Shown here in pieces: positions 1-64,000 of a DNA stretch of 64,000 nucleotides. Position numbers and translations under genes: made by a program. The first letter of the stretch is position 1. The number at the start of each line of letters is the position of its first letter. The stretch lies in the IMG/VR virus record IMGVR_UViG_3300010226_000003; one strand, written 5' to 3'. The stretch is from an uncultured virus (IMG/VR IMGVR_UViG_3300010226_000003) (Duplodnaviria; Heunggongvirae; Uroviricota; Caudoviricetes). Below the pieces are notes generated by a model that was given only the letters and a program-made list of their open reading frames with translations, was not told the DNA's origin and did not search any database.

Positions 1-917
1 CGCTGAGTAGGATTAGCTGACTTTGCATTGTCGGTAAAGAGCTGGTGATAGTCACAGATCACAATGTCTGGCCTGTGCTGCTCAATCTTGCCCTGTACGA
101 CGTTAGGAGTTACATCACCAATTCCCTCGTTAGAGACAATGGTGAATGCTGGGGTGTCGGTTAGCTTCTTCTTTCCCCACTCGCGGAAGTTATCAATGTT
201 GATCTGACCACGAGCGAAGTCAGTAGCTGAGAATAGACCAGACGCCATCATTGTGTAGAGTCGGTCACGCATATTCTCAGGACTCATCTCAAGAGAGACG
301 ATCATAGGCTTATAGCCCTGGAGCCATGCCTGAATAGCAAGATATGATGTAAACCACGTCTTACCACGTCCTGGCCAACCGATAGCCACGATAAAGTGAC
401 CACCAGCCATACCCGTAGGATAGGCTGCATCGATTGCTTTAATGTTCGTCTTGATACCGACTGCACCCGTTACCGCCGCCTTTTCCTTGACGGTTAGAAG
501 GTGCCTCTCGGCCTGCTCATAGTCAGTGATATCAAGGTCACGAACGTTGTTGGTGAATCGACCCAGATTGCCTAGCTCTTGCATTAGCTTGTCAAGAACC
601 TGAGCAGGCGCGTACTTGTCGAGCGCTCCCATACCCTTCTGCATGATCTCGTCCATGCGAGAGTACAGGAATTCTGACTTTAGTTCTTCCAGATAGAAGG
701 CAGGTTCGGCGTCAGCCTGCACTGCCTCTAGCTGCTTGAACTTATCAGTCAGAACTGTGATGTCCGGGATGGACTTGTACTGCATGTAATACTGACGCAT
801 TGAGATCCACACGTCCCGGAAAGGACCGAATAGATCATCAACGTTGTCCGCCATTAGTGGAGCAATCTGCTTTGTAGTGCAGACTGAATTAATTAGCTTC
901 TCCGCTGTTGTTGGCAC
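1..917 (-). CDS. dnaB: DnaB-like replicative helicase (3' end outside window)
   Basis: Hand translation from GTG at 917 (GGAGG upstream): MPTTAEKLINSV..., Walker A VAIGWPGRGKTW, VSLEMS, Walker B DIVICDYHQL. Not in ORF track because it is truncated. Confidence 0.9.
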   Translation of the reverse strand, partial: MPTTAEKLINSVCTTKQIAPLMADNVDDLFGPFRDVWISMRQYYMQYKSIPDITVLTDKFKQLEAVQADAEPAFYLEELKSEFLYSRMDEIMQKGMGALDKYAPAQVLDKLMQELGNLGRFTNNVRDLDITDYEQAERHLLTVKEKAAVTGAVGIKTNIKAIDAAYPTGMAGGHFIVAIGWPGRGKTWFTSYLAIQAWLQGYKPMIVSLEMSPENMRDRLYTMMASGLFSATDFARGQINIDNFREWGKKKLTDTPAFTIVSNEGIGDVTPNVVQGKIEQHRPDIVICDYHQLFTDNAKSANPTQ

Positions 918-1236
918 GTTCCTCCATCCTTCGAACTCGCTCGGCTGTCTCAGCCATGATCTGCTTGCGCTTCTCTACGTCCTTAATCAAATCCAGACGC
1001 ATCTTGTTAAGTTCCATATACCTGTTGAAGAAGGTGTCTACACTATGTCCATTTGCATCGCAAGTGAAGTAGTATTCAAGGACTTCCCTCAGCACCGGGT
1101 ATTTTAGGTCGTTCATCGCTGTCATAAAACCCCACTGAGCTGAATAGGAGTTTACGGATGATTCAATCCCGTAGCGCTCCTTATACAGCTTCTTGTAAAG
1201 TGAAATGAGAGCGTGTGCTTGCTGTCTCTGATTCAC
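889..1236 (-). CDS. hypothetical protein (possible helicase partner)
   Basis: 115-aa ORF overlapping the helicase start, operon-like packing. Confidence 0.7.
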   Translation of the reverse strand: MNQRQQAHALISLYKKLYKERYGIESSVNSYSAQWGFMTAMNDLKYPVLREVLEYYFTCDANGHSVDTFFNRYMELNKMRLDLIKDVEKRKQIMAETAERVRRMEERANNSGEAN

Positions 1237-1433
1237 CTGTCCTCCAGAGCATCAACAATCTTCGTCAGTCTTTCGAAGAAGCTTCCTAGAACATCGTCTG
1301 AAACTCGCTTAAGACCTTCTTCCACCGTTTCGCCTGGTAGAAGCTCAGTCTCAGCTCCAGCAGTGATGTCTACGTTCTGGAAGTTTCCGAGATTGTGCTT
1401 ATACGTGATACCCCAGTTTACCTTTTCACTCAT
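1233..1433 (-). CDS. hypothetical protein
   Basis: MSEKVNWGITYKHNLGNFQNV..., GGAGG upstream, overlaps neighbours. Confidence 0.7.
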   Translation of the reverse strand: MSEKVNWGITYKHNLGNFQNVDITAGAETELLPGETVEEGLKRVSDDVLGSFFERLTKIVDALEDR

Positions 1434-1710
1434 TGTATTCTTCGTCCTCCTCCCCGATCTCGCTCGTTGTTGAGAAACCAAATGGACGGCGTTCGCCTTC
1501 TAGCACGTCATCGCCGTCCTCGTCATCATCGTACACTAGTCGCCCGCTGATATCAACCCACATGGCAGCGACCTTGAGCAGTGCATCTGAGTCTCTAGAC
1601 TCTACCGCAAACGCAGCCGCTACGTCAAGAGCGTTAGCAGCTTGGATGATCGCTACACCGGGATTTACTCGGTCACCAAAAGGTGTGTACTTGGCCTTAG
1701 TAGTTGCCAT
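1426..1710 (-). CDS. hypothetical protein, acidic C-terminus
   Basis: 94-aa ORF in tightly packed operon. Confidence 0.7.
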   Translation of the reverse strand: MATTKAKYTPFGDRVNPGVAIIQAANALDVAAAFAVESRDSDALLKVAAMWVDISGRLVYDDDEDGDDVLEGERRPFGFSTTSEIGEEDEEYNE

Positions 1711-1713
1711 TGC

Positions 1714-2271
1714 TTACCAATCTTTTGCCTGCCACACTGGTGTAAATCCACCATCACGGGTCTTTGTGTATAGAACCACCTCATTGCGCATCATTGCTAT
1801 CAATTCTGCCTTTGACGGTAGGTTCGTTCTCACTGGCTGACCATCATTTCTTGGCCTGCCGGGTCCATGATTCAACATCATATCATGAAGATCAAGGATG
1901 TCCTGCTCAGTCCACAAGTATAGACCAGCCTTGCCCTGTCCGTCAAGAGAGTAGGTTAGGTATGGTCGCTTGATCAATCCATTTCTAATGTAACTGATCA
2001 TAGACTCTCTTGTCCTGCCGACCATTTCTTCCACCTGCTTAGTGAAGAATGCCTTTTCCATATTCTTTCTTGCGACGGATAGCACATAGGCTACTCGCTT
2101 CTTCTCTGGATAATTCCATGCAATGAGAATGTCAGCCGCATGATTGACTTGGAGTTTCTTATGAGCTTGACCATCGAGAAAGAAATACAGGCTAGGGTTC
2201 TTTTGTCCCCTTCTGCTGCCTGGCTTATCTCCCAATGTTTCCTCCAAAGTAAAATCCCCTGCGCATTCCAC
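1714..2271 (-). CDS. MerR-like helix-turn-helix DNA-binding protein
   Basis: FFTKQVEEMVGRTRESMISYIRNGLIKRP...YLWTEQDI resembles a MerR wHTH; true start may be somewhat downstream. Confidence 0.6.
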   Translation of the reverse strand: MECAGDFTLEETLGDKPGSRRGQKNPSLYFFLDGQAHKKLQVNHAADILIAWNYPEKKRVAYVLSVARKNMEKAFFTKQVEEMVGRTRESMISYIRNGLIKRPYLTYSLDGQGKAGLYLWTEQDILDLHDMMLNHGPGRPRNDGQPVRTNLPSKAELIAMMRNEVVLYTKTRDGGFTPVWQAKDW

Positions 2272-2310
2272 GCAGGGGAAGTGCTATGTAGAGTATAGCA
2301 TCCTTCGCTG

Positions 2311-2490
2311 TCACCGGGCAAACTGAGTAGAGTAGTTCTTCTCTCTACTGATCAGCCATGCCGCAAGCTTATTCTTGGTCTTATCAAGCATCCATCGAGC
2401 ACCGCATTCAATACATGCTAGCTCTAGGTGATTCTTTTCAGAATACACTCTGTCGATGAATACCCTACCACCACACTTAGTATGATTCAA
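2311..2490 (-). CDS. small zinc-ribbon protein
   Basis: TTG start, HTKCGGRVFIDR...LACIECGARW. Confidence 0.6.
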   Translation of the reverse strand: MNHTKCGGRVFIDRVYSEKNHLELACIECGARWMLDKTKNKLAAWLISREKNYSTQFAR

Positions 2491-2728
2491 CGCCTGGTAC
2501 CTTTTCCTTTGTGTCAACCACAAGGGACGCGCTCTCAGAGCTACCGACACCAGCAGAACCAACGGAAGTTAGCAGTGATACGAGGGCAGCTAGACCAGCG
2601 GTACCGGCAGCCTGTACCCAGCTTACATCAAACAGAGATGTGCTGACTGCCATAATGGCAACTGCGGACTGAGCAAAAGTCTTCACCGCACGCTCAAAAG
2701 CGTCCTTCCAGAACTTACTTGTCTTCAA
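2477..2728 (-). CDS. holin (r1t-like, 2 TM)
   Basis: FWKDAFERAVKTFAQSAVA...AGLAALVSLLTS signature; own TTGACA-N17-TATAAT promoter and GGAGG RBS. Confidence 0.85.
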   Translation of the reverse strand: MKTSKFWKDAFERAVKTFAQSAVAIMAVSTSLFDVSWVQAAGTAGLAALVSLLTSVGSAGVGSSESASLVVDTKEKVPGVESY

Positions 2729-2778
2729 GATTTAACCTCCCTTGCTTTTTCTTTCATTATAGCATGGGAGATTTTATG

Positions 2779-3540
2779 TCAACCCCGGAAAATCTTAGTT
2801 CCGATCTTACAAGTGTAGTTGATGATGGGAACGAGGTCAATGAAGACTTCGCCTGTTGAGGCTACTACTCCATATGCGAATCCTGGCTGCCAGTTCCTTG
2901 TACGATCATAGTCCATTTGGGCAACGTCGCACATGTGACCGATCTCAAATCCACGCCGGGTTTCTCCAGTGAGATCAAAAGTTCTATTGTACACACCCAT
3001 TCGATGGGAGTGACCACGAACTAGAGAAACACCCCATGCTTCTACGTCATTTCTGACGGATTCACCAGCATGCTTTGAAATGCTTTCGCCGTGGTGGACA
3101 TAAATGTCGCCATAGCGCTTTACAGCCTGATCACCGTAATTGTGCCACGTGAATCCAGACTTGCTGTATTCGTAAAGAACCTCTGGACTGTACACTCCAT
3201 CAGTAACAGTATATGGAGCATTCTTGTCCAGCCACTTCACGTGACGATACCAACCATGATTTCCATCATGGAAATGCTTGTCGGCATTTGGGGCTAGTTC
3301 ATGAATGTCCGCAAGGAATGAGCGAGTGAGCTGAATACCAGGGTAGTTTAGACTAAAGCCCTCCTTGGAAGTGCCTTCTACCCACCGGCTGGTTTCCTCA
3401 GCATCATCGATGTCACCAGGAAGATCGACCGCTCCAGGCTTGAGGTACTTTAGCACGTCAAACCACAGAGACACCATTCGCTGATCATGGTGAGGGAAGT
3501 GAATGTCTGATGCGAACAGCCATGTCATATCTTTGGACAT
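2779..3540 (-). CDS. calcineurin-like metallophosphoesterase
   Basis: SDIHFP, GDIDD, GNH, HHGE and GHSHR motifs. Confidence 0.85.
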   Translation of the reverse strand: MSKDMTWLFASDIHFPHHDQRMVSLWFDVLKYLKPGAVDLPGDIDDAEETSRWVEGTSKEGFSLNYPGIQLTRSFLADIHELAPNADKHFHDGNHGWYRHVKWLDKNAPYTVTDGVYSPEVLYEYSKSGFTWHNYGDQAVKRYGDIYVHHGESISKHAGESVRNDVEAWGVSLVRGHSHRMGVYNRTFDLTGETRRGFEIGHMCDVAQMDYDRTRNWQPGFAYGVVASTGEVFIDLVPIINYTCKIGTKIFRG

Positions 3541-3580
3541 ACTTGTTCCTTTCGTTGTTTTGATCAACACTAACAGTTCG

Positions 3581-3865
3581 TCAGCGTCTTGTCAAGGCAA
3601 GGTGTTCTGCACGGTTGAGACGGTTGTGCTCCTCCCATGTGCATAGGAACAAGTTCCTCCATGTGTTATCTGTCTTACAGCCTATGTGATGTACTGTTTC
3701 ATCAGACTTTAACATCCTCCTGAGCCGGGCCTCAAACACCATTCGATGTTCATAGTACCATCCTCCATTGAAACTCTTTGGATGCTCTGGTGTCCAAATG
3801 AGTACGTACCCATCTTCGGATAGCAATCTCTTTCGATTATGCCAATTTCTGATAGGTACGTACAT
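3581..3865 (-). CDS. HNH endonuclease
   Basis: YEHRMV...VHHIGCKTDNTWRNL...EHNRL. Confidence 0.8.
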   Translation of the reverse strand: MYVPIRNWHNRKRLLSEDGYVLIWTPEHPKSFNGGWYYEHRMVFEARLRRMLKSDETVHHIGCKTDNTWRNLFLCTWEEHNRLNRAEHLALTRR

Positions 3866-4305
3866 CAGTATCCAAGAGCAAGGAAGTGAACGTTGACACC
3901 GTAATGGAAATAGTTGCTCTTTGAGCTAAGTTCATCAGAGTCTACCACCGCTGTGAATCCTCGGTGGTCCGGCCAGTATTCTCCTCGAACACCACGAATG
4001 ATGCAATGGATTCTGGACTGCTTCTGAATTACCTGACTCGTTACAACAATAGGCTTGCATCCTACTGAGAAGAAGTTACCAAAATAGACTTCCTTCTCGT
4101 AGTGACGACCCTTTCCACCCTTGATGTATACGTAGCCTCCCATGATCTTCAAACCAGAAGTCTTCTTGATTCCGTGAGCATTGTAGAATGCGACAGGCTG
4201 ATTCTCAAAAATGTACTGATCGTTGCTGCACATCTGATTAAGCTTCTCACGGGTAATCTGTTCGCCTAGACTCCAGCTTGTAGGCTTGTAGGGGGTAGTT
4301 GCCAA
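3865..4305 (-). CDS. hypothetical, probable minor tail-associated protein
   Basis: 146 aa, WSLGEQITREKLNQM N-terminus typical of tail-fibre-associated proteins; location. Confidence 0.55.
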   Translation of the reverse strand: MATTPYKPTSWSLGEQITREKLNQMCSNDQYIFENQPVAFYNAHGIKKTSGLKIMGGYVYIKGGKGRHYEKEVYFGNFFSVGCKPIVVTSQVIQKQSRIHCIIRGVRGEYWPDHRGFTAVVDSDELSSKSNYFHYGVNVHFLALGY

Positions 4306-4712
4306 GTTATCTTCTCTCCTTCCTTATGTAGAGCTATTTCACTAGAAGGAGCTTCAATCATCTTGTCCTTCGGAAATAGCATGACATCAAAGAAGTCAGG
4401 AGAATCGATAAGTCTTCTAAGGTTCTCTGATATCAGATACATTTTACCATTGGACATATCCTTAACCAAAGTTCCCTGACGGAATCCTAGCTTACCACCG
4501 ATCTTATGACGAGACAATGCAGCTTCGCTTGACTTCAAGATGTATGGAAATCCCCAGCTATCGAGAATGCGCATGCTGGTAATGCGATACCTGAACTTGC
4601 CCTTGATGTAGAATAGACCATTCTCAGTCTGAACACAAGTACCCGTAGGATAATCTACGGGTACTTGTGGGGCAATTTGAGGCTTAGCCTTCCTTCGCCA
4701 CAGTCTCATCAA
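4266..4712 (-). CDS. hypothetical protein with two internal repeats
   Basis: PTGTCVQTENGLFYI / RQGTLVKDMSNGKMYLI repeats. Confidence 0.65.
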   Translation of the reverse strand: MMRLWRRKAKPQIAPQVPVDYPTGTCVQTENGLFYIKGKFRYRITSMRILDSWGFPYILKSSEAALSRHKIGGKLGFRQGTLVKDMSNGKMYLISENLRRLIDSPDFFDVMLFPKDKMIEAPSSEIALHKEGEKITWQLPPTSLQAGV

Positions 4713-4884
4713 GCTTGGCCTTTAGTTCTGTATTCTCCTTGCGGAGCGCTTCTTGCTGATCGTTCATCTCTTGCACGGCAATGGTGAAGTCAGCTCTAAG
4801 GTCCGCGATCTTCTCTTCATACTCAGCAGTAATTTGAGCGATACGTTCCTTAATAGCTAGAAACTTAAGTGTTTCCTTATTCAT
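4684..4884 (-). CDS. coiled-coil hypothetical protein
   Basis: MNKETLK..., heptad pattern. Confidence 0.65.
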   Translation of the reverse strand: MNKETLKFLAIKERIAQITAEYEEKIADLRADFTIAVQEMNDQQEALRKENTELKAKLDETVAKEG

Positions 4885-4958
4885 CAATTTATTATTTTCC
4901 TCTTTCTTCTCCAAGTATAATCACTGTAACTCAAGTCAGCCGAGCTGTCAAGTCGAGA

Positions 4959-7900
4959 TCATCCCTTGTGGTAGAGAGTGATCTTTCCGTATGAAGATCC
5001 AGATCCTACACCGTACATTACTGCGTAGTCACCGGTTCCACTTCCATAAACACCGAATCCTTCAATTCTATTTGCAGCAGTTGCGTCAACAATATTGTTG
5101 TACCAGCTTGATGGAATCGTTACTGTTGCTGCCTCTCCTCTTGATAGAAATACAATGTCATCTCCGTCTGAACCTTCATTGGTCATACCTCCAACAGGGT
5201 CACCAGATGGCTTAGTCTGATAGATATGACCTCTAAGGTTAATTCCTACTCCAGTGTTGTTACCATGTGCGGTAGACATTCTCTTGAGGTAGATGGTAGC
5301 CTTTGTAGGAGTTCTTACTACACCACCAGCATTTAGAGCATCGTAGATCTTTGTTCCGTAGAAGTAAAGACCTCTGTGATTGTCATTTCCTGTCCAGTCA
5401 CCCTGGTAAACATCGTCACCGTCGTTTCTCCACATACCACCATATCCAAGACGGTAGGAGTCTGAGGAGTTAGCAGTAACAGTTACTGGTGAAGCAAGTA
5501 GGTATCGTGAAGCAGATACGTACGTAGAGTGGTTTCCGCTTGAGTCATAAGAAACAACTCGGTAGTAGATCGTCTTATTCACTGGTAGACCTGAGTGGTC
5601 GTACTGCTTTGCAGCGCTTGCACCGCCCGTTACGGTAATAATCTTTCCATCTGTGGTCAGAGTCTTAGTACCGCTTCCTGCAATTGTTACAGTAGGATAT
5701 CTGTCGCTTCTCCAGATAACCTTGACACCGGCCGTGTCTGATGCTGATGGATTGGTCCAGTTCAAACGATATGTACCAGTTGTTGTGCTAGAAGTCAAGG
5801 CAGTGATCTTGAATCCGGTTGGCGCGCTAGGAGCCGTCGTGTCTCCAGTTGGAGTTGTAGTTGTTGCATCTGGAGCCGTGCTGAATGAAAGGCCGTCTAG
5901 AAGCAAGAATGTTCTTGTCGTGGCAGTACCATCAGTTGCATACCAGAAACAACCACCTGATGTGTTAATAACAACAACACAAGAAAGGGCTGATGACACA
6001 TCATTATAACCCACTGTTGGAAGATAAACAGTCTTTGCTGGTCTGAATCCGGAGGGCAAAGTTGCAAAATACTGGGATGATGTTGCTCCCTTGATAGCAG
6101 TTCCCAGCAATCCTCTTAGATATACATTTCCATTGCTAGTCCAGTATGACGGTGTGTAGGCACCAGAAACTACTGTGTAACCATTTGTCAAAGTCATGTT
6201 CGCCCATGGAGGAGTTCCGTCAACATCGAGGTGTCCGTAAACACGAACATTTCGACTAGTCATCATATCTGCGTCATCATCGGCGTAGCTAGACATAACA
6301 AATTGTCCATTGGCATTTGTAAGAACCCAACGACCTGGATATACAGCGTCATTCATTCCATAGAATCTGATTCCATGTTCTTCCGCACCGGCTGGAGAGA
6401 AGTTGGTTAGCTGTGTGCTGGCTCGGTTACCATTTGAATCAGTGTAGTTAACCATTCTGACTGCACCGGTTCCACCTTCGGACTGTAGAATAATTCCTGG
6501 GTAGAATGGCGTATCAGGACGACCACCGACTGTTGCTCCCCATACATTATCTGGAAGATCAAGCTCAGACTTTGAAACGATGATTCCACCATTAGACTTT
6601 ACGTAGTCAGACTGGAGCATGATTCTGCTTCCTGATGCTGTACGGAAGTCTGTCCTTGTTCCCATTTCAAGCTGCACGTCATCGACATATACAATGTCAC
6701 CAGTTGCACCATTGAACCATGAGAATGAGAATTCAACAGAGTAGCAGGTATCAGGGATAACAATTGGTGAGATGAATGAGAAGTTTACCCATGCTGTATT
6801 GGTTACTGCCTTTTCAATGAAATATCCTTGAATCATTGCACCGGCCTCGTCCATGAACTTAACAACAAGTCGGACGTTTCTGCCCGTGGCAGTACCCATC
6901 ATTGCATAACCAGTAACTGTTACCTTCTGTCCGATGAGTTCCTGATTAGTAAGAGTTGATACTGAATACTTACCAAGAAGCTCAGTTGTTGCCGGGCTGG
7001 AAATAGTTCCAGTTGCAGTGATCTTTAGTGAATTGGTGTCCTCTCTACCAACAGTTGTCTCTTGTGTCAGAGCTGTATTTGCCATTCCAGACCATCCAGT
7101 GATGCCGTCTTCGAATGTTGCATCGTAGATGTAGTTTGGATTTCTGTCATAAAGACCTACAAATACGCTTCCGTAATTTGCATTCTTGTTGATCAGAGGA
7201 GGAGCAATTCTCAAATGTGAAGCGTCGTTCCAGTCACCATCCATTACGTGACCGATCATTCCTGGAAGCTGCTCATCGACCTCTCCAGCGTAGAATCTGA
7301 TTGCGTGGTCGAAGATTGATCCCTGAATGTTTTCAACAGAGCCAGCCTTTTCACCATTTACATCGGTGGTTGCAACCTTTGCTGGAGCACCATTTTCATA
7401 TGCCTCAATTGAGAACTGGTCAAGCTGAGCAATAGATCCAGCAGCAACATCCCATTCCACATAAGGAACAAGATAACGAACTGCCTGATTAAGTGACGCT
7501 GGATCGTATGGGTCATTGTGCTGGCCTTGAGTTCCCAATACGCCAGTCGTTCCAGCTCCACCACGACCACGGACATATCCAGTTACAGTAATCCAGTCAG
7601 AAGTTGTAGCTGAGCTACCAGTAGCGACCTGCACCTCAGTATTGTTTTGAACAAGCATATACTGATTCGCAGCATATCCAGAAAGAAGGCTGTAATCAGT
7701 AGGCATTGTGTGCTTCTTTGTAGGAGTAGTCGCATCGTCTACATAATCCCAGTCGATGATGTTGCTGTTGTTGTCGAATCCGAATAGACCCACCTTGATG
7801 CGTGGTGGAGTGGTTACAGTTACATCATCAAACCAACCCTGAATTCCTGCCACCGGGCTTCCTGAAATACCGGCCTGAATTTCAAAGCTAGCGGTTACAG

Positions 7901-10900
7901 CTCCAACAGGAGCCACACCGACAGATGAGAACTGAGACCAAGTTACTCCATCAATTGGAATTACCACACCGTTTGTGTCAACTGGAGCAGGCATGTCATT
8001 GAAGGTTGTACTAATGGTTGCATTTGCAGCGTCCTTCCACACAATGTTCATCTTTAGATTGTCTCTGATGATTGTGTTGTTTGGGAGCATTCGAGCTGAG
8101 AATGTGTAGCTATATCCTGGCTTTACATTGACAACTGTTCCCATTCCGTATACACCATTTGAGGAACCAACCTGATCCCATCGGACAGATGCCGTTCCTG
8201 TGAACTTCTTGGTGGTGTCTCGCGTAATGCTGTTTGTACCGTAGGCGAACCATCCAGTCGTGTTTGTTTCAAATCCTGAGTTGCTGTTCAGGGTCGCTAC
8301 GGAGTACGCACGGATACGCGCGGAGATACGGTAGAGAATGGTTGGGTCGTAAGCAACCTTGGTAACACCAGTTGCATTTCTCAGAACTAGGCCAGGACCA
8401 CTGAATTCAAATAGTGATTCAGCAGAGTACGCACCAGGGTCAGTCTTCTGAGTTACAGAACCATACGTGAGCCAAAGAGTTCCGTCCTGCATGTAGTCGA
8501 ACAACTTGGCATAAGTGTTGTTCTGCATTGGTGAGTCAAGCGCAGTTACCTTGATTGAGTTGACAGCAAGGTTACGGAATTCAGCATATCCGTCATTACG
8601 AATGATCCATCCAGATGTACCAGCAGAATAGTTGGCTGAGTGGATTCGGCTATTTACACCATCACCAGTTGGATTAGTTGGGTCACCGACGACAATACGT
8701 CCTCGAACTGTGGCATCACCAAATTGGGCACCACCAGTCATGTTAATTGACCATGCTGGCTGCCCTGAAAGACCATTTGCCAAAGCGGTTGAACGAATTT
8801 CACCAGTACGGATGATTCCACCATCAATGGTTGTGTAGCTTGGTGCTCTCCATGGAGATGGAGTTGTCAAGCTGGTGAGCTTTCGCTCAATCTGCAAACC
8901 ATCGAAGTACACGGTTCCAGTTGTGTAAAGGCTCAAGTAGGTAAGGAAGCTAGTGTTATTTCCTGTGTTAAATGTACCTGAGATTCTGGTCCATGTGCTA
9001 TTTGCCGTAATTGTAGGAGTGGCACCAGGCTGTACGAATGTACCGTCTGCTAGCTTGACTGCAAGACCGACCACCTTGTTTCCAGAACCAGTAAGATTCA
9101 AGACATAGGCAGAGAAGATGTAGTCAGTATTTGGCTCACATAGAGTGTTGTAATCAGTTGATGTAGCTGCCTGATAAACTCTGGAGAACGTTCCTCCACC
9201 GGTCCATGTGTGCTTGAGAGCCTGAGTTCCGAACTTAGAAGCAGGAATTTCAGGAGCAGTTGCAATTGCCCATGAAGTCGTTCCGCCGTCGTTGAAGGTG
9301 AAATGCTTTCCAGTATAGAAAGTTGTCTGGAATTCGTAATCAGCAAACTGAGGAAGAACGATGTTTGGAGCATCCTGTAGCTGCAATGCGGCAGCCTTGA
9401 TTGTTCCACCATTGATTTCAAGAGCGGTATTGGATAGCTGGTATCCGCTCGTTCCTGCTACGTAGTTGGTTGACTTGATTACACCACCAGTATCTACTGT
9501 CAGAGCTGACTTGATAAGAAGATCATTGATGATACCAGTACCGGCTGTGATCTTGTTTGCATCAAGGTTATTGATCTTGGCAGACGTGATCGTAGCATCG
9601 GCAATGTTTGTATTGACAATCAGACCGATGGTTACGGCAGCTACCGCAGAAGCAGAAGACTTTAGTCCTCCACGGTCAACGGCAATGACTCGTACCCACT
9701 TACCGGTTGTGGAGTCTGTAACGGCCACAGGGAAAACTTCGGAAACGAATGTGCTACCTGGCTCGACCTGCAATTGTCCAATTAGTGTGGAGTCGCTTGC
9801 GGTGAAGGTAGAAGTCGTTCCTAGGTGTACCTCAAGATAGGCAACGTCAGCTTCAAGACGACCAGTCGTAGACTTCTGCAATGCGTGATTAACCTGTAGC
9901 TGCAAGGAACCTGTTGAAGCAGTAGGAGCCGCAGGAGTAGATGGTGCAGTATTCGCCGCCGTCGCATTTACAGCAGTTGAGAATGCTGATCTATTTGTGC
10001 TTCGGTCAAATGACTGGACTGAGAAATTGTACTGAACACCTACAACTAGACCACCAATTGTGATTGAAGTTGTTCCCACTGGAACGTTTACATAGTCGTA
10101 AGTCGTTGAAGCGTTCTGCTTGTATCGTACAACATATCCTGCTAGGTCAGTATCAGATGGAGCAGTCCATGAAACGGCAGCAGTAGCAAATGCAGAATCA
10201 TTGGTATCAGTTGCCATTGTTGCAGCAAGACCGGTTGGGACACCTGGAGCAGTCGTATCGACATCAGTTGGTGAAATTGGGGTCGCTGAAACAGTGACGT
10301 AGTTTGAAATGCTATCGAATACGTCACGTGATCTAATCTTGAAGTAGTGGATAACTCCCAGAGAGCTTGAATCATATACGACGGTGTTTCCGGTTCCGCT
10401 GTAGATTCTGTTGCTGGTTGTTGGCGTAAATCCAGATCCAGAAGTGCTCATGTATACGTCATAGGCAGCAAGGTCATCGATTGACTGAACATCCCAGCGC
10501 ATACTTACACCGCCCACAATTCCAGCAGCAACTACACCTGTTGGATCAGGTGGTGGTGGATTAGTGGCGGATACAGTTGAAGATGCGTCTGAGAAGTTTC
10601 CTGTGGTGTCCACAGCAAATACGGTAATTGATAGGGTGGCCTGTGGAGTACCGAAGAATGCCTTATTCGTTTCGAACGGAAGATCGTAGAAGTTGTTAGT
10701 TGTCCTAACATCCTTGTAGGTCACACCGCTCTGAATTCTGACAATGTAATGAGAGAAGTCTAGGAGAGGTGATGCATCTTCGTTCTGAGTTACTGCATCC
10801 CACTTACCAGAGAATGCACTTCTATTGACAACCCATGTGACATTCTGCACCGGGGCTGGCGCTAGAGTATCAGTTACGGTTGTCATAGGGAATACTCGAC

Positions 10901-10988
10901 TCCATTCAGAAACATTCGTTCCATCGTTGGAACGAAGCTGAATGTTGTAGTCAGTACCTGGGGTAAGATCTCTTAGAAGAATTCTCAT
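4959..10988 (-). CDS. large minor tail / central fibre protein (FN3 and carbohydrate-binding-like domains)
   Basis: 2009 aa; DTTAPGVPTGL/DTTAPSAPTGF FN3 repeats, NSGFETNTTGW and FEDGITGW CBM-like modules. Confidence 0.85.
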   Translation of the reverse strand: MRILLRDLTPGTDYNIQLRSNDGTNVSEWSRVFPMTTVTDTLAPAPVQNVTWVVNRSAFSGKWDAVTQNEDASPLLDFSHYIVRIQSGVTYKDVRTTNNFYDLPFETNKAFFGTPQATLSITVFAVDTTGNFSDASSTVSATNPPPPDPTGVVAAGIVGGVSMRWDVQSIDDLAAYDVYMSTSGSGFTPTTSNRIYSGTGNTVVYDSSSLGVIHYFKIRSRDVFDSISNYVTVSATPISPTDVDTTAPGVPTGLAATMATDTNDSAFATAAVSWTAPSDTDLAGYVVRYKQNASTTYDYVNVPVGTTSITIGGLVVGVQYNFSVQSFDRSTNRSAFSTAVNATAANTAPSTPAAPTASTGSLQLQVNHALQKSTTGRLEADVAYLEVHLGTTSTFTASDSTLIGQLQVEPGSTFVSEVFPVAVTDSTTGKWVRVIAVDRGGLKSSASAVAAVTIGLIVNTNIADATITSAKINNLDANKITAGTGIINDLLIKSALTVDTGGVIKSTNYVAGTSGYQLSNTALEINGGTIKAAALQLQDAPNIVLPQFADYEFQTTFYTGKHFTFNDGGTTSWAIATAPEIPASKFGTQALKHTWTGGGTFSRVYQAATSTDYNTLCEPNTDYIFSAYVLNLTGSGNKVVGLAVKLADGTFVQPGATPTITANSTWTRISGTFNTGNNTSFLTYLSLYTTGTVYFDGLQIERKLTSLTTPSPWRAPSYTTIDGGIIRTGEIRSTALANGLSGQPAWSINMTGGAQFGDATVRGRIVVGDPTNPTGDGVNSRIHSANYSAGTSGWIIRNDGYAEFRNLAVNSIKVTALDSPMQNNTYAKLFDYMQDGTLWLTYGSVTQKTDPGAYSAESLFEFSGPGLVLRNATGVTKVAYDPTILYRISARIRAYSVATLNSNSGFETNTTGWFAYGTNSITRDTTKKFTGTASVRWDQVGSSNGVYGMGTVVNVKPGYSYTFSARMLPNNTIIRDNLKMNIVWKDAANATISTTFNDMPAPVDTNGVVIPIDGVTWSQFSSVGVAPVGAVTASFEIQAGISGSPVAGIQGWFDDVTVTTPPRIKVGLFGFDNNSNIIDWDYVDDATTPTKKHTMPTDYSLLSGYAANQYMLVQNNTEVQVATGSSATTSDWITVTGYVRGRGGAGTTGVLGTQGQHNDPYDPASLNQAVRYLVPYVEWDVAAGSIAQLDQFSIEAYENGAPAKVATTDVNGEKAGSVENIQGSIFDHAIRFYAGEVDEQLPGMIGHVMDGDWNDASHLRIAPPLINKNANYGSVFVGLYDRNPNYIYDATFEDGITGWSGMANTALTQETTVGREDTNSLKITATGTISSPATTELLGKYSVSTLTNQELIGQKVTVTGYAMMGTATGRNVRLVVKFMDEAGAMIQGYFIEKAVTNTAWVNFSFISPIVIPDTCYSVEFSFSWFNGATGDIVYVDDVQLEMGTRTDFRTASGSRIMLQSDYVKSNGGIIVSKSELDLPDNVWGATVGGRPDTPFYPGIILQSEGGTGAVRMVNYTDSNGNRASTQLTNFSPAGAEEHGIRFYGMNDAVYPGRWVLTNANGQFVMSSYADDDADMMTSRNVRVYGHLDVDGTPPWANMTLTNGYTVVSGAYTPSYWTSNGNVYLRGLLGTAIKGATSSQYFATLPSGFRPAKTVYLPTVGYNDVSSALSCVVVINTSGGCFWYATDGTATTRTFLLLDGLSFSTAPDATTTTPTGDTTAPSAPTGFKITALTSSTTTGTYRLNWTNPSASDTAGVKVIWRSDRYPTVTIAGSGTKTLTTDGKIITVTGGASAAKQYDHSGLPVNKTIYYRVVSYDSSGNHSTYVSASRYLLASPVTVTANSSDSYRLGYGGMWRNDGDDVYQGDWTGNDNHRGLYFYGTKIYDALNAGGVVRTPTKATIYLKRMSTAHGNNTGVGINLRGHIYQTKPSGDPVGGMTNEGSDGDDIVFLSRGEAATVTIPSSWYNNIVDATAANRIEGFGVYGSGTGDYAVMYGVGSGSSYGKITLYHKG

Positions 10989-11782
10989 ATGTTGATTTCC
11001 AATGCGTACTCAATGTCCATTTCGCTGTCGTTGGTCTTTGTCTTTGGAGTAGAAAGGACTGTTCTGGCTACCAAAGCATAATCGTTGCTGATTGTATCGC
11101 TGTCTTCTGCTCGGATTCCATCGAATACGATATTACCAGTTCCAGTTGCTGACACAGTGATCTTGGTGATGTTTTCCCAATCAGGAGTTCCTGTTGCTGT
11201 CATTGCTGTCTTTCCGAATGACTTTACTTCGTATCCTGTAGCCGCAGCAAATGTGTATGAGTAGTAATTTGTATCGTCAGTCTTAAACTGAACTGTTATG
11301 TTGTTAATAGCTGCGTCTGCTGAATAGGCAAGGGAAAGGAAGTCGGCATCTGAATAGCCTGATAGATCAATGGCGATGTCTGCCAATGTGCTACTCTGAC
11401 CACCGGCAATTTGCAGTGCATCAGTTCCAATTCTGGCAATAGTGGTATCCCATGTTCCTGTATCCCAGGCTTCTCCTGTTGAGTCAAAGTCTACAATGAT
11501 TGAGCTAGCTCCAGCATTCTGCGCCGGGCTTCCAAACCACAATCCTACCTCGTAGATCTTTCCAACGAATTCCTGTGGGATGACACCCTTGAATACGATC
11601 TTGTCGTTCACAATGTCCGCTGCCGTGATGGTTACCAGAACTCTGTTCGTTTCGAAATCCAGAACTGTGTCATTTATGGAGGCAGCACTATTACCCACGC
11701 CAATTGCAATTGATTCTGCAATGCGTGGGACGTACCCGGCCAGGTAACGGAAAATGATTGACTTGCCTTGAGTAGTGATCAT
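10985..11782 (-). CDS. minor tail protein
   Basis: 265 aa, MITTQGKSII...IAIGVG...YEVGL; tail module position. Confidence 0.7.
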   Translation of the reverse strand: MITTQGKSIIFRYLAGYVPRIAESIAIGVGNSAASINDTVLDFETNRVLVTITAADIVNDKIVFKGVIPQEFVGKIYEVGLWFGSPAQNAGASSIIVDFDSTGEAWDTGTWDTTIARIGTDALQIAGGQSSTLADIAIDLSGYSDADFLSLAYSADAAINNITVQFKTDDTNYYSYTFAAATGYEVKSFGKTAMTATGTPDWENITKITVSATGTGNIVFDGIRAEDSDTISNDYALVARTVLSTPKTKTNDSEMDIEYALEINI

Positions 11783-12147
11783 ACCTTTGTCATCCTAACG
11801 TCGATCTGAATTGATTCGTCAACATCTGGAACTTCCAGAATAACATCAACAACCTGCTGGCCATTTTCACCGGCTCTAATTGTCTGACTAACAACGATCA
11901 CTGTATCCGGAGGAAGAAGAACTGAGGTTTCATTGTCTTCACCAGTTTCTTCTGGTTCATCAACTTCGGATAGAGTGTCGCTATCGACATCGAGAACATC
12001 GTCGGTGTCAATTACGTCAGTGGTCTCTTCTTGATCGACCTCGATTTCATCAGGATAACGTGCATCAACGACCCCAGGTGGTAGGAAGAAATTGGGGTCG
12101 AGGATGATGTCCGGCTTCTTGATTACTTGATTGCTGTTAATGCTCAT
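11779..12147 (-). CDS. acidic hypothetical tail-region protein
   Basis: 122 aa, leaderless promoter upstream. Confidence 0.7.
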   Translation of the reverse strand: MSINSNQVIKKPDIILDPNFFLPPGVVDARYPDEIEVDQEETTDVIDTDDVLDVDSDTLSEVDEPEETGEDNETSVLLPPDTVIVVSQTIRAGENGQQVVDVILEVPDVDESIQIDVRMTKV

Positions 12148-12183
12148 GAAGCAATTATATCTGAGTGTTACCTCAAAGCAAAA

Positions 12184-15100
12184 TTAAGCCTTTACGCGAC
12201 GCAAAGTGAGTTCTGTGTCATCGAATCCACCATTGAATCCACGGCGAATTCCTACAACAAAGTATCTATGCGTTACAGGATCGAAATCCTTTTGTGGGTA
12301 GTTAATGGATACGATGTCTCCAAGCTGGATCAATGGATTACCAAAGATCGTTGCTTCCACCTCGTCACATCCATCTGCCCAGTGATAAGTAATCCAGTCT
12401 GCTAGTGCCTGAGCTGCTGCCTCAGTCTGAATCCAATCTGACTGAACTTCTGTTTCAACAATTCCACGGCGACGAATTGCATCTTCGTTCTTAGAAACAA
12501 TCGTCTTCTCCTCTTCCTTGTTAACAGTTCTGCCATAGATCATCATCTGCTGAGTTACAGGATTGTCTGCACCAAAGGTAAGTGTGTCCTCACCATTAAG
12601 CACCGCGTTTGACCTGTAAGCGTTTGAAAGAATGAACTTGGCTCCGAATGGGTCAGCAGTGTATTCCGGATTGATTACCTGGCTCGTGTTGGAGAAGTAA
12701 AGATTTGAGTGGACAGCCGGGAACTTCTCGAACTGCACATCAAACTCTCTTACTTCGTGACCAATTGGACCAAAGTCATCAAAGAATCTCTGAGCATATC
12801 TGGCCCATAGAAACTTCTTTCTCTTCTTTACAATGTGGCTTGTGTAGTGCCACTTATATACCCATTCTGAGTCAGCCTGACTGCTTACAATTCCACCGCG
12901 AATTCTATCAAACATAGCAGTTGAATCGATATGCAGATCCTCAGTCGTTCCATTTCCGTAAAGGTACTCAAAGTCCGCGTGAGTGCTTCCACGGGTAAAG
13001 ACCCCGAATCGTCCAGTCAAAGGCTCCTTCTTGGCAACGGGAATGGTAAACGTCATGGTTGGAATACCATTGATGCTCACCTGAATTACGTGACCAACTA
13101 GTGCCCCTGGATCTCCATAAACACCATTCTCCATTCGGATAGCAATGTCAATGTCGTACCAGACATTCTTGGAGATGGCCATGGCCACACCCTTACCCTT
13201 ATCTGGTCCAAATCTCTCAAGCTTTCCAGTTGATCTTCTGATGTAGAAGTTACATTCGTTCTGATACTTTCTTCCACCAGGAAGTCTGTCAGTTCGGCAA
13301 AGCTCAAGGAAGTAGCCCTTGTCCTTCGTTCCGAGGTTGAATGCAATTCCTGCCATTCCATTGTTGTATCCAGAATCTCTGAATCTCACTCTGGTGCCGA
13401 CATACCAAATGCTCTTGTCTGTTTCGCTACCACGAGAGGCAACATAACAGGTATTGATATTCGTCTTTGTCGTAGCCTTCAAGCTGATCGTTGACTGATC
13501 CTTATTGAGAACGAATCCACCAGTCCATGTCTTGTAGTCTCCATTATAACTGGCAACCTTCACTCCGTATCCAGATGCGTCATCCTTGTGGACCGCAGGA
13601 TATGTATTCCATAGACCTCGCTCAACACTTCCATACCATCCAGAGAAGTAGTTCTTGTAAGCAAGTTCTGGTGAACTTAGCTCCTCATCGATCTGCTTCT
13701 TTTCGTCAGCATTCTTGAGTGCCTTGAATGTCAGAACTCCAGACTTGTTGTAGTACCAATAGCCCTTTGTTCCATAGCGCATCAGCTCACCTTCGATTTC
13801 TACAATTCCCTGATAAGGCCACACGGCTGCCTCAGAGCCTGTCATGCGAATGAAGTCCTGAGTAGAGTTCATGGTTTCACGTAGCTGACTGCTTCGAAGA
13901 ACAACATCACCTTCCGGCTGCCACACGACATCCATCTTTGGAACTCTTCTAACCATATCGGAAATGCTCGTCTTGCTGTATCGAACGGTGACATTGTTTG
14001 CTTCGTAGTCATAAGCCTGAGACATTTCAACAATGTCCGGCTGCTTTGTTCCGTCCTTTACACCATCAAGCTGCCATGCAATTGGGTTTCCGATATTGTA
14101 TGCTCGGTCTCTCGTGAGAATCTGCAATACACCAAATTCATCAAAGTAGATCGCACTCTGCGTGGTGACTGCGAGATTTGAGAAGATCTCCCAAATGCTC
14201 TTTTCGCCATCAGTCCAGAAGTATGGAACAAGAGTGGCCTTGTCATCATCAATCTTTTCGTAGCTGTAGTCAGAGAATCCGATAACGTCACAGAGCTGCC
14301 ATACAATTCGACCAATGGTCATCTGCTCAAAGAACATCTTCGGAGGCTTGATTTCCTGCATGAACTTTGATGCATCCTTTAGAGATACTGTACAGCTTTC
14401 TTCTCCTTGTCCCTGCCAGTTGTCTACATACATAGTGAATTGTCTAATGTATGAGAAACCACTTCCACCGGCCGGTGTCTGGTCAATTCCCAGGCTATAA
14501 GTCATCTTGACATTCTTGTCAATCAATCCATAGAACATTGAATCTGCATTTGTATTGTTGTATCTTCCATCAATGTTTGAAAGCTCAACGGACGCCGTAT
14601 TTGATGACGCATTTCCAAGAGGAGTCAGAAAGTTGGTGTCAGACATGGTGAAGTTGTAATCAGCAGTCATCAGAGTTGAAGTCATATCAACTTCTAGTCT
14701 GGCAGACATCTCGATGATCTCCAGATACTTCTTCAATGCAGAAACAGTGTTGACCATGAGTCGGACACCCTTAATTTGAATAGGGTTGTCACGGTAAACA
14801 GTTGTTCCCCACGTTCCATTTGCCTGGCGATAGATAGTGACCTGACCATCTGAATTGGCAATGATGTCGCTGGCTACAGTCGTCCAAGTGGTTCCATTGG
14901 TGGTGATTTGAATATCGTAATCTACTGGCCAGCATCCTGCGGAAGTTTCAAAGAGGAAGTACAGCTTGTTGGTCCAAGATGACGTCTTGTAGATTACATA
15001 TGGCTGTACTGTCTTAGTGAATCCATTGAGGCCGCCGATGAGACTACTTGCCACCGGGCTTGACCAATACTTGTAAATGTCATCATAGTCTGCGACATAG

Positions 15101-15381
15101 AATCTTGTATTAGAAGGTCTGTCTGTATATTCTGTTACAGTTCCCTCTACACCTGCGCGTGCCTTTGCGATACCCTTCTTTGAAGGTCGCAATGGATCAA
15201 CGATTGATTCAATTGGGTAGTATTCGGTGTCATTACCCTCGTCATATTCTGCGGGAGTATTGTCAATTGTCTGGATGCCAGCATATCGGTTATGATTCCA
15301 TTCAGCAATAAGTAGAGGCTTGGCCGTTACGGCAAGCCCTTCCTTTAGTAGCTTGTTTACATAGAATGTCGTTGTTTGCAT
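12184..15381 (-). CDS. minor tail protein (baseplate hub/Tal-like)
   Basis: 1065 aa; C-terminal EDAIRRRG...GNPLIQLGDIV hub-like motif; two genes after TMP. Confidence 0.75.
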   Translation of the reverse strand: MQTTTFYVNKLLKEGLAVTAKPLLIAEWNHNRYAGIQTIDNTPAEYDEGNDTEYYPIESIVDPLRPSKKGIAKARAGVEGTVTEYTDRPSNTRFYVADYDDIYKYWSSPVASSLIGGLNGFTKTVQPYVIYKTSSWTNKLYFLFETSAGCWPVDYDIQITTNGTTWTTVASDIIANSDGQVTIYRQANGTWGTTVYRDNPIQIKGVRLMVNTVSALKKYLEIIEMSARLEVDMTSTLMTADYNFTMSDTNFLTPLGNASSNTASVELSNIDGRYNNTNADSMFYGLIDKNVKMTYSLGIDQTPAGGSGFSYIRQFTMYVDNWQGQGEESCTVSLKDASKFMQEIKPPKMFFEQMTIGRIVWQLCDVIGFSDYSYEKIDDDKATLVPYFWTDGEKSIWEIFSNLAVTTQSAIYFDEFGVLQILTRDRAYNIGNPIAWQLDGVKDGTKQPDIVEMSQAYDYEANNVTVRYSKTSISDMVRRVPKMDVVWQPEGDVVLRSSQLRETMNSTQDFIRMTGSEAAVWPYQGIVEIEGELMRYGTKGYWYYNKSGVLTFKALKNADEKKQIDEELSSPELAYKNYFSGWYGSVERGLWNTYPAVHKDDASGYGVKVASYNGDYKTWTGGFVLNKDQSTISLKATTKTNINTCYVASRGSETDKSIWYVGTRVRFRDSGYNNGMAGIAFNLGTKDKGYFLELCRTDRLPGGRKYQNECNFYIRRSTGKLERFGPDKGKGVAMAISKNVWYDIDIAIRMENGVYGDPGALVGHVIQVSINGIPTMTFTIPVAKKEPLTGRFGVFTRGSTHADFEYLYGNGTTEDLHIDSTAMFDRIRGGIVSSQADSEWVYKWHYTSHIVKKRKKFLWARYAQRFFDDFGPIGHEVREFDVQFEKFPAVHSNLYFSNTSQVINPEYTADPFGAKFILSNAYRSNAVLNGEDTLTFGADNPVTQQMMIYGRTVNKEEEKTIVSKNEDAIRRRGIVETEVQSDWIQTEAAAQALADWITYHWADGCDEVEATIFGNPLIQLGDIVSINYPQKDFDPVTHRYFVVGIRRGFNGGFDDTELTLRRVKA

Positions 15382-15384
15382 ATT

Positions 15385-15780
15385 TTATACTTGCTCCATA
15401 CTTACTGATACTTCCCACATGTCATAAGCCCCTCGCTTTACAAGGCTGCTATTGAAGTCTGAAAACATCACGGAATATGTTTCCACCGTGCCGTCTCCAT
15501 AGCTCAATTCCAGATTGAATGCTCCTGGGTTGCTGTTATAGAAATTCTTGATCTCATTAGCTCCCCAGAAGCCATCAACTGTGAATGCAGCAGAGTGCGG
15601 AAGGTTCTGCCATGACACATTGAATGTGCGCTTGTCTGCGACAATGTACTTTCGCATCGTGCCGTCCACCATGCGCTGCTTCTTTTCAATTCGTTCAACG
15701 TCAACTGACAGCTCTCCACGATTGTGGTCTGTGATGGCATTGTTAGCCCATCTCATCAGTCTTGGCTTTAGTAGAATCAC
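15385..15780 (-). CDS. minor tail protein (distal tail-like)
   Basis: 131 aa directly after TMP; RMVDGTMRKYIVADKRTFNVSW. Confidence 0.7.
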   Translation of the reverse strand: MILLKPRLMRWANNAITDHNRGELSVDVERIEKKQRMVDGTMRKYIVADKRTFNVSWQNLPHSAAFTVDGFWGANEIKNFYNSNPGAFNLELSYGDGTVETYSVMFSDFNSSLVKRGAYDMWEVSVSMEQV

Positions 15781-18700
15781 TTGACTACTCTGCTCCTTCC
15801 TCTATTGCCCTCAATCTTGTTGAGTGCCTTTGTGATAACCTTTTCGAAATCAATCTCAGTGTTGATTGCATCAGCATTGATATTGAAATTGTAAGTGTTA
15901 CCGCCTCCAGAGTCAATTCTGTCGATTCCACTTTCAAGCTTAGATGTCAGTGGAGCCGTTAGAACTGCCTCGTTCTTGTGAAGGTTAGCAATCGTGTTGT
16001 CATACTTGATCTTTCCACCGACTGCAAGGCCAGGGATTCCGAAGGTGCCAGGTGGAACAGTGTGTCCATTACGCCATGTCTCGAAGTGAAGGTGAGGACC
16101 GGTTGAATTACCAGTGTTACCGGAGTAACCAATTAGCTGTCCAGCACGAACAGTCTGTCCAACCTGTGCACTTCTATTGGAAAGGTGAGCATAAAGTGTT
16201 CTGTCCATTCCATTTGCAACAATAACGTATCTACCGTATGAACGGTATCCACCGTTTCCACTACCAGGAAGGTCAGTAGAAGTCTGAACGACACCATTCA
16301 TTGCTGACATAACTGGCGTTCCTACTGGAGTAGCAAAGTCAGTAGCTCTTGGCAAGTTATTGTGCTGCGCATATGGTCTAGAAACAGCCGCATTAATTGG
16401 GCGACGGAATCCACCATTACCAGTTAGAGCCTGGAATGTAGTTGCTGCAACAACCTGCTGAGCCATTGCCTGCCACTTAGCATAAGCACCAGGGTATCCA
16501 GAACGCTGAACTGCCTGAGCCTGCTGAGTTAGGCTGAGCTTTGAACGACCCTTCATTGCAAGCAAGTGCTCAAAGAACTTACGTGCTGCGTAAGAAGGAT
16601 TCATGATCTGCTCTGCTGTACCCCAACCCTGGCTAGGACGCTGCTGGAATAGACCAAGAGAGTCACGGTCACCGTAGTTTAGGTTTCGTAGAGTTGACTC
16701 CTGCATAGCTGTCATGATGGAGACGATAAGGTCATTGTTGTTTGCACCCATTCCCTTACCAACACCAATAATGGTAGCAGCGTTCTTCATCTGTTCTGCA
16801 CTTAGGCCAATACCACCGTACATTCCAGCGCCGCCCGGAATTGCCATTCCGTCGATACCCATCATCATGGCCTGCTGAGCGCCCTGCTGAATACCTTCCT
16901 GAATGATAGCCTGCATCATACCAGCCATGCCAGCACCAAGAACACCGGCTAGACCCATGCTGTCACCATAACCACCAATTCCAGGTTCGATGTTTCCGTT
17001 ATTTAGGTTTTCCATGAAGTCAGTTCCGTACTTACGTACAGCCTTATCCTTCATCATGTACTCACCCTTCTTAGCACGGATGTCTACCTCAGAATGGGCA
17101 CGGCTTCCAGAGTAACCAGTTCTACCAGATCCACCAGGCTTTCCGCCAATAAGTCCACCCTCGTGGTGAGAGTCGAGAGCCTTGTTCTTTCCAGACTTCT
17201 CATTTAGACCAGACTTTGGAAGCTTACCTGTTGAAACCCAATCGGAGAACTGTCCAATTGTAAGACCGAATGATCCCTCGGTAATCTCGTTAGCAACAGC
17301 CTTACCAATCTTGTCCCACGCAATTGTGTTCTTTAGATTTGATGCAGCAGTCTTGATGTTCTTGTTAAGGCTGTCCTTGATGTACTTGCTCCAGTCGTCA
17401 CCCTTACCCTTTAGGTTGACACCGTACTTCTTGTATGCAGCTTCAACCTTGGCAATGTGCTCATCAAGCTCCTTCTTGTTACGAGGAACGAATGCCTTTA
17501 GGGTAGCAAGCTCCTGCTCAATTCCCCACTTAGCCTTTTCGTACTTCCTCTGAACGGCCTTGATCTTGTCCTGTGTCTCCTTCTGCAATGCCTCACGCTG
17601 AGCTTGAATCATCTTGTTGTAGGCTTCACGCTCAATCTGAATCTGCTTGTTAGCACGCTCACGAGCAATCTGCAAGGACTTATTGGCAGCTTCACGCTGA
17701 GCATTTAGAGCTTCCTGCTCACGCTCCTTACGCTTTTCAAGCTGCTTCTTTTCTGCCTCTTCCATCTGCTGAATAACCTTGAGACGACGATCTCTCTCGG
17801 CTTCAAGGGAGGTGACCTGCTTGTTTAGACCTTCAACCTTCTTATCAGAAGCAGACTGGCTAGCGGCGGATGCGTCTTCTGTTGCCCAGGTGTCAAGATT
17901 TGCCTGCATGTTGTTACCAATCTTTGCAGCTTCATCTAGATTACCTGAGTTGATTGCAACATTGAAGTCAATGCCCATATTGGCCATTTCGGCAGCACGC
18001 TGAATACGAGTCTTTTCAGCCTCAAAGATCTTCTGGCGTGTTGCTTCGGCATCTTCCTCAGCCTTGATGGCATCCTGAATCTTCTTGATTCGAGCATCGT
18101 AATACTTGTTAGTCTGATCAGTACGCTTGTCCCACTTCTTGTCGTGGTTATCCATGATGGATTCCCACCTGTTGTCAAACGCCTTCTGCTTCTTCTCGTA
18201 CTTCTTGTCGAGAGCTTCCTGCTTGGCTTCGAATCGCTTTTCAGTTCTTTCCTGACGTGCATCGAATATGTCGTCTGCCTTCTCCTGTGCTGCGTCAAGG
18301 GCCTTACCGCGTGCCTCAGCATTGTTGTTAATGCCGTCGATCTCAGACTCCATCTGCTGATTCATCAATTCCTCAGCACGCCCTAGCATCTCTTCCTGGG
18401 TGTTTGCGAAGGTGTCCTTGTAGGCGCTGACGAACTGATCTACGTTGTCAGTGTTGGCTTCCCATGCATCCATGTTCTCGTCAAGAGATACGGTTGACTT
18501 GTCTAGAGCCTTCTTGAATCCGTCTTCAAGCTTTGTGGCATCTTCTAGTCCGGCCATTCTACGGTACATGTTCATGATGTTAAGCTTTTCAGCATCACTT
18601 GTTTCGACACCGGCTCGACTGCGCTCACGTAGAGATGAGTAGTATCCGTCCTCGGCCTGCTTTACAGAAATAAGACTCTGCTTGGTCTTCTCCAATTCAG

Positions 18701-21700
18701 GGATGTACTTGGCAAGATCTCTAAAGTCAGATGTCGCCTTGCCCTGTGGAATACCCTGCATATCTGCGAAAGTCTTTGAGAATCCCTTTACTGCGTCATT
18801 AGCACGCTGGACCTTGTGAACTTCATCAATGGACATTCCAAGCTTCTGAGTGATAGGAGTTCCGTCGTTGTTTCCATTCTCTGCGAAATACTTTGTGAAG
18901 TCAGCGAAGGTCTCAATACCCATCTTCTTGAAGTCAGATGCGTACTTCTTCTTGTAGGTTTCGAATAGCTTGACAGNNNNNNNNNNTGGCAGCGGTAGCG
19001 ATCTTGTCGAATACCTTCTTCTTTTCCTCATCCTGAGTATTGTCAAAGATGTCCCACAGATCCTTAGCGTTCTGACGAACTGCGACTCCAGCCTTCTGCT
19101 GAATTGTTCCTGGGTTAGCGAACCATCTGGCGAAGCTCTCGGACTTGTCCTGATCAAACTTCAAGTTAGTAGCGTCAGACATGTCCTGAGTAGCTTCCTT
19201 GATTCTCTTCTTGATAACATCTGAAACGTCATCGAAGTCAACCTTTACCTTTAGCTGTGATTCGAATTCAGCGTTAGAGAACTTCTCACCCATAATGGCA
19301 AGGGCTACCTTGGTAGCTTCCTGCGCCGCGCTTACTGTACCACCGTGAAGACGAACCTTTGTTCCCTCTTCAATTGCACGAGCCCACTTTTCTGCCTTTG
19401 ACGCATCGTAATACTTCTGCATGTCATTGTAGGCATCCTTGTTGTTCTTCTTGAACTCGTTCATACGGTCGTTCATTGACTTTAGGTTTTCCTGGTTCTT
19501 GGCAACGATCTTCTGCTGCTCAGTGTAGGTGAATCCTAGAGTCTTTGCCCATGCGTCAGCAGACTTCTCGACGTTTTCCTGTTCCTTTCGAGAAGCTGCG
19601 ATGTTCTTGTTAATGAAGTACCAAGCTGCACCAATAGCAAGAGCTGCTGCTAGCATCGTTCCCATGATTGCTGACATACCACCCATTGCCGCAATTGGAC
19701 CTGCCATTGAAGCTCCGATTGAACGGAATGCTGTAACACCACGTGCTGCAATTCCACCGAACATAGAGCTAGCTGCGGTACCTACTGCTGAGATGGCTGG
19801 AAGGACGGCTGTCTTAATAGCTCCACCGACCTTCATGATAGGACCGATTAGCATTGGACCAATGAGCGCCGCGCCGATTGCAATCTGAGAAATGGTGTAC
19901 ATCATGCTGTCAGCATCGGATGCCATAACTCCCATGAATCCTGCTGCAACAGCTACATTCTGGAAACTGCTTCCCATCTGCTGCCAGCTTCTACGGGTTC
20001 CGGCTGCATTCTGATTAATGCTTGCAGAGGATGCCTGAGCTGCCTGCCAATTTCTAACCTCAGCGGCAGTAAGAGTTCTACCAGTGGCGTCACGATATCC
20101 TGCACTGGGATAGGCGCTCCGGAAACAGTTCCAGGACGGACACCTAGTCCACCTCTAGCCTGAGCATTATTCAATCCAACCTGAGCACCAGTTGCTCGTC
20201 CAAGAGCAATTGTGAGTTCATTGATGACTGCGGTTAGTGCTGCAATTTGTCCAGTCTGAGTTTGTGCTGCTACACCAGCCTGCATAGAGGCCAGTCTTGC
20301 TGCTACTTGTTCTGGTAGAAGTGCTCTGAATCTGAATACAAGTCCGAGCATTCCGGCACCGAGCTTTAGAGCCTGACCAAGAAGGTTACCAAATAGACCA
20401 GCAAGCATGATGATAGGACCGGCGATAGCACCAGTGATTACCGCAATTGATGCGAATGTCTTTACAGGGCCAGGAAGCTCATTGAATGCCTTTACGATCT
20501 TAGTAACAGCACCGACAATGTAACCAGCAACCTCAAGGAACGGCTTACCAGCTTCGGCTAGCTGAACCTTTAGAGATTCAATAGCGATCTTTAGTCGTCC
20601 AGATGCTGAATTCTGTAGGGCTTCCATCTCTCGGCTGGCACTGTCTGCCCATGCTGACTGCTCTTGTCCAGCAATCTTGTAAGCCTTACCAACCTGAGTC
20701 GTTTCGTCATTAAGGTTACCCATTTCTTCAACGATGGCCTGTAGACGTGTGGTCTGCTGAGTTCCGAATAGGGCTGCGAATAGAGCCTGACGATTCTTTC
20801 CTCTTAGATTTTCAGTTGCCTTGTTCAGAGCGACGAAGGTTGGGATAACTTCACCATTAGTCTTGTCAGTTAGCTCTGTTAGGGACTGCTTGGTAAGAAT
20901 TTCAAACATGTCCTTAGCCTGCTTTGTTGGCTTAAGGACTCGGGTGAATGACGCCTTAATTGCGTTAGCACCTTCGACAGCATTGATTCCACGGGCACGC
21001 ATTGCAACAAGCAATGTACCTACGTCCTGTAGGCTACCACCAAGAGTCTTCATTGGTGCAGCTACCTTTGGAATAGCCTTAGAGAAGTCTTCGATAGATA
21101 GAGAGGTTGCATTCTCCACCGCGTTCATGTAGTTGAAGTCTTCTGCTAGCTTAGAAGTATTGTCACCATAAACGGACTGCAAGGTGATGGTGGTATCTAG
21201 AGCCTTCTGGTAATCCATTTCACCAAGGGTTGCAAGACGCATAACCTCAGTTGTCTTACCAATAAGCTCATTACCCTTTTCACCGGTCGCGGCTAGATTA
21301 GCCTCTACGCTTAGGGTGTCCTTCATTGAGGCACCGAATTGTTCTGCTGCCGTCTTTGCAGCTCGCATGGAGTTCGCTCTTAGGGTGGCTGTCTCCTGCA
21401 TGTTCTTTGCAGCATTCTGATCCTTCGTAGCAGAGAAGTCGTATACCTTATTGATACGAGTCATCTGTGATTCTACGTCATAAGCAAGCTTACCCATTGC
21501 AGCACCGGCCGCGAGGACAGGCACGGTCAAACCAACCATTAGCTGACGACCGGCCCACTGAGTGTTCTTACCCCACTTGATCATATTCGCAGCAGCGGAA
21601 TTTGCCACTTGGCTAACGAGACCCATCTTAATGGCCATCTCGCCCAGAGCGACATTCATAGAAACGGTTCCGGCTCGTACTGCGTTAAGTGTTTGTCTGA

Positions 21701-22103
21701 AATTTCCTAGGCGTGCTGGAGCGTCCCTAGGAACGATAAGATCGAGAGTGCTGCCGCCGCGTGAATTAGTTGTCCACTGTACAGCGGCAGCTCTGCTCAA
21801 TGCATACTGCTCACGGAGAACCTGATTGAAAGTCTGACGATTCTTTAGTGACTGACGAAGAGTAACATCCTGCTTCTGCAATGCCTTAGTGTACATTTCA
21901 GATGCGGAGGTAACGCGCATTGTCTCGACAGACATATTGCCAAGACCACGAACGTTGTTTCTAAATCCTGCCGCAACTGTCGGTAGAGCAGACCTAGATA
22001 GCTGAGCCTGCATCGCAGCAAGCTGAGCATTAAGTGCCTCGACCTGAGCCGTGGCCTGTCTAAAGTCCGCAGTACCAGTAAAGCGGATATTAATGTTCTC
22101 TAT
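15777..22103 (-). CDS. tape measure protein with C-terminal transglycosylase-like and M23 peptidase domains (broken in assembly by a frameshift near 20110 and an N-gap at 18977-18986)
   Basis: Three consecutive ORFs (19953..22013, 18934..19977, 15777..19157) with TMP-type core, TM-rich and coiled-coil segments, TAMQES...GLFQQRPSQGWG, YAHLS...GPHLHFE; frame open upstream to ATA at 22103. Confidence 0.9.
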
Positions 22104-22105
22104 TG

Positions 22106-22471
22106 TCAGTCACCTTCTCCCAGAATTCCAATGCCGATTTCGGCAAATTCAAGGGTCTCTGGAGAGACCCCCTGATTCTTGGCTTCTGCACGACGCTTGA
22201 TATCTTCAAACGTTGTCGCCGTACTATCAGTAGGGTCTTCGAGATCGATTCCCTTTAGGGCCGCTGCGAACTTGTTCTTCTGGAAATCCTGATCTCTTTT
22301 AGATTCCAGAAGTGATTGAAGTTCGGCCAGTGTTAGATTCTCTTCCATTTCTTCGAAGTTCTTCCAAATACCGAGCAAAAATAGCTCGGCTTCAAGCTTT
22401 GCTAGGTCTAGCTTGTCCCATCCGCCGTCGCCGTCATCATCGCCGCCCTCGCTGCGGCTTCCAGTTCCGGG
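22106..22471 (-). CDS. tail assembly chaperone, downstream (-1 frame) part
   Basis: -1 frame open from ~22471: ...DDDGDGGWDKLDLAKLEAELFLLGIWKNFEE...; between chaperone and TMP. Confidence 0.7.
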   Translation of the reverse strand, partial: PGTGSRSEGGDDDGDGGWDKLDLAKLEAELFLLGIWKNFEEMEENLTLAELQSLLESKRDQDFQKNKFAAALKGIDLEDPTDSTATTFEDIKRRAEAKNQGVSPETLEFAEIGIGILGEGD

Positions 22472-22758
22472 TCATTCAGCTTGATTCCTGCGCAGATTTC
22501 GATGATCTTGTGAACGGTCGGAATGTCCACAGCTTCTTCATACTTTTCATCATCCTCGTATGCTGGGTAAAGACTTGCCAGGCAAATCTTTGCAGCATCG
22601 ATAATGAAATCTACTACGTCGTCCTCTTCCTTAACCTCTCCAAGTTCCTTCCACTTCTTCATGAACTTGCGAAGGTTCTTAATGTTCAGAGGCTTAAGTG
22701 TTACTTCTTCACCATCCTGGAGAAGGATCTCCTCTGTGGTGTAAACGCTTGTTGCCAA
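22408..22758 (-). CDS. tail assembly chaperone
   Basis: 116 aa acidic ORF between major tail and TMP, AGGAGG RBS. Confidence 0.8.
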   Translation of the reverse strand: MATSVYTTEEILLQDGEEVTLKPLNIKNLRKFMKKWKELGEVKEEDDVVDFIIDAAKICLASLYPAYEDDEKYEEAVDIPTVHKIIEICAGIKLNDPELEAAARAAMMTATADGTS

Positions 22759-22812
22759 TTTTCCTCCTAGTGTTTGTCATCATTATATCAACGGATTGTC
22801 ACAATCCAAAAT

Positions 22813-22840
22813 GCGAAAGCCCCCTTTCGGGGGCTAACGC
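22813..22840 (-). terminator. terminator after major tail gene
   Basis: AGCCCCC-GAAA-GGGGGCT hairpin plus TTT. Confidence 0.7.
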
Positions 22841-22854
22841 TGAAAGTCGTGGTA

Positions 22855-23478
22855 TTAGGCGATGTTCCTGTCCTTAATCACACCGTATTCCTGTCCTGAG
22901 AAGCTTGGATCTGGAAGTAGACGGAATGAGACTGGGAATACCGTAGCCTCATTTCTCCTCAGTGAATGAGAAGAAGACTCGATTGATAGAGCACGTCTTA
23001 CGTGGTAAATACGCTCTCTCTTCGTACCTGCGTCAGCTCGTGGCGCAGGACCAACGAATGCGACGGAACGCTCAGTTGGCTCGTCTCCTAGAGAACCTGC
23101 TGCAATAGCTAGAGTTTCCTCAGTTGCAGTGGTGTCATAGGTATCATTCTGCTGTCCCCAAACGACTAGAAGATTCTCAAGAGTTGCCTCGGAGAAGGTG
23201 GTGTTAACCATTACTCGCATGGACTGCTTGAATAGCTTCGCGGAGTCAAGGAGCTGGTCAACCTCTACTTCACCGTAGTCTGGCTCGTAAGAGACCTCAA
23301 CACCTTCACTGGTAAATCCTGTGTGTCGCCAATTCGCTGATGCGTCTAGCGCAGGAACATAACTACCAGTTCCGGATACGGTTGGAAGGGCTGGCGCGCT
23401 GGTCCATTCAGTAGAGTCTTCTGCTGAAAGGTAAACGGCAGCGGCACCGATGATAATGTTCTTAACCTTGTACGTCAT
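22855..23478 (-). CDS. major tail protein
   Basis: NIIIGAA...GFTSEGVEVSYEP...VDQLLD...FPVSFRLLPD siphophage tail tube pattern. Confidence 0.85.
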   Translation of the reverse strand: MTYKVKNIIIGAAAVYLSAEDSTEWTSAPALPTVSGTGSYVPALDASANWRHTGFTSEGVEVSYEPDYGEVEVDQLLDSAKLFKQSMRVMVNTTFSEATLENLLVVWGQQNDTYDTTATEETLAIAAGSLGDEPTERSVAFVGPAPRADAGTKRERIYHVRRALSIESSSHSLRRNEATVFPVSFRLLPDPSFSGQEYGVIKDRNIA

Positions 23479-23584
23479 ATTTGCTTGTCACCTCTTTTCT
23501 GAAAAAGTATATCGTTTGTGTTGGCTAGACACACTTCCTCAATTGCCTTCATAGTATATGAAGATTGATTATCATGCGAATTTG

Positions 23585-24088
23585 TTAGACTCGCATGCCA
23601 TCTTGGTCAAGCTGAGAGGTGAAACAGATATTAACGATTACTGAACCTGAGTATCTACCACCGGCCTGAACTTCTGGTTCAATTGATGCCATGCTGATGA
23701 TTCTTGTGTACTTGAAGTCAAACTTCTTCTGCTCTGCTGTGCCGAATTCTCTCAAGTAATCATTGATGTCATCTGCTGCCCAGTCGTATCTCTTGAGTAG
23801 CTGATTAAGATAGTTAGAGATCTGTCTGATCTGCTTTTCATTGTCAGAGTAGATGATGTATGCAGCCTGTTCATGCTCAAGCCACCAGTCTTCGTACTCG
23901 CCATTAGATGCGTAATTGTAAACAAAGAACGGAACACCAGAGGGCAGGTTAGTTAGTTCCGGCTGCTGCTGTGCCGGAATGAATGGTGACAGCCCATTGT
24001 ACTTGGACAGATCAATTAGGTTTTCTCCGCTGAGCTGATCAATGAGAAACTTGTTTAGTGCATGTGTTGCTGTAATGTCATATGTCAT
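23585..24088 (-). CDS. tail terminator / head-tail joining protein
   Basis: 167 aa directly before major tail. Confidence 0.6.
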   Translation of the reverse strand: MTYDITATHALNKFLIDQLSGENLIDLSKYNGLSPFIPAQQQPELTNLPSGVPFFVYNYASNGEYEDWWLEHEQAAYIIYSDNEKQIRQISNYLNQLLKRYDWAADDINDYLREFGTAEQKKFDFKYTRIISMASIEPEVQAGGRYSGSVIVNICFTSQLDQDGMRV

Positions 24089-24873
24089 TGTGCCTTCCTC
24101 CTTGCCTCGTTCTTTCTGTTTCTTTCCTGTAGGAATTCAAGGGCTAGTCGTGAGCCGTCTGCCATAGCTGATCTTGAGTCTGCCACTGCAATGCTTCCTG
24201 TTCTGAACTTAGCCTTCTTAAATCTTCTCATGAATCTTGATAGGGCGCTACTGTTAAGATCTCTCTCAAGCACTCTCTTGATTTCACTATTGAATACTTG
24301 ATCTGCTCCTGCTCCACCCCACCAATTGGACCAAGCTGCTGTGAATGCTCCAGTGGTTCCCATTCCACCGGGATTTTGTACGAAGATCGGACCCTTTGTG
24401 AAAACAATGTCTCCGCGCTCGTTAGGGAATGCAAGCATCTTAGCTCTCTTAGGCTTGATCGTTACTCCGATGTTATACTCCATGACCATTGCCTTATAGA
24501 TGAATCTATGCTTTCTCATGAATGGCTTCTTGTTTCCCTCTGGAAGAGGCACTGGCAACACAGATGCCCTGAATTCAAATGAAGCATACTTGTTGGCTCC
24601 ACGTCCTCGGAGAACATTCTTCCAAAGCTGATTCTGAGGAACACCAATCCTTCCCCAGTCATATACGTGGTGGAATTGATTTGGAGCTGTTGGTGCGATG
24701 ACTGACATGTATGCATCGAACTTGGAAGACATTGCTGAGTGAGCATAGTCTAGCACCGGAGCCATATTGACATCAGCCTTAATTTGTGTAGACAAAGTAG
24801 ACAAGAAGCCAGTAAGTGCACTGACTTCTGTCGTGTCCGCTGTCACACCCACGAAAGCCTTACCCTTAGCCAC
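24085..24873 (-). CDS. neck / tail completion protein
   Basis: GTG start MAKGKAFVG..., VTIKPKRAKMLAF motif; position. Confidence 0.6.
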   Translation of the reverse strand: MAKGKAFVGVTADTTEVSALTGFLSTLSTQIKADVNMAPVLDYAHSAMSSKFDAYMSVIAPTAPNQFHHVYDWGRIGVPQNQLWKNVLRGRGANKYASFEFRASVLPVPLPEGNKKPFMRKHRFIYKAMVMEYNIGVTIKPKRAKMLAFPNERGDIVFTKGPIFVQNPGGMGTTGAFTAAWSNWWGGAGADQVFNSEIKRVLERDLNSSALSRFMRRFKKAKFRTGSIAVADSRSAMADGSRLALEFLQERNRKNEARRKAQ

Positions 24874-25360
24874 TCTGGACCTCTGCTCTCTGCAATAGGG
24901 CAGTATTTTCGATGTGATTTCCAAATGGATCAACTACGGGAGTAGATCCCATAACTTGGAATACCGTAGCTGGCGCTTGATTGATTTCTTCCTCTCGCCA
25001 GATAAGATCTCCTCGGGAGTTCGTGATGTTCGTAACCCTGTCGTACTTGCTAAGAACAACTGACGCAGGGAATTGAATGATCGCCCAGTCAACGTTCTCA
25101 TAGATATCAGAAAACCTCTGAGTCGTTCCTGCTGCACGAATACCTCCATTGGTTACACCTCTTACCATGCAATTGATAACAAGGGTCTGATTTCCAGGTG
25201 TGTCACTGTCTTCGTCTGCTACCCATACTCTTTCAATTGCACCAGAGTCTGGATCTTGTACTGTTTCCCAATGTCCACCGGGATTTTCCTGTGGATTGGT
25301 TCCAGCCTGACGAAGTACAGTTGCCCGCATATTGAAGCGAGATCCAATAAGACAACTCAT
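24866..25360 (-). CDS. head-to-tail stopper (head closure)
   Basis: 164 aa beta-rich, position after adaptor. Confidence 0.6.
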   Translation of the reverse strand: MSCLIGSRFNMRATVLRQAGTNPQENPGGHWETVQDPDSGAIERVWVADEDSDTPGNQTLVINCMVRGVTNGGIRAAGTTQRFSDIYENVDWAIIQFPASVVLSKYDRVTNITNSRGDLIWREEEINQAPATVFQVMGSTPVVDPFGNHIENTALLQRAEVQSG

Positions 25361-26229
25361 ATTACCACCAAGTTACTTAGCTTGTATGGGTTGAGAAGCT
25401 GGTCTGCCTTTAGGTTTCCAGTTCCGTCATATGCAGCCTGAGTATATTCAATTCTCCAGTCTGCCGCCTTCATTGAATTGAGGTACTTGTCTCTGTAAGA
25501 GCTGTCCTGGCAGGCGTAATCTGAAATCAATAGCTTAGCTGCTTCCACAACAGGAGTAGGAATTGATTCGTATCCCCAATCCCCCTCAATGGTGTAGTAA
25601 GATGTGTACTTGAAATCCTTCTTCTTGACAACGCCCGGAGCGTAAATGACTCCAGAGCTGAATTCGTCTAGGACACTCTCTGGTGGAGCGTCCTTGATTG
25701 TCCAATATGCACCAGGAGTCTGGCCAAGGAACCATCCTTCGCCTCTGATGGTAAATGAACTAATGGCGTAGTCAAACAGGTCGTCTGACATTTCTCGCAA
25801 TGTCAGAAGGGGCATTGGAAGGGCTAGCTGAGTGCTGTCGTTACCTACGACATCGATAGTTCCTCGGAACTTCCCGAAAGTCTGCCCAGTGTAAGCCTCA
25901 ATGATCCTTCGTACGATCCTTTCTGCGTCGTACTGATCTTCTGTGGATACGCCATCTAGAAGTGCATCAAGAGTAGACAAAGGAATGATCGGAGTGACAA
26001 TGTCAACCCAAGTAGCTCTTTCAAATCCTGTCTGCTTCCAAACAATCTTCAACGTTCCATTGTATTCAGTGAGGTGCCAATCGATTGCAACTGTGTGAAT
26101 ACCGTTAGATGACGTGACTGGTAGGTTTGTAGAAAGCACTTCATCACCGCGATAAATATCAGCGGTTAGCGTTCCTGTAACTGGATGTTCCAGCGTTGCT
26201 ACGCTAGAAGTGTCTCTGTAAATTTCCAT
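25357..26229 (-). CDS. head-to-tail adaptor
   Basis: IIEAYTGQTF...GDWGYESIPTPVVEAAKLL adaptor pattern. Confidence 0.75.
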   Translation of the reverse strand: MEIYRDTSSVATLEHPVTGTLTADIYRGDEVLSTNLPVTSSNGIHTVAIDWHLTEYNGTLKIVWKQTGFERATWVDIVTPIIPLSTLDALLDGVSTEDQYDAERIVRRIIEAYTGQTFGKFRGTIDVVGNDSTQLALPMPLLTLREMSDDLFDYAISSFTIRGEGWFLGQTPGAYWTIKDAPPESVLDEFSSGVIYAPGVVKKKDFKYTSYYTIEGDWGYESIPTPVVEAAKLLISDYACQDSSYRDKYLNSMKAADWRIEYTQAAYDGTGNLKADQLLNPYKLSNLVVI

Positions 26230-26285
26230 GAATGAATTATAGATCCTCGAAGGTTAAATAGCAAAGAGGCCCCGAAGGGCCTCTA

Positions 26286-26681
26286 TCAGCTATAAAATTC
26301 CTTTACTTCTCTCGGTGAAGCGATGCGGAATCCCTCATAGGATTCGATAATGTAATCTGCATCTCTTTCAGCTACAAGAGCATAAGGATTGGTCTGGGTG
26401 AATCGCGCACCGCGCACTTCGAATGTACCGTTGGCTCTAGTCATCCTTAGTAGAATCTTACTAGATCCGTCGTCTTCCGCTGGCTCATCAAACACCGGGG
26501 CTGGCTGAACCTTTTCGGAATTCTCAGCAGCCTGTACCTGACGCTGGTGATAATCAAATGTAACTCCGCTGTCGATCAGCTTGTTGATAATCACTGTCTT
26601 ATTGTCGGAAGGATCAACGTCAACTGCGTATGCATCCGCTAGCTCACGAAGCTCGTCCACCTTCATCTTGTTGTAACTCAT
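26286..26681 (-). CDS. hypothetical virion-region protein (Rho-N/HeH-like N-terminus)
   Basis: MKVDELRELADAYAVDV...KTVIINKL. Confidence 0.65.
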   Translation of the reverse strand: MSYNKMKVDELRELADAYAVDVDPSDNKTVIINKLIDSGVTFDYHQRQVQAAENSEKVQPAPVFDEPAEDDGSSKILLRMTRANGTFEVRGARFTQTNPYALVAERDADYIIESYEGFRIASPREVKEFYS

Positions 26682-26710
26682 ATTTCCTCCATAGGACGAT
26701 TATAACACAG

Positions 26711-26736
26711 AAAGGAGGGCCGAAGCCCTCCCTTCT
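26711..26736 (-). terminator. terminator after major capsid gene
   Basis: GGAGGG-CTTCGG-CCCTCC-TTT. Confidence 0.75.
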
Positions 26737-26754
26737 ATTTTGCCACATAACTAA

Positions 26755-27750
26755 TTAGGCTGCAATCTTGACGTTCTTTACGACAACGAATGCGTCGGCG
26801 TTCTCAATCTGAGTACCTACACGGCAGTACATTGTGTACTCCGTGGTGTCCTTCTTAGGCTTGAACTCAGTGAAGATCTGGACCTCACGCTTTACACCCC
26901 ATAGCATATTCTGCGGGAATGTTAGCCATACATCTGCGTGGTCACCAGAAGCTCCTGAGTAGTCACCATCAAGGGTTTCCTCGAATAGAGGAACCTCCTG
27001 CACTGGAATACCGAATGCATTTCCGGTTGTGAAACCGGCAGGACCATCAGTACGTACACTGCTGTTGATACCCGCAGCCGCTAGGGCTTCTGGAGTAACG
27101 TAGTCAGCAGAAGTGTTCTGTAGACTGAATAGGTAGTCCTGGATTACATTGGAACCAGTGAAGAACTTAAGACCGTTACGACGCTGCATGTACTTACGTG
27201 GCATAGCCTTAAGAGCCTTGTTGAAGACTGAACGGTCAACGCCGTTTCCGCCGTGGTCAATTACATGACCTCCAGCAAGAGCACGCTTGCGCCATCCATC
27301 AAAAGCCTTTAGTAGTGGATTACCGGTTAGGGCAGTGTCACCATTAATTGCTAGATCCTCAAGGTCGTTACCGGCCTGAGTAGCCATTAGACGTGCAATG
27401 TGGTCTTCAAGGGCTTCACCCTCAATGTTGTCCTCAAGGGACTCCGTGGAGATTTCCCAGTCTAGACGAAGCTTCTTGGTGGTAAGAGAAATCTTAGAGA
27501 AGGTCGCTCCAGCGTTTACACCGTCGTCAACGGCCTCTGTAGCTACTCTCATTAGACGCTCACCAATTCCGAGCTTGTCAATGTCAACTGTATCGGCTCT
27601 CATACGGATGGTACGAACCTGGGTACCGAGAACAGTGGCTTCCCACATGTAATCGATGAATCGGTTAGACTGCTCTGCGTTTAGCAGACCACCTCCACCA
27701 GATGCTACCTCAGTGGTACGAATGACCTTTTCAATTAGCTCATCGCTCAT
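26755..27750 (-). CDS. major capsid protein (HK97 fold)
   Basis: GGGLLNAEQSNRFID...EISTESLEDNIEG...DLEDLAINGD; follows scaffold; terminator downstream. Confidence 0.9.
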   Translation of the reverse strand: MSDELIEKVIRTTEVASGGGGLLNAEQSNRFIDYMWEATVLGTQVRTIRMRADTVDIDKLGIGERLMRVATEAVDDGVNAGATFSKISLTTKKLRLDWEISTESLEDNIEGEALEDHIARLMATQAGNDLEDLAINGDTALTGNPLLKAFDGWRKRALAGGHVIDHGGNGVDRSVFNKALKAMPRKYMQRRNGLKFFTGSNVIQDYLFSLQNTSADYVTPEALAAAGINSSVRTDGPAGFTTGNAFGIPVQEVPLFEETLDGDYSGASGDHADVWLTFPQNMLWGVKREVQIFTEFKPKKDTTEYTMYCRVGTQIENADAFVVVKNVKIAA

Positions 27751-27782
27751 AGTTGTTGTTCACCTCTTTTCCTTTCAAAGAT

Positions 27783-29069
27783 TTACTTAATGTCGGATAC
27801 ACTGAGGAAGTGTCCGCCCCACTTTGAGCCGTTACCCTTGGTAATGGTCTCTTCCTTTGACGCGCCAACGTCGCCGGACTTCTTAATAGCCGTTTCCTTT
27901 TCCACGCTGTCTAGACGCTTTGTAACGTCATCAGCCTGCTTGGAAAGGCTGTCAAACTTTTCGCTGAGTTCGCCGTGCTTTTCGACTAGCTCAGTAAACT
28001 TAGAGTCGAAAGCCTTGTTGATTTCCTCAACCTTGCCCTCGATAGCCTTAATTTCCTCAGCAGTGGCCTCACGAGTCTGCTCTAGGCCCTTCTTAATTGT
28101 TTCCTGGACCTGCTCTAGCATCTTCTCGAAGTTTGGCTCATCTGCGCCACCTTCGTCTACCTCTGCTGCTGTTTCCTCACCAGACTCTACAGTTCCATCG
28201 GCCTCAACCTCTGGAGCATTCTCAGTAGTTGATTCCTCAACTGGAGTCTCTGATTCGGCGCGACCCTGTTCTGCAACAGCATCGCCTTCATTTCCCTTAG
28301 TCACTTGTTCTGCACCTCCTTCGTGAGTGTCCTCTGTGTCAGAAGAATTTCTAAATTCGTTGATCACCTTGGCCATCTTCTCAGAACGAGAAGTGGAGTC
28401 GGTTTCAAACCAGCCGACGTTCTGCATTGACTTATTACATACTGGACATGCGTATGAATCGTCAGCGGTTGTCTTTGCAATTTCATCCTTTGGACACCAA
28501 AAGACATTCTCTACGGAAGTTTCTGCGACCATTCCCTTCATCACCTGACCATCAGCAGTTTTCTGAATACTGAATACATTGGCTAGCTGATTGGCAGGAC
28601 TGTCTACAAGAGAAAGCTCGATAAGCTCATAATCCTTGATGAATCTTACGTTAGTCTCGGCATCCTTATTCCACTGGGTTTCCGCATCCACGATGTTACC
28701 ACCAATGCTGAATCCCGTAAGAGTACCGTCAAGTACCTTTTCCCATGTGTCCTGAGCACCCTTTGAAACATAGACAGTTGCGAAAATACCACGGTAGAAC
28801 TTCTCGGTCGTTGGGTCGTAGAATTCTTCTTCCCTGAAATCGATCATCTTTCCCACCGCGATTGGCTGATGCATCTCACGAATGTTTCCACGGAATCGTG
28901 AAAACGCCTTTTGACTAGCCTCAGCTAGCACAATGTCGCCATGAGAGTCGAAGTTGTCAAGAGTGGCAAATCCACTTACTTGACGCTTCTCCACATCATA
29001 CTTCGCAATTGGCATAGTCAGACGGAGATTATCTCCATCAGAATGCCAGGATGCCTTTTCAATCTTCAT
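27783..29069 (-). CDS. capsid maturation protease fused to scaffold domain
   Basis: REMHQPIAVG, GFSIGG and ELSLVDSPAN protease motifs, then acidic coiled-coil. Confidence 0.88.
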   Translation of the reverse strand: MKIEKASWHSDGDNLRLTMPIAKYDVEKRQVSGFATLDNFDSHGDIVLAEASQKAFSRFRGNIREMHQPIAVGKMIDFREEEFYDPTTEKFYRGIFATVYVSKGAQDTWEKVLDGTLTGFSIGGNIVDAETQWNKDAETNVRFIKDYELIELSLVDSPANQLANVFSIQKTADGQVMKGMVAETSVENVFWCPKDEIAKTTADDSYACPVCNKSMQNVGWFETDSTSRSEKMAKVINEFRNSSDTEDTHEGGAEQVTKGNEGDAVAEQGRAESETPVEESTTENAPEVEADGTVESGEETAAEVDEGGADEPNFEKMLEQVQETIKKGLEQTREATAEEIKAIEGKVEEINKAFDSKFTELVEKHGELSEKFDSLSKQADDVTKRLDSVEKETAIKKSGDVGASKEETITKGNGSKWGGHFLSVSDIK

Positions 29070-29071
29070 GT

Positions 29072-29530
29072 TCATATAGTATTGACTTTGTTATTATCAT
29101 GCAACTCAGGATCAATAAACTTCTTGTTTACCCTCAAGTTAATGGCCACAAAGGCGCAGTAGAGGCTTACCATGAATGAATTGATCCATCCTACTGACTG
29201 CCAAGAGCCAAGGATGTAGAATACGGCGATGACAAGCCAGTAGTAGAATCCTGCCGCAGCGCCTGTGTGCAATGCTCGGTAACTCTGCTTCCATACTCCT
29301 CGAAGCATGAACAATCCAATGAGCATCGCAACAATTCCCCAGACGATCTCTGGGGCCAGTCTTTCCATGTATTCGTAGATTACACTTCTATCAAATGTTG
29401 ACCAAGGAAGGGTCAGCCACAATCCCCACACGAAAGTATATGCTCCCATGATAGAGATTGCGGCTGTATTGATTGGCTTCCTTAGTCCACGAGCAATTTC
29501 ATCTGTCTTGTGCCAGATCTTACTTGTCAC
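29072..29530 (-). CDS. 4-TM membrane protein
   Basis: four hydrophobic segments in 152 aa. Confidence 0.75.
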   Translation of the reverse strand: MTSKIWHKTDEIARGLRKPINTAAISIMGAYTFVWGLWLTLPWSTFDRSVIYEYMERLAPEIVWGIVAMLIGLFMLRGVWKQSYRALHTGAAAGFYYWLVIAVFYILGSWQSVGWINSFMVSLYCAFVAINLRVNKKFIDPELHDNNKVNTI

Positions 29531-31110
29531 TGAACTTGCCTTCCGTCACCCTTAGCGTTTCTTCCCTCTCCTGAATTATCTGGAGAATTGGCTGAGCGTT
29601 GTGCGTCACGCTGCCTTGTTTGATTTGTCTGAGCCCTTGCCTCGGCCTGCTGCTGTGGCTTCTGCTCGACCACCTTGTCACCACCATCGAGACCAGGCAT
29701 GCCCTTACGAGCACGAATCTCGTTAGGTACCATCCACTGGTTTCTGATAGCTCTCTCATCAATCTTGCTCTGAGTATCTTCGTCTGTAAGAGATAGCTCG
29801 TTGAGATGAATGAGGAATACGTCAGTGACTTCTCTCATAACCTTGTTTAGCTTGTTTTCGAAGATAGTCTGTTCTGGACGACAGACCTGCTCCTTAAATG
29901 TCTTGTCAGCATCTCGGGCAACTGCAAGGCTTACTCCCTCTGCAAGACCTACCTTTGAAATAGGAACTCGGTGAGCCATGAGGATATCATTCAGGTTTCC
30001 CTTACGGTAATTGTTGAATGATGAATCCTGGGTTCCAGCTTCCACCGGCTTCATTTCAAATGATGTCTTTCTGTCCTGCTCATCGGCTGGCAGAGGAACA
30101 TACAGAGTTCTGTGATTCTTTCCCTTTAGGGAAGTCTGGAAGAACTCANNNNNNNNNNCAGTAATTCTGCGCTCTGCTGCTGGAGAAAGCTTTCCACCCT
30201 TAATGATGATGACGTAACGTGGAACAGCCTTGTTCTCGAAGTAGTCAAGGTTGAAGCGTGTGGCAAATTCATTACCAGCTACCGCAGCCTTGGCAGCAAC
30301 GATGTCAGGAATTCCGTAGAATCCATTGCTTGGTGCGTACTTCTTGATGTGGATTACTTCATTAGGTCTGCTGTCTCCACCCACCGGGTCAGTTGTCTTA
30401 CTGTCTCCGAAGTTTCGGAAGAATACAGCCTTATTTGAAATGATCTGAACAAAGCCATCTCTGGCCTGTCGAATTCTCATGCTAGTGCTTGGAACGTGAC
30501 CGATGTAACCGATCTCTCCTGTGTTCTTTCGACCAATCTCAAGGTAGCCGTTTCCGGTAACCTCGTAGTCTGTCCACACCTTAATGAGAGTTTCGATAAA
30601 GTCGTCTTCTTCATTACAGCTAGCAATCCATTCCATAAGGCGCTGCTTTTCTCTTTCGAGCTTAGCTCGTGCCTTCTTGGTCTTGTCTTCTCCATCAATC
30701 TTATCTAGGGCCTGCTTTGTCGCCGGGCTTTCTACGAGATCGTAGCCAAGTCCAACAATGTTGGCCACCTTAGCCTTTACGGCTGAGTAATGTGGAGGAG
30801 ATACTTCATATAGCTTTGCAAGATAATCGAGGTTGTATGGCGGAAGGATTACCTTGAATGCGTTGTATCCAGTGATGTCCTCCGTCTCAATCTTCTTTGA
30901 GGCAGCACCATCTGTACCACGATAGAACTTATTGATCTGCTTCGTGGTACTGATCTTGAAGGAACGTGATAGTCCGTCCATCTCCCTGATCTCGGAAGCC
31001 TTTCTCAGAAATGGATCAGGATCGTGATCAATTGTTCTGGAGACTTCATTGCCTAGGGAGACTTCAATGAACTGTTCCTCTTCTGCCTCTACGACTCGAT
31101 TATCTGTCAT
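29527..31110 (-). CDS. portal protein (N-gap 30149-30158)
   Basis: TGNGYLEI, NEVIHIK, FYGIP, ILMAHRVP, NEIRARKG motifs. Confidence 0.92.
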   Translation of the reverse strand: MTDNRVVEAEEEQFIEVSLGNEVSRTIDHDPDPFLRKASEIREMDGLSRSFKISTTKQINKFYRGTDGAASKKIETEDITGYNAFKVILPPYNLDYLAKLYEVSPPHYSAVKAKVANIVGLGYDLVESPATKQALDKIDGEDKTKKARAKLEREKQRLMEWIASCNEEDDFIETLIKVWTDYEVTGNGYLEIGRKNTGEIGYIGHVPSTSMRIRQARDGFVQIISNKAVFFRNFGDSKTTDPVGGDSRPNEVIHIKKYAPSNGFYGIPDIVAAKAAVAGNEFATRFNLDYFENKAVPRYVIIIKGGKLSPAAERRITXXXXEFFQTSLKGKNHRTLYVPLPADEQDRKTSFEMKPVEAGTQDSSFNNYRKGNLNDILMAHRVPISKVGLAEGVSLAVARDADKTFKEQVCRPEQTIFENKLNKVMREVTDVFLIHLNELSLTDEDTQSKIDERAIRNQWMVPNEIRARKGMPGLDGGDKVVEQKPQQQAEARAQTNQTRQRDAQRSANSPDNSGEGRNAKGDGRQVQ

Positions 31111-31435
31111 TGTGCTCCTTGTAAATCTGCTCGCTTACTAGAGCAGGGATATCATTCTCGTCTGGAATAAGTCCGAATGCCTGACGCTGCTTCTGATATT
31201 CAAATTCCTCGTCATCAATCTTTCGATGACCAGAAAGAAACACAGGCTTTCCAACCATAACTCCGTAGTGACGCACGGCCTCAGTAAGCTCGTTGATACG
31301 CTTTGGGTCGTCCTTCATGGCTGCAATGGAAAGGAAGTTTCCTTCGTCGTCTCCGACCCATGCACCATTAGGCATTTCCCATACGTATACACCGTAAGCG
31401 GCCTCGTCTACTATCTGCATTCTTTGCTTCTTCAT
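31100..31435 (-). CDS. hypothetical protein upstream of portal
   Basis: 111 aa, own leaderless promoter. Confidence 0.7.
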   Translation of the reverse strand: MKKQRMQIVDEAAYGVYVWEMPNGAWVGDDEGNFLSIAAMKDDPKRINELTEAVRHYGVMVGKPVFLSGHRKIDDEEFEYQKQRQAFGLIPDENDIPALVSEQIYKEHNDR

Positions 31436-31498
31436 GGACATATCATAAGGACATTAGCATTAAAAAGCAAAAGTGGCCCCGACATTGGGGCCACATGC

Positions 31499-33235
31499 TT
31501 ATCCAGCAGGGGAAATGGACCAAACATGCGCATACAATAGCGCTTCTGGGTCCGGAGTCGTCACTCCTAAGATTGTGTCGTCAGTAATTGACAGTCCTGG
31601 TAGACCAAGATATGCGGAATACATCTGCTGTAGACCTGCAAGGGAGATGTCTCCATAGATTGCTGACGCCTGCGCAATCTGTGCATTTGCCACACCGATA
31701 GTCAATGCGTAATTGCCCGGCGTTGTGAGAACCCCTCCAATGTGATACCAGCTACTAGAAGCGAATACAGTAGAGCCACTTGTTACGGATACTCCATTAA
31801 CAGTTACTGCGGAGAACCCAGAGAAGGTAATTGTGTTGCCTGATCTGGAGATTGTTGCAGATCCAACAGTAATGATGTTTCCTGCCACCGGCTTGATCCA
31901 CATATCAATACCATTGATATTGAGATCTCCTGGTTCCTCTTCTCCGCTGTAAGATGCGTCAATGGCGACTGCGATATTTCCAGTAAGAATCTTGATTCCA
32001 TTGTCATCAGCATATTCAATTGGCTCGTAGAACTCTCTAGCCATTACCGCTGTTCCGCTAAGTGTTGCAGCTCTGTCACTTCTTGTTCCAAGGAATGCCT
32101 TGTCTGCATAACCGACAACTTGAATCCAGTCTACGTAGCTTTGGTCATCTACAATTCCACCGGCAAAAGTCACTCGAACAGCAATTGAATCTGTTTCTGT
32201 CAAGGTGAATGAGGCTGCATTTGTTACTGATTGCCAGCTTGTTCCGCCGTTGGTTGAACAATCGATTGTGAATGATCCTTCGCCCTTATATCTGATTACC
32301 GCGTCAGTAATTCCATCTGGTGTCATTCCTAGCTCTACTGAGCCAATCCATACACCAGGCAAAGATGTATTCTCATAAACAGGAACAATGATTCCATCAA
32401 CCACTTCTTCCGTCTCAGTCTGAGTGTAAGAAGGAACAATGATGTCATTGGCAATAACGATATCCGTCATTGATCCATCTGACCATTCATCGTCATCCCA
32501 AAGCTTTGATACAGCAACGTTCCTCGCTGAGTCTGCGAAGTTCCAGTGACTCGCGTCATTGAATCCGGCAATAGCCTCGCTTGTGTCAACTGCAACACCG
32601 TTTGAGTAATGCCTTGCGATTGTTTCGCCACTCAAAGCAAATGCATAAATGGCTGGAGCATCAAGGGCGACGGTTGAAGATGTGGATGATTGCCCTGCAA
32701 TCAAATCAGAGCTGACGAAGTTGTATGCGTCGGTATTCTGTTCATCGGTCATATCGATTTCAGCAACTAGCTGACCATCAATGTATAGGGAGTTCTTTCC
32801 ATCTGTGTGAACTCCTACAACATGGAATGACTTAGCAGTGTCATACTTATAACTGATTTCTGACACCGGGGCCGTTAGATACTTTGTTCTGAAATAGATT
32901 CTGCTAGCAGTGATCGTCAGGCCATCATAATTTGAGTTGTGACTCATGATGCTGACTTCACCAGTGATGGCGAGTGGCTTCACCCATGCCTCTAGAGAGA
33001 ACTGACGGGACTCGTAACCTTTGTTAAAAACAGGGTCGTCCATCTGGAGCTGGTTAGTATTCTGCAATACGAGAGCGTTGCCTGAGCCGCATACGAGGGC
33101 AGGGTGCAGGACCGCAGTAGAAGTCAGATCAGCTTGTCTGAAACTTCCTGCGGAATCATCGTACACCGGGCCTGTGCCGTCTAGCTTCCAATATGAGAAT
33201 GGGGAATCTGCTAGAACTTGTAGTTGATAGGACAT
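31499..33235 (-). CDS. LamG/concanavalin-like virion protein
   Basis: YQLQVLADSPFSYWKLD...FSLEAWVKP...HVVGV...LYIDGQLV; true start MSYQLQ at 33235. Confidence 0.8.
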   Translation of the reverse strand: MSYQLQVLADSPFSYWKLDGTGPVYDDSAGSFRQADLTSTAVLHPALVCGSGNALVLQNTNQLQMDDPVFNKGYESRQFSLEAWVKPLAITGEVSIMSHNSNYDGLTITASRIYFRTKYLTAPVSEISYKYDTAKSFHVVGVHTDGKNSLYIDGQLVAEIDMTDEQNTDAYNFVSSDLIAGQSSTSSTVALDAPAIYAFALSGETIARHYSNGVAVDTSEAIAGFNDASHWNFADSARNVAVSKLWDDDEWSDGSMTDIVIANDIIVPSYTQTETEEVVDGIIVPVYENTSLPGVWIGSVELGMTPDGITDAVIRYKGEGSFTIDCSTNGGTSWQSVTNAASFTLTETDSIAVRVTFAGGIVDDQSYVDWIQVVGYADKAFLGTRSDRAATLSGTAVMAREFYEPIEYADDNGIKILTGNIAVAIDASYSGEEEPGDLNINGIDMWIKPVAGNIITVGSATISRSGNTITFSGFSAVTVNGVSVTSGSTVFASSSWYHIGGVLTTPGNYALTIGVANAQIAQASAIYGDISLAGLQQMYSAYLGLPGLSITDDTILGVTTPDPEALLYAHVWSISPAG

Positions 33236-33277
33236 GTAATCATTATAAAGNNNNNNNNNNCCAAGTCCATAAAGCGC

Positions 33278-33303
33278 CAAAAGCCACTCCGAAGAGTGGC
33301 TTT
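33278..33303 (-). terminator. terminator downstream of endolysin
   Basis: AAAGCCACTC-TTCG-GAGTGGCTTT-T. Confidence 0.8.
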
Positions 33304-33399
33304 GACGGTAATATAACTCATCCTAAGTAGCGCTGCACTCAGCGCCCTAGACAACCCGGACTCATTTCCATAGGCTGTACTCAAAGGATAACATATTAC

Positions 33400-34821
33400 T
33401 TACTTCTTTTCAAGCTCAGCGACCTTGCTTTCAAGTGTTGCTACACGCTGCTCAAGCGTTGGGGCTGGAGGAGTAGCAGGAACAACATCCTTAGTAAATG
33501 CTAGTCTACCAAGAACGTCTGCTGCATAATCTCCACCGGTCGTAGCTGCATCAGCAGACTTTAGAGCGGCTAGAGCCTTCTGAACTCCATCCACGCCTGC
33601 ATTATATGCTGCTACGGCATAATCCCAACTCTTTAGAACCTTGTAGTTTGCAACAAGAAGTGCTGCTGCATCTTCGGCCTGCTTCTTAACGTCTAGAAGA
33701 TACGTTTCGTCAACTGGCCAATATCTGTTATCACGCTGCCAAACTCCGAAGCCATGACCACCGTCGCCAATTACATTGGTTAGGTTTGTCTCACGAGATC
33801 CGACTGCAAGTAGCATTCCGGTTGGAAGACCGGTCTTCTTCTCAATCTCGCTGATGAAAGGCCATGCCTTTAGTGCAATGGATGCCTGAGCAACAATAAT
33901 GTCCTTTGGCTCACGAGACTTAGGGACAATTACTGGCACAGGAACTGGCACTGTAGGAACGGTTGGCGGTACAGGTGGCTTAGGAGTAGAAGTTGTTGGC
34001 TTCTTTGTCTTAAGTACCTGACCAATTGAAAGATCATCTGACTTTAGTCCATTCCAAGACTTTAGGTCATCTACAGTCAGCTTGAGTGCCTGTGAAATAC
34101 TCCACAGAGTGTCACCCTTCTTTACTGTGTATGTACCAGTCGTTGGTGTAGGAGCTGGCTTTGATGGAGCTGGAGCCGTTCCCTTTGGACCAGCCTTTAC
34201 GGTTGCTGCAACATCCTTTCGGATCTTTGCCATGTCCATAATCTTTCCAGATGCATAACCAGGGTCCCACTTGTCGTTTGACCATTCTCCGTGTCCAATT
34301 ACAGACTTTTCAGTCCAGTTGTGGAAATCGAGAATAGCTGCTGAAAGCTTTAGGCCCGTCTGGTACTGTGCATCAGTCATCTTGCGACTACCAGAGTACA
34401 TAATCTCTACTCCATAGAAGTGAGCGTTACCGTCCACTCCATTTGAGTTACCCTTAGTAGGCTTTAGCTGACCGGTGTAATCCTCATTGATTACGTGGTT
34501 AAGAACTGCTGGATCACCACCACCAGCGTGATTTGCACGTCCCCATCCAACTAGATATACTGTGCCATCTGGTGCTAGACCAAAGTGGCAAAGAGGACCA
34601 GGGAGAGTGCTAAGTCCATTGTAAAGGGTTGAGCCCGCGTATGACGCTGCATCTGCCGCCTTTACATCTGCTCCAGTGTGATGCCAAATGAAACCGTTCA
34701 TTCCACCCCAGGCACCCTTGGAATTTCTATTGTGGGACTCCCAAGACTTTACTTCCTTGTACTTGATTCCCCACTTCTTTAGCTGAGCAACAATCTGTGT
34801 TGCTGTCATTGGTGTTGCCAT
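33400..34821 (-). CDS. endolysin: amidase_2 + LysM + lytic transglycosylase-like domain
   Basis: WHHTG, RANHAG, IGHGEW..KWDPG amidase; YTVKKGDTLWSIS LysM; SRETN...GVWQ...AAYNAG. Confidence 0.9.
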   Translation of the reverse strand: MATPMTATQIVAQLKKWGIKYKEVKSWESHNRNSKGAWGGMNGFIWHHTGADVKAADAASYAGSTLYNGLSTLPGPLCHFGLAPDGTVYLVGWGRANHAGGGDPAVLNHVINEDYTGQLKPTKGNSNGVDGNAHFYGVEIMYSGSRKMTDAQYQTGLKLSAAILDFHNWTEKSVIGHGEWSNDKWDPGYASGKIMDMAKIRKDVAATVKAGPKGTAPAPSKPAPTPTTGTYTVKKGDTLWSISQALKLTVDDLKSWNGLKSDDLSIGQVLKTKKPTTSTPKPPVPPTVPTVPVPVPVIVPKSREPKDIIVAQASIALKAWPFISEIEKKTGLPTGMLLAVGSRETNLTNVIGDGGHGFGVWQRDNRYWPVDETYLLDVKKQAEDAAALLVANYKVLKSWDYAVAAYNAGVDGVQKALAALKSADAATTGGDYAADVLGRLAFTKDVVPATPPAPTLEQRVATLESKVAELEKK

Positions 34822-34908
34822 ATGTTAATTCACCTCCTCAGCCTATAGTCTATTCCTGCTGGTATTAAAAAGCAAAAGGCCGGTGCCCATAGACACCGGC
34901 CAATTACA

Positions 34909-36865
34909 TCAGCTAATATCGACTACTTCACATCCACCAGCGGCGGAGCAAGCAAGCTCCTGAGAGCCAGTCGTATTGTCCTCAAACTCATATGTGGGGA
35001 GTAGATCCCATTCAATCTTTTCTGGCATGCGCTCAAGCCATTCCTTGTATTCAGCCTCAGAAATAGACTGATAAGGTGCCTGCTTGTACGTGTGCTCAGA
35101 GAATGGCAGGAATGAGATTCCAGAAACTTCATCGAAGTTCTTGTAAACCCATGCTCCTACTTCCATCCATTCGTGTTCCTTAACAGAAACTGTAATGNNN
35201 NNNNNNNGTAATGCTTGGCTTATGATCACACCATGATCGCTGATAGGCGAGCCAAATTTCAAGGTGTTCAATCGCTGTGAGGTCATTTCTGGTAAGTGCT
35301 CCTGGCGCAGCCTTCTTTGGGAAGCTAAAGACTGTTGTGTCATTAGGCTTCATCACGTCAGGCTCGTTTGGAATCCCTGAGTCCTTGAGGAACTGAGTAA
35401 GAGCGTCCTTGTTGTCGCCTCGCACAGTTCTGATGTAAAACTCATCGTGCTCTGTATGCATTCCACTTGGAACACCGGCCCTTTGAGAAACCGTTCCAGA
35501 AGGCTTGACACAGGTAATTGCAGCAGACTGAGGAATTCCAATTGCCTCGGCAAGCTCAGCATTTGTTGCAATAGCCTTGTATCTCAGAGCCTCAAGAGTA
35601 TCCTTTAGCTCCTTGATTCCTTCCTGGCCACTCATCAGCCTGTTTCCAAACTGACCAGTCAAAGAAACGCCAAGTAGTCTTTCTTCTTCGGTGTTCTTCT
35701 TCCAGATCTTGCGGAGATACTTGAAGTTCGTTAGAGTTGACTGCCATGTTCCGATGATCGTTGCGGCCTTGACCTTGAGCATCAGAGATTCAACAGTGTC
35801 ATCTGGACGAATGATCACTTCTGTAAGGTTGCAGAACTGGTTAGGTCGAAGGATAATCTCGCTGCACGGATTAGTTCCGAAGTCGAAATTGCCTTCTCGC
35901 CTTCCATTCTTACGCACCTGATTGATTGCAGCCTGCCTATTGAAGATTCCACGCTCTCCAGACTTGGAGTCGTAGAGGTTCTTCCATTCGGCCATGAATG
36001 CAGTCATGTCAGGCTTGCTTGTGTAGGCTACTGAGTTATTGGCCAAAGCACGCTGAGGGTTGTTCTCCCACCAGTTTCCTGCTTTTGCTGTAGCCATTCT
36101 CAGGTCGCTTAGATCGCTAAGTGAGATCAGAGCACTTCTTCGAACGCCACCAACAACAACTACTTCTGCAATCTTACAAACAAGGTCATGAGCCTCAAGG
36201 GAAGTGAGCTGACGACCAGCAGCCTTTGTGAACACGTCAATAGTGAACTGGAATAGCTGCTCTAGTGGACCAGGACCACTTGCACGTCCACCAAAAGTCT
36301 TTAGCCTTGCCCCTGCCGGGCGAACCTTTGAGGTATCCCAACGAGGAACACGTCCTCCCCATAGAAGGCTTAGAAGCTCACGATATGCACGAGCCCAGCC
36401 CTCCTTTGAGTCAGCGACCTTGATCACTGATTCAGTTGCTTCGAATTCTTCTGCAATGACAGGAAGCTTACGTACATACTTCTCTTCAACGGAGAATCCT
36501 ACACCGGTTCCATTCATCAGAATGTACAGAGTCTCGTCAAAGGCTCGAACATCATCAATTGGAACATATGAGCAGTTGTATGCAGCAACATTGTCTCGAT
36601 CAAGAGCTGCACCCGCAGTCATGAGGGCACGCATAGATGAAACAACTCCCTGATTAAGCATTTGTGCACGTACTAGATCAAGATCTTCCTGTGGAACATC
36701 GTAATCGTGATTCTTCTTGAGGCTGTCAACCATGTAGGCTAGATAGCGCTCAGTTGTTTCTACAAAAGTTTCGCGGCGGCCCTTTTCCTCTAGCCACCGC
36801 GCATACCTGCTGGTATGAATAAAGTTCTGATATGGGTCTTCAAGAAAACCCTTGTCGTCATACAA
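34909..36865 (-). CDS. nrdJ: class II (B12-dependent) ribonucleotide reductase, single gene split by N-gap 35198-35207
   Basis: YNCS, GTNPCSEI, FCNLTE, CVKPSGTVS, C-terminal ELACSAAGGCEV; CATTAC duplicated across the gap restores KPSITVSV. Confidence 0.92.
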
Positions 36866-36942
36866 AGAAAATACCTTTCCAGCCGTAGTCGTCGTACGGC
36901 TAATCCATCGCGTAGTTATACTATACTACCTGATTCGGCTGC

Positions 36943-37911
36943 TTAAATCAAGTGACTAAACGCTTGCTTAGTGAGCTTTTCCCAGTTGTACTCTTCGTGC
37001 AACATTGGTGCCTGAGCGTAAAATCGGTCACTCAATGCATTGAAGTTGTTGTAGGCATATCTGTATAGTTCTACAAGTTCATCAAAGTTTGGCTCCAGCA
37101 TCTTTCCTGGGTGAACACCGGGCCATGGTGATTCAGCAAGCTTGGATGACAGACCTAGCGGACCAAGATAATCCTTGTACTGGGCCCACTTGGCGGTGCA
37201 GATGGTAGGCATTCCTGTGGCGATAGCCTGAAATGGAATAAGACCGAAGCCTTCTCCCCAACTTGGATAAACCATTACGTGGTGCTGCTGTACAAAGCCT
37301 ACAAGGAGGTCTTCTGGGAGTTCCTTGGTGATGAGCTTGACGTTGCTGTACTCGTCTGGAGATCCAACAATTCGTCCGTTGACCATTCGTCGTACACTGT
37401 TGATTCTATGAGCCTTGATGGTTAGTTCTACATCATCTTGATCTCCGAACGCCGCGCGAAATGCATCTAGTGCCATCTGTCCACCCTTACGAGGTGCTGG
37501 CTCTCCCATGTGAAGGAACTTCATCTTTGTATAGACATTGCGCTTCTTTGGCTGCCATTGTGGATCAATACCGTGTGGATAAACCTTTACATTCTTCACA
37601 CCGGCCTTTGTGTACCAGCGCTGAATAAGATCACTAGTTGTCCAGACTTCATCGGCTAGATTCATCTGCTCAAGCCAGCACGGTGGAAGATGGGTTGACT
37701 CCCATGGAGTATATCCGATATGATAGCCAAGTTGGTTAGACCACTCCCAGTAATCTGGCTGTGAGAAGAAGATCTCGATCTTGCAATTCTTGTCTGCGAA
37801 GGGAACTCTATGTCCTAGCTTTTGCAGACTTCTGACCATGTTGAATCCGGCAACTCCATAACCAATCGTTGTGTTAAGATTGCCAGCAATAGTGGAAAAA
37901 CTGATGTCCAC
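36943..37911 (-). CDS. GT-B fold glycosyltransferase (GT4-like)
   Basis: VYPHGID, PRKGG, YPSWGEGFGLIPFQAIATGMP. Confidence 0.85.
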   Translation of the reverse strand: MDISFSTIAGNLNTTIGYGVAGFNMVRSLQKLGHRVPFADKNCKIEIFFSQPDYWEWSNQLGYHIGYTPWESTHLPPCWLEQMNLADEVWTTSDLIQRWYTKAGVKNVKVYPHGIDPQWQPKKRNVYTKMKFLHMGEPAPRKGGQMALDAFRAAFGDQDDVELTIKAHRINSVRRMVNGRIVGSPDEYSNVKLITKELPEDLLVGFVQQHHVMVYPSWGEGFGLIPFQAIATGMPTICTAKWAQYKDYLGPLGLSSKLAESPWPGVHPGKMLEPNFDELVELYRYAYNNFNALSDRFYAQAPMLHEEYNWEKLTKQAFSHLI

Positions 37912-37927
37912 TGTCGTCCTTTCGTCG

Positions 37928-38026
37928 TTGACATGCTCTTTGAGCTGTGTTACGATTATATCAGTTGGTTGAGCTATGACTCAACATCAATGCAAGCTTG
38001 ACACGTGCTGGGAACCGTGATAGCCT
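37928..38026 (+). promoter_or_regulatory. two tandem housekeeping-sigma promoters
   Basis: TTGACA-N17-TACGAT at 37928 and TTGACA-N17-TAGCCT at 37998. Confidence 0.6.
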
Positions 38027-38032
38027 GAAGTT

Positions 38033-38115
38033 ATTCAGGATGTTGCTGCGACCAACATCGTGGTCATTTGTTTAAATGCCCTAGGAGAGGTCGCAGCCTC
38101 CTAGGGCATTTTTAT
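38033..38115 (+). ncRNA. candidate small RNA with two hairpins whose loops are complementary
   Basis: promoter, hairpin 38039-38059, 14-bp terminator hairpin 38074-38111 plus T-tract, no ORF. Confidence 0.45.
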
Positions 38116-38477
38116 TGCTCTGAGGGTTTAGGAAGCTCTCTCATCTGCGGCTGCGACAACGCCGAAACTAGCCCCAAGGGACAAGGTGGGAAGATGGAGG
38201 CACGGCTGAGGCTAATGCAGGAGGCTGGGGTATAGGCGAATTCTACGAATGTCACTGTTTTCGTAGTCTAATGGACTTCTTGACCCGTTCTTCCTCCATG
38301 CCTATACTATGCCTGGAAATTCAAAGTGAAGAAGTCAACAAAAGGTTGACACCCAGAGTTCAAGGTGCGTGTGACTGCGAGGCCCTTGAAGTAACAGTGA
38401 GATGACTCAGCAGCAAGTGATTATCACTTAGGGCACGCTGGGGGGGGATATAGATTTGTCTATTGATAAGGAAGTCG

Positions 38478-38636
38478 ATGGGTAAAGAAAAAGGCTACTG
38501 GATAGTTACTTACACCGACAACAAGGGGAAGAAGCAGCTAAAGACTGTAAATTCTCTGAAAGAGCTAGATGAACTGTCAGTTAAGGTGAAGAAGGTCGGA
38601 ATAACCGACTTCAACGTCAAATTTGTTAAGGAGTAA
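38478..38636 (+). CDS. small hypothetical protein (52 aa)
   Basis: AAGGA RBS; MGKEKGYWIVTYTDNKGK...; below ORF-track cutoff. Confidence 0.6.
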   Translation: MGKEKGYWIVTYTDNKGKKQLKTVNSLKELDELSVKVKKVGITDFNVKFVKE

Positions 38637-38637
38637 A

Positions 38638-38802
38638 ATGATCAACGTAGATCGCTACTACCTCAAGTACGAACTAGATGGCCAGTCTTACGAGACTTCT
38701 GAGCTGTACACAAAGCGTCAGGCCAATGTCGAAAAGTCCATTCTTGAGGAAGACGGAGCAAAGAACGTCCGTATCGTTAAGTACGTCTCTGTGCTTGACT
38801 GA
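38638..38802 (+). CDS. small hypothetical protein (54 aa)
   Basis: AAGGAG RBS; MINVDRYYLKYELDGQSY... Confidence 0.6.
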   Translation: MINVDRYYLKYELDGQSYETSELYTKRQANVEKSILEEDGAKNVRIVKYVSVLD

Positions 38803-38898
38803 TTACGCATCAGTTACAAGCTTGACACCAAACTGTAACTCTAGTAGAGTCATACGACATGACCGGGCGGCGTGAGTCGCCCACTACTTGGAGGACCA

Positions 38899-39444
38899 AT
38901 GAGTCAAGATATGAGGGGTAACATAGCAGCTATGGCCCTTTGCCTAGGTGTTGTTGTGGCAGTTACTGCACAGGCAGCATCAGACATGGGTGTCAGTCCG
39001 CTTGAGGCTAATAAGCCAAAGGTTACCCAGTCAGTCTCACCAGAGGCGACACCAAGCACGGTTGTCAATACAGTTTCACCGTCACCGTCCTTGTCTACGA
39101 TTAAGATTGAGCCGGTGGCTTATTCTAAGTCCGTTAGCAGTACCAAAGCTTATGCAAAGTCTAAGCTAAAGAAGAAGTATCCAAGATCATACAAGAAGCA
39201 GTATTCATGCCTTGTCAATCTTTGGAAGAAGGAGTCTAACTGGAATTACAAGGCCAAGAATCGTCATTCTGGAGCCTATGGAATTCCTCAGTCACTGCCT
39301 GGCTCAAAAATGAAGGCGGCGGGCAAGGACTGGAAGACTAATCCTCGTACTCAGGTACGCTGGGGACTAGACCACTACATTTACAAGCGTTACGGTACGC
39401 CTTGTACAGCTTGGAGTCACTTCAAGAATAAGGGCTGGTACTGA
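38899..39444 (+). CDS. secreted lytic transglycosylase (SLT-like)
   Basis: signal peptide, S/T/P linker, LWKKESNWN...GAYGIPQSLP...YIYKRYGTPCTAW. Confidence 0.85.
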   Translation: MSQDMRGNIAAMALCLGVVVAVTAQAASDMGVSPLEANKPKVTQSVSPEATPSTVVNTVSPSPSLSTIKIEPVAYSKSVSSTKAYAKSKLKKKYPRSYKKQYSCLVNLWKKESNWNYKAKNRHSGAYGIPQSLPGSKMKAAGKDWKTNPRTQVRWGLDHYIYKRYGTPCTAWSHFKNKGWY

Positions 39445-39484
39445 CAGTCTTGTAAAAAACTTCTAACAATGATATCATCCGAGT

Positions 39485-39961
39485 ATGAAAACAGATGAGG
39501 ATCGTTGTAGGGAGTACGGCGTTCCATATGATCCAAGCATTACGCGCCCGGCCGTTTATCAGCAATCAGGCTGGAAGTGTCATCTTTGTGGCAAGCGAGT
39601 TCGCAAGTCATTAAAGTATCCACATCCTAAGTCTGCATCTCTTGATCACATCGTTCCTCTTAGCTGGAGGAAGGATTCACCGGGGCATGTTTGGGGAAAT
39701 GTGGCTCTTGCTCACCTTCGCTGCAACCAAAGTAAAGGTGCAAGATTTGCGGGAAGTTCAAAGCCAGCCCCACGAAGGCCAGGTTTTGTCACTGTAACGC
39801 CGCTATGGAAGCTTAGACTGACTCTCTTTGCCATTACGGCAGCGCTATTCTATTTTAGTGCGTCACCGACAGTGTTGACGATATCAGCAGTGCTGTGTAT
39901 ACTGTCAGTAGTACCGCAAAGAAAAGTCCGTCGTCGTAGACGAGCCTGGTGGAAGCTCTGA
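39485..39961 (+). CDS. HNH endonuclease with C-terminal transmembrane segments
   Basis: CHLC...SLDHIVPLS...HVWGNVALAHLRCNQSK, then two hydrophobic helices and an Arg-rich tail. Confidence 0.8.
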   Translation: MKTDEDRCREYGVPYDPSITRPAVYQQSGWKCHLCGKRVRKSLKYPHPKSASLDHIVPLSWRKDSPGHVWGNVALAHLRCNQSKGARFAGSSKPAPRRPGFVTVTPLWKLRLTLFAITAALFYFSASPTVLTISAVLCILSVVPQRKVRRRRRAWWKL

Positions 39962-39972
39962 TTTCACCGCCC

Positions 39973-40045
39973 TCCCCGTTAGTGGCAATGGCAAACACAC
40001 TTCTCTCGTAAAGAAGAAATGCCGGTTCGATTCCGGCACGGGGAT
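39973..40045 (+). tRNA. tRNA-Thr(CGT)
   Basis: acceptor TCCCCGT/ACGGGGA, anticodon arm CTTCT-CTCGTAA-AGAAG, T arm GCCGG-TTCGATT-CCGGC; no encoded CCA. Confidence 0.9.
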
Positions 40046-40065
40046 CTTTTCTATTTGGAGGATCT

Positions 40066-40221
40066 ATGCCTGTTACTGGTAAATCCGGAAATGAACGAAA
40101 CAAGCAAGGACTCTGTTACACCAAATACTGCACCGGCAAGAACCTTAGCAAAGCCATGTTCTATGGCAAGCAAGTTCTGTTTTGTCCGACGTGCAAAGAC
40201 AAGAATAAGTATCTGAAATGA
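40066..40221 (+). CDS. small Cys-rich (zinc-finger) protein
   Basis: GGAGG RBS; CYTKYC...CPTC. Confidence 0.6.
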   Translation: MPVTGKSGNERNKQGLCYTKYCTGKNLSKAMFYGKQVLFCPTCKDKNKYLK

Positions 40222-40379
40222 CACTCAAAGAACGAATATTCACAATAACGCTATTCATTGCGACTATTCTTGATCTTGTAAGCTTCATCCTATGGCCATC
40301 TGTTCTTGGCGGCGTCTCTTGCCTTGCTCTCAGTATGGTCTGTCTTATTGTCCTCCTAGAATACGGAAAGATACAATGA
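40218..40379 (+). CDS. small membrane protein
   Basis: ATGA overlaps both neighbours; two hydrophobic helices. Confidence 0.55.
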   Translation: MTLKERIFTITLFIATILDLVSFILWPSVLGGVSCLALSMVCLIVLLEYGKIQ

Positions 40380-40582
40380 CACGATGCGAACAGATTATCC
40401 GCGAATGCATGATTTCTTGCGGATGGCAAGCACATGAAGCTGACAGCGCTATCGAAGATCTAAAGCGCGAGGCTATTGAATCAGATCAGGCATGGCAGCA
40501 AGAAACCCAGAATCTACACAGCGCGATAGATGATGCAGTAGAAGCCCTTCACACGACTCTCTACAATTTGAGAAATGCGTGA
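40376..40582 (+). CDS. hypothetical protein
   Basis: MTRCEQII..., ATGA overlap. Confidence 0.55.
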   Translation: MTRCEQIIRECMISCGWQAHEADSAIEDLKREAIESDQAWQQETQNLHSAIDDAVEALHTTLYNLRNA

Positions 40583-40594
40583 TAGACTAGATTC

Positions 40595-40894
40595 ATGTGG
40601 TCAGATTTTCATAAATACAATCAGCTCGTCAGGGATGGAAAAGTCCCGGCGCTAGTATGCCCAGATTGTCATAACAACTTAATATTGCGCGCAAAGCTTG
40701 ATGCATCTTCCGACCCATATCTCTGGTGTCCGATCGATGATAAATATATCAAACCAGGATTAGGGATGCATCATCAAATCAAATCTGCAATCAAGGAGGT
40801 GGAGCGTGCTAGAACAGAAGCTAGAAGAGATTCTGGAATGGTTGCTAACTCTCTCCTTGGCAGTCAAGGAGAACCATTGGAATCTCCGAGGTAA
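40595..40894 (+). CDS. zinc-ribbon hypothetical protein
   Basis: CPDC...CPID; leaderless TAGACT-N6-ATG. Confidence 0.6.
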   Translation: MWSDFHKYNQLVRDGKVPALVCPDCHNNLILRAKLDASSDPYLWCPIDDKYIKPGLGMHHQIKSAIKEVERARTEARRDSGMVANSLLGSQGEPLESPR

Positions 40895-41207
40895 GGAATT
40901 CTTCTATCTTCACGAGAAGCTAGATGAACTTCATGAAGATATCACCGAATACGCCGATACTGTTGCAGAGCGAGCACGAGCAAGAGAGATGTATCTTGCT
41001 CCAAAGGTCGCCTATGAATTCTCTGGTGAATCAGTCTCATATCTGCAAGTCGTAAACGGAGTGAAGTCTTCTCTTGAGAACTTGACAATGGTTCTGTCAG
41101 GTGCTATCTTTAATATTACCGACGACCTCGCTACGCAAGATGTACTCATCGAAATTAAGCGCGGCGTCGATAAGTGGCTCTGGATGTTTACAGAGTCAGC
41201 AAGATAA
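40806..41207 (+). CDS. dps: Dps / ferritin-like DNA protection protein
   Basis: HWNLRGKEFFYLHEKLDE...DTVAERAR...DLATQDVL...DKWLWM ferroxidase signature. Confidence 0.85.
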   Translation: MLEQKLEEILEWLLTLSLAVKENHWNLRGKEFFYLHEKLDELHEDITEYADTVAERARAREMYLAPKVAYEFSGESVSYLQVVNGVKSSLENLTMVLSGAIFNITDDLATQDVLIEIKRGVDKWLWMFTESAR

Positions 41208-41217
41208 ACAACTTAAT

Positions 41218-41249
41218 AGCAGGGCACCCAATCGGGTGCCCTGCCTTTT
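41218..41249 (+). terminator. intrinsic terminator
   Basis: GCAGGGCACC-CAATCG-GGTGCCCTGC-CTTTT. Confidence 0.8.
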
Positions 41250-41265
41250 GTCTATAAGGAGACCA

Positions 41266-42150
41266 ATGAAAAAGCCCGACATCCAGCGTCTTATGGATTG
41301 GCGGGGCGCAGTTTCATTCGGATCAGTGCTGATCGTTGCTCTCGCTTTGAGTTGGTGGAGCCTATATTCAATGGCTGTGGAATTCTACGGAGTTCCCAAG
41401 CAACTAGCTTTCGGAGTGAGTATTGCGTTCGACGGCGCTGCTTTGTTTGTTGCTGACCTTGCATCCAAGTACGCTCGAACAGAAGATAGTGGTCTAGCTC
41501 CAAAGCTGGCCACTTACGCATTTGTAGGAACATCTGTATACCTGAACGTAGAGCACGCAGCGCTGCTTAACTACGGGACTCCTGGAAAAGTTCTTTTCGG
41601 TGCCCCTCCAGTTATCGCAGGTGTATTGTTTGAATTGTACCTGCGCTTCGTACACCGTTCTGAGATGCGTTCCAACGGACTGGTTCCCAAGCGTATGCCA
41701 GTCTTCGGCAAGGTAAGCTGGATGATCTTCCCAGGGAAGACATTCAAGGGATTCAAAAATGTTGTGTTCTTCCGACTCAATGAAGTCGTGACAAACGTGA
41801 CAGGTGAAAGTTTGTCACGCAAGCGTGACAAGCCAGTGACACCGAAGAAAATGTCACGTGACAATCGTGACAAAACAGGTGACAAAAGTGTCACAAAGCC
41901 TGTCATGACAAAGAGTGACACGGCTGTCAAGGAAGAAGTGGCTGTCACGCCTATCGTGACAAAGATGACAGAAATTCCTCGTCGTGACGTGACAGATGAC
42001 AAGCAAAAGAGCGTGTCACGCCTGGTCAAGGAGCTATGGGATGACGGGACCCGTGACAAAGCTGAGCTGCGAAAGCTGATTAGTGACATCAAGGGTCGTG
42101 ACATTCCTGCCAATACGATCACGGTTGCTCTGTCACGTATGTCACCTTGA
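41266..42150 (+). CDS. membrane-anchored putative DNA-binding protein (DUF2637 / Streptomyces plasmid Spd-like)
   Basis: AAGGAG RBS; four N-terminal TM helices (LSWWSLY...FDGAAL...SVYLNVEH...APPVIAGVLFEL), low-complexity linker, C-terminal HTH-like SVSRLVKELW...PANTITVALSR. Confidence 0.65.
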   Translation: MKKPDIQRLMDWRGAVSFGSVLIVALALSWWSLYSMAVEFYGVPKQLAFGVSIAFDGAALFVADLASKYARTEDSGLAPKLATYAFVGTSVYLNVEHAALLNYGTPGKVLFGAPPVIAGVLFELYLRFVHRSEMRSNGLVPKRMPVFGKVSWMIFPGKTFKGFKNVVFFRLNEVVTNVTGESLSRKRDKPVTPKKMSRDNRDKTGDKSVTKPVMTKSDTAVKEEVAVTPIVTKMTEIPRRDVTDDKQKSVSRLVKELWDDGTRDKAELRKLISDIKGRDIPANTITVALSRMSP

Positions 42151-42224
42151 CACGTGACAAAAAAGGTGACACTCTAGTGACATGAACATAGATGACCTCA
42201 TTGAGGAGTGGCATGACGGTGACA
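41788..42224. repeat. dense array of GTGACA/TGTCAC hexamers
   Basis: 24 exact copies counted by hand in both orientations, plus single-mismatch variants. Confidence 0.95.
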
Positions 42225-42328
42225 GTCCTCTGCCACTCCATGAGTTCTTGGGAATGACACTTGAAGAGTACGACCTGTTTGTTAGGTTTGGGACTCTTCC
42301 AGAAGGGATAACTGATGGCCGTTCCTAG
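42182..42328 (+). CDS. small hypothetical protein (48 aa)
   Basis: MNIDDLIEEWHDGDSPLPLHEFLGMTLEEY... Confidence 0.6.
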   Translation: MNIDDLIEEWHDGDSPLPLHEFLGMTLEEYDLFVRFGTLPEGITDGRS

Positions 42329-42476
42329 ACCTAGGAATGTGAACGAAGCTAATCGAATACTTGAGGCTGCTCAGAAGTCTTACGTCCGCGCCCGGCGCGA
42401 GAAGAATATGGGTGAGGCTACTAAGCAGTCAACAATAATCAAGGCAATGCATGATTGGTTGGCAGAACATGGGTGA
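42315..42476 (+). CDS. small hypothetical protein
   Basis: MAVPRPRNVNEANRIL...; similar helical basic pattern to next ORF. Confidence 0.55.
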   Translation: MAVPRPRNVNEANRILEAAQKSYVRARREKNMGEATKQSTIIKAMHDWLAEHG

Positions 42477-42636
42477 TCTGAATGTGCGCAGAGCGCTGAA
42501 TAGCTTGAGAGAGCAAAGGCGAGATGCTTCAAGGGCATATGAAAAGGCCCGGCGCATAAATGACCAAGTAGGAATGCAACGAGCGAAGAAAGAAATAAAG
42601 CGTCTAGACGGAGAGATTGAGAATCTAGGTGGATAG
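42469..42636 (+). CDS. small hypothetical protein
   Basis: MGDLNVRRALNSL... Confidence 0.55.
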   Translation: MGDLNVRRALNSLREQRRDASRAYEKARRINDQVGMQRAKKEIKRLDGEIENLGG

Positions 42637-42892
42637 ACAAGAAGCTTTGGAAATACTCGACTGCTTCCTCTTTGAGGACATAATAAACAACCGAAACCCG
42701 TATGAAGAACGATGCAAGATCACATATGTTGGTGATCATTTCGCAGTTCTCGACACTGAAACGGGCGAGGTTCATAAATTCAAGATGCAATTTGTAGAGT
42801 CCGACCTGGCGGAAGACGAGTGGAATCAAGTCTTCGAGAATCAGGAATGGGACTGGTATATCAACAGAGAATGGGAAAATGACGAAGATTGA
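42629..42892 (+). CDS. acidic hypothetical protein
   Basis: 87-aa ORF overlapping neighbours. Confidence 0.6.
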   Translation: MDRQEALEILDCFLFEDIINNRNPYEERCKITYVGDHFAVLDTETGEVHKFKMQFVESDLAEDEWNQVFENQEWDWYINREWENDED

Positions 42893-43616
42893 CGGTGTAG
42901 ATTCAATTATCACTTGCCTTGACAAGGGCTATGTACGCCTTGTAGACTCTATGGGCAGTGATCTTTCTATCGTCAATGCAGCTCGTGTATCCTATGCAAA
43001 GGAGTCAGATGACTTTTCCGACAAGGACGATAGACTACTAAAGTTCCTTGTCAGGGAAGGTCATCTTTCCCCGTTTAGGCATGCTGCATTGACATTTGAG
43101 GTATACGCTCCACTATTCGTGGCGCGTCAGTGGTGGAAGTATGCTGTGGCATCTAGCCACCTGGAAGATCAAACTGGATGGAATGAGTCTTCTCGAAGAT
43201 ACATTACCGAGGAGCCGGAATTCCATGCTCCAGATATGACACAGTGGCGTACAAAGCCTGCGAATAGCAAGCAAGGAAGCGGCCCGGCGCTAAAGGCTTA
43301 TTCAGATACATGGCCTTATCATGACGCAGGAGACTTCTGGACAATGACACTACAAACCTTCATTAATGAATCTGAGAAGCTTTATAATCAGGCTCTAGAA
43401 GCAGGTATTGCACCAGAACAGGCAAGGCTATTCCTTCCTGCATATGGAATGTTCGTCCGGTGGCGTTGGACAACCTCTCTGGCTGCCGTAGCTCATTTCC
43501 TTGCAGAAAGACTAGAGCATGATGCGCAGTACGAGATTCAGCAGTATGCTAAGGCTGTCAATGATCTGACAAGCAATATCTTCCCAAAGACATTGGAGGC
43601 ACTAAATGCAAAATGA
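42879..43616 (+). CDS. thyX: flavin-dependent thymidylate synthase
   Basis: IVNAARVS, GHLSPFRH, NESSRRY, PEQARLFLP, HDAQYEIQ. Confidence 0.92.
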   Translation: MTKIDGVDSIITCLDKGYVRLVDSMGSDLSIVNAARVSYAKESDDFSDKDDRLLKFLVREGHLSPFRHAALTFEVYAPLFVARQWWKYAVASSHLEDQTGWNESSRRYITEEPEFHAPDMTQWRTKPANSKQGSGPALKAYSDTWPYHDAGDFWTMTLQTFINESEKLYNQALEAGIAPEQARLFLPAYGMFVRWRWTTSLAAVAHFLAERLEHDAQYEIQQYAKAVNDLTSNIFPKTLEALNAK

Positions 43617-43824
43617 GCCCGGCGCAGAAGAAACAGATGTATTCGATAGAGATAGCTATGAAGTAGTAAATACCATTATGCTTCTAAGACTATATGATGT
43701 CATGATGTGTGTAGCAAGAGGGGTAAATCCAGAAGAAGCAGTAAAGCTGCTCGCACTGCATAAGCAAGGCAAAATTGCTGGGCCTCCGCCAAGCTGGGAT
43801 ATGAGCGATGACTCACAAGACTGA
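43606..43824 (+). CDS. hypothetical protein
   Basis: GGAGG RBS, overlaps thyX. Confidence 0.6.
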   Translation: MQNEPGAEETDVFDRDSYEVVNTIMLLRLYDVMMCVARGVNPEEAVKLLALHKQGKIAGPPPSWDMSDDSQD

Positions 43825-44035
43825 TAGTGTTGTAGGTTATCAAATGTACCGAGCCTTCTGCATTAGCTATGAGGCTCTAGACCTAGTAGAACTCGGTCTG
43901 CCAGGCTGTCTGCATTGCGGAAAAGAACCAACGACTATTATGGTCACCCCGGATTGTTTTAATTGTGAATGCGACGCACACGCCCGTTTCGAGCCATGCA
44001 TGCATCTAGTCGGATTTGAATTGTGGCGAGACTAG
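43808..44035 (+). CDS. Cys-rich hypothetical protein
   Basis: CLHC...CFNCEC...PCMH. Confidence 0.55.
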   Translation: MTHKTDSVVGYQMYRAFCISYEALDLVELGLPGCLHCGKEPTTIMVTPDCFNCECDAHARFEPCMHLVGFELWRD

Positions 44036-44286
44036 CCGTCCCGGCAGCAAGATCATCTATTTTCAAATTCGAAATGTCAGTAATTTTTAGTCATGTATGA
44101 TACATGCTTCGCATACCTTTGTAACAATCCGATTAGTGCGCCCATATCCCTTGACATTCTCTCCGGGGAAGGTTCCACAAGGCAGGGCAGGCCATTTGAA
44201 AACAGTGTTCAAAAGCCGTGTGCGCCCGTCTGCGGGCATGAAAGTGCCCCTAGGTACTCAGACCTAGGGGCTACTCTCAAAGGCTC

Positions 44287-44748
44287 TCAGATGCTCTCAG
44301 GACGCTTCCAGTTGGCACGACCCCGGTTAGCCTGCGGGCCCTGCTTAACCTTGCCACTGTCCTTGATCAACTTACCGTCCCACATCGAACGATTGTCGTA
44401 GAGAGGCACGAGCACATCAGTAAGGGCATCCTTACCCATGTCCTCATTGCACTGCCTGCAAAGGGGAAGCATGTTCGCTGCACAGTAGGTGCCACCCGTA
44501 GCGTCAGCCTCACAGTGACCAAGGTTCAGCGTGTCCATGTTCCGGGGCGCACCCCCCACGTATGCGTTCTCACCGCACCCCACACACACAGCGTAGGTCT
44601 CACCGTCCGAGTGACCCGTAAGGCTTGCCAGGTACAGCACCGTAGCGAGGAGCTGCCTACGGTACGCGCTGCCCGCCGTACGGTCGTTGTCCCTGCACTG
44701 GTGGTTGTTGGCGTTGTGTGCGGTGACCGGGGCGGTGGTGGTGATCAT
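44287..44748 (-). CDS. HNH endonuclease
   Basis: CVGC...NLGH...ANMLPLCRQCNEDM; AAGGGAG RBS; hairpin downstream at ~44247. Confidence 0.75.
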   Translation of the reverse strand: MITTTAPVTAHNANNHQCRDNDRTAGSAYRRQLLATVLYLASLTGHSDGETYAVCVGCGENAYVGGAPRNMDTLNLGHCEADATGGTYCAANMLPLCRQCNEDMGKDALTDVLVPLYDNRSMWDGKLIKDSGKVKQGPQANRGRANWKRPESI

Positions 44749-45331
44749 TGTCTGTCTCCCTTGTGTTCGTCGTTGTACCTACATTCTGCCCTAGGTACCG
44801 GGCCTGAAACCACCCAATCCCACGTTTCTTAGGTAAAGACTTGGTAACGACCGGGGCGGCCGGACATACCAACCAAATCGGACATTGGGTACATACCCAC
44901 ACATAGGTGTACATATAGGGCATATGGGTGCATACCATACCATACTGGTACAGATGGGGCGTATAGGGCAGGGGGCACATAGGGGACATTCCTCTTTACG
45001 GGGACATTAAGTATTTCCGGGACATATCCCCCGCGCGTGTACGACTGGCCACAAAATTTCCCGGAGGATCTAGGTTGTGCATGGTGCATGGCCTGTGTAT
45101 ACTGGTACTACACCAAGACGGAAGGGACTGATCAACTTGACCACTCTCGATCTTCTGGAGCGGGCAGTATCTGAGGGGTGGGTATCCGTATCTACCCTGT
45201 CCACTACGGTACAGGATGACATGCGTACCGTGGACATGGACGAGGACGCCTACCCGCACGTATCCGAACTGGCGTAACTAAATAGGGGGCTATCTACGGG
45301 TAGCCCCCTATATGGGCAGAAAGGGAAAGCA

Positions 45332-45544
45332 ATGTTTCGGAAAAAGGCAAAAAACGTTCTGACGCATTCGCTTACCCTCAAGCTCGAAAAGAACGGCCTC
45401 TTTTCGGAAACGGGCGTAATTTCTTCGGGAAATCTCGAAATTCTTCTTCGGAAGTACAATGAAGGCGGATTTCGCCCGGTGGAAGCAAAACATTCAACTT
45501 ATTGCCACTGTGGCACTGGAAAGGGCGAAACCTATGAATGCTGA
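45332..45544 (+). CDS. hypothetical protein
   Basis: GAAAGGG RBS, overlapping 3-gene unit. Confidence 0.55.
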   Translation: MFRKKAKNVLTHSLTLKLEKNGLFSETGVISSGNLEILLRKYNEGGFRPVEAKHSTYCHCGTGKGETYEC

Positions 45545-45722
45545 CCGTATGCAAACCCTTCTTGAGGGAATGCGTGATCTGGCAGCAAAGGCACAACTGA
45601 TGCCCATCACAAACGAAACCATGGCCGCTGGGATGGCTCTGGCGGAGATGTTCGAGGAATTCGACCTTCTGATTCTGGAAAACCGAACGATTCCTACCGA
45701 ATGGGAACGATTCCGTGGCTGA
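45534..45722 (+). CDS. hypothetical protein
   Basis: MNADRMQTLL... Confidence 0.55.
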   Translation: MNADRMQTLLEGMRDLAAKAQLMPITNETMAAGMALAEMFEEFDLLILENRTIPTEWERFRG

Positions 45723-45939
45723 GCTGTCCTTGAACCAATTCATTCTCGATACCATTGCGGAATGGATTCGAGACAACAAGGGTCAGCGTTATGGGCAATT
45801 CGTATTCAATCGAGTTGCTGAGCACCGGCCCGAAATCGGAAATGCCCTCACGGGCACAATCCATGATCCTTTCTACGCAAACGACAACAACGATCCTCGA
45901 ATTCACCGTTTTTGGGCCAAAGTGGACGAACTCTGGTGA
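45715..45939 (+). CDS. hypothetical protein
   Basis: QRYGQFVFN...HDPFYAND motif. Confidence 0.65.
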   Translation: MAELSLNQFILDTIAEWIRDNKGQRYGQFVFNRVAEHRPEIGNALTGTIHDPFYANDNNDPRIHRFWAKVDELW

Positions 45940-46138
45940 ATCTGAATAAATTCGCTTAGATTTTCACCCCTATGTTTCTTAGGTATATGCACGAAAAACC
46001 TTCGAATCGTAGGGGTGAATTTCTGACTAAAAAGTTAGCCGCCCCGGCTAGATGACTAAAAATCTGTGTAGACATCTAGAGACTAAAAAATCGGCGTAGG
46101 TGTTGCGCTACTGGCAATCCGACTGCTAGACTTCATAC

Positions 46139-46339
46139 ATGAAGCGAGGACAGATCTTCCAGCCGAAGAACTTCGATGACGGATGCAGGACTCAGATCGT
46201 AGACGTGATCGGTGATCACAACGTGGTGATCATCCACACCGACGAAGGCTGCACCGTGACCCTTCTGCATGACATGGCAATCGAGAAGTACATGAAGCCC
46301 GGTGACAAGATCGAGTGCGTCTGTGGGGAGATGTTCTGA
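46139..46339 (+). CDS. hypothetical protein
   Basis: leaderless promoter TTGCGC-N18-TAGACT-N6-ATG. Confidence 0.7.
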   Translation: MKRGQIFQPKNFDDGCRTQIVDVIGDHNVVIIHTDEGCTVTLLHDMAIEKYMKPGDKIECVCGEMF

Positions 46340-46497
46340 TGTTCTGCATGCACCAGTGGACTAAGTGGATTCTGGTCACGGCTCACATGGACAGCCCTTT
46401 GATGGGTTGGATCAAGGGTAAGCCTGTCGAGTGGACACAGCCCATGCAGGCTCGCAAGTGCGTGAAGTGCAACAAGATCCAGACGAGGAGCGTCTAA
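46339..46497 (+). CDS. small zinc-binding protein
   Basis: MFCMHQWTKW...RKCVKCNK. Confidence 0.6.
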   Translation: MFCMHQWTKWILVTAHMDSPLMGWIKGKPVEWTQPMQARKCVKCNKIQTRSV

Positions 46498-46727
46498 TGT
46501 TCATGATCTCTGAGGGTGACGTGTTCGTGGATGTCAACCCTGACATTCTTCACAAGGAAACTTTTCTGTACGTCGAGGTCGTGGACGACTGGATCAAGGC
46601 TGGGCATCACAACCCTCGTGAGTGCCTGCGTGCTGTCTACCCTCGCACTACCCTTGAGCGTGCATTCAAGAAGGTCGAACGTGTACCTAACGAGTGTGCG
46701 TGTGGCGGTAAGCTTTTCTGGGAGTGA
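46497..46727 (+). CDS. hypothetical protein
   Basis: MFMISEGDVF...ECACGGKLFWE. Confidence 0.6.
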   Translation: MFMISEGDVFVDVNPDILHKETFLYVEVVDDWIKAGHHNPRECLRAVYPRTTLERAFKKVERVPNECACGGKLFWE

Positions 46728-46806
46728 TCTCAGGCCCTTCGGGGCCGCCCCGGCTAAATCTCAAAAGTCTTGCCACCGGCCCTAATTACGTGCTAGACTC
46801 ATCCCT

Positions 46807-47103
46807 ATGAAGACGCCGAAGGTTCGTAAGCCCAAGCCGTTCTACGCCAACATCTACCTCGAAGATCTTGCGTGTGGTGGTCCGCAGGAAGGTGGTTGGT
46901 ACTACAACTACCGTGAGCCGTGTGTGTCCGTCAAGGTTCGGTCCCGTCGTGAGGCTGAGACTGTTCTCAAGCGACTGACCAAGAAGCGTTACAGCAACAA
47001 CGGGCGTAAGGCCATTTGGTCCGTCAACAGCACCGGTCAGTACCTTGACCGTATCGAGCGTAAGCCTGCCGAGCGTGAGAGTGACTGGTCTCCCTGGGAG
47101 TAA
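46807..47103 (+). CDS. hypothetical protein
   Basis: GGPQEGGWYY motif, own promoter. Confidence 0.7.
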   Translation: MKTPKVRKPKPFYANIYLEDLACGGPQEGGWYYNYREPCVSVKVRSRREAETVLKRLTKKRYSNNGRKAIWSVNSTGQYLDRIERKPAERESDWSPWE

Positions 47104-47249
47104 TTGGCAGCGCCCTTCGGGGCGCTAGCCGCCCCGGCCAAAAAATCTTGAAAATCAGCCCTCGAAACAGTTGGACACGGCCCGCTAGACTCTGCTAAGC
47201 TTAGTACATCGAAGGGGGCAAGAAGTCCCCTAAGACGAAGGGAAACCTC

Positions 47250-47834
47250 ATGGAGCGCATCGAGATCGTTCAGCAGGTCGGCAACTACTTCCCCGACACC
47301 AAGATCGCTGACGCTCTCCGCTTCGCGGGTGACATCGACCGTGGCTTCCGCCGTCAGTTCGAGGACGAGCGTTACAAGCTGGAGGACGCCAAGTACACGT
47401 ACGGTCAGGAGCGCTACGACGCGGGCGTGCAGGACGGAAAGAACTCCGTTCGTGCGACGTTCGACCCGAAGGTCGTAGAGGCCACTTCCTGGGCTATCGT
47501 GAACTTCACCGCGCGTGACTTCACCCGCAAGATCACCTGCATCAAGGTGCTGCGCGACAAGTTCCGTCCGCTGGGTCTGATCGAGGCGAAGGCCATCGTG
47601 GACATGATCACTCCGGTCGGCACGACCGACCAGCTCGACTGGGCCAAGATCGAGGAGATCGAGAAGGACTCCCCGGCTGAGGCTCTGGCCACGGATGAGG
47701 CACTGGCCGCACTGCGCGAGAAGATCGCCGGTAAGGCCGTTCCCACGCCGAAGGACGTGTTCGAGCGTGAGTCCTCCGAAGAGTCCAGCTACAGCGCGGG
47801 TCCGTGCCCGTGTGGTTGTGGCATGGGCGACTGA
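47250..47834 (+). CDS. protein with ribosomal L7/L12 C-terminal-like domain
   Basis: KITCIKVLRDKFRPLGLIEAKAIVD. Confidence 0.6.
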   Translation: MERIEIVQQVGNYFPDTKIADALRFAGDIDRGFRRQFEDERYKLEDAKYTYGQERYDAGVQDGKNSVRATFDPKVVEATSWAIVNFTARDFTRKITCIKVLRDKFRPLGLIEAKAIVDMITPVGTTDQLDWAKIEEIEKDSPAEALATDEALAALREKIAGKAVPTPKDVFERESSEESSYSAGPCPCGCGMGD

Positions 47835-47946
47835 TCAAAGCCTAGCGGCCCCTTCGGGGGCCGTTTTGGCCGCCCCGGCTCTTTTGAGAATGTCTTGCAA
47901 TCTGGCCCGGCGTCATGTAGACTCGTCTTAACGAAGGGGAGATACC

Positions 47947-48225
47947 ATGGCAATGCCTCTCAGCTACAGGATTCGTGAGTACCTGCAAAGCAACTTCGGC
48001 AAGCTTCGTACGGGTGATCGAGTAGTAGTCGTGAACTCATGGGCTCAGCTCTACTTGAACGAGGGCCTTGAGATTGACGGCAAGATCGCGTACACTGGAA
48101 CCGTGCAGAAGGTTGTGTACAACTCGGTAACGGTCCTTGTGGATCATGGGTTCTACCGCAACGCTGCATTGGTGACCAGTCCGCACACGTTCAACGAACT
48201 GCGTGACAACGTTCACCGCATCTGA
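47947..48225 (+). CDS. hypothetical protein (SH3/KOW-like)
   Basis: LRTGDRVVVV...TGTVQKV. Confidence 0.65.
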   Translation: MAMPLSYRIREYLQSNFGKLRTGDRVVVVNSWAQLYLNEGLEIDGKIAYTGTVQKVVYNSVTVLVDHGFYRNAALVTSPHTFNELRDNVHRI

Positions 48226-48259
48226 TAGACTCTAGTCACACCGAATGAAAGGCAACACA

Positions 48260-48526
48260 ATGGCCGTTCTCATGGGCGAGGTTTCCGTCAAGCGCGCTGG
48301 CGTCGTGATCACGATGGCTACCGTCTTCGGAGTCGAGTTCGAGTACCGTGTCAACGAGCGTGCGGGCAAGGTGTACGTCGAGGCCGCTGGCTCTCCCGAG
48401 AAGCTGTCCGCCCTCTACCGTTCCGCTCCCTTCCGCGTGACCAAGGCTCTGCCTGGCTACGAGGTCAAGTCCAAGTCCTACGACTTCGGCAAGAGCATGG
48501 GACTCGGCAAGAAGCCTGTTCTGTAA
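48260..48526 (+). CDS. hypothetical protein
   Basis: GAAAGG RBS, GC3-rich codons. Confidence 0.7.
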   Translation: MAVLMGEVSVKRAGVVITMATVFGVEFEYRVNERAGKVYVEAAGSPEKLSALYRSAPFRVTKALPGYEVKSKSYDFGKSMGLGKKPVL

Positions 48527-48639
48527 GTCATCTGGCCCCTTCGGGGGCCATTTGGCCGCCCCGGCTGATTTGCTAAAGGGCTTGTATTCTGCCCTATGAG
48601 TGTGTTAGACTCGTCTTACACCGAGCGAGAGGAACGCAA

Positions 48640-48978
48640 ATGTTCTCCACGATGCACCAGATTGTCGTCGCTTCCCGTGAGTCCAACTCCACCGCGCGTC
48701 ACTGGTTCGACAGTTCCTCTATGCGATTCTTCAACACGAGTGTACAGCCCAACATCTTCCCCATCGGTCAGCGCGGCGTGATCTTCATCACCTCCGACTA
48801 CCGTTCGGACCCGGAAGACATCGCGTACAGCCTCCGCTACGCTTCCCGCAACGAAGAGGGAGCGTTCACCATCTGCACCATTGACGGATTCGGTGACTAT
48901 GAGTCTTTGGAGGAAGCCGAGGACGCTGCCGACTCCTACCAGCGGTTCTACCGTGAGGTCATGAACATTCGGGACTAA
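48640..48978 (+). CDS. hypothetical protein
   Basis: HWFDSSSMRFFNT motif, own promoter. Confidence 0.7.
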   Translation: MFSTMHQIVVASRESNSTARHWFDSSSMRFFNTSVQPNIFPIGQRGVIFITSDYRSDPEDIAYSLRYASRNEEGAFTICTIDGFGDYESLEEAEDAADSYQRFYREVMNIRD

Positions 48979-49088
48979 AGGCAAGCGCCCTCCGGGGCGC
49001 AAGCCGCCCCGGCGAAAAGATCTTGAAGATCTATGTTGCGCTGCCCTACCCCTTGTGTATATACTAGAGACACAACGAAGGGAACAAA

Positions 49089-49256
49089 GTGAGAAGCGAT
49101 CTTCGTAGGCTGCGTCAAGAGCGTTACCAGAACCAGCAGCAGCGGGTGAAGGTGATCAAGAAGCTCGGAAAGATCAAGCGTGAGCGTGCGCTGGCCTTCC
49201 GTGACTTCGATGGTCCTGACTTCATGGACTACGACCCCAACGAGTGGTTTGACTAA
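49089..49256 (+). CDS. small hypothetical protein
   Basis: ACGAAGGG RBS, GTG start, 55 aa. Confidence 0.6.
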   Translation: MRSDLRRLRQERYQNQQQRVKVIKKLGKIKRERALAFRDFDGPDFMDYDPNEWFD

Positions 49257-49364
49257 GATCATAGGCTGTGTCGGCCTAATCTTCCTCGTCCCTTGTTTTA
49301 TCGGCCTAGTTCTGCTAGGCTTGTGGACAGTCAAGACAGTTCTTTTCTCTCTCTAGGAGTGATC

Positions 49365-49508
49365 ATGTACAACGTCAAGGGTGTCATCAACGCCGACCGT
49401 GTTTCTGGCCCCGTTGCGCTCGTCCTCACCCTTCTTAACCTGGGCCTTGGTGCCTTCGGGATCATGATCATCGGTGCTCTCCTGCACATGGGATGGAACT
49501 GGGTCTGA
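49365..49508 (+). CDS. small membrane protein
   Basis: AGGAG RBS, MYNVKG... with hydrophobic C-terminus. Confidence 0.6.
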   Translation: MYNVKGVINADRVSGPVALVLTLLNLGLGAFGIMIIGALLHMGWNWV

Positions 49509-49628
49509 TCATGGCGGGCCGCCTTCGGGCGGCCTAGCCGCCCCGGTCAAAAGATCTTGATGGATTGAGTTGACTCTCCATCACCTCGTCCGCTAGAATA
49601 TAACTACCAACAGGGCGCAACAATTGGA

Positions 49629-49988
49629 GTGAAGATGCCCAAGGTCAACGTGGAACAGCTCTGGCACGACGCGATCTTCGGAGACGCTTCCAACTCTCGT
49701 TCCGGTGGGGCTGGCTCCCGATGGATGGACGACAAGGAAGCGTGCATGCTTGCCAAGTTCGATGAGCTGCCGCGTGCGTTCATCGACAGCATCGAGAAGG
49801 ACGGCATCAAGACGCCGATCGTCTACGACCCGCGTAACAACCGCGTGACCAACGGTCATCACCGCCTGCTCGTCGCCTACCTGCTCGGCATCACCGAGAT
49901 CGAATACATCGACAGCCGCGACACCTACAACGGTTGGAGTCTCGAAAGGGCTGCAAAGGCCAAGGGTCTTCCGATGGGTCGCAGGTAG
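49629..49988 (+). CDS. ParB/Srx N-terminal-like domain protein
   Basis: DSIEKDGIKTPIV...VTNGHHRLLVA. Confidence 0.75.
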   Translation: MKMPKVNVEQLWHDAIFGDASNSRSGGAGSRWMDDKEACMLAKFDELPRAFIDSIEKDGIKTPIVYDPRNNRVTNGHHRLLVAYLLGITEIEYIDSRDTYNGWSLERAAKAKGLPMGRR

Positions 49989-50094
49989 AAAGGCTGTGGG
50001 GCTTCGGCCCCACTAGCCGCCCCGGTCAGGGGTTGTAATCTCATCTCTGTTCGTGTAGACTTTAGCTATCAGCCAACGAGGCCAGGAGGCCAAA

Positions 50095-50283
50095 ATGGGT
50101 ACTATCGTCACTGTCTACTACGCCGACCGTGACCAGCCCATCAAGTTCCGTGTGAACCTTCCCCTCGAAAAGGTCAAGGACAAGCTGTACTCCAAGATGG
50201 CCATTCTGGAAGAGGCGAACGGCACTCTCTTCATCATCAACTTCGAGAAGGTGGATCAGTTGGAGATCCGCAAGGCATACTGA
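50095..50283 (+). CDS. hypothetical protein
   Basis: AGGAGG RBS. Confidence 0.7.
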   Translation: MGTIVTVYYADRDQPIKFRVNLPLEKVKDKLYSKMAILEEANGTLFIINFEKVDQLEIRKAY

Positions 50284-50413
50284 GCAGCGGGCCGCCTTCG
50301 GGCGGCCTAGCCGCCCCGGCGAAAAGATCTTCGTGGACTGTGTTGCATCCGGTCCCCATTCCTTGCTATAGTAGAGACATCAAAGAGGGAAACACCCTCT
50401 AAGAGAGGAAAAC

Positions 50414-50929
50414 ATGGACGCCTCCAACATCGTTCGTCTCTTCAACGACGCTGAGCTGGACATGAACCTCACCGACGCCTTCGAGCTGGCCGACCGGATC
50501 GTGAACGACTTCCAGCCCGAGATGAACCGACAGGCGAAGGTCGAATACGACTTGGGCCGTGCCCGTGGGCGTGACGAGGGTGCGCAGGAGGTGCGTAACC
50601 AGGGTGTGACATTGGACCGTGGCGAGCTGATCAAGCTGCGCGGTATGGAGGACTTCGTCACCAACATGATCACGGAGGCCGTGCCCGAGATCATCGAGCG
50701 TGTCGGTCGCAACTTCAAGATCATGTGCATCAAGACGCTCCGCGAGAAGTTCCCGTTCCTGAGCATCAAGCAGGCGAAGGACTTCATCGACACCGGCCTC
50801 AACAAGATCATCGAGGACGAGAAGCGCATGCTCCGTGAGGCCACGCAGCGAGCCTACTCCTACAGCAGCTACGACTACGACGACAGCTACGACTACGGCT
50901 GTGGCCCCAACTGTTCCATCTGCGGCTGA
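50414..50929 (+). CDS. protein with ribosomal L7/L12 C-terminal-like domain (paralog of 47250..47834)
   Basis: KIMCIKTLREKFPFLSIKQAKDFID; Cys-rich tail. Confidence 0.6.
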   Translation: MDASNIVRLFNDAELDMNLTDAFELADRIVNDFQPEMNRQAKVEYDLGRARGRDEGAQEVRNQGVTLDRGELIKLRGMEDFVTNMITEAVPEIIERVGRNFKIMCIKTLREKFPFLSIKQAKDFIDTGLNKIIEDEKRMLREATQRAYSYSSYDYDDSYDYGCGPNCSICG

Positions 50930-51061
50930 AAGCTGCGCCCTTCGGGGCGCTAGCCGCCCCGGTCAAAAGATCATGGACAGAAGGTGTTGTACATCGTCGC
51001 ATCCATCTGTTAGACTAGAGACATCGAAAGGGAGGGAAAACCTCCCGGAGAGGTGGTTACC

Positions 51062-51160
51062 ATGGCCGTTACCCTTGCGAAGAGCACGGACGAGCAGGAC
51101 GACACCTACGGTGCGGACGCTCACCTGGACGACTTCGAGATTCTGGTTGACTGCGAGTAG
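51062..51160 (+). CDS. 32-aa acidic peptide
   Basis: GAGGTGG RBS; MAVTLAKSTDEQDDTYGADAHLDDFEILVDCE. Confidence 0.5.
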   Translation: MAVTLAKSTDEQDDTYGADAHLDDFEILVDCE

Positions 51161-51215
51161 ACAAGCCAAGCTCGATACGCTAGACTAAGAACACACCACG
51201 ACGAAAGGCTCAAAA

Positions 51216-51380
51216 ATGAAGGCTCTCGCCATCGCCAAGGTCATCGCCGAGACCCCCATGACCGCCACCGCGCGTGTCCGCCTCGTCCGCAACATCACTG
51301 CTGAGATGACCGACAACATGGCCAACGAGTTCGAGACCATCGCGCTCGGCCTGGATGACTTCGAGGTCGCTCCCAAGTAA
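51216..51380 (+). CDS. small hypothetical protein
   Basis: GAAAGG RBS, GC3-rich, 54 aa. Confidence 0.65.
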   Translation: MKALAIAKVIAETPMTATARVRLVRNITAEMTDNMANEFETIALGLDDFEVAPK

Positions 51381-51483
51381 TCAACTAGCCAATGGCCCCT
51401 CCGGGGGCCATTCGGCCGGGGCGGTCAAAAGATCTTGATCCAAGTATGTTGATTCTCCCTCTTACGTCTGCTAGGATGAATCC

Positions 51484-52206
51484 ATGGGACTCAAGCGAAC
51501 CAATGACCGGAAGACGACCGTCCGAGCCAACACTGCGGGTAAGCAGTCACTGATCAAAAACGCATTCTCCCTTCCCAGCGGTAAGGCATTCTCTTGCCCT
51601 GGTGCGACCGGTGTGTGTGAGACCATCTGCTATGCGGGAAGGATCGAAAAGCAGTATCCAGCATTCCTCGCAGTGGCAATGCACAATTGGGAATTGCTCA
51701 AGGATGCTTCCCTCGCTGAAATGATCACTCTTCTGAGTGACATGATCAATGAATTCGTGACTGAGTGCGAAAAGCACAATGTCCCTAAGCTTTTCCGCTG
51801 GCACGCCGATGGTGACATTTTCTCGGCTGCTTATGCGGAAGCAATCGAGGCTGTTTGCCTTGACTTCCCTGACGTGCAATTCTGGATCTACACTCGGTCA
51901 TTCGAGTATGTAGGATTCATCACGTCAATCCCTAACCTGTCTGTCTACCTTAGTGTGGACAAGGAAAACCTTAACGCCGGGCTTCTTTGCGCGGCTGACA
52001 ATCCCGGTGTCAAAATGGCATATCTGGGAGAAACCTTCAACGAAGGTAAAGAGATCTTCGAAACTCTGACTGGCGTTCCCGGTGGAAAGTGTCCCGAGAA
52101 TGCTAAGCAGATTCCGCTGATTACTAAGAAGGGTGGCGCGTGCGTAACGTGTGGCCTTTGCATCTTCGGTAAGGCGGACATTCGATTCTCTCGCACTAAG
52201 AAATAG
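51484..52206 (+). CDS. Gp88-like Fe-S (radical-SAM-like) phage protein
   Basis: SCPGATGVCETICYA, FRWHADGD, FWIYTRS, C-terminal CP...CVTCGLC. Confidence 0.7.
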   Translation: MGLKRTNDRKTTVRANTAGKQSLIKNAFSLPSGKAFSCPGATGVCETICYAGRIEKQYPAFLAVAMHNWELLKDASLAEMITLLSDMINEFVTECEKHNVPKLFRWHADGDIFSAAYAEAIEAVCLDFPDVQFWIYTRSFEYVGFITSIPNLSVYLSVDKENLNAGLLCAADNPGVKMAYLGETFNEGKEIFETLTGVPGGKCPENAKQIPLITKKGGACVTCGLCIFGKADIRFSRTKK

Positions 52207-52317
52207 CACGGGCCTTCGGGCCGGGGCGGCGAGACAAATCGGACATAATTTCATGTTGACCCTAGCCGCCTGCCCTGTTAGACTTTAACTACAACGAAGG
52301 ACAACGAAGGGAACCAA

Positions 52318-52830
52318 ATGCAGACTCGCCGTGAGTACGCTGCCAGCCTCGGTCTCGCTGAGATGGGCAAGCGTGGTCGGATGAGCGCAAAGGCAAACGA
52401 GGCAGTCAAGGCTGCTGAGGCTGCGGGTACCGTCTTCGCTGACACTGGCGTCGTGCGTACCAACAAGCCGAACGTCGTCAAGGCCGGTGCCTATGACGCT
52501 AAGGCCGTTCGTGCGTGGGCTAAGGCCAACGGTATCGAGGTCAACTCCCGTGGCCGCATCTCCGGTGAGATCCTGGAGGCGTACAGCAAGGCCAACCCGG
52601 ATGTCAAGGCGGAAGCCGTTTCCGGTGTAAAGGCTCCGAGCGGCAAGGATGTTCGTCCGGCTGCGCCGCCTACCCGTGGCAGCAACACGGAGTACGTGGC
52701 CGTTGACCGTAAGGGTAAGGTGTGGCGCTTCACTGAGCGTGAGGCGTGCAAGTGCGGTTACTCCCTGTCTCACTGCTCTTGCGGCAGCCCGGTGGTGCTG
52801 GGCCTTGACGTCGAGGTCAAGAGCAAGTAA
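52318..52830 (+). CDS. lsr2: Lsr2-like DNA-binding protein
   Basis: AVRAWAKANGIEVNSRGRISGEILEAY, canonical Lsr2 C-domain with RGR hook. Confidence 0.85.
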   Translation: MQTRREYAASLGLAEMGKRGRMSAKANEAVKAAEAAGTVFADTGVVRTNKPNVVKAGAYDAKAVRAWAKANGIEVNSRGRISGEILEAYSKANPDVKAEAVSGVKAPSGKDVRPAAPPTRGSNTEYVAVDRKGKVWRFTEREACKCGYSLSHCSCGSPVVLGLDVEVKSK

Positions 52831-52839
52831 GGTATAACT

Positions 52840-53001
52840 ATGGCCAACGTGATGCTCGAAATCGAGCCCAATGGAGATGATCAGGAAGACCAGGCATGGA
52901 GCATGATCCAAGCTCTCGGCCCCTTCCTGTCAACGGTCCTCGGTATGTCTGTCAGCGTATCTGACGGATATGGGAATACGCAAGACTTCGAACCCAAGTA
53001 A
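52840..53001 (+). CDS. small hypothetical protein
   Basis: 53 aa following lsr2. Confidence 0.5.
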   Translation: MANVMLEIEPNGDDQEDQAWSMIQALGPFLSTVLGMSVSVSDGYGNTQDFEPK

Positions 53002-53043
53002 CGGCTACGGCCCCCGAAAGGGGGCCGTTCCATTGGAGGCACA

Positions 53044-53391
53044 ATGGCACGCAATGGCGATATCTTTCGTCAGGCAGAGGTTTCGGTAATTGCTCCTGAT
53101 ATGTATCAGGGTGCACGCACTACGTCTACGCGACGGAGCGCCGGTGAAAAGGATGCCGACAAGATCCTCTCTATACTCGATAAGCGTACATTCAACGCTC
53201 ACGCCCTTGCATACCTGATGTGTTCACAGCATGAGGAATTGCAAAAGCCTCTCTTTGACCTTGCCATCGGAATCATTAACGCAATGGCTGCAAAGGAAGC
53301 TGCGGGCACTACACGCAATGACGACGAATACAATCGAGCTTCTGTGTGCCGGTTCATCATCGAACAGATGATCATTCGTATGGGCACTTGA
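53044..53391 (+). CDS. hypothetical protein
   Basis: GGAGG RBS. Confidence 0.65.
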   Translation: MARNGDIFRQAEVSVIAPDMYQGARTTSTRRSAGEKDADKILSILDKRTFNAHALAYLMCSQHEELQKPLFDLAIGIINAMAAKEAAGTTRNDDEYNRASVCRFIIEQMIIRMGT

Positions 53392-53502
53392 CAGTGCGGC
53401 CTTCGGGCCGCCCCGGTCAAAAGATCATGGTCTGTTGGGTTGCGATCTCTACTGACACTACGTTAGACTAGGATTACCAATCAGGGAGACCTAGGAGGAA
53501 CC

Positions 53503-53895
53503 GTGATCGTTTACCGTGTTGCCCTTCCCCCGACGCATGAGGGCAACCGTACGGGCAAGTGGGCCGGTCCCTATCGTGAGGGTTTCGATTCGTTCGATCC
53601 GTCCGTCAAGGCGGTTTCCAACCGTCTGTGCCGTGAGCACGTTGACGAGACGCACCCCACTCCGTGGACTGATGTGGTCGGCGGAATCATGCCGAATGAG
53701 TTCTGTGTGTTGACCTCTCCTGAGCAGGTGGCGGAGTGGTTCAACGACTTCGGCTATGACCTGGACGACGCGGGTTACATGGTCGTCGCCTATGACACTC
53801 AGTCTGAGGTGCGAGACGGTACCTATCAGTCTGTGGCGGCCGTCAAGGATTCCGAGATTGTCGGTGTGCATGAGCCTCTGGGGATGATTCCCTAA
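53503..53895 (+). CDS. hypothetical protein
   Basis: AGGAGG RBS; MIVYRV...GPY...HPTP. Confidence 0.7.
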   Translation: MIVYRVALPPTHEGNRTGKWAGPYREGFDSFDPSVKAVSNRLCREHVDETHPTPWTDVVGGIMPNEFCVLTSPEQVAEWFNDFGYDLDDAGYMVVAYDTQSEVRDGTYQSVAAVKDSEIVGVHEPLGMIP

Positions 53896-54130
53896 TTGGC
53901 CGTGGCCCCTTCGGGGGCCACAAGCCGCCCCGGCGAAAAGATCTTCCATGAACCATGTAGACACAACACCCTAGACTCTGTTAGACTTGAGCTATCAGCA
54001 AGGGGGAAGGCAAAAGCCCGAAGCCTTGGATGATCTGTTCTTGATCAACTCAACAGTGTGCTCTCTGACTACTTTGACAAGTAGTCCCCGTGCAAGTAAG
54101 CTAGAAGAAACACCTACACTAGGAGCAAAA

Positions 54131-55132
54131 ATGCACGGTCTCGAAATCGGTTCCCGTGGCCAGGTCGCGTTCGCTACCCGTAGCGAGCCTGCGTGGCACA
54201 ACCTCGGAACTGTCTTCGAAGGTGAGCTTTCCACCAGGGAAATGCTCGACCTCGCCCACCTTTCCAACTGGGGCGTTCGACTTGAGCCGCTTGCCCGTAA
54301 GGGTCGGACCAAGAAGAACATGTTCGAGGTCGTTCGTACCAACCCGTTCGATGGGGAGGACGACAGCCTTGGCATCGTCGCGGAGCGCTATAAGGTCGTT
54401 CAGAACGAAGATCTTTTCGGCTTCGGTGACGGCATCCTCGCTGGTGGTGGCACGTGGGAGACTGCCGGTTCTATCAAGGATGGTACGCAGGTCTTCGGAT
54501 CTCTGCGTATCGGCCGTGAGGTGCTGGTGGGTGACGAGGATGTCACGAACATGTATCTCCTCGTGAACACCTCTCACGACGGTTCCCTTGCGGTACAGGC
54601 GAGCGTCACTCCGGTCCGTGTCGTGTGTCAGAACACCCTGAACTTCGCACTCCGTAACGGTGTGAAGCAGACGTTCAAGATGCGCCACACTCAGACCATC
54701 GAGGGTCGCATGGCTGCCGCGCGTGAGGCGCTGAACATCACCTTCGCGTACGCGGATGAGTTCGAGCGTGAGATGAACGAACTGTTCCGCACTCAGTGCA
54801 CGAAGGATCAGTTCGATGAGCTGATCAGCACGGTCTACGGTGAGCGTCCGGCCGAGAACGTCAAGGGTTCTCAGGTCAAGTGGGAGAACAAGCGTGACCT
54901 GCTGATGGGCATCTTCACCGACACGGGCGACGGTCCCAAGACCACTCAGTCTCTGGCCGGTACCATGGCCGGTGCGCTGAATGCTCTGACGGAGCGTCTG
55001 GACTGGTACCGCATGCCCCGTAAGGGCGAGGTTGACAACCTGTTCGCGGCTGCGAGTGGCTTCGACCCGGTTATCAACTCCGAGAAGAACAAGATCCGTA
55101 AGGCTGTCCTGAGCATGTCTCTGGCTGCCTGA
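54131..55132 (+). CDS. DUF932 family protein
   Basis: PAWHNLG, RYKVVQN, ETAGSIKDG, NTSHDGS, TPVRVVCQNTL, RHT; AGGAG RBS. Confidence 0.85.
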   Translation: MHGLEIGSRGQVAFATRSEPAWHNLGTVFEGELSTREMLDLAHLSNWGVRLEPLARKGRTKKNMFEVVRTNPFDGEDDSLGIVAERYKVVQNEDLFGFGDGILAGGGTWETAGSIKDGTQVFGSLRIGREVLVGDEDVTNMYLLVNTSHDGSLAVQASVTPVRVVCQNTLNFALRNGVKQTFKMRHTQTIEGRMAAAREALNITFAYADEFEREMNELFRTQCTKDQFDELISTVYGERPAENVKGSQVKWENKRDLLMGIFTDTGDGPKTTQSLAGTMAGALNALTERLDWYRMPRKGEVDNLFAAASGFDPVINSEKNKIRKAVLSMSLAA

Positions 55133-55242
55133 GTCAACGGCCCCCGCTTCGGCGGGGGCTTTTGGCCGCCCCGGTTATTTTGGCCCGGTGGTAGACATGT
55201 CCCTTGTACTCTGTTAGACTAGTATCAACGAAGGGACAGAAC

Positions 55243-55446
55243 ATGACTCGCACTGTGACTGTGATCGTTCTCGAAGAGGGTATCCGAAGGGAGCTGGAGT
55301 TCACAGGCATCATGGACAATGGCATCGAGTTCGATGTCAAGACTGGCACTCTCACTCTGTGGGAGGAGAAGGGAAAGCTTCTGAACTCCCGTTGGGTCGT
55401 GCCGTTCGTCTCGCACTACAACGTCACTGACGAATTGCAGTGGTGA
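55243..55446 (+). CDS. hypothetical protein
   Basis: ACGAAGGG RBS after TAGACT promoter. Confidence 0.65.
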   Translation: MTRTVTVIVLEEGIRRELEFTGIMDNGIEFDVKTGTLTLWEEKGKLLNSRWVVPFVSHYNVTDELQW

Positions 55447-55739
55447 TTGACACAGAGCAATGACCTTGTTACACTATTGTAGTGAGGTCATAAGGTGTGT
55501 TCCTGGGTCCCCTGTCAGTCCATTCGGGCAAGGGGTTAAATAGCAGAAGGTCGGCTGCAACCCAGGGACCTTTCAATTTCTAACCGCCCCGGTTCATTGC
55601 TTACCCTAACTAACATGATGACTGTACATCTAGATTTTGATTTGTCCGTCATGTCCGATTTTTCGCCCTTTACGATAGGGGCCAAAATCCCCGGAAGATC
55701 TTGAAGCGCATTTACGAATGGGCCGAAATTCCCCGGATG

Positions 55740-56745
55740 ATTTTCAATTTCAAATTCAAGACAGTTAGTTCGGTCTGTCTTATATAAGACATGAAACAAA
55801 GCCTCCCGTCTTTATTGGGAGGCTTCTTCTGTTTTACGATATAAGACATAGGATACACAAGGATGATTGGCCGGTGGCATTAGGTGTCCTTGTACTATAT
55901 AAGACATAGAGAACCAACCAATACTCCACCGGGTCAATTCTACATATAAGACATAGCACAATCAATCTGTCTTGGCTGACTAAGCAGGCTGTATAGCCAT
56001 GGCTGCATAATCTGGCTGTCTATCATGGCTGACTTACGAATTGAAGGCAAAATAGGCATGCATGGCTATGATTCTAAGGTTTATCTGGCATGCCCTTTAC
56101 GAATGCATCAAAAAATGTGCAGAAATGCTGTGTTTTCGCAGGTTTTGGGCCGATTATTGCCAGTTTTCATAGGTTTTGGGGCTATTTTTGATTGTTTTAA
56201 GAGGCCGTCTGAGCCCTTGAATCGACATTTTATTAGGCTGGCTGCATATGTTGGCTGTGAATCGAAGGCTGGAACCCCATTCTGACCTTAGAAATGAAGA
56301 TATGGCTTACGATCTGCCTTCGATTTCCTGCACCATTACACACTAACTTTTCGTTAGTATCTCTATATCAAGATAATTACTAATCTCAGAAAGTTATCCA
56401 CAGGTAAGCACACAGGTTGTGGATAACTATGTCTCGATGTCAAGATACTTTGATGATTCAAGCCTGCTACAGCACTGTTCATACGTCTTCTATCAAGGCT
56501 TCTGACGTGTCTACGTTCGCTTCTCGTAATGCTTTAATTGATTGGTGTCTCTGAGCACCATGTCTTTATTACAAAGGCATACAGAGGTTTCTGTCTGCTC
56601 TGTCTTATCTATCTAGTCTTATATGGTTATGTCTTATGAGTCTTATATGTATGAGGGAACTCTGACCACCGGGCTTTTTCTGACTAAAAATCCATCGAAC
56701 TGATTCGTGACTAAAAAATCGGACTCTGACTAAAAATTCAGCAAA
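55740..56745. other. putative replication origin / iteron region
   Basis: no credible ORF, lies between convergent gene blocks; TATAAGACAT x4, inverted GTCTTAT x4, inverted DnaA boxes, AT-rich tract. Confidence 0.55.
56394..56426. promoter_or_regulatory. inverted pair of perfect DnaA boxes
   Basis: TTATCCACA (56394-56402) and TGTGGATAA (56418-56426). Confidence 0.65.
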
Positions 56746-56792
56746 ACGGAAAAGGACTACCAAATCGGTAGTCCTCGTCCTCATCCCAGTCG

Positions 56793-57071
56793 TCAGTCAA
56801 GACCACTTCTCCGAACCACATCTCTAAACCGGGAGGCATTACTAGTAGCACTTCCATATAGCTCCTCGTCCTTACTCTCATTGAAAGAAGGATCAAATCG
56901 TGATGCCCACGCTAGCCAGTCTGTATTTTCCATTATGCAGCAGAGTACACATTGCTTCTGTGGTCTAGTTGCAAGGGCTGCTCTTATATGGTCTGCTTCA
57001 TGGTGTCTACCTGCTTTACGATGGACTTCCATACGCCGGGCCAAATATCGCCAGGCCATTTTCTCCAGCAT
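56793..57071 (-). CDS. hypothetical protein
   Basis: 92 aa; terminator hairpin at ~56752. Confidence 0.6.
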   Translation of the reverse strand: MLEKMAWRYLARRMEVHRKAGRHHEADHIRAALATRPQKQCVLCCIMENTDWLAWASRFDPSFNESKDEELYGSATSNASRFRDVVRRSGLD

Positions 57072-57308
57072 TCATTCCCCTTGAAATGCTGAATCATCTA
57101 GATCTTCAATGCTCTCGTTGCCTGGCAATTCGTATTCGAACCGGCTACTCACATTCGCTTCATTGAAGGAGTCCTTGATGAACTCAGCTTTGAATTCGGA
57201 TGAATGGCGGAAGACTACTTTGTCAACCTTAGTATCAAGGATGCACCAGTTGTAGCCTTCCACCACCCGGCCTCTTTTAAGAGGCTCCTTTACGATTGTA
57301 TATCTCAT
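57072..57308 (-). CDS. hypothetical protein
   Basis: 78 aa; TTGACA-N17-TAGCAT upstream. Confidence 0.6.
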   Translation of the reverse strand: MRYTIVKEPLKRGRVVEGYNWCILDTKVDKVVFRHSSEFKAEFIKDSFNEANVSSRFEYELPGNESIEDLDDSAFQGE

Positions 57309-57343
57309 AATGTTCTTATGCTAGATCAGAACACATGGATTTG

Positions 57344-57778
57344 TCAATCAGTCTCTTCTGGTCCGCCGTTCAGACGCTCTAGATCCTTGCGAATTGCCTC
57401 GTTGCATTCTTCTGAATCACAGAAGTAACCGTGAAAGTCAATGTCAATTCTGTTTGTCAGCTTCCTGCACATGAAACATTCGCCAGGCTCATCGGAATGC
57501 ATACCGCTTGGATCGTACCAGTAGGTTCCGTAACCATCGCGCATTGGGTATTCATTGTGTCGAATGTCCACTGCCATGTCCTGTGCCTCTCTGAATGCAT
57601 TGAAGGAATTAGCAGCGCTCTCCGCCACCGGGCCTAATTGTTGCATTCGCTGTCGTAGCTGTGAGAACTCACCAGCCACCCGTTCCCATTGTGCCTGAGC
57701 TAGCCGGAAGTCGTCCTCAGACAGATATCCAGCTAGCTCCCAATCACTCTCCCGCCAGCTTTGCACGGTTACCAGCAT
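57344..57778 (-). CDS. hypothetical protein with C-terminal zinc finger
   Basis: CFMC...FCDSEEC. Confidence 0.6.
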   Translation of the reverse strand: MLVTVQSWRESDWELAGYLSEDDFRLAQAQWERVAGEFSQLRQRMQQLGPVAESAANSFNAFREAQDMAVDIRHNEYPMRDGYGTYWYDPSGMHSDEPGECFMCRKLTNRIDIDFHGYFCDSEECNEAIRKDLERLNGGPEETD

Positions 57779-58241
57779 CCTCCAGGATCTTTAGAATCTC
57801 TGCAAGGGTACGGCGAGGATCGTTGTTCCAGTAAATGAAATTGTACTTCTGCGCATCGCCATTCTTCCGACGAACTTCATCGTGAAGCCACTGAGCGGCA
57901 ATGTCGCCGTCTTCCTGATGGAAATAGCCCTTACGATAGAGCCACACCATTGCGCCACGAAGACACAGCCTTCCTTCATCGTCCCGAAGAACTCCCTGTG
58001 CCCATCCCATCTTCCAGATGGCTGCACGCATTGCAAGAAGGATCTGTGAAGGAACGAGCTGTCCCTTCTTTCTCTTAATCTTACCGACCCGCACAGAGGC
58101 GATAGAAGCTGTGCCAGGATCACCCTTGCTCTTGTTACTCTTAGCAAGATCCTTTGCATAGCCTTCGACAAGACCCTTGAATCTGTTTGAGATCTCACCA
58201 TCAGTCATGCGAGCGAGATCAGTCATCAGTGCCATTAGCAC
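57744..58241 (-). CDS. hypothetical protein
   Basis: GWAQG...GRLCLRGA...WNNDPRRT motif. Confidence 0.65.
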   Translation of the reverse strand: MLMALMTDLARMTDGEISNRFKGLVEGYAKDLAKSNKSKGDPGTASIASVRVGKIKRKKGQLVPSQILLAMRAAIWKMGWAQGVLRDDEGRLCLRGAMVWLYRKGYFHQEDGDIAAQWLHDEVRRKNGDAQKYNFIYWNNDPRRTLAEILKILEDAGNRAKLAGE

Positions 58242-58244
58242 CTC

Positions 58245-58742
58245 TCAGAATTTGATTGAATCCATCTCTGACCAGTAGTAGAAGCCTCTTAGTTCCATTA
58301 GTATAGAACCAAGGACATTACCACCCTTACCGTTACACCGGCCCCAGAATGTATCTCCCCAGTCATTACCTTCGACTAGCAAAGCTGCACCTGTTGCCAT
58401 GAGCTTAATCTTTAGATCCTCGTTCTGATCGAACTTAGCTCTTACGGTGTCTCTCATACAACGTACCTTGATTTGCTCCCACTTGTCAAGGTCAATGTCT
58501 ACCTGCTTGCCAAGCTTCTTAGTCTCACCGGGCGTTTCACAATCAAGAATAGCAGCGATGTATGCGTACTGCTCTTGCTGAGTGCCAGTCATCGCACGAT
58601 ACTTTGACGCCTGAAAGGCAGCTTCATTAGTCTTGAATGTCAGATTGCCCAGCTTTACGGGGGCTGAATAGAAATTGGAGAGGTAGTAATCCTCACCAAC
58701 GAACTTCACGATTGGACTTGTTCTCACGTTCACGCCTCTCAC
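58245..58742 (-). CDS. NADAR (YbiA-like) family protein
   Basis: LSNFY, EAAFQASK, KFDQN..LK..LMATG..LVEGNDWGDTFWG...NVLGSILMELR. Confidence 0.9.
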   Translation of the reverse strand: MRGVNVRTSPIVKFVGEDYYLSNFYSAPVKLGNLTFKTNEAAFQASKYRAMTGTQQEQYAYIAAILDCETPGETKKLGKQVDIDLDKWEQIKVRCMRDTVRAKFDQNEDLKIKLMATGAALLVEGNDWGDTFWGRCNGKGGNVLGSILMELRGFYYWSEMDSIKF

Positions 58743-59119
58743 TGACTACGTAGAACCACCTGCAAATAAAAAGAATTAGAAGGAGCCATACTATGACCCC
58801 TCCTATTAAAACAATTCTCATGCCATCATTCCGAAGAACCATGCAGCCCTGTGGGCTACACTACAGAAGAACAGTCGTCGCATCTTGTCACCGAATGTTT
58901 CGAAACAGATACTTTCGTCGCATTCCCCACCACACGCAGCACACGTCATATGATCATCCCCTTCGATCAGTAATGTGGCTTGTCAACTCATATGAGTAGT
59001 GACCGATGGCCACTCCGACAACGCCTAGAATCAAACCAATTACCTGTGCTATGTAAACGTTCATGGTTAAACGATACTCTCGTGCTGGTTATCTGTCAAG
59101 GTACGGCAAAGGCCGCTGA

Positions 59120-59422
59120 TTACTCAGCGGCCAGTTCCGTCCTTAGAGCTAGGATGGTACGGCCCTTTAGTTCTCGCGTAGGTTCGCCGTTGACGAATTC
59201 ATAAATGCGCGGTACTGACATGACATCGTACGTAATCCTAATTGCCTCGGCCTCGTCAATGTCCACATAAACGACAGGATAGTCAAGCTCCTCGCTTAGT
59301 GCTATGACATGCGGCGCAAGTGCACGACAAGGCGCACACCACGCCGGGGCAGAGAAAACAACTAGTGCTCTTTCCTTTACCTGCTCCTCCAGATTTGGAA
59401 GAGAGGCAACATTAACTAGAAT
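59120..59422 (-). CDS. thioredoxin (apparent ATT start)
   Basis: Hand translation ILVNVASL...FSAPAWCAPCRALAP...VDID...VMSVP; missed by ORF track. Confidence 0.85.
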   Translation of the reverse strand: MLVNVASLPNLEEQVKERALVVFSAPAWCAPCRALAPHVIALSEELDYPVVYVDIDEAEAIRITYDVMSVPRIYEFVNGEPTRELKGRTILALRTELAAE

Positions 59423-59425
59423 TGC

Positions 59426-59845
59426 TTACCTCCTCATTGCTCGGAATGACGGAGCAAGGCGCTCAACAGCCTTAGCAATGTCTTCCGGATTTCCATTGAC
59501 GTAAATGTTAACAGTCACATTCACATCGCCGGACTTCTCTTCGACAGAGTTGAACTCAGGATGCATCTCAAGAGGCTTCTTGTCCTGTAGTTTGTAGAAC
59601 TTAACTCTGTCACCCCAGCCCTGTGAATTGTACTGCCCCTTGATGTATCGGTTGTAGTAAACTCCAACACTCAGGGCAGAATGCAGACGATTGAACTCGT
59701 CCTCACTCACACCGCTGTAAACCTGTACATCTCCACGATTGAAAAGAACAGCAAGCTTCTGCTCGTCCTTATTGAAGTAGACACCCTCAATGACGCTGCT
59801 GTTTGCAGTGAAGTGACTGGTGTATGGGAACTCGTACTGATTCAT
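59426..59845 (-). CDS. KTSC domain protein
   Basis: SSVIEGVYFN...LAVLFNRGDVQVYSGV...SVGVYYNRYIKG. Confidence 0.8.
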   Translation of the reverse strand: MNQYEFPYTSHFTANSSVIEGVYFNKDEQKLAVLFNRGDVQVYSGVSEDEFNRLHSALSVGVYYNRYIKGQYNSQGWGDRVKFYKLQDKKPLEMHPEFNSVEEKSGDVNVTVNIYVNGNPEDIAKAVERLAPSFRAMRR

Positions 59846-59866
59846 TTAATTCCTTCGTAGATGGCT

Positions 59867-60139
59867 TTACGGAGTCTGTTGATCAGCGTCCGCATTTTCT
59901 TCTTCAATTGTTCCATGATGAGCATAAACGTCTAGCTTGCCCTCCGCATCCTTTACGACAATCAGACGACCAACGTAAACCCATGTACCCACCGGCTCAT
60001 CCTTGAGTTTACCTTTGATCTTATCCAGAGTGTCTTCTAGATCGCGGACTGTTGGCTTCTTAAGCCTTCCGTTTACTCTCCAGCGATACTGCTTTTCATC
60101 AAACAGCTTTCGCAATTCCTGAGCAAGTTCGATCACCAT
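59867..60139 (-). CDS. hypothetical protein
   Basis: 90-aa ORF in operon. Confidence 0.6.
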   Translation of the reverse strand: MVIELAQELRKLFDEKQYRWRVNGRLKKPTVRDLEDTLDKIKGKLKDEPVGTWVYVGRLIVVKDAEGKLDVYAHHGTIEEENADADQQTP

Positions 60140-60342
60140 TCACCATGTCTCTCAAGGTACATAGCGACAGCATCATGAAGTTGTGCTGATACGATGAACG
60201 CCTGCTTTGTGTAGTGATCTGGATCTTCGATCTGCTCTGTCAAAATGGAGAGGAGCAGTCCGAAACCCTTATTAAGACTGGCAATTGCCGCCTTGTCTGA
60301 GTCTAGAACTGCCCCTTCCACAGTAAGTCTGTATTCGTCCAT
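60133..60342 (-). CDS. hypothetical protein
   Basis: AAGGA RBS. Confidence 0.6.
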   Translation of the reverse strand: MDEYRLTVEGAVLDSDKAAIASLNKGFGLLLSILTEQIEDPDHYTKQAFIVSAQLHDAVAMYLERHGEW

Positions 60343-60374
60343 GTCTTCCTTTCAACTACCTCTATAGTAGTTGA

Positions 60375-60569
60375 TTAACTGACCACCGTCAAGCTGTTTA
60401 GTGGCCAGACAAACTTGTTCATGCCGTTTCCATCGGGCCTAGGGCTTAATGGAGAAAGCCATACGAGGTCTTGTCCCCTCTTATTTAGAACCTTTGCCCT
60501 AAAGCCGTTCCATGGCCCCTCGTGGTACAACTCTACGGTGCTGTTGCCATAGATGGTGTTGCCCGCCAT
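60375..60569 (-). CDS. hypothetical protein
   Basis: MAGNTIYG...SPRPDG..FVW, similar to 61118 repeats. Confidence 0.55.
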   Translation of the reverse strand: MAGNTIYGNSTVELYHEGPWNGFRAKVLNKRGQDLVWLSPLSPRPDGNGMNKFVWPLNSLTVVS

Positions 60570-60579
60570 GTCCTTCAAA

Positions 60580-60825
60580 TTACGCCCTCTTCTCGTGAAG
60601 GTGGAGATACTGAGTCGGAATGTAAACAATTCGCTGGTCATAGTCTGCTGGCCTGCTCTGCTCAATTGAAAGAAGAACTGTGCCATCAGGAAGAGGAACA
60701 CTCATCACCATACAGATGACATTGTTCCACTTCTTAAGGTTGCGAGGTGCACCCTTAATCTTGACGTAATCGACCTTGTTTACAGGCTTGCCCTTGGGAT
60801 CATTGAAGCTGAACTGTACAGCCAT
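60580..60825 (-). CDS. hypothetical protein
   Basis: 81 aa, overlap with neighbour. Confidence 0.55.
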   Translation of the reverse strand: MAVQFSFNDPKGKPVNKVDYVKIKGAPRNLKKWNNVICMVMSVPLPDGTVLLSIEQSRPADYDQRIVYIPTQYLHLHEKRA

Positions 60826-61010
60826 TACTTCCTCTTCGCTCGCTTGGCGTCCTCACGGGACTTGGTCAGGTCTCTGATGAAATTGTCACAGTCAATGTCA
60901 TCAACTGTGAATGAACTTAGCAATCTTCCCTTGAAGTAAAGTTCAATGGTGACGTGGCCTTCATTTCCCCACGCGAATCTATATTTGTCAAACCTCATTT
61001 GACCTCCCAT
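60825..61010 (-). CDS. hypothetical protein
   Basis: 61 aa; start may be MRFDK with GGAGG RBS. Confidence 0.55.
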   Translation of the reverse strand: MGGQMRFDKYRFAWGNEGHVTIELYFKGRLLSSFTVDDIDCDNFIRDLTKSREDAKRAKRK

Positions 61011-61016
61011 AGAAAG

Positions 61017-61096
61017 CTCCCCAGGTAGGATTCGAACCTACGTCGCTAGTCCTGATTCAAAGTCAGGCGGCCCCTGCCAAACAGAGCAACTGGGGA
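61017..61096 (-). tRNA. tRNA-Gln(TTG)
   Basis: acceptor TCCCCAG/CTGGGGA, anticodon arm CCTGA-CTTTGAA-TCAGG, T arm GTAGG-TTCGAAT-CCTAC; enlarged variable loop. Confidence 0.85.
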
Positions 61097-61117
61097 ATAG
61101 CCCCGAAGGGCACTGGA

Positions 61118-61561
61118 TCAATCAGTCATCAGACTTTCAAGAGTCCAGAAGAACTCGTTGGAATCAATGTCAATTCCATCAGGCCGAGGTCCGTCGAGCT
61201 TAATCCGAACCTTGTCGTTGACGGGCTTACGAGTCGTACGACCAGTGAGACCCTGCCACTTCTCAAGATAGGGGTTCTTGTGCAACTCTTCGTAAGTATT
61301 GACAATCATCACCCGCGTACCAACGGGCATTGATTCATTAACCTTTTCTGGTGTAGTGGCACCATCGATAACCATCTGAGTACGCTTCCAGAAGAACGGT
61401 GAACGCTTGAATCCATCAGGACGATCACTCTCAGGCTTCACCCAGACATACCCATTTCTGAATTCGTCAGGCTCAACGACTTCACATCGAATACCTGCCC
61501 ATCCCGCTCCAGCGTCAGGATCGTTCTTGAGAATGACGATGCTACCAACTTCGAGATTCAT
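61118..61561 (-). CDS. hypothetical protein with tandem SH3-like repeat
   Basis: two RPDG...FFW units. Confidence 0.7.
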   Translation of the reverse strand: MNLEVGSIVILKNDPDAGAGWAGIRCEVVEPDEFRNGYVWVKPESDRPDGFKRSPFFWKRTQMVIDGATTPEKVNESMPVGTRVMIVNTYEELHKNPYLEKWQGLTGRTTRKPVNDKVRIKLDGPRPDGIDIDSNEFFWTLESLMTD

Positions 61562-61571
61562 TTTGCCTCCA

Positions 61572-61787
61572 TCAAGTGGCTTCGTTACAAGGATACTCTC
61601 TGCATCGCTCGATTGTCAACGTGCCCTGCGGATGCAGCAGCTCGTGAAATTTCTGAGCAATGGAGAAGTCGAGACCGATCGCCTCTGCCCTCTGCCTTAC
61701 ATGTTCATCATACTCGCCGTCGCGTAGTGCGTCAAGGAAGCCTTCCTCGAATTCCTCTTCATCTACCCATACTTCGATGTAACCCAT
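61572..61787 (-). CDS. hypothetical protein
   Basis: 71-aa acidic ORF. Confidence 0.6.
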   Translation of the reverse strand: MGYIEVWVDEEEFEEGFLDALRDGEYDEHVRQRAEAIGLDFSIAQKFHELLHPQGTLTIERCREYPCNEAT

Positions 61788-61790
61788 TGA

Positions 61791-61982
61791 TCATCCGATC
61801 TCGTCTGTGAAGTCTAGTAGACTCCATCCCTTTACTTCAAGTGATTGCTTGTATTGCTTGCCATGATGCCCGCAGAACAGAAGAACAAGATCTTCCTTCT
61901 CTGCAATTACGAATGCTTGAGCGCCGCACTTATCGCAACGATCTTCTGTCTTATTCAGCGGACGTTCCGCAACTGTTTGCAT
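61791..61982 (-). CDS. small zinc-binding protein
   Basis: DRCDKCGAQA...LLFCGHH. Confidence 0.7.
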   Translation of the reverse strand: MQTVAERPLNKTEDRCDKCGAQAFVIAEKEDLVLLFCGHHGKQYKQSLEVKGWSLLDFTDEIG

Positions 61983-62013
61983 AGTGCTCCTTACTTAGCA
62001 CAACACCCCTAGC

Positions 62014-62316
62014 TTATGGGCCAGGGGGTTGATTGTTTTGTAGCTGCCTCATGGCTGCTTCTAGTTCACTCTTTACCTTGATGAAGTTGTCCATCAATTC
62101 GTAATACTTTCCACGCCACTTGTCTAGGTCGGCTTCAACATTGTTCAGCTCTTGCTTTAGACCCTGAATCTCGGTCCTTAGTTCACTTCTGAGCTGAGCG
62201 GCAGTATCGTCCCGAACCTTGCTACGACTGAGCCAGTGTTCGACAAACTTAAGTCCAACCCCACCCAGCACTGTACCAATCAAGGCAATCCAAGCCGTAG
62301 TAATCTCGGGCATCAT
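62014..62316 (-). CDS. 1-TM coiled-coil membrane protein
   Basis: N-terminal TM then heptads. Confidence 0.75.
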   Translation of the reverse strand: MMPEITTAWIALIGTVLGGVGLKFVEHWLSRSKVRDDTAAQLRSELRTEIQGLKQELNNVEADLDKWRGKYYELMDNFIKVKSELEAAMRQLQNNQPPGP

Positions 62317-62714
62317 CTCAGCAACCTTATCCTAAAGTATAGGAATGCCACGATGAGCATAAGAGTAAGGCTGAATACCCATGTTAGAGGTACAAACCCA
62401 ATTGTTAGCCATCTGAGCAATGTCATGAATCCATAGCTCAATGATGCCATAAATAGACCAGTTGCCTCTAGTGTTCGCTTCGCTCTCTTAGCACCGGCCA
62501 TAATAGCCAGCGCCGTTGAAGCATAGAAGGCACCAATAATCATTCTCACGTAGGTTGAATCAATTGCCTGTCCCAAAGGTGTCGTGGCACTAGGCTGATA
62601 CAACCAACTCATCGTATACAATCCGGAGACCAAAAGACCAACAGCTATTATCACCTCGATAATCACGAGGGGATGGGCGTAAGCCTTGACTAGAACTGCT
62701 GATATCTTGGACAT
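62313..62714 (-). CDS. 4-TM membrane protein
   Basis: four hydrophobic helices; leaderless promoter. Confidence 0.75.
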   Translation of the reverse strand: MSKISAVLVKAYAHPLVIIEVIIAVGLLVSGLYTMSWLYQPSATTPLGQAIDSTYVRMIIGAFYASTALAIMAGAKRAKRTLEATGLFMASLSYGFMTLLRWLTIGFVPLTWVFSLTLMLIVAFLYFRIRLLR

Positions 62715-62745
62715 ATGCAAATTGTAATCATTGATGAGTTAAAAG

Positions 62746-62994
62746 TCAATCAATCAAGTCTTCAACAGCTTCCGCAACTTCCTGTGCGAGCCAAATCTCA
62801 GTCTCAGTGAGTGTTGTCATTCTTTTAACTTGATACCTATTAATGTATAGGCGCAAAAATTGGGCCTTTTCAGCGGCACCAGAGATCTCTTCTGGAGTTG
62901 CTTCTGATCTTAGCACAAGCTTAATGGTGATCCAGATGCTCTTCGTAAGATCCTTTATGCATTCTGCTGTTGAATACTCGTCATCAAAGTACAT
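62746..62994 (-). CDS. hypothetical protein
   Basis: GGAGG RBS. Confidence 0.6.
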   Translation of the reverse strand: MYFDDEYSTAECIKDLTKSIWITIKLVLRSEATPEEISGAAEKAQFLRLYINRYQVKRMTTLTETEIWLAQEVAEAVEDLID

Positions 62995-63019
62995 TATCCT
63001 CCCGTCAAGGGGATTTTAT

Positions 63020-63078
63020 TGCGGCCGGTAGGGATTCGAACCCCATAGTTCCCTAGTCTTGGCTAGTATACCCGGCCT
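63020..63078 (-). pseudogene. truncated tRNA-like element lacking a D arm
   Basis: GGCCGG/CCGGCC acceptor-like stem, GGGG-TTCGAAT-CCCT T arm, CTAG-CCAAGA-CTAG hairpin. Confidence 0.45.
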
Positions 63079-63084
63079 GATGGC

Positions 63085-63315
63085 TTAATTCAAATGGTCC
63101 TCTGTGATGGCTCCACCGACGTAAAGCTCATTATCTAGCCATCTGCTTACGTCGGTGCCTGAACGAGCCATCAGAATTATAAGCCACCTAGGCTCTCGTT
63201 CGTTTGCCGCACATTCGGAGCAAACCACGAAATCCATATCTGGATTCAGCCGTGACTTGTAATTCACCAGTGAATTTCTCTGCTTGTCACAGATCTGACA
63301 AACCAGTTCGCTCAC
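63085..63315 (-). CDS. zinc-finger hypothetical protein
   Basis: CQIC...CSEC. Confidence 0.65.
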   Translation of the reverse strand: MSELVCQICDKQRNSLVNYKSRLNPDMDFVVCSECAANEREPRWLIILMARSGTDVSRWLDNELYVGGAITEDHLN

Positions 63316-63491
63316 TCCTCTTCATATCCAATCTCTCCAATGACCTCAAGGTCATCGTTTTCGAAATACTCGTTGAACTCAATTCCGCCTACAGAATACT
63401 GAACCTTACACATATAGCTGTGTACCTCAGTGATTATTCCGTAGACACCTTCACTGACTACCAGAACCACTTGGCTTTCCCGGTGCATCAT
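63312..63491 (-). CDS. small hypothetical protein
   Basis: MMHRESQVVLVVSEGVYG..., GGAGG RBS. Confidence 0.55.
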   Translation of the reverse strand: MMHRESQVVLVVSEGVYGIITEVHSYMCKVQYSVGGIEFNEYFENDDLEVIGEIGYEEE

Positions 63492-63681
63492 GGACCTCCA
63501 AAATACAGTTTACACCAAGAGAACGGATCTTTTTAATCAGGTCGCTGATCTGCTCGGTGATCAACATCCTGTTATGTTCAGAAAGGTGATCGAAGGTACT
63601 GCTGTAGGCTCTCAGAGCGAAGTTAGGAACGTCATGCTGCGTTGCAGGGTATTGAACNNNNNNNNNNTTCTCTACCCTCAT
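63451..63681 (-). CDS. hypothetical protein (N-gap 63658-63667 near start)
   Basis: MRVE...VQYPATQHDVPNFALR... Confidence 0.5.
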   Translation of the reverse strand: MRVEXXXXVQYPATQHDVPNFALRAYSSTFDHLSEHNRMLITEQISDLIKKIRSLGVNCILEVHDAPGKPSGSGSQ

Positions 63682-63989
63682 TCGCTCAGCCTCTCCTTGA
63701 TTCTTTCCCATGTTTCCGGAGTCTTGTGAGCATTGCGATACTTATCTACTCTAGCAGCGTTCCAATAAACGCCGCCCCAAACTCCGAAGCCTGAGTTCTC
63801 CTTGGCTGCCATTGCGCATTGCTTCATGACTGGACAGCGAAGGCACATTTCATCTACGTATCGGGCAGAGATTTTATCCTCTTCGTAAGTCTCGAAGAAG
63901 AAGGAAGTGGGAAGACCACGACATAGAGCCAAGTCTTCCCACTGTACTTCATCCGGACTTATGCCCCTCTGTTCAAGAATTCCGGACAT
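63678..63989 (-). CDS. whiB: WhiB family transcription factor
   Basis: WEDLALC...FF...CLRCPVMKQC...GVWGG. Confidence 0.9.
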   Translation of the reverse strand: MSGILEQRGISPDEVQWEDLALCRGLPTSFFFETYEEDKISARYVDEMCLRCPVMKQCAMAAKENSGFGVWGGVYWNAARVDKYRNAHKTPETWERIKERLSE

Positions 63990-64000
63990 TGCGAGAAGGT

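Follow-up and report, generated by a model that had tools for sequence, protein, structure and literature searches.

GTGACA arrays in and beyond a DUF2637 gene of a cluster-BE Streptomyces phage as candidate docking sites for the encoded membrane protein

Why should a phage gene for a predicted membrane protein carry, in its own 3' half, two dozen copies of one six-base word? The stretch of DNA that raises the question (the window, 64 kb in full) belongs to a Streptomyces phage of cluster BE, with about 90% identity to Karimac. Its GTGACA/TGTCAC sites total 56, of which 24 are crowded into positions 41788-42224, where the background rate predicts 0.22 per 437 bp (Poisson P ~2e-40), and 32 lie elsewhere. 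A reading made from the letters alone had counted 24 exact hexamers there against roughly 0.2 by chance, a count that is borne out, and had taken gene and array together as a one-gene anchor-plus-centromere module. Searches of the phage's own genome beyond the window used the nearest record (G001). No published description of such arrays was found in the literature.

Layout of the array and selection on the DNA

Of all hexamers in the window, GTGACA is the most densely clustered, with 23 copies per 450 bp against 7 for the runner-up, and a repeat scan of 44200-45600 for other clustered hexamers returned just two-copy families. As had also been claimed, the sites use both orientations (17 plus, 7 minus) and several codon frames (frames 0, 1 and 2 hold 7, 13 and 4 sites, respectively). 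Twenty fall within the coding sequence and four follow its stop codon (at 42154, 42166, 42177 and 42219), carrying the array 74 bases beyond it. The 5' half that encodes the transmembrane helices was said to have none, and the site list indeed contains no GTGACA or TGTCAC in 41266-41787. A cytosine stands at -1 in 15/24 sites, giving an extended motif c-GTGACA; 19 one-mismatch hexamers lie in 41700-42300, and the two palindromes described earlier, TGTCACGTGACA (41852-41863) and TGTCATGACA (41901-41910), are both present. The claim that the array runs on into the spacer and the next gene stands for the spacer, with its four sites, and is weaker for the gene: 42151-42314 is probably spacer, because the 48-aa ORF there is missing from the Karimac RefSeq annotation and Yaboi, Wofford, StarPlatinum and LukeCage differ from this phage along the aligned region.

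Table 1. Features of the DUF2637 locus (positions in the window)
Feature	Position	Strand	Remarks
Terminator-like hairpin, 11 pairs (9 G-C), T tail	41219..41244	+	after Dps/ferritin-like gene; 22 bases before DUF2637 start codon
DUF2637 CDS (P0001), 294 aa	41266..42150	+	RBS-like aaggag upstream; Karimac orthologue annotated 'DUF2637 domain-containing protein'
Codons 1-179: four predicted TM helices (6-40, 45-70, 77-100, 105-136) and helices 146-179	41266..41802	+	AlphaFold2 model
Codons 180-242: predicted disordered linker, pLDDT <50	41803..41991	+	length and sequence vary among homologues; array densest here
Codons 243-294: three-helix HTH-like domain (helices 250-259, 265-276, 282-292)	41992..42147	+	putative recognition helix ANTITVALSRM
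Array 1	41788..42224	.	24 exact GTGACA/TGTCAC (17 +, 7 -) plus one-mismatch copies; conserved in relatives
Head-to-head pair TGTCACGTGACA	41852..41863	.	10-bp core GTCACGTGAC = core of plasmid sps palindrome CGTCACGTGACG
Post-stop stretch with 4 sites	42151..42314	.	contains unannotated 48-aa ORF 42182-42328, doubtful reality

Selection acts here on the DNA rather than on the protein, as had been suspected. With the amino acids fixed and the codons redrawn from the phage's own usage, synonymous resampling of the coding sequence gave 2.86 +/- 1.56 sites, with a maximum of 9 in 5000 draws, against the 20 observed, and the resampled expectation is likewise exceeded in 6/6 other genes (those of MiniFlayer, Mulchroom, Jay2Jay, Coruscant and two plasmids). 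Within 41788-42224, hexamer positions differ from six relatives in 10.5% of cases and other positions in 23.0%, so the hexamers change at half the rate of the bases around them, the outside rate being inflated in the poorly aligned linker by the scoring of gaps as differences. At 41889 the site has even switched strand: Karimac and StarPlatinum have GTGACA where this phage has TGTCAC. A protein-repeat artefact was ruled out, because the sites occupy three frames and both strands, continue past the stop codon and recur in a second, non-coding array (array 2, below).

The membrane protein and its HTH-like tail

The encoded protein matches Pfam DUF2637 (PF10935) over residues 23-165 with 28.9 bits against a cut-off of 22.8. 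Among relatives, Wakanda scores 27.0, the plasmid homologues 22.8-68.5 and Mulchroom 21.6, just under the cut-off; the MiniFlayer homologue gave no match to this Pfam family. Of the likeness to DUF2637/Spd proteins drawn earlier, the DUF2637 part therefore stands, and the description of SpdA as a membrane-associated binder does not: the four-helix membrane protein is SpdB2, and the tail is unlike SpdA2. A full-text literature search found no functional study of DUF2637. Chromosomal homologues of the protein were also found (P0064-P0069). A locus pattern search of genome contigs gave 54 pattern matches, 0 of them confirmed, and among sequencing runs no RNA run is listed and the word shares are small.

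The predicted structure agrees with the outline given by the sequence-only reading, four transmembrane helices followed by a linker and an HTH-like C-terminus. The four membrane helices are modelled by AlphaFold2 at pLDDT 60-82, and the tail, folded alone, is predicted as a confident three-helix bundle with pLDDT >90 in its core. Its fold matches are weak (Z up to 5.8, under the tool's meaningful level) and mostly HTH DNA-binding domains, the neighbours being the N-terminus of the G20c small terminase, ArgR, the Mos1/Tc3 transposases, AsnC, KorB, Rok and GcrA. The full-length model has no match in the PDB at E <= 0.001. Searches with the tail sequence gave no Pfam match at E <= 10 and nothing useful in the PDB (best E 0.26) or among plasmids (best E 3). 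By these sequence matches the tail is a narrow, lineage-specific domain, because its profile finds just 13 proteins at E <= 0.001 among 1.84 billion representatives and in the best nine of the 13 the match stops no more than 4 residues from the protein end.

Private words in relatives and a second array

A change of hexamer in homologues with a different tail was a check that the sequence-only reading proposed, and it comes out positive (TGCGAA, ACGACA, GAGCGC and GAGACC, against GTGACA here). In every BE-type locus examined (3/3, 3/3 and 14/14), GTGACA ranks first among the hexamers of the gene's 3' half. Karimac-like phages, with the helix ANTITVALSRM, use GT-GACA almost alone (24/30 GACA); Tomas, Jay2Jay and Coruscant (helix xNT[IV][SN]KAVSRL) have AG/GG/CG-GACA in addition. 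The satellite-like contigs L035 and L036 (KGTINKSLSRM) carry GA/AG-GACA words and are only moderately enriched, with 23 GACA where 6.9 are expected and 16 where 5.7 are, and L038 (IGTINKTMSRI) carries AA/GA-GACA words. Mulchroom and MiniFlayer, small satellite phages that are parasites of phages like this one, encode the homologue as gp15 and gp19, respectively. The Mulchroom satellite (RSTLNTCIQRY) has AC/GC-GACA words and a private array of ACGACA, and the MiniFlayer satellite (KAKVSKALSYT) a private array of TGCGAA with no enrichment of GACA. Two 93-kb Streptomyces plasmids repeat GAGCGC 24 times and GAGACC 31 times, respectively, in the 3' half of their DUF2637 genes. On these sequences, the DNA word is shown to covary with the tail over about eight lineages, which are phylogenetically non-independent. 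The BE phages would be explained just as well by any other factor that diverges by lineage; it is the satellites and plasmids alone that separate the candidate readers of the sites. Judging from its homologues, the tail can also exist without a cis array, because Wakanda, BillNye and Hiyaa (3/3) and the plasmid L043 have a similar tail and no array was found in them.

Array-bearing DUF2637 genes occur in phages, satellites and plasmids that otherwise have little in common. Among the 43 proteins annotated in the satellites, only the DUF2637-like one is matched in the phage genome from both satellites, and its gene is kept in 4/4 satellites examined. The satellites encode their own TerS and TerL, and according to the text of a published account (PMC10690885) they have no replication genes or primases. 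Their arrays, like array 1, lie 1-3 kb from a terminal repeat. The plasmid DUF2637 genes adjoin TraB-like genes, not rep genes.

The module is not purely a one-gene affair, as had been supposed. A second, intergenic array of the same word (array 2, 12 sites) lies mid-genome about 65 kb from array 1, giving two clusters per genome, between a terminator-like hairpin and the upstream region of the next gene. In 13/13 BE loci it lies 1.9-2.8 kb downstream of an FtsK-like gene, and its dinucleotide spectrum equals that of the lineage's own array 1. A DUF3307 membrane protein is encoded beside it. An 80-bp stretch of 29% G+C (genome 48%) sits 115-190 bp from it, just upstream of the next gene's start and so in the usual place for a promoter; a promoter scan listed no site at this stretch. 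The FtsK-like protein, of 603 aa, is membrane-anchored and has Walker A/B motifs and a wHTH-like end that is nearly invariant across lineages with differing word spectra. Its gene was not found in the satellites and had no match in the array-less Wakanda, BillNye and Hiyaa, and the relevant text of a preprint states it for BE phages only (10.1101/2024.02.16.580700). A complex prediction of its N-terminus (1-150) with the DUF2637 membrane part (1-180) gave no verdict (score 0.00). Array 2, the satellites' private arrays and the sps half-site identity described below are new beyond the earlier reading.

What might read the sites, and to what end

GTGACA is identical to the half-site of sps, the palindrome that SpdA2 recognises in Streptomyces plasmids. 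As described in the text of Thoma et al. 2014 (PMC4170104), SpdA2 of pIJ101 is a small DNA-binding protein, with a putative DNA-binding domain at the SpdA N-terminus, that recognises the palindrome sps within its own coding sequence; the sites in spdA2 can be removed by synonymous changes, a recoding carried out in pIJ303, and their role is in stability or spreading, not replication. The likeness is that of a mobile-element DNA-binding protein with sites in its own gene, binding being predicted in the present case. The 121-kb genome has just two copies of the sps core GTCACGTGAC, one at 41853-41862 and the other in array 2, and sps encodes S-R-D, as does the sequence here (MSRDN). Compared with the 12-bp palindrome CGTCACGTGACG, however, the outer bases differ (T/A for C/G), and most sites are single half-sites: 24 single hexamers stand here against 2-3 full palindromes for SpdA2. 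SpdA2 itself has 135 aa, a conserved N-terminus with four cysteines (read from the translation) and no membrane part that we could see, and one word is common to all SpdA proteins, whereas the DUF2637 family has private words. A tblastn search of the whole phage genome with pIJ101 SpdA2 gave a best E of 3.5, with no similarity to the phage tail. The membrane half of the comparison is SpdB2 of pSVH1, which Thoma et al. 2015 (PMC4447253) describe as an oligomeric, pore-forming four-helix membrane protein that binds double-stranded DNA non-specifically, is needed for intramycelial spreading and is required for pock formation. It would differ in this lack of specificity, and the passages on it describe no site array (PMC4447253). 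The pIJ101 SpdB gave no significant match, with a BLASTP E of 1.6 and an hhalign probability of 0.9% against the phage DUF2637 family and no match to Pfam DUF2637.

Other systems share single features with the locus. Vogelmann and colleagues are said to have found, in 2011, that the winged helix of TraB reads 8-bp TRS repeats of clt. There, short clustered repeats mark mobile-element DNA for a membrane machine, and this phage too encodes an FtsK-like translocase, its gene ~2 kb from array 2; here, however, the repeats are 6-mers in both orientations that track the DUF2637 tail and not the translocase. The lambda O protein has its sites in the linker-coding part of its own gene and acts preferentially in cis, but it is soluble, an initiator whose four 19-bp iterons lie next to an A+T-rich region. 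The phage locus has a predicted membrane anchor and 24 hexamers, and no 80-bp window below 40% G+C exists within 41100-42800. The p16.7 protein of phi29 is membrane-anchored, has a small helical DNA-binding domain (here only putative) and holds replicating phage DNA at the membrane; it has one transmembrane helix, no sequence preference and no cis site array. Likenesses to WhiA (GACAC), BldD and the DnaA box were dropped because the hexamer does not fit them.

With chances that we put slightly above even, the GTGACA sites dock the protein's own C-terminal HTH-like tail and so tie the DNA to the membrane; binding, the membrane tether and loading in cis are what we infer from the sequences. The sites would have been written where the protein is least constrained, in the disordered linker, continuing through the tail codons and past the stop. 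With the four-helix DUF2637 domain seated in the membrane, a flexible linker of about 60 residues would allow each tail to contact a hexamer whichever way it points and however unevenly the sites are spaced, and many weak contacts from clustered anchored proteins could sum to a firm hold. Phage DNA would be held at the membrane in two places, array 1 and array 2. Because synthesis begins with the membrane domain and ends with the tail, while the gene is under coupled transcription and translation, the protein may load by preference onto its own coding copy of the genome. Private words would keep helper phage and satellite from competing for each other's anchor.

Could the arrays instead be the iterons of a replication origin? 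The DUF2637 protein would then bind the origin as an organiser and bring in the phage replisome at the membrane, and satellites would supply only a private origin and its binder. Lambda O has its ori inside its own linker-coding DNA, and P4 alpha has two iteron clusters, ori and crr; here, too, linker-coding DNA holds sites in both orientations, each genome has two clusters and a 29% G+C stretch lies near array 2. Such an origin would also suit satellites that keep this gene in 4/4 cases and reportedly lack replication genes or primases (PMC10690885). But the A+T-rich stretch at array 2 is where a promoter would be, array 1 has none (80-bp windows of 40-56% G+C in 41100-42800), a membrane protein of four helices and a 50-residue HTH lacks helicase, primase and AAA+ domains, and the plasmid homologues sit beside TraB-like and not rep genes. 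The cumulative GC-skew minimum is about 5.5 kb away, at a gene-direction switch; GC skew was dropped as an origin marker, the minimum being uninformative because skew follows gene direction. We regard an origin as unlikely, and as distinctly less probable the idea that a different protein reads the sites, their placement in the DUF2637 gene being incidental. The main candidate for such a reader is the TraB/clt-like C-terminal winged helix of the FtsK-like protein, or else another phage DNA-binding protein. Its gene precedes array 2 in all 13 loci and is present in array-bearing BE phages and unmatched in the three array-less ones; yet satellites have private words and no such gene, the translocase wHTH hardly varies while the words do, and arrays lie inside the DUF2637 gene in elements with little else in common.

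A regulatory role, as an operator field for autoregulation and for controlling the promoter beside array 2, or as -35-like decoys, is very unlikely. Decoys come to mind because GTGACA is 5/6 of TTGACA, and the promoter scan does list array hexamers as -35-like; the position of array 2 between a hairpin and the next gene's upstream region would also suit regulation. Against this, 20 sites in the coding 3' half, downstream of any promoter of the gene's own, make a poor operator layout, the satellite words TGCGAA and ACGACA are not -35-like, and a repressor needs no membrane anchor. We think it highly improbable that the arrays are packaging sites read by a small terminase, which would account for private words in satellites with their own TerS and TerL and for arrays near terminal repeats; the tail's best single fold match is indeed a small-terminase HTH, though weak (Z 5.8). 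However, array 2 is mid-genome, plasmid DUF2637 genes carry arrays with no terminase annotated in the 6-kb stretches examined, and the sites go with the DUF2637 gene, not with terminase genes or the repeat boundary.

If the sites do dock the tail, the tether would have, at not quite an even chance, the purpose of handing DNA over to the FtsK-like translocase or of Spd-like passage from one hyphal compartment to another; a part in organising membrane-located replication is possible but a good deal less probable, retention or segregation is doubtful, and some other purpose takes the remainder. A broader proposal, speculative and in our estimate rather unlikely, is that BE lytic phages carry a conjugation-like DNA-moving apparatus in which the anchor grips two private arrays and passes the genome to the FtsK-like translocase, which pumps DNA across cross-walls, so that infection spreads in the mycelium without virions. 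Satellites (MiniFlayer, Mulchroom and integrated relatives of theirs) would retain just a private anchor-plus-array cassette, and through it gain access to the translocase or the membrane replication site of the helper while leaving the helper's anchor uncontested. Were this true, the cassette would be the missing cis/trans element of satellites said to be without replication genes.

Docking of the tail on its own gene would give phage DNA a compact, portable mark of 'self', a single gene holding both anchor and address label, the latter concealed in the codons of the linker. It would offer a testable handle on how Streptomyces satellite phages, reportedly without replication genes, are handled in helper-infected cells, and on plasmid-like use of Spd/Tra functions by phages of mycelial bacteria. 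Private words predict swaps of specificity, and the DUF2637 family is assigned a working hypothesis.

A clustered hexamer in the DUF2637 gene

The window derives from a cluster-BE Streptomyces phage (Karimacvirus, Stanwilliamsviridae). Positions 40500-43700 match 37 phage records, every one a Streptomyces phage, with Karimac as the top match (90.5% identity, 92% of the query), and the end of the nearest record is crossed near 52,281. The protein encoded at the locus scores 28.9 bits against Pfam DUF2637 (curated cut-off 22.8, residues 23-165), which is also the RefSeq annotation of its Karimac orthologue. The terminator-like hairpin lies just 22 bases ahead of the DUF2637 start codon, and the Dps/ferritin-like gene is annotated in relatives as a 'DNA binding protein'.

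Features of the locus and of the nearest full phage record (G001); positions are those of the window unless stated
Feature	Position	Strand	Remarks
Masked bases	18977-18986, 30149-30158, 33251-33260, 35198-35207, 63658-63667		five ten-N runs
Ferritin/Dps-like gene	40806-41207		upstream of DUF2637 gene; Pfam Ferritin 41 bits
Strong terminator-like hairpin	41219-41244		3' end of ferritin/Dps-like gene
DUF2637 ORF	41266-42150	+	294 aa
Array 1 (GTGACA/TGTCAC)	41788-42224	17 +, 7 -	24 exact sites
10-bp sps core GTCACGTGAC	41853-41862; G001 45492-45501		one copy per array
Array 2	G001 45474-45608 (L013 4474-4608)		outside the window; 12 exact sites in 135 bp, and further degenerate ones

A recount of array 1 agrees with the number given by the sequence-only reading, and compares with a background expectation of 0.22; the whole window holds 56 sites. 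The k-mer check proposed there, run on the 64-kb window, places GTGACA far above every other hexamer: it reaches 23 per 450 bp, the runner-up 7. All three codon frames are used (7, 13 and 4 sites), and the base before the hexamer is C in 15 of 24 cases. The site listing likewise confirms that the transmembrane-encoding 5' half is free of sites: the first falls at codon 175, so that the array covers the disordered linker, the C-terminal tail and 74 bases beyond. The sites run on past the stop, as claimed, with twenty in the coding sequence and four beyond it; the 'next gene' that they were said to enter is an unannotated 48-aa ORF, absent from the Karimac annotation, and its stretch diverges in four of six aligned relatives.

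Selection acts on the DNA, as had been proposed, and codon resampling, site conservation and a strand flip all bear this out. When codons were redrawn with the amino acids kept (5000 draws, the phage's own codon usage), 2.86 +/- 1.56 sites were obtained (maximum 9) compared with 20 observed. Expectation was exceeded in 6/6 further genes, although codon tables are rough for short loci: 16 vs 1.3 in MiniFlayer and 17 vs 4.4 in Mulchroom, both satellite phages of Streptomyces phages, 11 vs 2.4 in Jay2Jay, 15 vs 1.6 in Coruscant, and 34 vs 7.0 and 28 vs 9.9 in plasmids. In an alignment with six relatives, 91/864 hexamer positions differ (10.5%) compared with 405/1758 other positions of the same 437 bp (23.0%); gaps are scored as differences, which favours this outcome where the linker aligns poorly. 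At 41889 the site is retained while its strand flips, TGTCAC in the window being GTGACA in Karimac and StarPlatinum.

G001 (121,054 bp) has 100 GTGACA sites and two clusters, one of which is array 1. Array 2 is intergenic: on one side is the terminator-like hairpin that follows a DUF3307 membrane-protein gene, on the other a stretch of 29% G+C that precedes the next gene. About 2 kb away is the gene for a 603-aa membrane-anchored protein, named 'FtsK-like DNA translocase' by SEA-PHAGES annotators and with only a weak Pfam match, to AAA_22. A GACA-dense stretch occurs 1.9-2.8 kb downstream of the FtsK-like gene in 13/13 BE loci (truncated L058 excluded), with 12-18 copies per 200 bp where the locus averages 2.1-2.8, and in these loci the dinucleotide spectrum of array 2 is that of the same lineage's array 1. 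Jay2Jay has this cluster within an inserted 'hydrolase' gene. A separate TACATA/ATGTAC/GGTACA cluster, about 3.3 kb downstream from the DUF2637 gene and close to that for the HNH endonuclease, recurs in BE phages at up to 9 per 450 bp (about 6376 in L028, with equivalents in L022, L024, L034 and L037); a repeat scan of its counterpart in the window, 44200-45600, found two-copy repeats only.

Words of the relatives and the candidate reader

Searching with the DUF2637 protein (tblastn) returned 106 phage records, of which 105 bear the name Streptomyces phage and one that of Satellite phage. GTGACA is the most clustered hexamer of the gene's 3' half in 3/3, 3/3 and 14/14 BE-type loci, at 11-26 copies per 450 bp, with some phages counted twice. 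The sequence-only reading had asked whether homologues carry other hexamers that covary with the C-terminal domain, and other hexamers are indeed what several of them show: TGCGAA x16 in MiniFlayer (28% identity), ACGACA x17 in Mulchroom (33%), AGACAA x12 in the related locus L038, and, within the 3' half of the DUF2637 genes on two 93-kb Streptomyces plasmids, GAGCGC x24 and GAGACC x31. The IMG/VR contigs L035 and L036, 12.7 and 14.8 kb long, are Mulchroom-type satellites to judge from neighbouring genes (TerS, TerL, Lsr2 and histidine-kinase homologues) and show moderate GAGACA/AGGACA enrichment (GACA 23 vs 6.9 expected and 16 vs 5.7 expected, respectively). Their DUF2637-like proteins share 47-49% identity with that of the window and, in the tail, match the Streptomyces chromosomal proteins P0064-P0069, which are therefore probably encoded by integrated satellites. 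Most arrays have a GACA core, preceded by two bases that change along with the tail's third helix; MiniFlayer has neither the T and R that are conserved in this helix nor GACA at all. No array was found in the homologues of Wakanda, BillNye and Hiyaa (0/3) or in the DUF2637 gene of plasmid L043, and pNO33 shows weak enrichment only. Hiyaa has CGGGTC/CGGACC nine times in 450 bp (about 4300-4750 of L011), within a minus-strand gene adjoining its DUF2637 homologue.

AlphaFold2 (21-row alignment) predicts four long helices (6-40, 45-70, 77-100 and 105-136), additional helices within 146-179, a 180-242 stretch with pLDDT under 50, and a C-terminal three-helix bundle at 250-292 (pLDDT about 83); modelled alone (10-row alignment), the core of this tail exceeds 90. 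At the level of predicted structure, the four helices, linker and HTH-like C-terminus read from the sequence thus hold. Fold matches to the tail are weak: Foldseek gives E values no better than 2.8, and VIA-align Z scores of up to 5.8, under the level that the tool treats as telling. HTH DNA-binding domains nevertheless dominate, among them the G20c small terminase N-terminus, ArgR, the Mos1/Tc3/ISCth4 transposases, AsnC/Lrp, KorB, Rok and GcrA. By sequence, the tail found nothing in Pfam, PDB or plasmids; its profile matched 13 proteins only among 1.84 billion representatives, the best nine stopping within four residues of the protein end. The putative HTH label thus comes from a fold that is predicted with confidence and from weak structural matches rather than from homology.

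Which protein reads the sites? Karimac-like and Samisti-like phages differ in word spectrum and in DUF2637 tail, whereas the winged-helix-like C-terminus of the translocase is nearly invariant between them. No FtsK-like gene was found in the satellites, which have words of their own. G001 encodes homologues of five of their 43 annotated proteins, the DUF2637-like protein being the sole one matched from both satellites. This correlation makes the DUF2637 tail the candidate reader. MiniFlayer gp17 (L004 13788-14111), a small membrane protein 60% identical to that at G001 9824-10081, is a second helper-like gene, in this satellite only.

Plasmid parallels and a putative membrane tether

Thoma et al. 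2014 (PMC4170104) show that SpdA2 of the Streptomyces plasmid pIJ101 binds a palindrome, sps (CGTCACGTGACG), located within the coding sequence of spdA2, where it specifies an SRDD/E motif; segregational stability falls when the protein or the sites are lost. In pIJ101, two GTCACGTGAC copies lie inside a 135-aa ORF (7970-8377). The phage word GTGACA is the sps half-site, and the phage genome has exactly two copies of the sps core, that in the window's gene encoding MSRDN. However, no SpdA2 homologue was found in the phage genome, and the match may be fortuitous, may reflect convergence on a host factor or may stem from cross-talk with resident plasmids. Thoma et al. 2015 (PMC4447253) describe SpdB2 as a four-helix oligomeric membrane protein with non-specific DNA binding and putative actinophage homologues, and propose that SpdA connects the DNA to the translocation apparatus. 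The DUF2637 protein gave E 1.6 and an hhalign probability of 0.9% against pIJ101 SpdB, which leaves homology to SpdB unsupported. A full-text literature search for DUF2637 yielded two papers, with the term occurring once in each and never in a title or abstract.

What might the tether do? Three observations speak for plasmid-like transfer or spreading: a plasmid DUF2637 gene adjoins a TraB-like gene, BE phages encode an FtsK-like translocase, and none was found in the array-less relatives Wakanda, BillNye and Hiyaa. A tether serving replication is a live alternative: key replication genes are reported to be missing from the satellites, which have in common 'a predicted membrane protein' (deCarvalho et al. 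2023, PMC10690885, in whose passages on repeats and membrane proteins no site array is mentioned), and an A+T-rich stretch adjoins array 2, but array 1 has no A+T-rich flank; the phage's GC skew is uninformative on origin position. As to the sites themselves, the best-supported reading is that they dock the protein's own tail. Mobile-element DNA would be held at the membrane through many weak tail-site contacts, loading on the encoding DNA would be favoured in cis because the tail would be made last, from a gene itself being drawn to the membrane, and private words would insulate helper and satellite from one another.
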